A stretch of DNA of 32,000 bases from Candidatus Syntropharchaeum caldarium (GTDB taxonomy: Archaea > Halobacteriota > Syntropharchaeia > Syntropharchaeales > Syntropharchaeaceae). Of the stretch, positions 1 to 32,000 are shown piece by piece (positions within the stretch are counted from its first letter, which is position 1; the number at the start of each line of letters is the position of its first letter). The position numbers and the translations under genes are program-made. The stretch covers positions 240,001-272,000 of the forward strand of contig LYOS01000001.1 of assembly GCA_001766815.1 (NCBI GenBank), written 5' to 3'. The notes under the pieces were generated by a model. That model saw only the letters and a program-made list of their open reading frames with translations. It made no database searches and was not told where the DNA came from.

Positions 1-2
1 TG

Positions 3-1430
3 CGAGAGGAACACAGAAGGCTCAGGGAGATCGAGGAGAGTGAGAACGAACTTGCTGTGATGAATGAAGAGCTAAAAACCGCCAACGAAGACCTGAATGA
101 GAGTTATATTGAACTCAAGGAGAAAGAAGATGCACTTCTGAAAGCAAACGAAGAACTAAAAGCCACTCAGATGAGAATAGAGCGTCAGAGAGAGATTATC
201 GAGTCATACGGCAAGGTGATAGCGATACTGAACTCAGAGATTGAACTTGACCCACTAATGAAGAAGACGCTCGATGGTGTGATGAAATTCACAGGGAGTC
301 AGATCGGTCGTGTATATCTCTATGATGCAGAGAACGGGGTTCTAAGACTTCATACATCATTTGGTGTATCAGATAATGGAAACAGAGAACTCAAAATTGG
401 CGAGGGGCTGGTTGGAGAGGCTGCAAGAAAACGGAAACCCGTGGTGCTGGAAAATAATCTTGAAGGATATGAAATAAGTGCACTGGACGGCTCAATCTCA
501 CTGAAACAGATTATCTGTATCCCAGTGATCTATCAGGACGATCTTCTTGCGGTTGTTGAGCTTGGATCTGTGGACAAAATTGATGAGGACATTACTATGT
601 TCGCCGGGGATTTTGCGATACAGTATGCAACTGCTATCAAGAATGCAATGGCGTACTCGAGTATAGAAGAGCTTGCAAAGGAGCTTAGCGAGCGAAATAG
701 AGAGATTGAAGAGGCAAACAGGAAGATACAGCGAGCGGATAACCTGAAATCAGAGTTTCTGGCACGGGTATCACATGAGCTGAGAACCCCGATGACATCG
801 ATACTGGGTTTTACAAAACGTGTTATGAAGAAGTCAGAGGGAATCCTTCCTGAAAAAGAACTTAAACAGCTTGAGATCGTATATCGAAATGCTCAGGAAC
901 TTTTAAAAATGATAAATGACCTTCTTGACCTCGCAAAGATCGAATCTGGCGAGATAGAACTTGATATTACGCAGTTTGACCTCAAAGATCTCGTGGACGA
1001 ATCAGTTGATCTGGCACGCCCGCTCGCAGAGGAAAAGGGGTTGGAAATTGTCGAAAAGGCCGAAAGTATAATGATGACCTCTGACCGTGCGAAGATCAAG
1101 GAGATGCTTGTAAATCTCATCGGCAACGCGATCAAGTTCACGGAAGAAGGAAGTGTAAATATAATTACCGAGGCGCAGAACGAACACATCTGTCTCATCG
1201 TGGAGGATACAGGTGTGGGGATCAAGGAAGAGGATATTGACTGCATCTTTGATGAGTTCAAACAGGTGGGTTGCGGTTCGCAGAAGCAACATGGTACTGG
1301 ACTCGGGCTTCCGATCACAAAGAAGTACGCAGAGATGCTTGGTGGTGGTATCACTGTTGAGAGCATGGTTGGTAGGGGGACAAAATTTACGATTCAAATA
1401 CAGAAAGACCTTCAGAAGGGAGAAATATGA
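3..1430 (+). CDS. sensor histidine kinase, 5'-partial (coiled coil + GAF-like + HisKA + HATPase_c)
   Basis: The frame is open to the window edge, with no stop upstream of the GTG at 57. H-box SHELRTPM, N-box LIGNAIKFT, G-boxes EDTGVGI and GTGLGL. There is a GAF-like block before the H-box. The stop overlaps the next start (ATGA at 1427-1430). Confidence 0.85.
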   Translation, partial: REEHRRLREIEESENELAVMNEELKTANEDLNESYIELKEKEDALLKANEELKATQMRIERQREIIESYGKVIAILNSEIELDPLMKKTLDGVMKFTGSQIGRVYLYDAENGVLRLHTSFGVSDNGNRELKIGEGLVGEAARKRKPVVLENNLEGYEISALDGSISLKQIICIPVIYQDDLLAVVELGSVDKIDEDITMFAGDFAIQYATAIKNAMAYSSIEELAKELSERNREIEEANRKIQRADNLKSEFLARVSHELRTPMTSILGFTKRVMKKSEGILPEKELKQLEIVYRNAQELLKMINDLLDLAKIESGEIELDITQFDLKDLVDESVDLARPLAEEKGLEIVEKAESIMMTSDRAKIKEMLVNLIGNAIKFTEEGSVNIITEAQNEHICLIVEDTGVGIKEEDIDCIFDEFKQVGCGSQKQHGTGLGLPITKKYAEMLGGGITVESMVGRGTKFTIQIQKDLQKGEI

Positions 1431-1792
1431 GTGACATACTGATTGTGGATGACAATGAAGATATCAGGGAACTTTTTACGCTGATACTCGAAGATGAAGA
1501 TTACAGTGTGGTGGGCGTTAAATCGGGTGAGGATGCGATCAATTTACTCGAAAGAGGAGAGAAGTTTAAGCTTATTCTGATGGATGTGACACTTGGGACC
1601 GGGATGACCGGGATTGAGACGTCCAGGAAGATCAAGTCAAACCCTGCATGGCGGGATATACCGATAATCGCTATAACGGGCCTGATGTGCAAGAATATAG
1701 AGAACGCGGTCACATCAAATGAATGCGATGCTATACTCAACAAACCTGTGGATGATGACACTCTCATCGAGGTGGTTAGGAGATATACCTGA
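1427..1792 (+). CDS. CheY-like response regulator, receiver domain only
   Basis: 121 aa. N-terminal acidic pair ILIVDDNED, phospho-acceptor context LILMDVTLG, conserved AITG and K (LNKP). Translationally coupled to the upstream kinase. Confidence 0.85.
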   Translation: MSDILIVDDNEDIRELFTLILEDEDYSVVGVKSGEDAINLLERGEKFKLILMDVTLGTGMTGIETSRKIKSNPAWRDIPIIAITGLMCKNIENAVTSNECDAILNKPVDDDTLIEVVRRYT

Positions 1793-1871
1793 GAGAATTT
1801 AGAACAAACCGTCTGCAATAACCTTAATAACGTCGCTCAATAACGATGAATAATAGAGAGACGGGGCGATT

Positions 1872-2735
1872 ATGATGAGAGCAGAAGCTGAGATCGGAAT
1901 TATTGGTGGAAGTGGACTCTATGATCAATCGTTATTTGAGAACGTGCAGGAACTTGAGCTTGATACACCCTTTGGCAAACCCTCTGACCATATACTACTT
2001 GGTGAATTTAAAGGGAGGAAGGTGGCGTTTCTCGCACGGCATGGCAAGGGGCACCGAATTGCACCAGGAGAGATCAATGCAAGAGCAAACATCTATGCAA
2101 TGAAGTCGCTTGGGGTTACACACATCATCTCACCCTCTGCGGTTGGCAGCCTGAAAGAGGAGCTTAAACCGCTTGATGTTGTCATACCTGATCAGATCTT
2201 TGACAGAACAAAAGCAAGACCATCAACCTTCTTTGAAGATGGTATTGTATGCCATATCGGGTTCAAAGATCCTTTCTGTGAGAAACTTTCAAATCTACTC
2301 CTGGAAGTGGCAGAAAAAAATGGAAAAAACACTCACAGGGGCACATACGTCTGTATAGAAGGACCGCAATTCTCAACAAAGGCCGAATCACTCTTTTATC
2401 GATCATGTGGGTTTGATATTATCGGTATGACCGCACTTCCTGAAGCAAAGCTTGCACGGGAGGCTGAGATCTGCTATGGAATTATTGCAACCGTAACAGA
2501 CTACGATGTCTGGCGTGAAGCAGAGGATGATGTTACGATCGAGACCGTGATCAATAATGTGATCAAGAACGAGGCGACGGTGCGAGCAATTCTTGAGGAA
2601 GTGATACCTGCAATAGAGATCAATGAGGACTGTGCGTGCCGACATGCACTTGATAATGCAATTGTGACATCACCAGATCTAATATCGGATGATATTCGTT
2701 CAAAACTCGATCTACTCCTTCAGGGAAGAGTTTAG
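1872..2735 (+). CDS. mtnP: S-methyl-5'-thioadenosine phosphorylase (PNP/MTAP family)
   Basis: IGIIGGSGLYD N-terminus, FLARHG.GH and GMT..PEA.LAREAE motifs typical of MTAP. Confidence 0.8.
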   Translation: MMRAEAEIGIIGGSGLYDQSLFENVQELELDTPFGKPSDHILLGEFKGRKVAFLARHGKGHRIAPGEINARANIYAMKSLGVTHIISPSAVGSLKEELKPLDVVIPDQIFDRTKARPSTFFEDGIVCHIGFKDPFCEKLSNLLLEVAEKNGKNTHRGTYVCIEGPQFSTKAESLFYRSCGFDIIGMTALPEAKLAREAEICYGIIATVTDYDVWREAEDDVTIETVINNVIKNEATVRAILEEVIPAIEINEDCACRHALDNAIVTSPDLISDDIRSKLDLLLQGRV

Positions 2736-2744
2736 GAGATTTTT

Positions 2745-3863
2745 ATGGCAAAATTTGCAGCTAAGCTTGGAGAGATCGATCTATCAGGCATCAGAAAACT
2801 ATTTGAGGCTGCAGGATCAGATGCGATAAATCTTGGGCTCGGTCAACCTGATTTTGAGACCCCCAGGCATGTGCGGGAAGCGGCAAAACGGGCTATAGAT
2901 GCAGGTTTTACAGGATATACGCATGGAAAAGGGATTTTAAAGCTAAGAGAAGCGATAAGACAGAAATTTCTTCGAAACAATGGATTTGAGGTGGGTGTTG
3001 AAGATATAATCGTCACCTCTGGTGCAAGCGAAGCACTCCATATCGCACTCGAAGCACTCATAAACCCCGGTGATGGCGTCCTGATCCCTGATCCAGGTTT
3101 TGTATCTTACTTCACACTCACAAAGATCGCTGGTGGCATCCCGAAGAGTCTTAAACTCGATGAAAATTTCCGACTCGATCCTGATACACTTGCAGAAGAG
3201 ATTCAGCCCAATGACCGCGTGCTCATACTTAATTCTCCCTCAAACCCCACTGGCAAGGTTCAGAATCGCGCCGATATAAGGGCCTACACTGAGATTGCAA
3301 AGGATTACGGTCTTACAATAATCTCTGACGAGGTGTATGAGGAACTGATCTATGAAGGGTCACACGTTAGCCCTGCAAGCTTCACTGAAGATGTTGTAAC
3401 GATCAATGCGGTCTCAAAGACATATTCGATGACAGGATGGCGGCTTGGATACATGGGGGCACCTCCAGATTATATTGAAGAGATGCTGAAAGTTCACCAG
3501 TACATCCAGGCATGTGCAAGTTCAATCTCACAGTTTGCAGCGCTTGAGGCATTGACAGGTCCACAGGATTGTGTATCGAGCATGCGTGATGAATTTAAGG
3601 CAAGAAGGGATCTGCTTGTTGGGGGACTTAATCGGCTTGGTTTTGAGTTTCCGATCCCCGAGGGTGCATTCTATCTGTTCCTGAAGGTCGAGGATGAGAT
3701 GGCTTTCGTGAGTAAACTCCTGGAGAACGGGGTTGTCACAACTCCTGGATCATCATTTGGTCGCAATGGTCGAGGTTATGTCAGACTCTCGTATGCTACA
3801 TCAGGCGCAGATATAGAACGGGCGCTAAAGATCATCGAAGAAGTTTGGGTCAGGGATCGTTAG
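2745..3863 (+). CDS. class I/II PLP-dependent aminotransferase (aspartate aminotransferase-like)
   Basis: LGLGQPDF, NSPSNPTG and SKTYSMTGWRLGY (PLP-lysine context) motifs. 372 aa. Confidence 0.8.
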   Translation: MAKFAAKLGEIDLSGIRKLFEAAGSDAINLGLGQPDFETPRHVREAAKRAIDAGFTGYTHGKGILKLREAIRQKFLRNNGFEVGVEDIIVTSGASEALHIALEALINPGDGVLIPDPGFVSYFTLTKIAGGIPKSLKLDENFRLDPDTLAEEIQPNDRVLILNSPSNPTGKVQNRADIRAYTEIAKDYGLTIISDEVYEELIYEGSHVSPASFTEDVVTINAVSKTYSMTGWRLGYMGAPPDYIEEMLKVHQYIQACASSISQFAALEALTGPQDCVSSMRDEFKARRDLLVGGLNRLGFEFPIPEGAFYLFLKVEDEMAFVSKLLENGVVTTPGSSFGRNGRGYVRLSYATSGADIERALKIIEEVWVRDR

Positions 3864-3894
3864 CTATTTATAGGCGCTCCCAGAGATTTTACCG

Positions 3895-5493
3895 ATGAGG
3901 TTCGATCCTGAACGACTCAAACAGTCAGCCTGGCAGGAGGGGAAAGAGTATCTCGATTCTGCAGGGATCAACGATCGGTATCCAAGGCGATCCATGCCAT
4001 CTGGCAGAGTACATCCTGTTTTTGAGACTGTACATCGATTACGTGAGGCGTATCTCAGGCTTGGATTCGAAGAGGTTATGAATCCTGTCATCGTTGAAGA
4101 ACGCGATATCTATCGTCAGTTTGGAAAAGAAGCCCTTGTAGTTCTTGATCGCTGTTTTTACCTGGCAGGTCTACCACACCCAAATATTGGGATCTCTGAT
4201 GAGAAGATCGCTGAGATGCGTGATATACTCGAGAAGGACCTAACCGAGGATGATGTGGAGATCGTGCGCAGGATTTTTCATGCCTACAAAAAAGGTGAAG
4301 TGGAGGGGGACGATCTGGTCTATGAGATCGCATCAAAGATCAATGTTCCTGACTACCGGGTTGTATCAATGCTTGACACGGTCTTTCCAGAGTTTAAAGA
4401 ACTCAAACCCGAGCCAACACGCGAGACACTTCGAAGCCACATGACCTCTGGCTGGTTCATCACGCTAAGAAGTCTCATAGAAAAGCACCCCCTTCCGATC
4501 AATCTATTCTCTGTGGACAGGTGTTTCAGGCGGGAGCAGCGAGAGGATGCGACAAGGCTCAAAACATATTTTTCAGCATCCTGTGTTATGCTCGATGAGG
4601 AGGTTACGATCGATGACGGAAAGATGATCTCAGAAGCACTCCTGAGGCAGTTTGGATTCAGCGATTTCAGGTTCAGACTCGATGAGAAGCGGAGCAAGTA
4701 CTACATCCCTGACACTCAGATAGAGGTCTTTGCACATCACCCAGAGCTTCTCGGATCCTCGACTAAGTATGCAGATGGATGGGTTGAGATTGCAACGTTT
4801 GGCATCTACTCACCAATCGCACTCGCAAACTATGATATTCCATATACCGTGATGAACCTTGGACTTGGGGTTGAGCGGCTGGCAATGATCCTCTACGGTG
4901 CGACCGATCTGAGGGAGTTGACATTTCCACAGTTCTATGCTGATATTAAGCTTTCAGACTTTGATATCGCAAGGATGATCCGTGTCAGGTCAGTTCCTTT
5001 AAGCAGAGAGGGCGAAAAACTTGTGGATGCGATTGTTGGTGTTTGCATAGATAAGGGAAATGAGGAATCGCCCTGTGAGTATCCTGCCTGGGAAGGAAAT
5101 TTCTTTGGTAAGACAAAGACTGTAAAGGTCGTTGTGGTTGAACCAGAGGAGAATACCAGGCTCTGCGGACCTGCTTTCATGAACGAGATCATTGTCCATG
5201 ATGGAAACATCTATGGTATTCCCCGTATTGATAGGTGGAAGAAGATCTTTGATGAAGGTGTTAGCACAGGAATCAGGTTCATAGATGCGTTTGCAGCACA
5301 GGCAGCAGCACAGATCGAGCAGGCCACATTGGCGGGAGAGGAGGAGTGCGAGGTCAGGATCAGGATCGTGAAGACGCATGGTGACATCAACATCGAGATC
5401 GATCCCGTGGCAATGAACTTTTTAACAGGCAGAAAGAAGAAGATCGACCTGCGAGGGCCTGTATTTACCACGGTGAGAAGCTGGGTTCTTTGA
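3895..5493 (+). CDS. sepS: O-phosphoserine--tRNA(Cys) ligase (SepRS)
   Basis: 532 aa, collinear from memory with Archaeoglobus and methanogen SepRS: MRFDP..., VLDRCFYLAGLP.PNIGIS, RSHMTSGWFITL, FSVDRCFRREQREDATRL, KRSKYYIPDTQ.EVFA, NLGLGVERLAMILYG. Confidence 0.9.
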   Translation: MRFDPERLKQSAWQEGKEYLDSAGINDRYPRRSMPSGRVHPVFETVHRLREAYLRLGFEEVMNPVIVEERDIYRQFGKEALVVLDRCFYLAGLPHPNIGISDEKIAEMRDILEKDLTEDDVEIVRRIFHAYKKGEVEGDDLVYEIASKINVPDYRVVSMLDTVFPEFKELKPEPTRETLRSHMTSGWFITLRSLIEKHPLPINLFSVDRCFRREQREDATRLKTYFSASCVMLDEEVTIDDGKMISEALLRQFGFSDFRFRLDEKRSKYYIPDTQIEVFAHHPELLGSSTKYADGWVEIATFGIYSPIALANYDIPYTVMNLGLGVERLAMILYGATDLRELTFPQFYADIKLSDFDIARMIRVRSVPLSREGEKLVDAIVGVCIDKGNEESPCEYPAWEGNFFGKTKTVKVVVVEPEENTRLCGPAFMNEIIVHDGNIYGIPRIDRWKKIFDEGVSTGIRFIDAFAAQAAAQIEQATLAGEEECEVRIRIVKTHGDINIEIDPVAMNFLTGRKKKIDLRGPVFTTVRSWVL

Positions 5494-5601
5494 ATAAAAA
5501 AATAATTGCTTAATACCCTCCAGATCGATACACAGAGAGATGAGAATTAAATTTGAACACGATTCTCCTGACTTTGTAGAAAGCTACTGCAAAGGTTTAT
5601 C

Positions 5602-5943
5602 ATGATAAAGCGAGAGTATATTGTATGCCCATGCGGGCAGGAGGTATACATTGTGACCGAACTTGAGATAGGGAAAGAACTTGGTGAGAAGATCGAGAAA
5701 AGTCTTGATATTCTGAAGGGGATTGCAGAGAAGGTTGAGCTTCCAAAACTTGATAAAGAGAAGTTTGAGGAGGCGATAGATCTTGTAAAAGAGGCGAAGG
5801 AGGCGCTTGATATTCCAGGCATCAAAGATATGATCGGACTGGTTGAGGGAAAGCGCATCGAGGCTAAACTGAGTTTTGACAAACTGACGCTTGATGGTGC
5901 GATCAGGATTGATATTACACCAATTAAAGAAGAGGAGAAGTAG
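5602..5943 (+). CDS. hypothetical protein (N-terminal CPCG, Glu/Lys-rich helical middle)
   Basis: 113-aa ORF with coding-like composition. Followed 5 nt later by a coupled ORF. No family recognised. Confidence 0.5.
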   Translation: MIKREYIVCPCGQEVYIVTELEIGKELGEKIEKSLDILKGIAEKVELPKLDKEKFEEAIDLVKEAKEALDIPGIKDMIGLVEGKRIEAKLSFDKLTLDGAIRIDITPIKEEEK

Positions 5944-5948
5944 ATAGG

Positions 5949-6377
5949 TTGCCCATCTCCTTTGACTTTTTAAATTTGATCGAGAGTGGATCGATAAAGG
6001 CAGATCTGAAGATTGATGGATCGAGAAGAATTGGGGTTGGACTTGCGAGGGGTAAAATAAAAATTCATATCGAGGATCTCGATTTTGTGAAACTTCTTTT
6101 GAAGATCGGAAATCTCTTTAGATCCGAGCTTACTCTGACGGATATTAAAACGAGAAAGATCGGGCTTTTAGATGGGTTGAAGATCTTTAAAGGTATTGCA
6201 AAAGATCTTGCAGAAGCGAATCAGACGGTTATCGTGGTTTATGAAGGGAAGGAGATTCTAAGGATCGGCGAGGAGGCAAAGCCTCTCTTAACCGGTATTT
6301 TATTTGGGCGAATAGAAGCGGTTGATAAGATAAAGACCATCGCACTTTTCAGGGGTTTGATCACAGAAGCGAGATGA
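5949..6377 (+). CDS. hypothetical protein (TTG start, no Met codon anywhere in the ORF)
   Basis: 142-aa ORF. GAGGAG lies about 11 nt upstream of the TTG. There is no internal ATG, so a non-ATG start is obligatory. No family recognised. Confidence 0.45.
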   Translation: MPISFDFLNLIESGSIKADLKIDGSRRIGVGLARGKIKIHIEDLDFVKLLLKIGNLFRSELTLTDIKTRKIGLLDGLKIFKGIAKDLAEANQTVIVVYEGKEILRIGEEAKPLLTGILFGRIEAVDKIKTIALFRGLITEAR

Positions 6378-6933
6378 TACCAAGTACGATAAGCGTGGTG
6401 AGAGCCGTTCTAAAAGTAATTCCGAGCGTAACTGCAAGCCATGTCCTCAGAGGCGTCATTCCCATAAGCCTGCCTATCACTGAGCCTGCCACCGCTCCTG
6501 TACCCTGAAGTGGGGTTGTTACAAGGAGAATAAGTCCGAGAAATTCGAGTTTCATCACCCATTTATATCTTTCAATCATTTTTTCTCCCTTTTCCACTGT
6601 TCTCTTCACCATCGTCCCGATGCCAGGTACCTCTTTCGTATAGTCGAAATTCCAGACGACAAAGAGTGCCTGAATAGCCTCGGTGAAAACAATGAATAAT
6701 ATGAGATCAACTGCGGATATGCCAAGCGTTAAACCCACCTGAACCGCAGCTATCGGACCACCTACGGGTATAAACGAATAGATGCCAAATACCGTTGCAT
6801 ACCTTGTGCATGTCGCCTGATCAGCAAGAGTGCAAAATAGGATTACGCCTGAAAGAGCGATTAAAAAGGGAATGATCAACTTTGCCAGTGCTCCATTCTC
6901 CGCCGGCACCAGCTGCTTTACATAATTAACCAT
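6361..6933 (-). CDS. polytopic membrane protein, possibly COG2426 / small multidrug export-like
   Basis: 190 aa with about 5 hydrophobic helices. The PLQGTGAVAGSVIGRLMG segment resembles the P.PGTGAWTG motif of that family, recalled from memory. Confidence 0.5.
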   Translation of the reverse strand: MVNYVKQLVPAENGALAKLIIPFLIALSGVILFCTLADQATCTRYATVFGIYSFIPVGGPIAAVQVGLTLGISAVDLILFIVFTEAIQALFVVWNFDYTKEVPGIGTMVKRTVEKGEKMIERYKWVMKLEFLGLILLVTTPLQGTGAVAGSVIGRLMGMTPLRTWLAVTLGITFRTALTTLIVLGIISLL

Positions 6934-7087
6934 ACCCAGATACTTACGTTGTTCACTCAGATAAGCCTTTCTCCACCCATCATCTGAATATTTTGTGTAA
7001 ATCTGTAGAAAATTTTCTTCAAGAAGCGAAGGATACGCAAAGTTTTATAGTCTTTAGAGGAGACCATTACTATCTGTAGGGGATAAA

Positions 7088-7198
7088 ATGATCTACACAA
7101 TAACACTCAATCCTGCGCTGGATAGAACATTGTGGGTTAAAAAAACACAGTCAGAGGATTCACAAGGCAGCGTTATACTGGATATGATAGGAGGATAA
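7088..7198 (+). pseudogene. N-terminal remnant (36 codons) of a PfkB-family sugar kinase (1-phosphofructokinase/tagatose-6-P kinase type)
   Basis: It translates to MIYTITLNPALDRTLWV..., the characteristic N-terminus of FruK/LacC-type PfkB kinases, and then terminates at TAA 7196-7198. A TATA-like GTTTTATAG lies about 40 nt upstream. Confidence 0.45.
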
Positions 7199-7200
7199 CT

Positions 7201-8121
7201 ATGGGGATCTCTGCAGATGATGTAATTGTGCCACTGGATGTCCCAGGGGCAGCACGAGATGAATATATCGGAAACTACCTTATGATCACCAGAGAAAGTG
7301 GCCGATTGATGCTCTTTGCAGGTGATCAAAAGGTCGAGCACATGAACGATGATTTTTATGGTGAAGGTATCCACATGGATGATAGCTCCCCTGAGCATCT
7401 CTTCAGAATTGCAAGCAAGGCTAAAATAGGTGTTTTTGCCACCCAGCTTGGACTGATTGCGAGATACGGCATGGACTATCCTGAGGTGCCCTATCTCGTA
7501 AAACTGAACTCAAAAACGAACCTTGTAAAGACTGCTCAGGCAGATCCGCTGAGCCGGGCATGGTATGACGTCGATCAGGTGGTGAAATTTCGTGATAACA
7601 GCGGGCTTGAGATCCTGGCAGTGGGTTATACGATCTATCTGGGAAGTGAATATGAGGCAGAGATGCTGTATCAGGCAGCCCAGATCATCCATAAGGCTCA
7701 CCAGCATGGTTTGATAACCGTACTATGGATATACCCGCGTGGTAAGGCGGTGGTAGATGAGAAAGACCCCCATCTGATTGCAGGTGCAACCGGTGTTGCA
7801 GCATGCCTTGGCAGCGATTTCGTCAAGGTGAACTATCCCAGAAAAGAGGGCTATGACTCGCCCGAGATATTCAAAGAGGCTGTCCTATCAGCAGGTCGCA
7901 CAAAGGTTGTCTGTGCAGGTGGAGCCAGCGATGATGTTGAGGCGTTTCTGAGGCGACTTCATGACCAGATTCATGTAAGCGGTGCCTGGGGAAATGCCAC
8001 GGGCAGAAACATCCATCAGAAGCCACTCTCAGATGCCGTCCGTATGTGCAATGCCATCTATGCGATCACGGTGGAAGACGCGAGTGTGGCAGAAGCCTTA
8101 AAGATATATCATTCAAGATAG
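7201..8121 (+). CDS. class I aldolase of the DhnA/FbaB/LsrF family (fructose-bisphosphate aldolase or 6-deoxy-5-ketofructose-1-P synthase type)
   Basis: Collinear with E. coli FbaB by memory: DQKVEH, LVKLNSKT, GYTIYLGSE, VLWIYPRG, Schiff-base lysine context DFVKVNYP, C-terminal GRNI. RBS GGAGGA 6-8 nt upstream. Confidence 0.75.
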   Translation: MGISADDVIVPLDVPGAARDEYIGNYLMITRESGRLMLFAGDQKVEHMNDDFYGEGIHMDDSSPEHLFRIASKAKIGVFATQLGLIARYGMDYPEVPYLVKLNSKTNLVKTAQADPLSRAWYDVDQVVKFRDNSGLEILAVGYTIYLGSEYEAEMLYQAAQIIHKAHQHGLITVLWIYPRGKAVVDEKDPHLIAGATGVAACLGSDFVKVNYPRKEGYDSPEIFKEAVLSAGRTKVVCAGGASDDVEAFLRRLHDQIHVSGAWGNATGRNIHQKPLSDAVRMCNAIYAITVEDASVAEALKIYHSR

Positions 8122-8178
8122 GAGTTCCCGATTAGAAGAGGTAAAGTATGATGCGGCAATAATTCAGGAGAAAATAAG

Positions 8179-10884
8179 ATGAGCGCATTGCAGCTGAAAG
8201 AACTCAATAAGATTTTTAATCCAGGTAGTATTGCCGTGATCGGTGCAAGCAATAAGAAGGGGTCTGTTGGGTACACACTCTTCAATAACTTAATCGGCGC
8301 AGGATATGAGGGGGTTGTCTATCCCGTAAACAAAAGTGCTCCAAGTGTGCAGGGTATCCACAGCTACAGGAGTGTTGATCAAATTCCGAGAAAGATCGAT
8401 CTCGCACTAATTGCCGTTCCAGCAAAGACCGTTCCTGAGGTTATGCGCGAGTGTGGTGAATCAGGTATTAGAGGGGCGATCATTATCTCTGCGGGTTTTA
8501 AAGAGATCGGAGCAAAGGGTAAAGAACTCGAAGATGAAGTCCTTGATATTGCCAGAGATTATGACATCAGGTTCATAGGTCCAAACTGTCTCGGCATCAT
8601 ACGACCAAAGATTCATCTCAATGCGAGCTTCGCCCCACTCATGCCGGATGATGGAAAAATTGCGTTCATATCTCAGAGCGGAGCATTATGTGCCGCGGTT
8701 CTCGACTGGTGTCATCATCGTGGGATCGGGTTCAGCTCATTTGTATCGGTCGGTTCGATGGCAGACATCACATTTGGAGATCTCATCGATTATTTTGGTA
8801 TGGATCCAGATACAGGCGCCATCATACTCTATATCGAAGCCCTGAAAAATGTGCGGGGCTTCATGAGTGCTGCCAGACACTTTGCAAAGACCAAGCCAAT
8901 AATTGTTGTAAAATCAGGAAGGTGTGAGCGCTCTGCAGCGGTTGCCACATCACATACAGGGGCGATGGCAGGAGATGATGATCTCTATGATGCTGCATTC
9001 AAACGTGCGGGCATCGTTCGTGTCACCAGGATCGAAGAGCTCTTTGACTGTGCCGAAGCTCTCGATTCCCAGACCAGACCCACGGGTAATCACCTCGCCA
9101 TCGTGACAAATGCGGGTGGCCCTGGAGTTATGGCTGCAGACGAGTTACTCTCACAGGGTGGTGAGCTTGCAGAGCTTTCAAATAAGACGATTGAGGCTTT
9201 AAATGCCTGTCTTCCTCCATACTGGAGTCATGGGAACCCTGTTGATATCCTGGGTGATGCGACCCCAGAACGGTACCGTGATGCAACGTCGATCACACTC
9301 AGAGATCCGAATGTGGATGGCGTTCTTCTGCTCCTGACCCCTGTCTCGATGTCCGATTCAGAGCTTACAGCGAGGTATATCGTGGATTTAAACCGTGATA
9401 TCTCTCCTGGCGATGTCTTTAAACCTCTGCTTGCCTCATGGATGGGTGAGGCGCTGGTTGAGAAGGGGCGAAAGATACTGGAGTCTGGGGGTGTCCCGAG
9501 TTTTGAGACACCTGAAAGTGCGGTTACCACATACCTCCACATGTACCAGTACACAAAGAACATCGCCTCCCTCTATGAGATGCCAGAGGACATTCTGACC
9601 GGGTTTCATCCTGCAAAAGACGAGGTTAAATCGATCTTCAGGACTCTTGCAAAAGATGGGCGTGAGCTTCTAACAGTTTACGAATCGATGAAGGTGCTTG
9701 CGGCGTATGATATACCCACAGTAAAAACCATGTTAGCGCATGATCCAGAAGAGGCTATCAAGATCGCGGATGAGATCGGCTATCCTGTGGCAATGAAGAT
9801 CGTATCCCCACAGATCACACACAAGACGGATATCGGGTGTGTTAAACTCAATATCCAGACGCAGGAAGGGGTGAGAACTGCGTTTGAAGAGATTAACCGC
9901 AATGCAGGAGAACACAATCCAGATGCAACGATTCATGGTGTTGCGATCCAGTCGATGGTAACTGGTACTGGTTACGAGGTTATTATAGGATCGAAGCGGG
10001 ATAAACTCTTTGGACCTGCCATATTATTTGGTGCAGGCGGCACGATGGTTGAGTACATCAGGGATCAAACGATCGGTTTTCCCCCTCTAAATCAGGCGCT
10101 GGCACACAGGATGATCGAGGATACAAGAATATCAAAGATTCTCAAAAATGGTTTTAGAGGAAGTCCCCCGGCAAATATCCGCCTGATCGAGGAGGCACTT
10201 GTCAAGATTTCATTCATGCTCATAGACTTTCCTGAGATCGAAGAGATGGACATAAACCCGATCCATGTCAATGATACCTCCCTTCTTGCACTTGATGCGC
10301 GAATTTTGATCAACCCTGGAAAGGTTAATATCAGTGTGCCACCTGGAAGCGATCTTATCATAAGCAGATGTCCCACCAAGTACAATCAGGAATGGACTTC
10401 ACCTGCAGGAGATAAAATTTTCTTCAGAGCTATCCGTCCCGAGGATGAACCTCTGTGGCTTGAGATGGTAAGATCCTTCTCTGATGAGACGATACGCCAG
10501 AGGTTCTTTGCTCCCCTCTCTGAGATCGATCACCACATGGTAGTTCGATACTGTCACATCGATTACGACCGCGAGATTGCGATTGCGGCGTTTGTTGAAG
10601 GAGAGGAAGGATACAGGATGGTTGGCGTGGGTCGCGTGGTCATACTCTCGGATGAAAATACAGGTGAGTTTGGTATGGCGATACGTGATGAATATCAGGA
10701 AAGAGGTATCGGCAATAAGTTAGTTGACATAATGATCGAGATTGCCAGGGATTTCAGGTTAAGGACGATTATAGGCGATGTGCTTGCCGATAATCACCGT
10801 ATGTTGAAGATCGCAGAGGATAAAGGATTCAAGATAAAACGCCATGAAGACCCCAGTTTGAGAAGGGTGGTACTTAATCTATGA
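8179..10884 (+). CDS. Pat/YfiQ-like fusion: ADP-forming acyl-CoA synthetase (CoA-binding + ligase-CoA + ATP-grasp) with C-terminal GNAT acetyltransferase
   Basis: 901 aa. N-terminal PGSIAVIGAS.K.GSVG, GPNCLGI, SQSGAL, HTGAMAG. ATP-grasp region YPVAMKIVSP.I.HKTD.G. C-terminal GNAT block Q.RGIG..L near residue 830. Confidence 0.8.
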   Translation: MSALQLKELNKIFNPGSIAVIGASNKKGSVGYTLFNNLIGAGYEGVVYPVNKSAPSVQGIHSYRSVDQIPRKIDLALIAVPAKTVPEVMRECGESGIRGAIIISAGFKEIGAKGKELEDEVLDIARDYDIRFIGPNCLGIIRPKIHLNASFAPLMPDDGKIAFISQSGALCAAVLDWCHHRGIGFSSFVSVGSMADITFGDLIDYFGMDPDTGAIILYIEALKNVRGFMSAARHFAKTKPIIVVKSGRCERSAAVATSHTGAMAGDDDLYDAAFKRAGIVRVTRIEELFDCAEALDSQTRPTGNHLAIVTNAGGPGVMAADELLSQGGELAELSNKTIEALNACLPPYWSHGNPVDILGDATPERYRDATSITLRDPNVDGVLLLLTPVSMSDSELTARYIVDLNRDISPGDVFKPLLASWMGEALVEKGRKILESGGVPSFETPESAVTTYLHMYQYTKNIASLYEMPEDILTGFHPAKDEVKSIFRTLAKDGRELLTVYESMKVLAAYDIPTVKTMLAHDPEEAIKIADEIGYPVAMKIVSPQITHKTDIGCVKLNIQTQEGVRTAFEEINRNAGEHNPDATIHGVAIQSMVTGTGYEVIIGSKRDKLFGPAILFGAGGTMVEYIRDQTIGFPPLNQALAHRMIEDTRISKILKNGFRGSPPANIRLIEEALVKISFMLIDFPEIEEMDINPIHVNDTSLLALDARILINPGKVNISVPPGSDLIISRCPTKYNQEWTSPAGDKIFFRAIRPEDEPLWLEMVRSFSDETIRQRFFAPLSEIDHHMVVRYCHIDYDREIAIAAFVEGEEGYRMVGVGRVVILSDENTGEFGMAIRDEYQERGIGNKLVDIMIEIARDFRLRTIIGDVLADNHRMLKIAEDKGFKIKRHEDPSLRRVVLNL

Positions 10885-13241
10885 AAGATGATAGCGGAGA
10901 ATCTGAAGCTTCAGTGACTGGATTATCTGAGGATGAAGCTGCAAAGCGAATCGAGAAGTTCGGGTACAATGAGATACCTGAAAAGAAGGTGCACCCACTT
11001 TTGAAGTTTCTTTCTTACTTCTGGGGGCCAATCGCATGGATGATAGAGATTGCTGCAATTCTCTCGGCTATAATCGGCGACTGGACAGATTTTGTGATAA
11101 TCCTTGTGCTTCTCCTTCTAAATGGAGTCGTGGGGTTTTGGGAGGAGCATAAAGCTGAGAATGTCGTCGCACTTTTGAAACAGAAGTTAGCGATTCGATC
11201 CATGGTATTGAGAGATGGTAAGTGGCGAGATATTCCTGCAAGGGAGCTTGTACCAGGGGATATTGTCAGGGTAAAGATTGGAGAGATCATACCCGCCGAT
11301 CTCAAACTCATCGAGGGTGGATATCTCACTGTTGATGAGTCAGCCCTGACCGGTGAATCGCTCCCAGTTGAAAAGAGGGCTGGTGATATCGCATATTCAG
11401 GTTCGGTTGTTACAAGAGGGGAAATGTTAGCTGTTGTTACAGCCACAGGATCTGATACATTCTTTGGAAGGACGGTTCAGCTCGTGGAAGAGGCGGGAAC
11501 GGTGAGTTCATTCCAGAAGATGGTAATAAAAGTCGGAGATTACCTCATCATCATGGCGCTGATCCTGATCTCCTTCACATTCATTGTTGCAATCTATCGT
11601 GGGGAGAGCCTGCTTGAAATGGCAACATTCGCACTTGTTCTGATGGTTGCAGCGATTCCCGCAGCACTGCCCGCGGTTTTATCGATAACGATGGCCGTTG
11701 GCGCCCTCAACCTCGCAAGAAAAAGTGCCGTTGTGACAAAACTCGTCTCGATAGAGGAGCTTGCAGGGGTTGATGTTCTCTGTGCCGATAAGACCGGGAC
11801 GCTCACGATGAATCAGCTAACCACCGGGGATCCTGTAACCTTCAACGGCTACACAGATGAAGAACTCGCGCTCTATGCAGCCCTTGCCTCAGAAGGAGAG
11901 GATGCGATAGATAAGGCGATTCTAAAGCTTGTGGATGAGCTGAAAGTGGAAGATAAAGTCAAAGAGTACAGGCAGGTATCTTTTACCCCGTTTGATCCTG
12001 TGATAAAAAGAACAGAGGCAGAGGTATCAGATGGTGAAGATTTTAAGGTCACAAAAGGTGCTCCACAGGTGATTATTGGATTGTGCGGGGGTAATTTAGA
12101 GGCTGAGAGGGTGGTTGAGGATTTTGCAGCAGAAGGATACAGGTCGATCGCTGTTGCAAGAACTAAAGAGGGTAAATGGGAGCTTGTTGGGATCATACCG
12201 CTATTTGATCCTCCGAGACCAGATGCACCCTCTGCGATCGAAGAGATCAAGGATCTCGGCGTTAAAGTCAAGATGTTGACAGGAGATAACATTGCCATCG
12301 CAAGACACATCGCAGAAATTCTCAATCTCGGTAGAAATATACTCCCGATAAGGGATATCCTGAAGTTAAAGCGGGAGGCAGAGGTTGAACACTTGATAGA
12401 GGAGGCTGATGGCTTTTCAGAGGTCTTTCCTGAGCACAAATACCGCATAGTTGGTTATCTCCAGAAGCGCGGACATCTTGTTGGGATGACAGGAGATGGA
12501 GTCAATGATGCCCCTGCACTCAAGCGGGCAGACTGTGGTATCGCGGTCGCAGGGGCAACAGATGCTGCAAGAGCCGCTGCAGGGGTTGTATCACTTGAAC
12601 CAGGGATCTCGATCATCAGGGACGCGATAGAAGAGGCAAGAAGAATCTTTCAGCGTATGGAAAGCTATGTCATCTACAGGATCACCGAGACAATACGGGT
12701 ACTCTTCTTCATCGTATTTGCGATACTCATCTTCAACTTCTATCCGATAACAGCCCTGATGATCGTGCTTCTTGCCGTCCTGAACGATGCCCCGATACTC
12801 GCGATCGCGTACGATAACGTGAAAAAGCTCAAAGAACCCGCACGATGGGACCTTGAGAAGATAATCCTGCTCTCAACGCTTCTCGGGTTTGTAGGTGTTA
12901 TAAGCTCATTTCTGCTGTTTTATATCGGCGACAAGATCTTACTTTTAGGAAGGCCAGAGCTCCAGTCATTCATATTCCTGAAGCTTGCGGTTGCAGGGCA
13001 TCTGACGATATTTGTGACGAGAAAAAGGGATCGGCTCTGGAAAAAACCATATCCCGGTGGTATCCTCTTCTGGTCTGCCATTGCAACGAAAATTCTTGCA
13101 ACGCTCATCGTCGTTTACGGGATACTTGTAACCCCGATTGGATGGAAATTAGCGGGGCTTATCTGGGGATATGCCATTGTATGGATGCTCATCGCAGATC
13201 AGGCAAAGATGATGGCTATACGAAGACTTGGGGAGTTTTAG
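10881..13241 (+). CDS. P-type ATPase, type IIIA plasma-membrane H+-ATPase-like
   Basis: TGES, CADKTGTLT, MLTGDN and GMTGDGVNDAPALKRADCGIAV motifs. N-terminal GLSEDEAAKRIEKFGYNEI and RIFQRMESYVIYRI closely resemble plant and fungal H+-ATPases. The start overlaps the upstream stop (ATGA). Confidence 0.85.
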   Translation: MKDDSGESEASVTGLSEDEAAKRIEKFGYNEIPEKKVHPLLKFLSYFWGPIAWMIEIAAILSAIIGDWTDFVIILVLLLLNGVVGFWEEHKAENVVALLKQKLAIRSMVLRDGKWRDIPARELVPGDIVRVKIGEIIPADLKLIEGGYLTVDESALTGESLPVEKRAGDIAYSGSVVTRGEMLAVVTATGSDTFFGRTVQLVEEAGTVSSFQKMVIKVGDYLIIMALILISFTFIVAIYRGESLLEMATFALVLMVAAIPAALPAVLSITMAVGALNLARKSAVVTKLVSIEELAGVDVLCADKTGTLTMNQLTTGDPVTFNGYTDEELALYAALASEGEDAIDKAILKLVDELKVEDKVKEYRQVSFTPFDPVIKRTEAEVSDGEDFKVTKGAPQVIIGLCGGNLEAERVVEDFAAEGYRSIAVARTKEGKWELVGIIPLFDPPRPDAPSAIEEIKDLGVKVKMLTGDNIAIARHIAEILNLGRNILPIRDILKLKREAEVEHLIEEADGFSEVFPEHKYRIVGYLQKRGHLVGMTGDGVNDAPALKRADCGIAVAGATDAARAAAGVVSLEPGISIIRDAIEEARRIFQRMESYVIYRITETIRVLFFIVFAILIFNFYPITALMIVLLAVLNDAPILAIAYDNVKKLKEPARWDLEKIILLSTLLGFVGVISSFLLFYIGDKILLLGRPELQSFIFLKLAVAGHLTIFVTRKRDRLWKKPYPGGILFWSAIATKILATLIVVYGILVTPIGWKLAGLIWGYAIVWMLIADQAKMMAIRRLGEF

Positions 13242-13299
13242 GGTGAAAAGTCAAAAGATATTTAAGTGTGGGCACACATCCCTCTACAGGTGAGGAATT

Positions 13300-14217
13300 A
13301 TGGGCAAGGTAACATCATTTCTTCTCGTACTGCTTGTTATATCCGTTGGATTCAATATTTATCTGGTTCAGAATCAAAATAGTGATACAATTTCGGCCCT
13401 CCAGGATCGGATAACCTCACTTGAAGAACAGAACAGACACCTCACAATGGAGCTTTATCAGACCAACCTCTCACTCCAGCAAGCAAGAAGACAGCTTTCA
13501 TTCTACAGAGATGAGATTGCAGAGCTTAAGAGTAAGATAAGCGCTAACAATGTCCCAGGTGAGGTGGGCACAGCGAGGCTTGATGCTCCAGCTGTGCTGC
13601 GCAGGGTTGAGTACAGCGGCGAGTTTCCATTTATGACCCAGCAGATAATTGAAGAAGGGACAATGATGGAGGTTACTGTTGAAATCAAGCCAGGTAAGGG
13701 GCGTGTGCTTGTTGAGACAGAACCGCTCATGGGTGTTGTATTTCAGGATGCAGCAAACAACGCAGTTGCCGCAGCCGAGAACTATCTCGGGTGTGATCTA
13801 TCAGGGAGCGATGTGATCTTCTCGGTTGAGGCAGAGGCAGAGGTCCCTGAGGTTGATGGTCCAAGTGCTGGTGCGCTCATGACAACACTTGTCGTAGCTG
13901 CAGTTGAGAACATCACACTCCCTGAGGATATCACGATGACAGGGACGATAAGCCCCGATGGACATGTTGGTGAGATCGGCGGCGTCATAGAAAAGGCTAA
14001 AGCCTCAAAAGCGGCTGGAAAGCGCATCCTGATGCTGCCAGAGGAGAATGCTCACATTGTGAGGTATGAAGCGGTCAAAAAGCAGTATGGTGGACTCACG
14101 GTTATCACACAGAAGCCTGTAATCATTGACACAGAGGAATACATCGAGGAGAATGTTGGGATTGATGTTGTGTATGTGGACTCGCTAAAAGAGATCTTTG
14201 ATGTTATAAATGGGTGA
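13300..14217 (+). CDS. membrane-anchored S16 (Lon C-terminal domain) serine peptidase without an AAA+ module
   Basis: N-terminal TM helix (FLLVLLVISVGFNIYLV), a coiled-coil stretch, then a Lon proteolytic domain with DGPSAGA (Ser) and GGVIEKAKASKAAG (Lys). Confidence 0.75.
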   Translation: MGKVTSFLLVLLVISVGFNIYLVQNQNSDTISALQDRITSLEEQNRHLTMELYQTNLSLQQARRQLSFYRDEIAELKSKISANNVPGEVGTARLDAPAVLRRVEYSGEFPFMTQQIIEEGTMMEVTVEIKPGKGRVLVETEPLMGVVFQDAANNAVAAAENYLGCDLSGSDVIFSVEAEAEVPEVDGPSAGALMTTLVVAAVENITLPEDITMTGTISPDGHVGEIGGVIEKAKASKAAGKRILMLPEENAHIVRYEAVKKQYGGLTVITQKPVIIDTEEYIEENVGIDVVYVDSLKEIFDVING

Positions 14218-14256
14218 ACGTCTTCATAGTATCTTCATAACTCATCGGTATACGCG

Positions 14257-14284
14257 ACTTTATAAATATCCCTGCACTTTATAA
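14257..14284 (+). promoter_or_regulatory. two tandem TATA-like boxes (ACTTTATAA at 14257 and 14276) upstream of ilvC
   Basis: A 9-mer is repeated 19 nt apart. The second copy lies about 30-37 nt before the ATG at 14313, and GAGGTGA precedes the start. Confidence 0.35.
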
Positions 14285-14312
14285 CATGACAAAAACGCCT
14301 GAGGTGAACTGA

Positions 14313-15293
14313 ATGGTTACAATATATTATGATAAGGATGTCACGGTCGATGTGCTTAATGATAAAAGAATTGCAGTCATCGGCTACGGAAGTCAGGGGA
14401 GTGCCCAGGCACAGAACCTGAAGGATAGTGGTTTTGATGTTGTTGTTGGACTCAGGAAAGGTAGATCATGGGATCGGGCAGTGGAAGATGGTATGAAGGT
14501 TATGTCGGTTGCAGAAGCTGCTGCATCGGCCGATATCATCCATATTCTCGTGCCTGATCAGGATCAGCCCGCGGTTTACACAGAGTCCGTACTACCAAAT
14601 CTTAACAAAGGAAACGCACTCGGATTCTCTCATGGATTCAATATCCATTTTGGACAGATAACAGCACCGGAGGGTGTGGATGTCTTCATGGTTGCCCCAA
14701 AGAGTCCTGGGCATCTTGTGAGAAGAATGTACCTGCTTGGGCAGGGAGTACCCGCACTCATCGCTGTATACAAAGACGCTACAGGCAAAGCAAAAGATAT
14801 CGGGCTTGCATTTGCAAAGGGAATAGGATCAACGCGTGCAGGCGTGATCGAGACGACATTTGAGGAGGAGACGGTTACAGACCTATTCGGGGAGCAGGTT
14901 GATCTCTGTGGGGGTGTAACAGCGATGATAAAGGCCGCGTTCGAGATCCTTGTGGAGGCGGGATACCAGCCAGAGATCGCATACTTCGAGGCACTGCATG
15001 AACTCAAGCTGATCGTTGATCTGATACAGGAAGGGGGGCTTTCGAAGATGTGGGACTCGGTATCTGACACGGCAGAATATGGCGGACTCACCAGGGGCGA
15101 TCGTGTGATAAACCGTGATGAGATGTATATGATCCTTGAGGAGATTCAGTCGGGTGTTTTTGCACGGGAGTGGTTGCTTGAGAATCAGGCAAAGCGCCCT
15201 GTTTACAATGCCTTAAGGACGCGCGATAAGAACCATGAGATTGAGAGGGTTGGCGCAAAGCTTCGGGCGATGATGGACTGGCTGGACGAGTGA
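14313..15293 (+). CDS. ilvC: ketol-acid reductoisomerase
   Basis: [20 protein letters not shown]-terminus, [35 protein letters not shown]. Confidence 0.92.
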
Positions 15294-15296
15294 TAA

Positions 15297-16496
15297 GTGA
15301 AGACGATACGGGATCCTCTACACGGCTCTATTGAGCTTGATCCGCTGGTGCTTGAGCTACTTGATACACCAGAGATGCAGCGGCTCAGGCGGATACGGCA
15401 GCTTGGGTTCTCACATCTTGTATATCCAGGTGCAAATCACACGCGATTTGAGCACTCACTTGGTGTCTATCACCTTGCAAAGCGTGTACTCGGTCTCATG
15501 GGTATCGAGGATCCCACTTTTGAAGCTTCAAGCCTCATCCATGATATCGGGCATGCACCGTTCTCACACGTTAGTGAGGAATTGATGCAGCGATATCTGG
15601 GTTATGGACATCAGAAAATCGGTGATATAATTAAGAAAAGTGAGATAGGCGATATTTTATCCCGTAACTCGATAAGCGTTGGTGAGATCCTTAAATATAT
15701 CGATGGTAAGTCGCCGATTGGAAGAATCCTGAGCAGCGAGATTGATATCGATAAGATGGACTACATTCTCAGGGATTCATACTATACAGGCGCAGCATTC
15801 GGTCTTGTTGACTGTGAGCGGTTGATCCGTGTGATTAAGATACATAATGATGAGCCTGTGATCGAGCTTCGGGGGTTGCAGGTTGCTGAGTCGCTGCTTG
15901 TCACGAGATTTCTCATGTACTCTGCAGTCTATCACCACCATGTATCGCGTATCGCAGGATCGATGTTTTTGAAAGGGTTGTTGGATCTCATCGAGTCGGG
16001 CAAGCTCAATGCGCAACAGATGGCAAGGATGGATGAACCTGAGATTGAGATATTTATGCAGGATGCAGGTGGGTATCCTTCATGGATCATCGAGTCGCTG
16101 AAGAATCGGAGGCTATTCAAACGTGCAATCTACACAGGAGTGGAGAGCTTCGAACGAGGTAAGCGGATACTTGATCTTCGTGGAAAAGAACGGCGCCTTG
16201 AGGAAGAGATAGGATCTAAGGCAGGTATTGATCCTGAATACATCATCCTTGACATTCCGAGCCTGCCTGAGATCAGTGAGCAGGATGCAAGGATTCTGAT
16301 GGAAAGGGGGGAGGTTAAATATCTCTTTGAGGTATCAAATATTGTGCGGGTTCTAACAAGTGCTGTATGGGATAAATGGCGGCTTGGGGTTTATACACGA
16401 GAGGAGAACCTGGATGCAGTTGCAAAAGCCGCGAAAGATGTGCTTGGCATCAGTACGGGGATGCGGCAGAATGCACTTGATGTTTATATCGATTGA
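15297..16496 (+). CDS. HD-domain phosphohydrolase (COG1078 / dNTP triphosphohydrolase-like)
   Basis: GTG start 3 nt after the ilvC stop. RLRRIRQLG, NHTRFEHSLGV, HDIGH.PFSH and DKMDYILRDSYYTG motifs. Confidence 0.8.
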   Translation: MKTIRDPLHGSIELDPLVLELLDTPEMQRLRRIRQLGFSHLVYPGANHTRFEHSLGVYHLAKRVLGLMGIEDPTFEASSLIHDIGHAPFSHVSEELMQRYLGYGHQKIGDIIKKSEIGDILSRNSISVGEILKYIDGKSPIGRILSSEIDIDKMDYILRDSYYTGAAFGLVDCERLIRVIKIHNDEPVIELRGLQVAESLLVTRFLMYSAVYHHHVSRIAGSMFLKGLLDLIESGKLNAQQMARMDEPEIEIFMQDAGGYPSWIIESLKNRRLFKRAIYTGVESFERGKRILDLRGKERRLEEEIGSKAGIDPEYIILDIPSLPEISEQDARILMERGEVKYLFEVSNIVRVLTSAVWDKWRLGVYTREENLDAVAKAAKDVLGISTGMRQNALDVYID

Positions 16497-16514
16497 TTTC
16501 TGGAGTGGTGATAC

Positions 16515-17804
16515 TTGAAGATCGATCCATGGGGTTCTGTCAGGATTGAGGATTATTCAAAGCTCTTTGATGAGTTCGGGATAGCGCGGTTTGAGGGAAT
16601 GCTCAGGAAGCTTCCAGATGCCCACAGGCTCATGCGAAGAAAGGTGATATTTGGACATCGTGGTTATGAGATGATCGTGGATGCCATCGTAAGAGGTGAG
16701 CCTTTTGCGGTCATGAGTGGGTTTATGCCCTCCGGTAAGGTCCACCTTGGCGGAAAGATGGTGATGGAGGAGATAATCTACCATCAGCAGATGGGGGGTG
16801 ATGCTTTTGTTGCGATCGCTGATATGGAGGCCCACTCAGTGAGAGGGATTTCATGGCGAGACTGTGAACGGCTCGGGGTTGAAGAGTACATCCTGAGCTT
16901 AATCGCACTTGGATTTAAGCCTGAAGGCCACATCTACTTCCAGTCAAAGTCCAGAACAATCCAGGATCTTCTATTTGAGCTTGGATGTGGGGTCAACTTC
17001 ACAGAACTTTCAGCAATCTATGGTCTAAAGAGTGATACAAAGATCTCACATCTTACGAGTGTTCTTGCACAGAGTGCTGACATCCTGCAGCCCCAGCTTG
17101 AGGAATTTGGAGGTCCAAAGCCGACTGTGATCCCTGTTGGAGCAGATCAGGATCCACACATCAGACTTGCAAGGGATGTGGCAAACAGGATGCGGATGTT
17201 CTTTGTCGAGGCACGGGAGGGTTATATCAGCATCAGGGGGAAAGACATCGATAAAAAGATGCTGGAAAAACTTGAACAGATGTTTGATTGTAAAAGTAAG
17301 TTATATGAGGCGCATCTTGATCTCTACGGAGATTACACGCTCGATGAGGTCGATCGGATCGTTAGAGAGTTTGAGATTAAACTCGGCGGCTATGGCTTCA
17401 TCCCGCCTGCTTCAACCTACCACAGGTTCATGAGCGGGCTTACAGGGGGGAAGATGTCATCAAGTATCCCAGAGAGTTTCATCGCACTCACAGAGCCCCC
17501 TGAGTCTGCAGCCAGGAAAGTCATGCGTGCAAAGACCGGTGGCAGGGTAACACTCAAAGAACAGCAGGAGCTTGGCGGAATCCCTGAGGACTGTTCAGTC
17601 TATGATCTCCTGCTATTCCATCTTGTGGAGGATGATCATGAGGTTGAGGAGATCTACAGAGAATGTGTGAATGGTAAACGAAGCTGCGGCACGTGTAAGA
17701 AGCTTGCAGCAGAGCTTATAACCGGGTTTTTGAAGGATCATCAGGATCGGCGGGAGGATGCAAGGTTGAGATTGAAGGAGTATGAGGTTGTTGGGGTGAT
17801 TTAA
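16515..17804 (+). CDS. trpS: tryptophan--tRNA ligase, archaeal/eukaryal type, with an internal insertion and a C-terminal Cys motif
   Basis: TTG start. DPWG...DY.KL...FG N-terminus, a HIGH-like [29 protein letters not shown]. 429 aa. Confidence 0.85.
17685..17795 (+). repeat. left copy of a 111-bp direct repeat (codons 391-427 of trpS)
   Basis: Aligned by hand to 18681-18791: 106/111 identical, in the same reading frame. The 5 differences are 4 synonymous changes and 1 Glu->Asp. Confidence 0.95.
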
Positions 17805-17921
17805 TTCACCAAATAAGTTCAGCAAAAGCTTTTACAAGTATTCGTTGCTCTGAGAGAAACATTCTACAAAGTGGCTCATTTCCCATCACTTTATAAAACA
17901 CCTGTCAAGTATATGTGATTA

Positions 17922-17929
17922 TTTATATA
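17922..17929 (+). promoter_or_regulatory. TATA-like box (TTTATATA) upstream of the orphan insertion gene
   Basis: Located 24-31 nt upstream of the ATG at 17953, spacing consistent with a leaderless or short-leader archaeal transcript. Confidence 0.3.
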
Positions 17930-17952
17930 CTATACGGGAGATCTTTTACACG

Positions 17953-18660
17953 ATGTCGAGATTTAGACTAAGTAAAAAGCTAACCTCTTATGAAATTACG
18001 TTGAAGCTTTTAAGCAGTATTGAGGATTATTTGCTTACTAAAGTACCTAAAATAATAAATACAAATTCCAATGATATTAAAAAGGAGTATTCTATCTCAA
18101 TTACTGATGATACGGGGACTGAGGAGATTGAAAGCATAAAGGACTATTCTTTATCATCCTTCCCAGACTTTACAGAAAAAATTGATATTTCTTTAACACA
18201 TTATTCTCCAAAGATTTTACAGGTGGACATTGTATTTAGTGATAGACTTTTTTCACGGATTGAAGTGAACTATACAGGAGAAAACGCCAGAGAAATTACG
18301 ATTTCTATCTATGAAGGAATCCTAAGAATTTTGGAATCTTCTAAAACGACTAATTTCAGATACCACCATTCATTTATTGAAACTTCATTATTTGTATCTG
18401 GAGCGTTTCTTTCTGGATTTGCCATATCTAGTTTTAGTACAGGGTCATATGCTGCTGCAGTAACAGCAATAATTCTCCTTTTATTGATTATTCTTTATTT
18501 TGTGGTGGGAAAGAGAATCCATCCCTACACCTTATTTGAGTCACGAAGAGCGGACACTTATAAAAGATGGTGCGATTGGTTCTTCTACAGCGTCCTTGGT
18601 TTCATTCTATTCGATGTTGTGTTAATGGCTATACTAATAAAATTCTATGAGATATCATAA
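17953..18660 (+). CDS. orphan membrane protein (about 140-aa soluble N-domain plus 2-3 C-terminal TM helices)
   Basis: 235-aa ORF in roughly 30% GC DNA. Hydrophobic segments are SLFVSGAFLSGFAISSF, AAAVTAIILLLLIILYFVV and WFFYSVLGFILFDVVLMAILI. No family recognised. Confidence 0.55.
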   Translation: MSRFRLSKKLTSYEITLKLLSSIEDYLLTKVPKIINTNSNDIKKEYSISITDDTGTEEIESIKDYSLSSFPDFTEKIDISLTHYSPKILQVDIVFSDRLFSRIEVNYTGENAREITISIYEGILRILESSKTTNFRYHHSFIETSLFVSGAFLSGFAISSFSTGSYAAAVTAIILLLLIILYFVVGKRIHPYTLFESRRADTYKRWCDWFFYSVLGFILFDVVLMAILIKFYEIS

Positions 18661-18680
18661 TACGTTGTGCAAAAAAGATA

Positions 18681-18791
18681 TGTGGCACCTGTAAGAAGCT
18701 TGCAGCAGAGCTTATAACCGGGTTTTTGAAGGATCATCAGGATCGGCGTGATGATGCCAGGTTGAGATTGAAGGAGTATGAGGTTGTTGGG
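18681..18791 (+). repeat. right copy of the 111-bp direct repeat
   Basis: See the left copy. It begins at the CGTC codons and diverges after ...EYEVVG. Confidence 0.95.
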
Positions 18792-18809
18792 TTGGAAGTT
18801 GAGAGATAG
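18681..18809 (+). pseudogene. displaced, start-less 3' fragment of a trpS gene ([42 protein letters not shown])
   Basis: In-frame TrpRS C-terminus with a different tail (LEVER* versus VI*). The frame is closed by TGA at 18648-18650 and has no start codon. Confidence 0.8.
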
Positions 18810-18950
18810 ATTACGATAGCTGGGTGATATCATAGAATATTTGACGCGTTTATCTAAAACTAATTAACATACAATTTCCATTTTTATTTACTAAATCAGC
18901 AAAGTATATTTATTGAGATCACCAAATTATACAGGGGTATTGGTGAGACA

Positions 18951-20024
18951 ATGGAAAAAGATCGTGAATGTTCTGGCCAGATCAGCATCGACTTTCTCAT
19001 TGGGATATCGCTATTCCTGCTGACGCTCGTATTTCTTGTTCAGTTCATACCGACGGTCTTTGTATCTTTCGGATCAGAATCGATCGACCTCAGTTCGGTT
19101 GCATACAGAACATCCGTGATTCTTGTGGAAGATCCCGGGTGCTGGAACAACTCTGCAACCTTGAGAACTGAATCTGACTGGGAGAACCATGTAGATCGCA
19201 CGACAAGAGTTGGACTTGCAATCGATAAGAACCATCCAAATATCTTAAATTTATCGAAGATTGAGGCGTTTGCAGATACTGTAAATCTTCCTGATTCAAA
19301 CCTGTCCCAAAACCTTGTTCTATACAGGAAAATTGGCGGAAATGATATTTTTTACGGATATAACATAACTTTAACAGATTCTAAGGGTAATCGGTGGAGC
19401 AGAGGAGAAACACTACCTCAGAGCGGAAATCTCGCAAAAGTTGAAAGGTTAACTCTCATCAACACATCTGAGTATGGCTGGATTGATACAGATAAATATT
19501 TTTTAGGAGCCGGTAACCCGTCAAAAGCACTCATAAGAATACCAAATTCAAGTGTTGCGGAGTTCTGCAATGATGATCTCTACTTCTACCTAACAAACTT
19601 CAATATCACAGGAGCAAACCCAAAGTATGTCTCCACTAAGATGGTTCAAACAAACATCAGCAACGAGACAGGAGATAACCTGGTTGATACCGGTAACGGT
19701 ATCCATATCAAATTGGGATCAGGCACGACATTAAACCAACCATCAGATGGATATACGAGACTTAACGGCGTATATCAAGGCGATCTTAATACTAATGTAG
19801 ATATAAACTCTTCTACAGATTTACTTGAGCTTGTGATAAATCAAAGCGCCTTCACAAGAGCGGGCTTTAACATAACAGATCCTGTGTCTGAGGATATATT
19901 CATCGAGTTCAACCTCAACCACATCGAATGTGAAGAAGAGCATTTTCCCTACAACCTGACCTGTTACAACGATACGCTCCAAAATGTTCACAGGATATGC
20001 AATCTGGAGGTGTTGGTGTGGTAA
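18951..20024 (+). CDS. pilin-like secreted glycoprotein with a class III signal peptide (G|QISIDF type)
   Basis: N-terminus MEKDRECSG|QISIDFLIGISLFLLTLVFLV. 14 N-X-S/T sequons counted by hand. RBS GGTGAG upstream. Confidence 0.7.
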   Translation: MEKDRECSGQISIDFLIGISLFLLTLVFLVQFIPTVFVSFGSESIDLSSVAYRTSVILVEDPGCWNNSATLRTESDWENHVDRTTRVGLAIDKNHPNILNLSKIEAFADTVNLPDSNLSQNLVLYRKIGGNDIFYGYNITLTDSKGNRWSRGETLPQSGNLAKVERLTLINTSEYGWIDTDKYFLGAGNPSKALIRIPNSSVAEFCNDDLYFYLTNFNITGANPKYVSTKMVQTNISNETGDNLVDTGNGIHIKLGSGTTLNQPSDGYTRLNGVYQGDLNTNVDINSSTDLLELVINQSAFTRAGFNITDPVSEDIFIEFNLNHIECEEEHFPYNLTCYNDTLQNVHRICNLEVLVW

Positions 20025-20590
20025 GGGGATTTTTAAGCGATGAAAGCGGTCAGCTCCATACGATTGAAGGGCTTGCAGCAGCAGGAATCATGATCGCAAC
20101 CCTCTTTGCGGTGATGGAGGGGGCGGTGATCATAACACCACAGACAGGGCTTGCGCTCGATGCAAACCTGAAGCAGATCGGGGATGACGCACTTGCTGTG
20201 CTTGACGCCTACGATCCTTTTGATGGAATCATACTGAAGCACTATGTTGCAGTCTGGAACAACACAACAAACAATGAGATTATTTATGACACGATTACAT
20301 TTGGAAAAGGTGGCCAGAATGCGCTCAACACGAGTTTGAACAATCTACTTCCAGATGATATCCTGTTCAATGTGGATTTTGTATATGTGAACCATTCCAA
20401 CCAGTCAGATATTACCGTTTGCAGGGTTATAGATAACGGGGAGCCTGGAACCGATGCAGTAGTCTCACGACGCCTCGTCACGCTCTTTGCAAACGAGTCT
20501 GATTATACGCTATCGCCCTACTGGAACTCAACTGTATCTGTAAATGATCCACAGGTTGTGGAGGTGAGGCTGACGCTATGGCAGGTATAA
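19997..20590 (+). CDS. pilin-like protein with a class III signal peptide (SG|QLHTIEG type)
   Basis: N-terminus ...LSDESG|QLHTIEGLAAAGIMIATLFAV. About 7 sequons. The start is ambiguous (ATG 19997 or GTG 20021), and both overlap the upstream gene. Confidence 0.65.
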   Translation: MQSGGVGVVRGFLSDESGQLHTIEGLAAAGIMIATLFAVMEGAVIITPQTGLALDANLKQIGDDALAVLDAYDPFDGIILKHYVAVWNNTTNNEIIYDTITFGKGGQNALNTSLNNLLPDDILFNVDFVYVNHSNQSDITVCRVIDNGEPGTDAVVSRRLVTLFANESDYTLSPYWNSTVSVNDPQVVEVRLTLWQV

Positions 20591-21000
20591 AATCTTTACT
20601 TCGGTCAGATGATGGACAGTGGATCATCATCTCAGGCCTGATCGTTGCAATCGGGCTTATCATCCTATCCGTTCTCCTGAATCAGGCGATGATAAGTGGG
20701 GGAAAAGCATCTGAGGCTGTACTCGACTTTCCAAAAAGTGATATAAGAGAGTTCAGATGGGAGATATATCGGTGGACAAACCAGAATGTGACAAAGATGA
20801 ATGAGGTCGCACAGATCAGAAACCTTACAAATCAGACCAGACTCCTCTATGGTGCAAGGGGAATATCCGTGAACTTCTCGGTGATAGAGATAAATGCAAC
20901 CAATCAGACTGCAAATGTTACGATCTTCATAACCGATGGCACGACCACGTGCAACTACAGACACGAGTTTATCCAGTGTGATGAGATGGGGGAGGGATGA
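20578..21000 (+). CDS. pilin-like protein with a class III signal peptide (DG|QWII type)
   Basis: MAGIKSLLRSDDG|QWIIISGLIVAIGLIILSVLL. 7 sequons in 140 aa. Overlaps the upstream gene by 13 nt. Confidence 0.65.
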   Translation: MAGIKSLLRSDDGQWIIISGLIVAIGLIILSVLLNQAMISGGKASEAVLDFPKSDIREFRWEIYRWTNQNVTKMNEVAQIRNLTNQTRLLYGARGISVNFSVIEINATNQTANVTIFITDGTTTCNYRHEFIQCDEMGEG

Positions 21001-21001
21001 G

Positions 21002-21454
21002 ATGAAGCAAAAAAGCGGGATTATCAACGATGAAGAGGCAGTCTCAACCACGTTGGGGTATCTCTTTATGAGTGGGATAGCGATGATCTTTCTTGCAATC
21101 GTAATGGTGAGTTGCGTAAATATGTTCGTGGATAACCCTGCTAGGGTTGTTATGCGAACCGGGTTTACAGACGTCGGAAATGAGATCAGCACAAAGATAG
21201 TCGATATCTACATCATCTGTCCTGACAATGGAACGCTCACAACAGACCTCACAATGCCAGCAGAGATTGGGGGTGAGCAGTATGAGGTAAATGCAGCCAT
21301 CGGGAGTGGACAGGATCAGATGATCGAAGTTGCAAGCGATGACGGTAAGGTTACAATGAGAATGACGATAAACGGGATCGCTGAGAGTGTTTCTGTGACC
21401 GGAAGTACGATGAGTGGTGAGTGGGAACATCAGATTTATTACAATTCATCTTGA
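21002..21454 (+). CDS. archaeal type IV pilin N-terminal domain protein (EEA|VSTTLGY type)
   Basis: MKQKSGIINDEEAVSTTLGYLFMSGIAMIFLAIVMV resembles the D.RAVSPVIG pilin_N (DUF1628-like) motif. ATG 21002 is preferred over 20936 because GGAGGG lies 6-7 nt upstream and the start abuts the previous stop. Confidence 0.65.
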   Translation: MKQKSGIINDEEAVSTTLGYLFMSGIAMIFLAIVMVSCVNMFVDNPARVVMRTGFTDVGNEISTKIVDIYIICPDNGTLTTDLTMPAEIGGEQYEVNAAIGSGQDQMIEVASDDGKVTMRMTINGIAESVSVTGSTMSGEWEHQIYYNSS

Positions 21455-21467
21455 ATGGGGGTTTTAA

Positions 21468-22235
21468 ATGCGGAAGAAACAAATGATACTGGATGAGGAT
21501 GCAGTTTCAGAGGCGCTTGGTTTCATACTTGTCTTTGCGATCATAACACTTTCGATCGGGATCATCTACGTTGTTGGATACCCTGCGATACAGGATTCGA
21601 AGGATCGTGCGCAGATGAGAAATATGGAGAAGAACTTCATTGTGCTCCAGAGCAGTATCGAGACAGTAGCACTGGGGCAGTCGCCTGTGAAGACGATACG
21701 GATGGGACTTGGTGGCGGGACGATCACCGTGGATGGATCGGGTGGCGCTCTCTCGGTCACAGCCCCGAATATCAGCTACAATGGATATGTGGGAAACATT
21801 ACATACGAGATGGATGGTCGCCAGATCATCTATGAGAATGGCGGCATCTGGTCCAGATACCCATCTGGTGGTTCTGTTGAAATTTCAAGCCCGAAAATCA
21901 GCCTGAGGAAGGATTCCAGTGACTTGAGGTATCTCACGGTCTCAATCATTGAGATAAACAGCTCGATCTCATCTGCAGGTGGGGATGGAATAATAACATT
22001 CACAATTGAAAGCGCGGATCAGACCACATCAGCACCTCAGATCGAAAATACAGCAGGCACAGCATGGATAAATATAACGACCAGCACGCCAGATGCATGG
22101 GCGCGGTACTTCAGAGAACTGAATGATACAGCAGGCGGTGGTGTGAGTGTGACCTCGGGCACGATGACGTGTAACGCCAGCATTCAGTACGACCGTTTCG
22201 TGATGAACAATCACAGCGTGGATGTCAGGGTATAG
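21468..22235 (+). CDS. archaeal type IV pilin N-terminal domain protein (DEDA|VSEALGF type)
   Basis: MRKKQMILDEDAVSEALGFILVFAIITLSIGIIYV. About 7 sequons. Last gene of the five-gene operon. Confidence 0.7.
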   Translation: MRKKQMILDEDAVSEALGFILVFAIITLSIGIIYVVGYPAIQDSKDRAQMRNMEKNFIVLQSSIETVALGQSPVKTIRMGLGGGTITVDGSGGALSVTAPNISYNGYVGNITYEMDGRQIIYENGGIWSRYPSGGSVEISSPKISLRKDSSDLRYLTVSIIEINSSISSAGGDGIITFTIESADQTTSAPQIENTAGTAWINITTSTPDAWARYFRELNDTAGGGVSVTSGTMTCNASIQYDRFVMNNHSVDVRV

Positions 22236-22261
22236 TTACTAACTTGAAGTAATAGTTACTA
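22232..22261. repeat. 10-bp direct repeat ATAGTTACTA x2 (22232-22241 and 22252-22261)
   Basis: Read directly. The first copy contains the TAG stop of the last pilin-like gene. Confidence 0.8.
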
Positions 22262-22446
22262 CCTTAAATTTAGAATATATTTTTTAGGTATTAACTAATA
22301 CTTTTTAGTATATACAATCTTTTAATGTCTTTCTTAGAACTTATTAAAGTTTTAATATTTAGAAATTATAAAAATTCTGAGTGCTTCTTTTTGGAATTAG
22401 AAAAACCTCGACCGATATCCTTAAATAGAATGGTGTGCCATAATAC

Positions 22447-22476
22447 ATTGCACTATTGTGCACATAGGTGTGCAAT
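22447..22476. repeat. inverted repeat ATTGCAC-N16-GTGCAAT enclosing the palindrome TGTGCACA
   Basis: Read directly. Related GGTG(T)GC(C)ACATAAT-like words occur at about 22431 and 22491. Confidence 0.7.
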
Positions 22477-22594
22477 AGCATAAGGTTTTGGGTGCACATA
22501 ATGTCCAGTCCTGCTAATACCCCTCACAAGTCTTTGGACATAAGCTGTTTTCGGCATCCAGAACCTTTCCCCCCTTTGTTTTTGCATTTTGAGA

Positions 22595-23629
22595 TCATCT
22601 TTTTTCATTCCTGAATACGATGTTAAGACCCAGGAGGCTACCTGCAATGATATTCATGTAGTAGGTGATGAACCTCCATGTAAGAACCAGAACACCAAGC
22701 AAGGAAGTCTTTACAAAGAACGAGAAGGTTGTTGTGAATCCAAGTTCAGCAACACCGCTGCTTCCCGGGGTAAGTGGAATAAAAACAAGTATCAGTAGCA
22801 CGACCTGTGATGCAAAGGCCATCAAAACCTCTGGATCTTCGCCAAATCCCATCAGGATTAAACAGGGAATCATAAACTCAAGTGACCAGTAGATGATTGT
22901 GCACAGCCATGCAAAAAAAACTCTGGCCCTGGAAACACGGATAAATCTCCGCAGAGAAGAGAGAAAAACATCCACCTCTGCAGATATTCTGGTGATTAAT
23001 TGCTTTGATCTTTCACCACCCATAAAAAGACGGAGTATACTGTAAATTAATGAAAATCTATTTTTAATCCACGCCGGACGACATATCGCATGGATAATAA
23101 TGATAACGATGAAGATCAGCATAATTACAGAGGCGGTAATGAACAACTGCACCCTGGGACCAGTATGAGATAGCACATTCCTGAGAAGGAATATCGCAAT
23201 TGGTGAGATCAAGAGGATAAAAAGAAGGTCGAGAAGACGTTCAAAGAGAACAATCGCACCTGCATCGCCAATCCTTACACCACCCTTCTTTGCGATCAGA
23301 TATGCTCTGACTGGCTCACCTCCTGCGTGTGATGGAGTTATCGCAGCACCAAAGAGACTTGCAACCACACTTCTAACTGCATCTCGTGTTGTGAGCATAC
23401 CGCCAAGCGCATCACTCAGCACCTTTATTCGCACTCCCCAGACGATCCATCCGAGGATGTGGAATATCACGCCGAGAAGAAGGTAAAACGGGGAGATCCT
23501 GTTGATGATTTCTATCGTCTCTTTTGTAGCAGTTACGTGAAAAACCAGGAATATAGAGAGGATACTTACAATAATTGCAATCAGAAGTGAGTGCCCGATA
23601 TACCACTGTTTCTTCTCATCCCAGATCAT
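22595..23629 (-). CDS. flippase-like / LPG-synthase-TM family (UPF0104) polytopic membrane protein
   Basis: 344 aa with about 8 TM helices. GGEPVRAYLIAKK and IPLTPGSSGVAELGF resemble the conserved motifs of that family, recalled from memory. Confidence 0.6.
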   Translation of the reverse strand: MIWDEKKQWYIGHSLLIAIIVSILSIFLVFHVTATKETIEIINRISPFYLLLGVIFHILGWIVWGVRIKVLSDALGGMLTTRDAVRSVVASLFGAAITPSHAGGEPVRAYLIAKKGGVRIGDAGAIVLFERLLDLLFILLISPIAIFLLRNVLSHTGPRVQLFITASVIMLIFIVIIIIHAICRPAWIKNRFSLIYSILRLFMGGERSKQLITRISAEVDVFLSSLRRFIRVSRARVFFAWLCTIIYWSLEFMIPCLILMGFGEDPEVLMAFASQVVLLILVFIPLTPGSSGVAELGFTTTFSFFVKTSLLGVLVLTWRFITYYMNIIAGSLLGLNIVFRNEKR

Positions 23630-23632
23630 TAT

Positions 23633-23806
23633 TCAGGAAAACTCAAGTATCCCATAAAAAATGATTGAGATGATACAGACAAACGCAACAGCAAAGCTCC
23701 AGTTGGGTATCTCTTCACGACCAGCGTAGTAGATACCTGTTATGATCGAGATGATGAATGTAACGAGGAATATACCAAATGTCAATATAGAGATTACGCC
23801 AGACAT
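23633..23806 (-). CDS. small 2-TM membrane protein (57 aa, below the ORF-track cutoff)
   Basis: Hand translation gives MSGVISILTFGIFLVTFIISIITGIYYAGREEIPNWSFAVAFVCIISIIFYGILEFS*. Its stop is 3 nt from the start of the flippase-like gene. TTTATATC lies about 45 nt upstream. Confidence 0.45.
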   Translation of the reverse strand: MSGVISILTFGIFLVTFIISIITGIYYAGREEIPNWSFAVAFVCIISIIFYGILEFS

Positions 23807-23881
23807 GAATTCTCACACTGCTTCTCTCTTCTTATCCTGATATAAAGGTTGTGGTTGAAAATATGGTTGGATCAGTCTGGC

Positions 23882-24394
23882 TCATCTCCTTCTCAGGAAT
23901 TGGAGTGAGTTCAGAAAAGATGGATGATCAACGACAGGGGTGCGTTCGAGAACATTGGGTTTGCTTGTAACCTCCGGGATATCATTGTGCACGAAGATAT
24001 CAAGAAAACGCTGTGTCAGCTCGGAGATTGTGTCCTCTTCGGAATCCTGCTGTTTTTCAATTTTAGATGCAGTAAATGACTTTTGTTTATCGGTAGATCT
24101 GGTCTCTGAAAGAGCTTTCTTTGAAAGACCCTTCGAGATTGCCCGCCCCCGTTCCCTTGCACCTTTTTTCTTGCTGAGAGCGTATATTTTCCGGATTTCC
24201 TCTTCTAACTGATATTTTTTTGCTTCTGCCAGTATTTTTGCATACTCTTTGTCCACCCATCCAATTTCAGAGTGGCGATAATATCCAACCTCATAGCCAA
24301 GATTACGGGTTAATTTTAAAAGTGAACGTCTGATTTTATCTCTCTCTGACTTATCTTCAGTATTGGCTTTTTGTTTCCTGAATAGAAGTATCAT
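23882..24394 (-). CDS. hypothetical charged (Lys/Glu/Arg-rich) protein downstream of the KaiC-like ATPase
   Basis: 170-aa ORF starting 8 nt after the KaiC-like stop. No family recognised. Confidence 0.5.
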   Translation of the reverse strand: MILLFRKQKANTEDKSERDKIRRSLLKLTRNLGYEVGYYRHSEIGWVDKEYAKILAEAKKYQLEEEIRKIYALSKKKGARERGRAISKGLSKKALSETRSTDKQKSFTASKIEKQQDSEEDTISELTQRFLDIFVHNDIPEVTSKPNVLERTPVVDHPSFLNSLQFLRRR

Positions 24395-24402
24395 AAGACT
24401 AC

Positions 24403-25170
24403 CTACTCTATCTTGCCACCTACCATAAGTCCATTGCTTGTAAATTTTGCTTTGTGAATGTTGCAGTCATGTTTCGTGCCCCGCATCTTTATTACCTGGA
24501 TACCCCTTGTCATCCTGTTCTTTGCAGGATCAAAAAAATTGTGCATAAATATCACACCATCTGCTGCAAAGTGCTCGATCGTATAGGTTGAAGGGTCTGT
24601 CATCTCGGAGAGAATGATCGTTGTACAGCCAAGACTCTTCAGATTTCTGATGAAACGGCTGATTGATTTTTCCTCTGTTGCGTAATCATCGTGCAGGAAT
24701 CTGATGGCAGAGATTGAGTCAATAACAACCCTCGTTATTCCATGATCAGTCACATATTCCCGTATCTTCTCAAAGATATATCTTGGGGATGGAATATTAT
24801 CGGGGGACCCATAGTCCTGCATCGGATAATCAAACTGCTCCTGTGCACCATACATGGCAGAGGGTCCAAGATCTACAAAGTGCAGCTTCTTGAGTTCTAT
24901 CAGCTTTGGAAGATTGAAGGCGTAATTTGACATATCGGCAACGATACTGTCGACCGTCTCATTCAGCGTGATATATGCTCCATACGATCCATTCATCGCA
25001 CCCTGTGCTAAAAACTGTGTGGAGAAGGTCGTTTTACCGCTCCCAGGCGGTCCTGACGTCACATACACACGCCCAGCAAGCAGTCCACCTTCGATGATCT
25101 CGTCAAACCCTTTTATACCTGTTGGCTCTCTTGCTACACTTATGCCAATACCCCCTTGAATATTATTCAT
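24403..25170 (-). CDS. single-domain KaiC/RecA-superfamily ATPase (COG0467-like)
   Basis: TGIKGFDEII.GGL..G, Walker A GPPGSGKTT, Walker B VVIDSIS, and a C-terminal IKMRGT.H motif. Confidence 0.8.
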   Translation of the reverse strand: MNNIQGGIGISVAREPTGIKGFDEIIEGGLLAGRVYVTSGPPGSGKTTFSTQFLAQGAMNGSYGAYITLNETVDSIVADMSNYAFNLPKLIELKKLHFVDLGPSAMYGAQEQFDYPMQDYGSPDNIPSPRYIFEKIREYVTDHGITRVVIDSISAIRFLHDDYATEEKSISRFIRNLKSLGCTTIILSEMTDPSTYTIEHFAADGVIFMHNFFDPAKNRMTRGIQVIKMRGTKHDCNIHKAKFTSNGLMVGGKIE

Positions 25171-25222
25171 TATAAACTTATCAACGAAGATCTATAAATC
25201 TTGTTTGCATGGCCCCTTTTGA

Positions 25223-25732
25223 TTACTCATTCTCAAACTGATAGATACCTTTGTATGCTTCATCTTCCCTGACCTCATCCTGAAGTTTCAGGAAGACCAT
25301 TTGCAGGATGCGTGCATCTCTTTTAAGCCTTAAACCAGCGGGATTCATCACAAGTAAAAGCGCTTCACTCCTCCCCCTGTATCCAGCATCCCATACTGCG
25401 GTCTCGATTGTAGCTCCACACCGAAGCAGGCTCGATCTTGGGAATGCAATTGCCATGTAATCGAGCGGAATCGTCACAATCTCGTTAAAGATTACTTTAT
25501 ATGCACCTGATTCGAGCATGATCCAGTCATCCTCATCAAAGAAAAGTCTCACGCTCTTCGAGATCCTGCGATCACTGTTATCAAAGTCAACAGACCCGCT
25601 GTCCACGATCTTCTCAACTGCCATCAGCGTGAGATCGACTCCGTTTGGCTGGATCTGAAGCTCTGGATCGATCATATTCTCAACAAGTTTCAGCATATTT
25701 GGTCCTGACAAAACTTTTACACCTTCTGCCAT
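25223..25732 (-). CDS. dut: archaeal dUTP diphosphatase (MJ1102-type, dCTP deaminase superfamily)
   Basis: AFPRSSLLRCGAT, VWDAGYRGRSE, ARILQMVF and YKGIYQ are collinear with M. jannaschii dUTPase by memory. Confidence 0.8.
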   Translation of the reverse strand: MAEGVKVLSGPNMLKLVENMIDPELQIQPNGVDLTLMAVEKIVDSGSVDFDNSDRRISKSVRLFFDEDDWIMLESGAYKVIFNEIVTIPLDYMAIAFPRSSLLRCGATIETAVWDAGYRGRSEALLLVMNPAGLRLKRDARILQMVFLKLQDEVREDEAYKGIYQFENE

Positions 25733-25766
25733 GGCAGTAGTCCCATTTACATCTTAAAAAAGTTAC

Positions 25767-26450
25767 TCACGACGCCTCAATCGCATACTCAAACGTCATG
25801 AGTGAGATTGTGAGAAAGAGAATTATGTAGATTGTAATCAGTCCACACTCATTCAGGACATCCTGAAGTACTCCACCATTCAATATAGTTTTGAGGGCTT
25901 TTATTGATGCCGCAAGAAGTGGAAATATGATCGGAAGGAGTATTACGGGTAAGAGAAGTTCTCTTGCTCTCGCACTCAGGACCAGGGCCGAGATAGCTGT
26001 GCTAACCACCGCAAACCCGGCGACACCGAGCATCAGGACAAAGAAACCTGTTATGAAACTCCCCTCAAGTGGATAGTCGAGCATCACAAGAAAGAGTGGG
26101 TAGAGGATTATCACAACAAGAAGGAGCAGTATAAAGTTGTACGCGATCTTTCCAAGCAGAATTGATTCAGCACTTATCGGGGCAAGCCTGAGGCCATCAA
26201 GTGTGCCTCGCTGTTCTTCTGATGTGAATGCACGAAATACTCCGATCATCCCTACAAATATGAGGATCATCCAGAGAAATGTTGCACCTATCTCTCTTAT
26301 GATCGGAGCGGATGTGCCTGTGCCAAAGCTCAGAAGCATCAATGTAAGAAGCGCGAAGAGAAGCATCGAGTTGAGTGTTTCCCGACTTTTGAACTCAAGA
26401 AGTAGATCCTTCTTTGCAATCGTCAATATATCTGTGAAACTCACGCACAC
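25767..26450 (-). CDS. ccmB: CcmB-like heme-exporter/ABC-2 permease
   Basis: 227 aa, 6 TM. F..E...GTLDGLRL.P and LLLPVILLPIIFPLL resemble the E. coli CcmB pattern. GTG start overlapping the upstream ATPase by 10 nt. Confidence 0.55.
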   Translation of the reverse strand: MCVSFTDILTIAKKDLLLEFKSRETLNSMLLFALLTLMLLSFGTGTSAPIIREIGATFLWMILIFVGMIGVFRAFTSEEQRGTLDGLRLAPISAESILLGKIAYNFILLLLVVIILYPLFLVMLDYPLEGSFITGFFVLMLGVAGFAVVSTAISALVLSARARELLLPVILLPIIFPLLAASIKALKTILNGGVLQDVLNECGLITIYIILFLTISLMTFEYAIEAS

Positions 26451-27151
26451 ACCTCGGCAAGCTGAAGTACAAACGTCTCAAGATCGCCCTCGATGGTATC
26501 GATATTACCGCTGAAGAGGAGCTTTCCAGACATAATAACTCCGATAGAGTCTGCAATAAGCTTGGCTTCATTTATATCGTGGGTTGTGATGACAATGGTT
26601 CGTCCTTCGGATTTAAATTGCTCAATCATCGTGTAAAAATCTTTTTTACCAGCAATATCAAGTCCTGATGTTGGTTCATCCAGAATCAGGATCGGAGGAT
26701 CGTGGAGAAGTGCTCTTGCGATGGATAACCGCTGTTTCATTCCCCTTGAGAATGTCCTTACTTCATCGGACCGTCGTGGAAACAATTTAACCATTTTAAG
26801 CACTTCTTCAACTCTTTTACCACCATTGTCCAGATGATAGAGATTTTTGAAGAAGATAAGGTTCTCTTCTGCGCTTAGATCATCATAGAGAAATGTCTGG
26901 TGAGATATAAGTCCGAGCCTTTCCCTCACCTTCTCTTTCTCATCGAGCACCCGATACCCATCGACGATGACCTCCCCTGAGGTGGGGCGCATGATCGTTG
27001 ATATGATCTTAACCAGTGTTGTCTTGCCCGCTCCATTTGGTCCAAGAAGCGCAAATGAGTCACCACTCGCGATCTCAAGATCAAGTGCGTCGAGTGCCCT
27101 GATGTTGCCAAATATCTTGGATAACTTTGTTATCGATATTGCAGATTCCAT
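26441..27151 (-). CDS. ccmA: ABC transporter ATP-binding protein (CcmA-like)
   Basis: Walker A GPNGAGKTT, signature FSRGMKQRLSIA, Walker B ILILDEPTSGLD, H-loop TTHD. The CcmA assignment rests on the partner gene. Confidence 0.6.
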   Translation of the reverse strand: MESAISITKLSKIFGNIRALDALDLEIASGDSFALLGPNGAGKTTLVKIISTIMRPTSGEVIVDGYRVLDEKEKVRERLGLISHQTFLYDDLSAEENLIFFKNLYHLDNGGKRVEEVLKMVKLFPRRSDEVRTFSRGMKQRLSIARALLHDPPILILDEPTSGLDIAGKKDFYTMIEQFKSEGRTIVITTHDINEAKLIADSIGVIMSGKLLFSGNIDTIEGDLETFVLQLAEVCA

Positions 27152-27384
27152 CGGTAATAACTTTAAGTGGAAAGCTTAATATACTATTTGATGTGATTAA
27201 GTATACACTGGTTTGTATGAGATACTATTAAAAAAATGATAAAGAATATTTAAAACCCTAAAAGTTTAATATGATCCAAAAAAGTATAATATTACATTCA
27301 AAAGAAAAATATATATAATAGATCGGGAGTAGATAGTAATGATAGAATGGCTGACGCCCGCGAGAAGTGATGTGGAGGTAAAAA

Positions 27385-27621
27385 ATGAAAGAGGACATAA
27401 AAGCCATCTTAAAATTATGGGGTATTATCTACCCATTTGCGATGGCAGTGATTCTCTATATAACCTTCCTGATGATCTTCTTTGCCGAAGAAAAGGCGGC
27501 AGTCATTACGGTGAACGAATATGGAGAAGGTGTAGCAGAATTCCTTACAATACCCATTGCACTGGTTTTTGCCGGTCTTGGGCAAATACTCCTAATAAAG
27601 GAAGCGTACCCACGCAAATAG
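27385..27621 (+). CDS. small 2-TM membrane protein
   Basis: 78 aa. GGAGGT RBS 6 nt upstream of the ATG. Two hydrophobic helices. Preferred over the overlapping alternative-frame ORF 27339-27662. Confidence 0.5.
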   Translation: MKEDIKAILKLWGIIYPFAMAVILYITFLMIFFAEEKAAVITVNEYGEGVAEFLTIPIALVFAGLGQILLIKEAYPRK

Positions 27622-27789
27622 CCATACAGGAGCCTCCTACCTCTATACCACCTCTATATTAATAGGTTAATAAAGGGTTGCATATTCGTCAGCGTTCAAA
27701 TCAAATCTGCGTTTGTATTTAACCCTTAAATCTGTATGGCATGGCGAAATGGGTGCGTTTCTCTACTTTAACTAAAAAAGACACGAATT

Positions 27790-28323
27790 TCAGTACTCGA
27801 TTCCCCTTCTGCTTTTTACATTACTGAGATATGGGTGCTTGATCAGTCTCATCTCGGTTACATAATCCGCAAGATCGATGATCTCATCCGCTGCATACCT
27901 CCCGGTTAGTACAAGCTCAAGTTCTTCTGGTTTATTTTTGATCATCTCGATCACTCTATCAATATCGATGAGCCTGTAATGGATTGCTATATTGATCTCA
28001 TCAAGGATGACGAGGTTGTATTTCCTGCTGTTTACGACCTCCTCTGCATAGCGAAGCGCCTGGTTTGCAACCATCTTATCCACGTTTGCATCGTGTGTAC
28101 CTACAAATCCAACTCCAAACTGTGTGATCGTGAGATTATGGTGCCTCTCGGCTGATTTGAGCTCACCATAGTATGTATCCATCTTCATGCTTTTTATGAA
28201 TTGAATAATGTGCACCTTGAATTCGTGCCCGATCGCCCTGAAGGCAAGACCCAGTGCAGCGGTTGTTTTCCCTTTCCCATTGCCTGTATAGACGTGCACA
28301 TAACCTTTGTTTAGACTCTTCAC
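27790..28323 (-). CDS. cobO: cob(I)yrinic acid a,c-diamide adenosyltransferase (CobA/CobO/BtuR)
   Basis: GYVHVYTGNGKGKTTAALGLA P-loop, DE...A and TGR.A motifs. 177 aa. Confidence 0.85.
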   Translation of the reverse strand: MKSLNKGYVHVYTGNGKGKTTAALGLAFRAIGHEFKVHIIQFIKSMKMDTYYGELKSAERHHNLTITQFGVGFVGTHDANVDKMVANQALRYAEEVVNSRKYNLVILDEINIAIHYRLIDIDRVIEMIKNKPEELELVLTGRYAADEIIDLADYVTEMRLIKHPYLSNVKSRRGIEY

Positions 28324-28397
28324 TACCAGCCATCCGCTATAAATTTTAATTTAGTAAAATGAAGTTGTAAACTATGAGATAAATAGTTTTCGATTGC

Positions 28398-28787
28398 TCA
28401 GACTTCTGATTCAATTCTCAGGGGATTTAAAACCTTCAGTTCGAGCTCACGCGCTCGCTCTTCGATGATAAGGCGTTTCTTTTTCCCAATCGTGGATGCA
28501 ATCCTGATCGCGCATTCCGATGGATCGAGCTTTGCGAGATCTACTTTTGGTGATGTAACAAGAATCTCCTTATAACCCGATGCATGCAGTCCCCTTACCG
28601 CACAGGGCGATCCAAAACCTGATTTTACATACCTTCCTTTGGCACGTATATGCTTTCGCATCTTATTGTGAAGTCCTCTCGGTCGGCGCCATTTATCATC
28701 GAGTTTCTTTTTTTTGTGCAGGTCGTGCCGCTTGAAATCTCTTCGCTCCCTGGATCTCACTTTAAGAAGTCTCGTTTTCTCGATCAT
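28398..28787 (-). CDS. rpl32e: 50S ribosomal protein L32e
   Basis: KWRRPRGLHNKMR, GFGSP..VRGLH.SG. The start overlaps the L6 stop by 4 nt. Confidence 0.9.
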   Translation of the reverse strand: MIEKTRLLKVRSRERRDFKRHDLHKKKKLDDKWRRPRGLHNKMRKHIRAKGRYVKSGFGSPCAVRGLHASGYKEILVTSPKVDLAKLDPSECAIRIASTIGKKKRLIIEERARELELKVLNPLRIESEV

Positions 28788-29320
28788 GCTGCTTCACCTT
28801 TTGCTTTTGAGACGATATAAACTCCATCCTGAAACACACGCTGATCTCGCCGTTTTATTCGCGTAGCCTGCTCAATATTTGCTGCGGTTTGTCCAACAGC
28901 CTCCTTGTTGGCGCCTGTTATGATGAGATCTGTGCCACTGATCTTGACAGTAACACCCTCCATGATCTTTGCTTTTCTGGGCGACCGCTCTCCCAGGAAG
29001 TTCTCGATCAGGAGGTGATCCTTCTCAACCTTTAGCTGGATCGGGAAGTGTGAATATACAACCTTCATCCGATACTCAAATCCGTTTGTGACACCTTCAA
29101 TCATATTCTGAATATGTGATGCAAACGTTTTTGCAAGTGCCTGGATATTCCGTTGATTTTTTTTAGTTGCGACCTCAATAATGTTATCATGCTGCGTGAT
29201 CGTTATCGCAGGGTGCCACAACTCGCGGGTAATTTCTGTGTTACCTCTGGCAACTTTTACGCTGCCTCTGTCAATTTCGATCTTAACGTCATCTGGTATC
29301 TCTATTTCTTTAGTATACAT
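28784..29320 (-). CDS. rpl6: 50S ribosomal protein L6
   Basis: [23 protein letters not shown]..., C-terminal [14 protein letters not shown]. The internal Met at 29320 is preferred to the longer 29341 start. Confidence 0.88.
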
Positions 29321-29708
29321 ACGCCAACAGGCTCCCACCAATCTCTCTCTCTTTCGATTTTATATGTGACATCACACCCTCTGGAGTTGTGACAATGAGG
29401 AGTCCAACATCTCTTGCAGGGAGAAATCGCTTCTCATATTGCTCAAAATTCATCTTTTTAACCGAAGTTCGTGGTTTGATAACACCGCACCTGTTGATCT
29501 TTCCTCGCAATCCCACAACAAAGATCCCGCTCTTGCCATCATCCACAAACTCAAAGTCCTTCACGTACCCTGCTTCCTCCATTACTTTGAGGACCGCACC
29601 TATGAGCTTTGAGGCTGGTTTAATAACACACGAGGACTTTCCTGTGTTCTCTGCATTTTTAATACATGACATCGCATTTGCCAGTGGATCTAAGAGCATT
29701 CCAATCAC
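29310..29708 (-). CDS. rps8: 30S ribosomal protein S8
   Basis: [31 protein letters not shown]. Confidence 0.9.
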
Positions 29709-29716
29709 CTTTGTTA

Positions 29717-29860
29717 TTAATTATACTTCTCGAATCCCATCTTCTTTGCTATCTCTCTGAAGCACTGTCTGCAGAGATAGATATCGTACTTGCGAACCAG
29801 CCCCTGCTTACGTCCGCAACGCCTGCATTCGTTAGCACCTCGTCCAAACTTCGTTCTCAA
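29717..29860 (-). CDS. rps14: 30S ribosomal protein S14 type Z (not in the ORF track, 47 aa, TTG start)
   Basis: Hand translation of the minus strand gives (M)[46 protein letters not shown], with a CxxC...CxxC zinc ribbon. TGA lies immediately upstream in frame, so TTG 29860 is the only available start. GGTGAT RBS. Confidence 0.85.
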
Positions 29861-29886
29861 TCAATCACCCGATTATCTTAGGATAG

Positions 29887-30522
29887 CTAATATCTAATCT
29901 TCTTTAAAAGTTTAACTGAGAAAGAGAGTAGATGTCCAATGGCACATGATCTCTTTCCAGAAGCCCTGGTCTCGGATCGCGTGATTGCACGCCTCAGATC
30001 ATCGCCCTCAAAAGATGTCCATGCGCACCCAATCTCAAAACCTGCGTGTGCATCACTCCCGCCAACAGTGGCAATTTCTTCCCGTCGTCCAAATGCTGCC
30101 GCCTCTCTGTTGAATCTATCAAGAACACACCTTGCATTTATCGCCTCGATCGCGTCAATTCTGTCTCTGAATCGAGAAGGATCAATTCCCTTTCTGAACC
30201 GATCGAATGGATGAGGCACAATTACTATTCCACCCTGATCTTTTATCGCGTCAATCACCTCTTCGGTGCGATTTGATCCATCGATCTCTTCTGTTAAAAA
30301 TAACCCGATAACCTCTCCATGATCTGTTGCAAACTCACATCCACAGATTATCTCAAGATCAGGGACCTTAAGGCGTTCTGCAAGCGTTCCACCTCTTATT
30401 GTGTTGTGATCTGTTATTGCAATGCCATCAAGCCCCTGCCTCAATGCAATCTCGATAATCTCTTCAATCTCAAGCCTGCCATCTGGTGAATACTTCGAGT
30501 GGATGTGAAGATCGTATCTCAT
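29887..30522 (-). CDS. PHP-domain metal-dependent phosphoesterase (COG0613/TrpH-like)
   Basis: MRYDLHIHSKYSPDG, ITDHNT, PHPF and GGSDAH motifs. Confidence 0.8.
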   Translation of the reverse strand: MRYDLHIHSKYSPDGRLEIEEIIEIALRQGLDGIAITDHNTIRGGTLAERLKVPDLEIICGCEFATDHGEVIGLFLTEEIDGSNRTEEVIDAIKDQGGIVIVPHPFDRFRKGIDPSRFRDRIDAIEAINARCVLDRFNREAAAFGRREEIATVGGSDAHAGFEIGCAWTSFEGDDLRRAITRSETRASGKRSCAIGHLLSFSVKLLKKIRY

Positions 30523-31610
30523 AGGCGTATCTGATCAGATGGAAAGTTAGTAAGGTTCTCAGATCCGTTTGCTCGCACAAGAATCATATCCTCGATCCTG
30601 ACACCACCCACAGACGGAATGTAAAGTCCTGGTTCAATCGTTATGACATTTCCGGCCTGGAGTGTATATTCGTTTTCACCGATAACGGGATCTTCATGGA
30701 GCGACAACCCAACACCATGACCTGTCAAATGTATAAAACCCGATCTTGACTTTTTCCGGAGTGTTCCATACCCCCTTGCTTCAAACGTGTCATTGACAGT
30801 ACTGTGTATCTCTGAAGCGTCAACACCTGCCTTTACCATTCCAATTGCACGCTTTTTTGCATCAAGCACCGTCTCATACATCTCGAGCACCTCTTTTGCA
30901 GGCTCACCCACGAGAACTGTTCTTGTCATATCTGCGTGGTAACGAGTGCGCATATCACGTGGAAATATATCGATAACGATCGGTTCATTCAACAATAGCT
31001 TGCCTGAGCCTGTTGAGTGGGGGTCTGCTGCATCTCTCCCGCATGCCACGATCGGTTCCTCTGACTCACAACCCTCATCTATCAGAATATGCAGGATCTT
31101 CTTTTTCACCATCTCTGAGGTCAGAAGACCATCTCGCATCTTTGATGAGCCGATGAGTTCAATTGCAGCCTTCATGGCGATCGTTGTTGCCTGCTGTACG
31201 CTTTTTATCGATTCAATCTCATCCTCGCGCTTTACCGCCCTCTGTTCTTTCATCAGATCTGAAATAATAAGTTTTATCCCGGCATCGCGTAGTTTGTCGC
31301 CAAGATAGATCGAAAAGTTCTTTTCCACGAAAACATCACTGAGACCCTTTTCTTCAAGGAGTTTCACGATCACAGACCCGATATCATGATGCTTTACGTC
31401 AGCGTAGTCTGAGATTGAGCGTACATCTTTGATGCGTGACTCTTTCTCTGCTCGACCAAATTCAAGGGTGGAGACGATAATTATTTCTTCATCCTTCCCA
31501 TCGCCAAGATAGATAAATGGGTCTGCTGCGAGAAAGTGTGTGAGGTAATACATATTCTGGTTGTGGATGCTATCTCCAAACAGGAGCATCCATTTTCTTT
31601 CTTTGCTCAT
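30519..31610 (-). CDS. M24 family Xaa-Pro peptidase (PepP/PepQ-like)
   Basis: Creatinase-like N-domain followed by a pita-bread fold: VIDIF, HADMTRT, GHGVGL..HE, EPG.Y and GVRIED. Confidence 0.85.
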   Translation of the reverse strand: MSKERKWMLLFGDSIHNQNMYYLTHFLAADPFIYLGDGKDEEIIIVSTLEFGRAEKESRIKDVRSISDYADVKHHDIGSVIVKLLEEKGLSDVFVEKNFSIYLGDKLRDAGIKLIISDLMKEQRAVKREDEIESIKSVQQATTIAMKAAIELIGSSKMRDGLLTSEMVKKKILHILIDEGCESEEPIVACGRDAADPHSTGSGKLLLNEPIVIDIFPRDMRTRYHADMTRTVLVGEPAKEVLEMYETVLDAKKRAIGMVKAGVDASEIHSTVNDTFEARGYGTLRKKSRSGFIHLTGHGVGLSLHEDPVIGENEYTLQAGNVITIEPGLYIPSVGGVRIEDMILVRANGSENLTNFPSDQIRL

Positions 31611-32000
31611 ATGTGATCCAGCCTGACTCTTTTTAGTTCGTAGTTTAAAAGATCGATCTTTATCGCATCCGGGGCAAAAAGTGGATGCCCTATCCCTGTT
31701 AAAAGTTTGACCGCTTCAAACGACTGGATCGATCGCATCATAGAGGTCAAAGAAGGGTTTAGAATGATCGGATCCGGTATATCCACCTCCTCAAAGCGCA
31801 TGCCATCTGGCAGGAATGTGGTAATAAGTCCTGCGGTTATAAATGGAATGCCGAGCTCCCGTGTTGCAATTGCGGCACGTCTCTGATTGCAGAATCCGAT
31901 CACAAGATCTACGCCACGCAGTTCATGCTTGAACTCATCAACGGTATCTGGCATCTTTCTCACCTTTATGCATATCTTCTCAGTGAGTGGTTTGTACGTG
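31607..32000 (-). CDS. ThiF/MoeB/HesA-family E1-like protein, C-terminal part (5' end lies outside the window)
   Basis: The frame is open to the window edge. VDLVI....N...R......ELGIPFI and MRSIQSFEAVKLLTG resemble the ThiF family. A 4-nt overlap couples it to the downstream peptidase. Confidence 0.6.
   Translation of the reverse strand, partial: TYKPLTEKICIKVRKMPDTVDEFKHELRGVDLVIGFCNQRRAAIATRELGIPFITAGLITTFLPDGMRFEEVDIPDPIILNPSLTSMMRSIQSFEAVKLLTGIGHPLFAPDAIKIDLLNYELKRVRLDHI

Follow-up and report, generated by a model that had tools for sequence, protein, structure and literature searches.

The trpS locus and its direct repeat

The window analysed here is a stretch of 32,000 nucleotides from Ca. 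Syntrophoarchaeum caldarius, a butane-oxidising, uncultured alkane-oxidising archaeon. It carries an intact tryptophanyl-tRNA synthetase gene (trpS), then a low-GC insert with a single gene, then an orphan fragment of the trpS 3' end and finally an operon of DUF-type proteins (Table 1). The 3' end of trpS is thus present twice, as a direct repeat of 114 nt (17685-17798 and 18681-18794) whose copies align without gaps and are identical at 108 of the 114 positions (95%). No other long direct repeat was found in the 32 kb, and one exact block of 56 nt is present two times in the window but in none of 100 dinucleotide shuffles. Within the repeat, the stretches 17694-17752 (59 nt) and 17763-17795 (33 nt) are exact.

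In the first 111 nt the copies differ at 17687, 17693, 17753, 17756 and 17762, all five being third codon positions; four of the differences are synonymous and one changes Glu to Asp. On copy 2 the letters at these places are T18683, C18689, T18749, T18752 and C18758. The sixth difference, at 17796, is the point at which the two tails diverge. The second copy stays in the trpS frame and has no start codon; upstream its frame is closed by a TGA at 18648-18650, and downstream it ends as ..VVGLEVER* with the stop at 18807-18809. Most of this had been seen in the first-pass annotation, which gave the repeat as 111 nt with 106 identities, listed the same synonymous and Glu to Asp changes, described the tail, the missing start codon and the TGA, and noted that the DNA between the copies is AT-rich. 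All of these observations hold, with the repeat now extended to 114 nt and the figures for the intervening DNA adjusted: the insert covers 882 bp and has a GC content of 32.7%, where trpS has 48.8% and the window as a whole 45.1%; it is the window minimum for that length (z = -4.8). The annotation also proposed that both copies evolved as coding trpS ends in different genomes. Judged from the sequences this is plausible, given the third-position differences and the occurrence of both element-associated features in intact TrpS proteins of sister lineages. P0181, from the GoM_oil genome, has the '..VVGLI' end, and P0182 has 'RRDD'.

Table 1. Coordinates of the features at the trpS locus, numbered from the first letter of the window.
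Feature	Position	Strand	Basis
trpS, tryptophanyl-tRNA synthetase, 429 aa, OFV68616.1, intact	16515..17804	+	Pfam PF00579 (E = 2.8e-36); exact match to Ca. S. caldarius TrpS
Repeat copy 1 (attL-like), within functional trpS	17685..17798	+	Repeat alignment
33-nt block identical in both copies (twin 18759-18791), putative crossover region	17763..17795	+	Orphan SNPs T/T/C to the left, tail divergence to the right
Final two trpS codons and stop (V-I-stop), insert-supplied	17796-17804	+	Tail comparison with empty-site alleles
VI* tail and left end of insert: GTGATTTAATTCACC
Foreign insert, 882 bp, 32.7% GC, without terminal inverted repeats	17799..18680	+	Composition; missing from L085, L086, L087
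Second TATA-like motif	17890-17897	+	Motif position
TATA-like box (TTTATATA), 24-31 nt upstream of ORF235 ATG	17922..17929	+	Motif position
ORF235 (OFV68617.1), sole cargo gene	17953..18660	+	AF2 model; family clustering
Repeat copy 2 (attR-like): orphan trpS 3' fragment (18681-18794) and original host tail ..LEVER*	18681..18809	+	Tail and downstream sequence identical to empty-site allele L087
Host operon: DUF7287, DUF7288, DUF7261, DUF7266 and DUF7289 proteins	18951..22235	+	Pfam; adjoins trpS directly in empty-site L085

Occupied and empty alleles among relatives

The first-pass annotation suggested comparing both copies with close relatives, to see which of the two gene ends is ancestral, and the synteny with relatives lacking the insert. 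Relatives of the latter kind were found. In L085, L086 and L087 (97-98% identical) trpS is joined directly to the DUF7287 operon and the repeat is present as a single copy, so that the window becomes collinear with these sequences once 996 bp are taken out, exactly one repeat unit and the insert. Because the tail that stands directly before the downstream operon in the empty-site relatives is of the LEVER*/LGV* type, 'LEVER*' is, on this sequence comparison, the original host end and 'VI*' the incoming one. The annotated model, in which an insertion at the trpS 3' end brought a new gene end and displaced the old one, is therefore supported by the empty-site relatives.

The empty allele L087 equals window positions 17694-17795 joined to 18792-18855 with 0 mismatches. 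It combines copy 1 on the left with copy 2 on the right and so has the form that attB should have if the crossover fell in 17763-17795. To the left of this interval, the SNPs T/T/C at the equivalents of 17753, 17756 and 17762 are found in all three orphan fragments (window, L083 and L084) and are missing from all six intact alleles in the nucleotide alignment; the resulting Asp occurs in none of the nine intact proteins of the TrpS cluster. On the downstream side of the orphan, the haplotype seen in the window falls with that of the empty-site L085 and not with L083/L084, which places the breakpoint where a Campbell-type model would have it. The strain haplotypes around the site are mosaic. 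It should be noted that T/T/C could also go back to one ancestral host lineage whose allele was displaced, which would put the crossover to the left of 17753.

The insert itself was recovered in other, independent assemblies, namely L090, L091 and L081/L082, with L001 for the left junction. The most useful of these is L090 (97.1% identical), which comes from another sample and another assembler and has one scaffold running through trpS, copy 1 and the insert to the start of copy 2. L081 and L082 terminate inside the exact repeat blocks and L001 terminates 28 nt beyond the repeat. Among sequencing runs, SRR3669912, SRR3679449 and SRR21418560 contain the insert. Given that independent assemblies contain the same insert, we consider the presence/absence polymorphism to be true and not an assembly artefact, and today the ORF235 unit behaves as a small strain-variable islet.

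The insert and its cargo gene

We looked for enzymes that could have moved the insert. Neither an integrase, an excisionase or an integrase fragment nor a transposase was found in the insert, in the 32-kb window (about 30 proteins scanned) or in any related contig, and the single gene in the insert has no recombinase fold or recombinase profile match. An Rfam scan of 17400-19100 gave no match. An integron gene cassette is an improbable identity for the insert, as no integrase was found in the window and the trpS repeat begins just 20 nt after the ORF235 stop. Weak trpS-like residues just to the left of both orphan fragments (RCAKKICGTC; VKKNRGKVTL compared with AKTGGRVTL) were judged not significant. 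Between strains, the insert and its flanks have diverged about equally (2.7% in ORF235). The insert is therefore not a recent mobile arrival, and it could spread simply by homologous recombination in the flanks.

The cargo gene ORF235 is intact in at least four alleles and has a dN/dS of about 0.47. The TATA-like box at 17922-17929 is probably its own archaeal promoter. The AF2 model of the protein is confident (mean pLDDT of 96.6) and consists of an alpha/beta N-terminal domain (approximately residues 1-130) and, after it, three long helices at the C-terminus (140-234), which we read from the model as a probable membrane anchor. The family is large, with 437 clusters at 50% identity, and is made up of uncharacterised membrane proteins. 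Searches of Pfam, PHROGs, PADLOC and NCBIfam returned no credible match for the single protein or for all 69 family members, and a PDB profile search gave no match. Comparing the model to PDB and BFVD with Foldseek gave nothing at E <= 0.001, with every TM score at or below 0.29, and tblastn against phage and plasmid records returned no match. The relatives of ORF235 lie in low-GC islets of unrelated hosts, and no direct repeats were found flanking the other genes of the family.

A second insert type and the search for a parent element

A second type of insert is present at the same trpS site in L083 and L084, where the repeat is about 250 nt long and 334 nt of the insert are available. The source records of the two contigs are JGI 3300013103 and ENA ERZ27227322. 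The L083 contig also carries a minus-strand gene, of which a 27-aa N-terminus is present. We had considered these two contigs as the same element in two host backgrounds. However, they are one haplotype except for a hypervariable patch at the stop codon, so that this comparison is uninformative.

Several searches were made for an integrase-bearing parent element. Viral contigs were scanned for exact matches to the 32-nt core, the insert left end and the L083 right end, and also with the TrpS C-terminus and ORF235 as protein guides. Neither approach gave a match, and no trpS-like attP was present on the viral contigs searched. A metagenome scan with the 24-nt invariant core returned the L083 contig alone, and the 95-aa orphan peptide had no match in a word-index search. 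In the other archaeal trpS loci that were compared, tblastn and blastn showed no duplication of the trpS 3' end except for a short repeat in Methanoperedens (L019/L035). By comparison with the empty-site L004 this repeat is not a simple Campbell footprint.

Discussion

The reading that we favour is that the locus is probably the scar of a Campbell-type (single-crossover) integration of the icd/e14/icdC kind. In such an event an incoming circular DNA would have carried a mimic of the trpS 3' end of about 114 nt and, after it, a short gene end of its own (V-I-stop). Recombination with the trpS 3' end on the chromosome, most likely inside the 33-nt block at 17763-17795, would leave trpS intact and now closed by the element-supplied 'VI*'. 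The 882 bp of foreign DNA with one gene and its own promoter would come next, then the element-side homology copy fused to the host tail 'LEVER*' as an orphan fragment, and after it the DUF7287 operon would stand unchanged. Three parts of this scheme are inferred: that the incoming DNA was a circle, where the crossover lay and that an integrase took part. The integration was most likely made by an integrative element of the tyrosine-recombinase type. That element may since have lost all but one cargo gene, or the unit may always have been a non-autonomous passenger of one, and the best reading of the scar is as a decayed or non-autonomous remnant.

The closest known case is the icd gene of E. 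coli, which is the target of e14 and of phage 21. There too the housekeeping gene is intact, its 3' end is supplied by the element and an orphan C-terminal fragment (icdC) lies distally (PMC13626634). The icd and icdC copies likewise differ mostly by synonymous or conservative changes (PMC13626634), and excision of e14 recombines both icd copies to give a chimeric functional gene (PMC13626634). The same combination is seen here: an intact target with a new 3' end, a distal orphan and mainly synonymous differences. The differences from e14 are in the host and target, an archaeon and trpS instead of E. coli and icd, and in the content of the insert. Whereas e14, at about 15 kb, is what remains of a prophage, encodes an integrase and shows SOS-inducible excision, the trpS insert has a single gene in 0.9 kb and lacks a recombinase.

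Elements at the 3'-distal end of protein genes are also known from archaea. These similarly have attL/attR repeats and a new stop codon and have been validated by empty sites (PMC6563490, PMC8371274), but they are multigene and mostly integrase-bearing, unlike the single gene found here. The first-pass annotation described an aminoacyl-tRNA synthetase gene as an unusual target. This was overstated, as 3'-distal integration into protein genes is documented in archaea and accounts for 14 of 68 Thaumarchaeota elements (PMC6563490; PMC8371274), and replacement of a gene end has its classical example in icd/e14/icdC (PMC13626634). Several points speak against the Campbell-type reading that we favour: neither an integrase nor a trpS-like attP on a viral contig was found, the insert has diverged between strains about as far as its flanks, T/T/C may have the other origin noted above, and the repeat is long. 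Crenarchaeal att sites are 29-69 bp and those of Thaumarchaeota mostly below 26 bp (PMC6563490), while the trpS repeats, at 114 nt and about 250 nt in L083/L084, are longer than is typical. Another useful comparison is the tycheposon model for the islands of Prochlorococcus, where there is likewise a reused site with integrase-less remnants, partial target copies and strain-variable cargo (bioRxiv 10.1101/2020.12.28.424599). Tycheposons, though, are bacterial, target tRNA genes and have identified integrases, whereas here there are two insert types at one protein-gene site and no known mobilising enzyme. Taken as a site-specifically integrated element of the tyrosine-recombinase type, the insert has repeats around DNA of foreign composition and an empty attB with one copy in close relatives, and no integrase was found in or next to it.

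One alternative is that the same Campbell-type or homology-facilitated insertion was made by host homologous recombination with no integrative element ever involved. DNA from a related strain or species, with a piece of trpS beside ORF235, would have recombined through the 114-250 nt of homology. We regard this as possible but somewhat doubtful. The homology is long, at 114 nt with 95% identity and about 250 nt in L083/L084, the mosaic haplotypes around the site indicate that homologous recombination is active, and an integrase was found nowhere in our searches. Additionally, neither the repeat length nor the adjacent sequence is the same in the two insert types, as would be expected for independent homology-driven events, and the archaeal pTN3 integrase can act on identical segments of at least 104 bp with the outcome of homologous recombination (PMC8371274). 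However, the donor must already have paired ORF235 with a trpS 3' end and a stop codon, which merely moves the question of origin to the donor. The sharing of T/T/C and of the same likely crossover interval by all three orphans is also more expected for a fixed site. For the first-pass annotation, which called the locus a footprint of site-specific integration, this means that the insertion at the gene end stands, while catalysis by an integrase does not follow from the structure, which host homologous recombination on 114-250 nt would give as well.

It is unlikely that the 996-bp unit of ORF235 and one repeat is an active and minimal non-autonomous integrative cassette, in which the roughly 114 nt resembling the trpS 3' end would serve as attP and which would be mobilised by an integrase supplied in trans from a larger trpS-targeting element, for example of the L083/L084 type. 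The presence/absence polymorphism among strains that are at least 97% identical would fit such a cassette, as would the T/T/C carried by the second insert type at the same site and a cargo gene that has a promoter-like motif and is intact in all alleles. Yet neither a helper element nor its integrase was seen, the divergence of the insert resembles that of the flanks and shows no sign of recent spread, and no copy was found at another locus or host, the relatives of ORF235 being without flanking gene-end repeats. If it were true, the trpS 3' end would be a dedicated hotspot in alkane-oxidising archaea at which strains exchange single genes of the defence or envelope type.

The direct repeats on either side of the insert could also bring to mind a transposon that duplicated its target site on insertion, or a local tandem duplication into which foreign DNA came afterwards. 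This reading is very improbable and we consider it essentially refuted. Transposases and casposases make short identical duplications, quite unlike a non-identical repeat of 114 nt at 95%, the ends of the insert share no inverted exact match longer than 3 nt so that there are no terminal inverted repeats, and there is no transposase; transposons, IS elements and casposons were rejected on these grounds. The copy-specific SNPs are at third positions and common to the other orphans, and so are not the result of decay after duplication. Finally, an assembly artefact from collapsed or chained trpS 3'-end variants, with the copies not on one molecule, was raised by the first-pass annotation and would agree with the breaks of short-read de Bruijn assemblies at the trpS repeat (L081, L082, L001), but it is now negligible given that L090, 3% diverged, spans trpS to the start of copy 2, that the exact blocks of 59 and 33 nt are shorter than the reads, that the copies are told apart by six SNPs and that both junctions are reproduced in at least four data sets.

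Set against these alternatives, the Campbell-type integration scar that we favour describes a footprint that is real but fairly ordinary, a known kind of integration scar that reveals no new mechanism. Mobile elements in the Syntrophoarchaeum lineage are essentially undescribed, and a full-text literature search on the genus and integrase gave no paper with either term in its title or abstract. What the locus offers is a cleanly resolved case of gene-end replacement by integration, with occupied and empty alleles and a putative crossover interval. It also shows that insertions at the trpS 3' end vary between strains, and that this site has probably been used at least two times. The ORF235 family, which is large and unannotated, has a confident model with no known fold and recurs in low-GC islets, is a reasonable candidate for functional study.

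Presence and absence of the insert

The insert at the 3' end of trpS is a true presence/absence polymorphism in a species-level population, since the site is found empty in some relatives and the occupied structure recurs independently in others. An empty site in relatives had been proposed as a test in the first-pass annotation, and it is present in three contigs from other samples (L085, L086 and L087), where trpS leads directly into the spacer before DUF7287. Aligned with the window, these contigs lack precisely 996 bp, made up of the insert and a single repeat unit, and their TrpS proteins end in ..VVGLGV or ..VVGLEVER. The last trpS codons form a small hypervariable patch (17790-17809 and 18786-18809, with equivalents in L083-L087). 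Its alleles ..VVGLEVER*, ..VVGLEV* and ..VVGLGV* are a few substitutions and a single-G indel apart, and the same variants are found on empty-site genes and on orphan fragments.

Features of the trpS site, and contigs compared with it
Feature or contig	Position in window	Class or source	Description
trpS	16515-17804	PF00579	Class-I TrpRS, intact, 429 aa; copy 1 is its 3' end
Repeat copy 1	17685-17798		Ends in VI* tail
Repeat copy 2	18681-18794		Orphan fragment, LEVER* tail
Insert	between the copies		882 bp; 32.7% GC (trpS 48.8%, window 45.1%)
TATA-like box	17922-17929		24-31 nt 5' of ORF235 ATG
ORF235	17953-18660		Single cargo gene of the insert
L085		Empty; ENA	From 30-kb contig; 98.2% identical over ilvC-HD-trpS
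L086		Empty; ENA	
L087		Empty; JGI	
L090		Occupied; ENA scaffold	97.1% identical; trpS, copy 1 with VI*, whole insert, first 64 nt of copy 2
L091		Occupied; Logan	99.4% identical
L081, L082		Occupied; Logan	100% identical; contain insert, end inside the repeat's exact blocks
L001		Left junction; MAG 12019_3	VI* end and first 22 nt of insert, then contig end
L093		ORF235-relative islet	36-38% GC against ~50%
L094		ORF235-relative islet	40-45% GC against 55-60%

The direct repeat, the only long one in the window, aligns over 114 nt without gaps (108 identical). Two stretches of it match exactly, one of 59 nt (17694-17752) and one of 33 nt (17763-17795). The window contains a 56-nt exact block in two places, which none of 100 dinucleotide-preserving shuffles reproduced. 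Copy 2 keeps the trpS frame to its terminus ..VVGLEVER* at 18809, and a TGA at 18648-18650 shuts the frame upstream. All five differences within the first 111 nt are at third codon positions, four being synonymous and one Glu->Asp; the sixth, at 17796, is the point where the tails diverge. The insert has the lowest GC among window stretches of equal length (z = -4.8). When the repeat, frame, third-position differences and GC were re-measured, the earlier description of the sequence proved correct throughout, with minor adjustments.

Two further features were seen around the copies. A 15-nt imperfect inverted repeat (18639-18653 and 18827-18841, 87% complementary) surrounds the orphan copy, its arms falling at the 3' end of ORF235 and in host sequence 3' of the LEVER* stop; it is probably a chance match in AT-rich sequence. 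TrpS residues 360-394 (17592-17696) form a C-x23-C-x6-C-x2-C motif, similar to an Fe-S-cluster motif that has been reported in certain TrpRS enzymes. The third Cys codon is exactly where the repeat begins, which leaves the orphan fragment with the last CxxC alone.

Polarity and probable crossover interval

After 17795 the intact gene of occupied strains runs through VI* into AT-rich DNA, and the orphan copy and empty-site genes alike end in LEVER* or LGV* followed by the DUF7287 spacer. This distribution implies that the VI* end arrived with the insert and that LEVER* is the original, which answers the earlier question of which tail is ancestral. Joining 17694-17795 to 18792-18855 reproduces the empty allele of L087 with no mismatches, which is the attB predicted for a crossover in the 33-nt block, and a crossover at the left edge instead adds three mismatches. 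The haplotype 3' of the orphan clusters with empty-site L085, apart from L083 and L084, which places a breakpoint where the model expects one. From these comparisons we infer a crossover interval of 17763-17795. The bases T/T/C at 17753, 17756 and 17762 occur in all three available orphan fragments (window copy 2, L083 and L084) and in none of six intact alleles aligned at the nucleotide level, and the resulting Asp is in no intact protein of the TrpS cluster. Alternatively, T/T/C could be the displaced allele of a single lineage ancestral to the host, which would put the crossover farther left.

The TrpS of Ca. Syntrophoarchaeum sp. GoM_oil (84% identity) ends in ..VVGLI, and another intact TrpS (81% identical) contains RRDDAR. 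Both of these features, which go with the element, are found in sister lineages whose TrpS is intact. This fits the suggestion that both copies were once coding trpS ends, and the incoming copy may formerly have evolved as a real trpS end elsewhere.

L083 (JGI) and L084 (ENA) carry an orphan trpS fragment of ~250 nt (17546-17798 equivalent) immediately 5' of DUF7287. Ahead of it lies different AT-rich DNA (33.5% GC) with the start of a minus-strand gene, a second insert type known from 334 nt only. This shows either that the trpS 3' end was used at least twice or that a larger insert gave rise by deletion to the one in the window.

The cargo gene and the host neighbourhood

ORF235, seemingly an orphan by word-index search, has relatives in 437 clusters at E <= 0.001 by exhaustive HMMER, 295 of them at E <= 1e-10. 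Members are mostly ~235 aa, some reaching ~365 aa through an N-terminal extension, and the family matches no Pfam, PHROG, PADLOC or NCBIfam model. The AlphaFold2 model, made from 69 sequences, has very high confidence (mean pLDDT 96.6, pTM 0.88) and predicts that the N-terminal domain is alpha/beta and that the C-terminal part consists of three long helices. No significant match was found for this structure in PDB or BFVD, nor for the sequence in a PDB profile search or among phage and plasmid records. The gene is intact in 4/4 alleles seen. Its window and L090 versions differ by 2.7%, with a dN/dS of ~0.47 on few sites; the flanks have diverged to a similar degree, so the insert did not arrive recently. 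The TATA-like box suggests that ORF235 may have its own promoter.

In unrelated organisms, relatives lie in low-GC islets next to housekeeping genes, as in L093 and L094, and show no nearby integrase or gene-end repeats. In L093 the family gene (1838-2554, 36-38% GC) is one of several small genes in a row, all on one strand and varying in GC, with a 110-nt non-coding direct repeat between them (81-190 and 1348-1457, spacing 1267 nt, 91% identical); this arrangement resembles a cassette array or an island.

The TrpS, ORF235 and DUF7287 proteins exactly match OFV68616.1, OFV68617.1 and OFV68619.1 of Ca. Syntrophoarchaeum caldarius, all encoded on one 492-kb contig. An ilvC-like gene and an HD-domain gene lie 5' of trpS, and an operon of DUF7287, DUF7288, DUF7261, DUF7266 and DUF7289 proteins (Pfam) lies 3' of the site. 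Pfam scans of ~30 window proteins gave housekeeping functions only, with no integrase, transposase or other mobile-element hallmark, and the window has no tRNA gene. As expected in methanogen-related archaea, there is a SepRS (O-phosphoseryl-tRNA synthetase) gene (3895-5493, PF01409 + SepRS_C). Within the DUF7287 gene (18951-20024), 19280-20049 has no nucleotide alignment to L085, L083 or L084 except one 35-nt patch (19578-19612), while its flanks are 94-98% identical, which marks a hypervariable segment; the product is a probable surface/pilin-like, cell-surface protein. Similarity to L085 (94-98%) breaks off sharply at 14287, a breakpoint common to L001, and at 22577, the ends of the ilvC-HD-trpS-DUF7287..DUF7289 block. 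Beyond the left end, a Lon-like protease and a P-type ATPase in the window stand against AFOR/ferredoxin in L085; beyond the right end, an LPG-synthase-like gene stands against His_biosynth/DUF2112. The block has either been rearranged within the species or been transferred.

Discussion

The simplest one-step origin is a Campbell-type event, in which incoming circular DNA with a trpS-like segment recombined with the end of trpS on the chromosome. This explains why both boundaries are sharp (17798/17799 and 18680/18681), why the gene end was replaced and why an orphan fragment is present. The earlier interpretation is partly supported: the integration scar and its polarity hold, and the recombination may have been site-specific. 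We lean towards an integrase-mediated event of which a decayed or passenger remnant is left. Insertion driven by homology alone, with no integrase, is unlikely but keeps real weight: neither the insert nor the window nor any related contig yielded a recombinase, viral-contig and metagenome scans found no attP-bearing contig, and the repeats exceed typical archaeal att sites in length (compared with PMC6563490). [quoted passage not shown] A still-active non-autonomous cassette is improbable. Transposon-type insertion or local duplication is very improbable, as terminal inverted repeats and a transposase are lacking and the repeat is long and non-identical. An assembly artefact, which the first-pass annotation had raised, is the least credible, because L090, L091, L081/L082 and L001 repeat the occupied structure, and contig ends inside exact blocks are expected of a k = 31 de Bruijn graph.

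The same architecture is known from E. coli icd with e14 (and with phage 21): the intact gene runs into the element, the C-terminal pseudogene icdC marks its far end, and most differences are synonymous (PMC13626634). In Thaumarchaeota, 14 of 68 elements integrated into 3'-distal parts of protein-coding genes, validated by empty-site comparison as here (PMC6563490), and further archaeal examples are reviewed in PMC8371274; the unusualness first attributed to the target was thus overstated. Integrase-less remnants and leftover partial target copies have been described for island-forming elements (bioRxiv 10.1101/2020.12.28.424599). A superficially similar AT-rich insert of ~740-850 bp lies directly 3' of the trpS stop in Methanoperedens (L035:9388-10300 and L019:2526-3440), with one minus-strand gene (L035 9467-10099, 210 aa, N-terminal TM). 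The first 57-61 nt of this insert duplicate, at 87% identity, a segment from the interior of the neighbouring gene, which is convergent and encodes 388 aa. In the empty-site contig L004 this source is ~100 nt from the insertion point, which rules out a simple Campbell footprint.

What is particular to the present case is the trpS target, the host lineage, the one-gene size and the long repeat, and none of these needs a new mechanism. Its main value lies in the clean population-level evidence and in the uncharacterised cargo family.

What the first reader, a model, noticed from the sequence alone, without database searches (positions are those of the whole stretch)
18951..22235. Stand-alone five-gene operon of pilin-like, sequon-dense proteins without ATPase, platform or peptidase
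Five consecutive, overlapping or abutting genes each begin with a short polar leader followed by a roughly 20-aa hydrophobic helix, which is the class III signal peptide architecture.
- Three carry G|Q at the predicted cleavage site: SG|QISIDF, SG|QLHTIEG and DG|QWII. The first closely resembles the G|Q(I/V)S.E(F/L) N-termini of Methanococcus Epd pilins, as I remember them.
- Two carry the (D/E)A|VS..LG pilin_N motif.
- They are unusually rich in N-X-S/T sequons. My hand counts are 14, about 7, 7, 2 and about 7, which implies heavily N-glycosylated surface structures.

No PilB/ArlI-type ATPase, TadC/ArlJ-type platform protein or prepilin peptidase is present in the 32 kb. The operon sits directly after the integration scar and before an AT-rich spacer, so it may be horizontally acquired.

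A set of five distinct pilin-like subunits is more than a simple major/minor pilin pair, and one of them has a 357-aa globular domain. The set could therefore specify a tip complex, an adhesin or another non-canonical surface filament.
Basis: partly seen in the sequence, partly recalled or inferred. Interest (0 to 1): 0.66.

Follow-up and report, generated by a model that had tools for sequence, protein, structure and literature searches.

The report
Unlinked archaeal type IV pilin cassette
The five genes are a real, heavily glycosylation-prone set of pilus subunit genes, but they are the already catalogued subunit module of a common euryarchaeal type IV pilus, here simply encoded apart from its assembly motor in an alkane-oxidising archaeon.

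Summary
Five co-oriented genes (18951-22235) each start with a short polar leader, a G/A, and one roughly 20-30 aa hydrophobic segment. N-X-S/T sequon counts are exactly 14/7/7/2/7, about 14 times the density of the window's other ORFs. No PilB, PilC or prepilin peptidase lies in the 32 kb.

The "stand-alone, non-canonical" reading does not hold.
- The genes match Pfam DUF7287, DUF7288, DUF7261 (weakly), DUF7266 and DUF7289, in that order.
- In haloarchaea, and in a contig whose first subunit is 47% identical, this order sits directly downstream of pilB-pilC.
- By gene order and size it looks like the clade-2 ("PilB4-type") pilin set of Makarova et al. 2016. They list an unlinked copy in Archaeoglobus fulgidus.
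- In Ca. Syntrophoarchaeum, Methanolobus and relatives the cassette is regularly unlinked from the motor.

Most likely mechanism: subunits of a glycosylated adhesive pilus, assembled by machinery encoded elsewhere in the genome.

One new detail: the head domain of gene 1, with part of gene 2, is swapped between otherwise 97-100% identical cassettes (33% versus 98% identity). This suggests a diversifying exposed adhesin.

Verdict: new member of a known, experimentally uncharacterised kind; modest interest.

The parts
18773..18950 (+). Upstream control region of the cassette. It is AT-rich, with TATA-like TATATTTATT about 40 nt before the start codon and a GGTGA ribosome-binding site at 18943-18947.
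   Evidence: Read directly from the sequence. Identity to the Ca. Syntrophoarchaeum sp. 12019_3 cassette (L003) begins abruptly at 18773 at 97-99%. Promoter function is inferred.
18951..20024 (+). Gene 1: long-form DUF7287 pilin-like protein, 357 aa. Leader MEKDRECSG|Q, Asp at +5, conserved stalk (residues 1 to about 166), variable beta-rich head (about 167-343), 14 sequons.
   Evidence: Pfam DUF7287 E=1.3e-15, 58.7 bits against a cutoff of 27. The AF2 model has pLDDT 90.5 and no PDB fold match. Among 24 homologues, residues 9-105 are 71-77% identical and residues 167-343 are 27-31% identical.
19266..20429 (+). Swapped or hypervariable segment: gene 1 residues about 106-357 plus gene 2 residues 1 to about 145.
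   Evidence: Window versus L003 is 41-57% nt identical at 19266-20029 and 53-84% at 20030-20429, against 97-100% on both sides. Window versus S. butanivorans is 64-83% in this segment. Protein identity of the head is 33% to L003 and 80% to S. butanivorans. The second allele was recovered again in metagenome contig L034.
19997..20590 (+). Gene 2: DUF7288 pilin-like protein, 197 aa. It has the conserved motif G|QLHTIEG followed by the hydrophobic domain, and 7 sequons.
   Evidence: Pfam DUF7288 E=2e-24, 87.5 bits against a cutoff of 27. The [RK][GA]QxHT[ILV]E[GA] motif is conserved in Methanolobus and haloarchaeal orthologues.
20578..21000 (+). Gene 3: short DUF7261-related pilin-like protein, 140 aa. 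Leader ...SDDG|QWIIISG, 7 sequons.
   Evidence: Pfam DUF7261 scores 21.3 bits, below the cutoff of 27. A profile-profile comparison with long DUF7261-position proteins gives probability 96% and E=3.8e-9 over about 95 N-terminal columns. It holds position 3 in all cassettes.
21002..21454 (+). Gene 4: DUF7266 protein, 150 aa (the ORF is open from 20936). Leader MKQKSGIINDEEA|VSTTLG. It is one of the two smallest subunits and has the fewest sequons (2). It is the candidate major pilin.
   Evidence: Pfam DUF7266 E=3.3e-12. The start at 21002 comes from the gene call on an identical contig. EAVS fits the FlaFind 1.2 motif. Position 4 in Archaeoglobus sets is arCOG03926, the 'predicted major pilin'; this mapping rests on order and size only.
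21468..22235 (+). Gene 5: DUF7289 protein, 255 aa. Leader MRKKQMILDEDA|VSEALG, 7 sequons. It is probably the signature minor pilin of clade-2 systems.
   Evidence: Pfam DUF7289 E=1.1e-36, 127 bits. The AF2 model (pLDDT 87.6) shows a 58-residue N-terminal helix followed by an all-beta domain. The family has 564 cluster representatives at E<=1e-10, with lengths near 250 aa and near 450-590 aa, as described for arCOG02911.
22236..22330 (+). AT-rich 3' spacer with oligo-T runs, a likely transcription stop.
   Evidence: Read from the sequence. Function is inferred.

Best explanation
The five genes are the subunit (pilin) module of a euryarchaeal clade-2 type IV pilus, the 'PilB4-type' system of Makarova et al. 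2016. Here the module is encoded apart from its motor.

**Inferred mechanism**
1. The five precursors insert into the membrane by their N-terminal hydrophobic helix.
2. A class III signal peptidase of the PibD/FlaK family, encoded elsewhere, removes the 8-18 residue leaders after the conserved G or A.
3. The archaeal oligosaccharyltransferase loads the many N-X-S/T sites with glycans.
4. A PilB ATPase and PilC/TadC platform, encoded elsewhere in the genome, assemble the subunits into a filament.

**Inferred roles within the set**
- The small, sequon-poor DUF7266 protein (gene 4) is the best candidate for the repeating major subunit.
- DUF7287, DUF7288, the DUF7261-like protein and DUF7289 are low-copy minor pilins that prime or cap the fibre.
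- The long-form DUF7287 protein (gene 1) presents a variable, heavily glycosylated head. This head is the likely contact or adhesion surface.

**Shown:** family membership, conserved gene order, linkage to pilB-pilC in other lineages, signal-peptide-like N-termini, sequon enrichment and head-domain variability.

**Inferred:** cleavage, glycosylation, assembly in trans, and which subunit is major or sits at the tip.
For: - **Families.** Pfam hits above the gathering score were found for DUF7287, DUF7288, DUF7266 and DUF7289. DUF7261 was weak for gene 3 but was confirmed at profile level.
- **Gene order.** The same order recurs in Methanolobus, in a haloarchaeal-type contig and in about 20 genome loci.
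- **Linkage in haloarchaea.** In Halohasta, Halegenticoccus and Halalkalicoccus the order is pilB(PilB3_N+T2SSE+PilB3_C)-pilC(T2SSF)-DUF7287-7288-7261-7266-7289 in one string.
- **Linkage in a closer relative.** In L031 pilB-pilC directly precedes a long-form DUF7287 (47% identical), DUF7288 and a DUF7261-like gene. MinD-like and KaiC-like ATPases sit alongside.
- **Literature.** Makarova et al. describe this multi-pilin clade-2 system. They describe trans use of pilin sets by ATPase/TadC modules and list the Archaeoglobus order arCOG06117-04652-07777/06552-03926-02911.
- **N-termini.** They are conserved position by position across lineages, and haloarchaeal orthologues fit the FlaFind motif.
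- **Structure.** Gene 5 is modelled as a long N-terminal helix followed by a beta domain.
- **Glycosylation sites.** Sequon density is 14-fold above the window background and is conserved in the Syntropharchaeia/Methanosarcinales branch.
- **Variable head.** The head domain is variable and swapped between cassettes.
Against: - No motor, platform or peptidase gene could be shown for this genome. Only 32 kb were visible, and the genome-wide search could not be run.
- Genes 1-3 fail the strict FlaFind 1.2 motif: Ser at -2 in genes 1 and 2, Trp at +2 in gene 3. Gene 2 has a second possible site, EG|LAAAG.
- Neither AF2 model has a significant match to any solved pilin, and sequence searches of the PDB found nothing.
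- Pilin_N (PF07790) is not reached: 14.1 bits against a cutoff of 25.2, and only 3 of 17 family members give weak hits.
- The arCOG-to-Pfam mapping, and therefore the 'major pilin' label for gene 4, rests on gene order and size, not on a sequence comparison.
- No pilus of this type has been characterised experimentally. The role of PilB4 is 'to be established'.
Confidence: 0.75

Rival explanations
1. The five proteins form a short pseudopilus or another membrane-proximal assembly, not a long adhesive pilus. Such an assembly could be a secretion or uptake piston, or an S-layer/bindosome-type anchoring complex. It would still use a PilB/PilC motor. Its logic would resemble the five pseudopilins of bacterial type II secretion or the ComG competence pilus.
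For: - The set is five distinct pilin-like proteins, the same number as GspG-K or ComGC-GG (established knowledge).
- No abundant small PilA-type major pilin gene lies in the cassette or the window.
- Gene 4 only weakly resembles Pilin_N.
- Makarova et al. leave the roles of most of these subunits open.
Against: - No sequence or fold similarity to pseudopilins was found. The only hit is NCBIfam PRK10574 at E=0.034 over the N-terminal helix, and Foldseek gave nothing.
- A large, variable, sequon-rich head domain suits an exposed surface better than a buried piston.
- The related 4C-type pilin locus of Halobacterium has been tied to adhesion and thin filaments.
Confidence: 0.12
2. The cassette is an orphan. 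It would be a transferred or left-behind pilin module that no motor in this genome can assemble, so it would be silent or decaying.
For: - There is no motor in 32 kb here, nor within 10 kb in two other Syntrophoarchaeum genomes.
- The flanks differ in each genome, and a DDE transposase lies next to the L003 copy.
- A truncated cassette is seen in L031.
Against: - All five ORFs are intact in three Syntrophoarchaeum genomes that are only 63-80% identical at protein level. Start contexts, overlaps and sequons are conserved.
- Unlinked cassettes are the rule in about 15 Methanolobus/Methanosarcinales loci, and M. psychrophilus has four clade-2 ATPases elsewhere in its genome.
- Stalk regions are conserved while the head varies, which looks like selection rather than decay.
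Confidence: 0.06
3. The proteins are ordinary type II membrane-anchored glycoproteins. Their N-terminal helix would be an uncleaved signal anchor, and they would not be filament subunits.
For: Three of the five fail the strict FlaFind motif. No solved pilin relative was found.
Against: - G/A at -1 and the residues after it are conserved position by position from haloarchaea to Syntrophoarchaeum.
- The genes are physically operonic with pilB-pilC in several lineages.
- Gene 5 is modelled with a 58-residue helix, far longer than a membrane anchor needs.
Confidence: 0.05

Closest known systems
Clade-2 euryarchaeal type IV pilus with its own multi-pilin set ('PilB4-type', Fig. 4B of Makarova, Koonin & Albers 2016; Pfam DUF7287/DUF7288/DUF7261/DUF7266/DUF7289)
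   Same: - The same five protein families occur in the same order.
- Leader and cleavage-site motifs match at each position.
- The DUF7289-type subunit is prone to duplication and occurs in roughly 250-aa and 450-590-aa forms.
- The pilin set can be encoded apart from ATPase/TadC, as in A. fulgidus AF0751-0756.
   Different: - The motor is not adjacent here.
- Gene 1 is a long form with an extra variable head of about 190 aa.
- Gene 3 is a short form (140 aa against about 285-330 aa).
- The -2 residue of genes 1 and 2 is Ser rather than Lys or Arg.
- Sequon density is about three times that of haloarchaeal orthologues.
- The extra large DUF7289+DUF7305/7308 gene seen in haloarchaea and Methanolobus is absent.
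Haloferax volcanii PilA1-6 adhesion pili assembled by PilB3/PilC3
   Same: - Pilins are encoded away from the motor and assembled in trans.
- The D/E/R-A|VS cleavage motif is the same as in genes 4 and 5.
- N-glycosylation modulates function (reviewed in PMC4371748).
   Different: PilA1-6 are small paralogous major pilins with a shared H-domain. Here there are five non-paralogous families in a fixed operon order.
Methanococcus maripaludis Epd pili (clade 1, EppA-processed)
   Same: Gln at +1 after Gly in three of the five proteins. An acidic residue at +5 in gene 1. Several minor pilins are needed in that system.
   Different: - These are different protein families and a different ATPase clade.
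- Two of the five proteins use A|V.
- Haloarchaeal orthologues also carry G|Q. By my recollection haloarchaea have only PibD, so Gln at +1 would not imply EppA here.
Bacterial minor-pilin or pseudopilin sets (GspG-K, ComGC-GG, FimU-PilVWXE)
   Same: One operon of about five different pilin-like proteins. A small probable major subunit is combined with several larger low-copy ones, one of which carries a bulky head. This is an analogy of logic only.
   Different: No detectable sequence or fold homology beyond the N-terminal helix.
Sulfolobus Ups pili (UpsA/UpsB)
   Same: The functional idea is similar: a variable pilin region could set recognition specificity between cells. This is recalled from the literature, not tested here.
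   Different: Different ATPase clade (4), different pilin families, and only two pilins.

Membership tests
Archaeal type IV pilin-like proteins (class III signal peptide) | A short charged leader, G or A at -1, then a single hydrophobic stretch of about 20 aa or more at the extreme N-terminus. | tested here: met
   All five proteins have one Kyte-Doolittle segment starting at residue 8-25 and none elsewhere. The motifs are conserved in orthologues.
Archaeal type IV pilin-like proteins (class III signal peptide) | FlaFind 1.2 motif [KRDE][GA][ALIFQMVED][ILMVTAS] (PMC4307647). | tested here: inconclusive
   Genes 4 (EAVS) and 5 (DAVS) pass. Genes 1 (SGQI) and 2 (SGQL) fail at -2, and gene 3 (DGQW) fails at +2. 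Gene 2 has an alternative site, EGLA. Haloarchaeal orthologues RGQT, RGQA and RGQL pass. My regex is not the full FlaFind program.
Archaeal type IV pilin-like proteins (class III signal peptide) | Pilin fold: a long N-terminal alpha-helix packed against a beta-rich globular domain. | tested here: met
   Gene 5 is modelled with a helix at 11-68 followed by an all-beta domain, pLDDT 87.6. Gene 1 is modelled with helices at 13-38 and 47-60 followed by beta domains, pLDDT 90.5. Neither has a significant match to a solved pilin.
Archaeal type IV pilin-like proteins (class III signal peptide) | Cleavage by a PibD/FlaK/EppA peptidase and incorporation into a filament. | not testable with these tools
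   This needs proteomics, electron microscopy or genetics.
Clade-2 'PilB4-type' pilin set (DUF7287-DUF7288-DUF7261-DUF7266-DUF7289) | Each protein belongs to the corresponding family. | tested here: met
   Four of the five score above the Pfam gathering score. Gene 3 scores 21.3 against 27 bits, but hhalign gives probability 96% and E=3.8e-9.
Clade-2 'PilB4-type' pilin set (DUF7287-DUF7288-DUF7261-DUF7266-DUF7289) | Conserved gene order 1-2-3-4-5 on one strand, with overlapping or abutting genes. | tested here: met
   The Archaeoglobus order is in the paper's supplementary table.
Clade-2 'PilB4-type' pilin set (DUF7287-DUF7288-DUF7261-DUF7266-DUF7289) | Adjacency to a clade-2 pilB-pilC/tadC pair. 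This is frequent but not obligatory according to Makarova et al. | tested here: not met
   None in the window. The pair is present next to the cassette in haloarchaea and in L031, and absent in the Methanolobus, Syntrophoarchaeum, L032 and L033 loci.
Clade-2 'PilB4-type' pilin set (DUF7287-DUF7288-DUF7261-DUF7266-DUF7289) | Sequence identity of these Pfam families with arCOG06117/04652/07777/03926/02911. | not tested
   The mapping rests on gene order, gene sizes and the paper's descriptions.
Pfam Pilin_N (PF07790) / PilA family | A score above the gathering threshold of 25.2 bits. | tested here: not met
   Gene 4 scores 14.1 bits, E=0.088. Only 3 of 17 DUF7266 members give weak hits, the best at E=0.0032.
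Methanococcus Epd pilins / EppA substrates | Gln at +1 and an acidic residue at +5, with EppA present. | tested here: inconclusive
   Gln at +1 is present in genes 1-3. An acidic +5 is present only in gene 1 (Asp), and gene 2 has Glu at +6. No Epd sequence was compared. The presence of EppA in the genome could not be tested.
Bacterial pseudopilins / minor pilins | Sequence or fold homology to the GspH-K, PilVWX or ComG families. | tested here: not met
   The only hit is NCBIfam PRK10574 at E=0.034 over the helix of gene 5. There are no PDB sequence or fold hits.

The most novel reading that the evidence does not exclude
The long-form first subunit, together with part of the second, is a modular and exchangeable recognition head. 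Alleles would move between Syntrophoarchaeum lineages by recombination. They would set which partner cells, kin cells or surfaces the pilus binds in syntrophic alkane-oxidising consortia. Alternatively, the variation could be driven by viruses that use the pilus as a receptor.

The evidence so far:
- Two head alleles are only 33% identical, yet they sit on cassettes that are otherwise 97-100% identical.
- One of these alleles is closer to the head of another species (80%) than its own stalk is to that species' stalk (70%).
- The alleles carry 14 and 24 glycosylation sequons.
Probability: 0.2. Interest if true: 0.6.

Novelty: new member of a known kind. Interest (0 to 1): 0.3.

Why it matters
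The finding assigns a function class to five 'DUF' genes in Ca. Syntrophoarchaeum. This is an uncultured butane/propane oxidiser that lives in tight consortia with sulfate reducers. In such consortia cell-cell contact and extracellular filaments are thought to matter for electron transfer (PMC9539880, PMC10322722).

It also shows that this pilin module is habitually separated from its motor in the Syntropharchaeia/Methanosarcinales branch. Genome annotators who look only next to pilB/pilC will miss it.

The swapped, hyper-glycosylated head domain is a concrete candidate for the surface that mediates partner or surface recognition. It could be followed in metagenomes and metatranscriptomes.

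The system type itself is already catalogued, so the finding does not open a new category.

Tried and rejected
- **Literature search for the five DUF names:** no paper found.
- **NCBIfam:** no family for genes 1-4. Gene 5 gave only chance-level hits.
- **PDB sequence search** with gene 1 and with a DUF7289 profile: nothing meaningful.
- **Foldseek against the PDB** with both confident AF2 models: no hit at E<=0.001 and TM scores below 0.2, so no fold assignment for either globular domain. The full-length queries include the long helix, which may depress global scores.
- **First locus search** with a 9-sequence alignment failed because no conserved stretch was available. A 3-sequence alignment worked.
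- **Metagenome scan** with gene 5 returned only one locus, L034.
- **Rfam on the whole window:** no hit.
- **tRNA scan:** no tRNA, so the repeat is not a tRNA-type att site.
- **KaiC-like ATPase at 24403-25170 as a cassette-linked regulator:** it is only 26% identical to the KaiC-like gene beside pilB in L031 and is not conserved next to the cassette in S. butanivorans, so the link is not supported.
- **78-aa ORF at 27385-27621 (KA|IL motif) as a stand-alone major pilin:** it has two hydrophobic segments and no beta domain, so this is unlikely.
- **Recent transfer versus rearrangement:** I could not tell whether the near-identity to L003 reflects one or the other. The two stretches share no other gene from which to calibrate genome divergence.
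- **Motor and peptidase in this genome:** I could not locate them.

Full report
**1. What is in the sequence**

The window carries five co-oriented ORFs on the + strand:
- 18951-20024 (357 aa)
- 19997-20590 (197 aa)
- 20578-21000 (140 aa)
- 20936-21454 (172 aa)
- 21468-22235 (255 aa)

Gene calls on identical public contigs agree with these, except that gene 4 starts at 21002 (150 aa). The genes overlap by 28 and 13 nt, then abut, then leave a 13-nt gap. This fits a single operon.

The operon follows an AT-rich region with a TATA-like element and a GGTGA ribosome-binding site. Oligo-T runs follow it.

Each protein has exactly one hydrophobic segment, at its N-terminus.

Sequon counts are exactly 14, 7, 7, 2 and 7. 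That is 3.37 per 100 aa, against 0.24 in 29 other ORFs of the window. Four of the five exceed composition-preserving shuffles.

A relaxed class-III-site scan of both strands of the 32 kb picks out these five genes. The only other hits are internal helices of polytopic membrane proteins and one small two-TM ORF.

**2. The neighbourhood**

Pfam scans of every ORF of at least 100 aa show housekeeping genes:
- a histidine kinase and response regulator
- SepRS
- a CoA ligase-GNAT fusion
- a P-type ATPase
- KARI
- TrpRS
- a flippase-like membrane protein
- a KaiC-like ATPase
- a dCTP deaminase-like protein
- CcmB/ABC transporter components
- ribosomal proteins

There is no T2SSE ATPase, no T2SSF platform and no A24 peptidase. 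HMMs built from haloarchaeal PilB and PilC found nothing in the six-frame translation of the window.

The closest database relatives are from Ca. Syntrophoarchaeum/Syntropharchaeales.

**3. What the genes are**

Four proteins pass the Pfam gathering score:
- gene 1: DUF7287
- gene 2: DUF7288
- gene 4: DUF7266
- gene 5: DUF7289

Gene 3 hits DUF7261 below threshold. A profile-profile comparison joins its short family to the long DUF7261-position proteins at 96% probability and E=3.8e-9 over the N-terminal ~95 columns.

The order 7287-7288-7261-7266-7289 recurs widely:
- in Methanolobus, with up to three cassettes in 20 kb
- in ANME-1 (Methanophagales) fragments
- in other Methanosarcinales
- in two further Syntrophoarchaeum genomes

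In Halohasta, Halegenticoccus and Halalkalicoccus the same five families follow directly after pilB and pilC. There pilB carries PilB3_N + T2SSE + PilB3_C and pilC carries T2SSF.

In metagenomic contig L031 the first subunit is a long form, 47% identical to gene 1. On that contig pilB-pilC is followed, after one small inserted PDDEXK_3 gene, by DUF7287-DUF7288-DUF7261-like. MinD-like and KaiC-like ATPases sit next door.

Makarova, Koonin and Albers (2016, PMC4858521) describe this architecture as the second clade-2 euryarchaeal system, typified by the H. volcanii PilB4 locus. According to them it has its own pilin set, including:
- a PilA-related predicted major pilin, arCOG03926
- the signature minor pilin arCOG02911, which is 250-550 aa and prone to duplication

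Their supplementary table lists the order arCOG06117-04652-07777/06552-03926-02911 in three Archaeoglobus species. In A. fulgidus the set is flanked by TFE and Rpl7Ae, so it is unlinked from a motor.

They also argue that ATPase/TadC modules use pilin sets in trans.

My mapping of Pfam families to these arCOGs rests on order, size and description. It does not rest on a sequence comparison.

The DUF7289 family is large: 564 cluster representatives at E<=1e-10. It has the expected two length classes.

**4. Signal peptides**

The published FlaFind 1.2 motif is [KRDE][GA][ALIFQMVED][ILMVTAS].
- Genes 4 (EAVS) and 5 (DAVS) fit. These are the same sites as H. volcanii PilA pilins.
- Genes 1 and 2 have Ser at -2, and gene 3 has Trp at +2, so they fail the strict pattern.
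- The sites are nevertheless conserved position by position. Haloarchaeal and L031 orthologues read RGQT, RGQA and RGQL, or RGQL, KGQL and RGQW.
- Gene 1 has Asp at +5.
- Gene 2 has a conserved QxHTxE[GA] block. It also has a second possible site directly before the hydrophobic domain.

The Gln at +1 resembles Methanococcus EppA substrates. It is also present in haloarchaeal orthologues. The resemblance to Epd pilins is therefore one of motif only; no Epd sequence was compared.

**5. Structure**

AlphaFold2 with 47-sequence alignments gave confident models.
- Gene 5 (pLDDT 87.6) has a 58-residue N-terminal helix followed by an all-beta domain, which is the pilin layout.
- Gene 1 (pLDDT 90.5) has N-terminal helices followed by beta-rich domains.

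Neither model matches a solved structure at E<=0.001. Sequence searches of the PDB were empty.

**6. Linked or unlinked**

PilB/PilC HMMs hit only the haloarchaeal loci. L031 carries pilB-pilC according to its precomputed Pfam annotation.

They hit nothing within 10 kb of the cassette in these loci:
- the three Syntrophoarchaeum genomes
- about 15 Methanolobus/Methanosarcinales loci
- L032 and L033

Being 'stand-alone' is thus the normal state in this branch, not a peculiarity of this window.

In Methanolobus the cassette is instead accompanied by a giant 1,850-2,180-aa protein on the opposite strand. In L001 this protein is annotated with VWA and Big_1 domains. A second-type cassette with an extra large DUF7289 gene also accompanies it.

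**7. A new detail: the swapped head**

The comparison with Ca. Syntrophoarchaeum sp. 12019_3 (L003) shows a mosaic pattern.

| Window region | Identity to L003 | Content |
|---|---|---|
| 18773-19265 | 97-100% nt | upstream region and gene 1 stalk |
| 19266-20029 | 41-57% nt | gene 1 residues 106-357 |
| 20030-20429 | 53-84% nt | gene 2 N-terminal part |
| 20430-22298 | 95-100% nt | rest of the cassette |
| flanks | unrelated | |

At protein level the gene 1 stalk (residues 1-105) is 98% identical to L003 and the head is 33% identical. Against S. butanivorans the stalk is 70% identical and the head 80%.

Both alleles were recovered independently. The window allele occurs on two Logan contigs. 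The L003 allele occurs on JGI contig L034.

Among 24 long-form homologues the stalk is 71-77% identical and the head 27-31%. The L003 head carries 24 sequons.

This pattern is what one expects of an exposed, diversifying contact surface. I regard it as the most interesting feature of the locus.

**8. The 'integration scar'**

A 114-nt direct repeat (17685-17798 and 18681-18794, 95% identical) duplicates the 3' end of trpS. It brackets a 0.9-kb, 35-37% GC insert with one 235-aa membrane ORF.

The cassette lies outside this insert, so the repeat says nothing direct about how the cassette arrived. Different flanks in three genomes and a transposase next to the L003 copy do suggest that the cassette moves or recombines. 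I could not separate transfer from rearrangement.

**9. Verdict**

The five genes are the pilin module of a known euryarchaeal type IV pilus type that has been described computationally but not characterised experimentally. Here the module is unlinked from its motor.

The most likely mechanism has three parts:
- leader cleavage by a class III peptidase
- heavy N-glycosylation
- assembly in trans by a PilB/PilC pair

Within the fibre, gene 4 is the probable major subunit. The other four are probable minor subunits, with gene 1 presenting a variable head. Cleavage, glycosylation, assembly and subunit roles are all inferred.

Novelty: a new member of a known kind. Interest is modest. It is raised a little by the head-domain swap and by the host, a syntrophic alkane oxidiser in which extracellular filaments are under discussion.

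Noticed in passing
window 17685-17798 and 18681-18794 (insert 17799-18680): A 114-nt direct repeat (95% identical) duplicates the 3' end of the TrpRS gene. It brackets a 0.9-kb, 35-37% GC insert. The insert encodes a 235-aa protein with C-terminal membrane helices and no family match. No integrase or tRNA lies nearby. It looks like the remnant of a site-specific insertion into the end of trpS.
   Followed up: partly
window 22595-23629 (- strand); L004 11121-12146: A flippase-like membrane protein (Pfam LPG_synthase_TM, TIGR00374) lies convergent to the cassette. It is conserved in that position in S. butanivorans (55% identical) but not in L003. A lipid-linked glycan or lipid flippase next to hyper-glycosylated pilins could be functionally connected. 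This was not tested.
   Followed up: partly
window 24403-25170 (- strand), with the 170-aa ORF at 23882-24394: A single-domain KaiC/RecA-like ATPase lies 2.2 kb downstream of the cassette. Makarova et al. note KaiC-family ATPases near clade-2 pilus loci, and L031 has two beside pilB. The window protein is only 26% identical to the L031 one and is not next to the cassette in S. butanivorans.
   Followed up: partly
L001/L007-L023 (Methanolobus and relatives), e.g. L007 11009-16903 (- strand): In Methanolobus/Methanosarcinales the orthologous cassette is almost always followed, on the opposite strand, by a giant 1,850-2,180-aa protein. In L001 this protein is annotated with VWA and Big_1 domains. 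The cassette is often preceded by a second-type cassette with an extra ~490-aa DUF7289+DUF7308 gene. Up to three cassettes occur in 20 kb.
   Followed up: partly
L018 5236-7554 (also L017 5391-7550): A 720-770-aa protein with a C-terminal archaellum ArlD/E-type domain (Pfam Arch_fla_DE) lies immediately upstream of the pilin cassette in two Methanosarcinales-type MAG contigs.
   Followed up: no
L025 3595-5448 (Halohasta litchfieldiae CP024845) versus L024: In the sequenced isolate the pilB gene in front of the cassette is cut down to a 252-aa C-terminal fragment beside a DDE transposase. A second IS copy interrupts the downstream histidine kinase. A metagenomic contig that encodes an identical fifth subunit (P0110) has pilB intact (1,055 aa).
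   Followed up: no
L003 5670-6560 (- strand): A DDE_Tnp_1 transposase lies about 0.9 kb upstream of the near-identical cassette copy in Ca. Syntrophoarchaeum sp. 12019_3. The flanks of that copy share nothing with the window.
   Followed up: partly
L031 9460-9846 and 13233-14022: In the pilB-pilC-linked relative, a PDDEXK_3 gene sits between pilC and the first pilin. The cassette stops after the third gene and is followed by a DUF3368/UPF0175 pair, possibly a toxin-antitoxin pair. This version lacks the DUF7266 and DUF7289 genes.
   Followed up: no
window 27385-27621 (+ strand): A 78-aa ORF in an AT-rich spacer starts MKEDIKA|ILKLWG..., which fits the FlaFind motif. However, it has two hydrophobic segments and no globular part. 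It is probably a small hairpin membrane protein rather than a pilin.
   Followed up: partly
all cassettes compared: Across lineages the position-4 (DUF7266) protein always has the fewest N-glycosylation sequons (0-2). The long-form position-1 protein has the most (8-24). Haloarchaeal cassettes are about three-fold poorer in sequons overall.
   Followed up: partly
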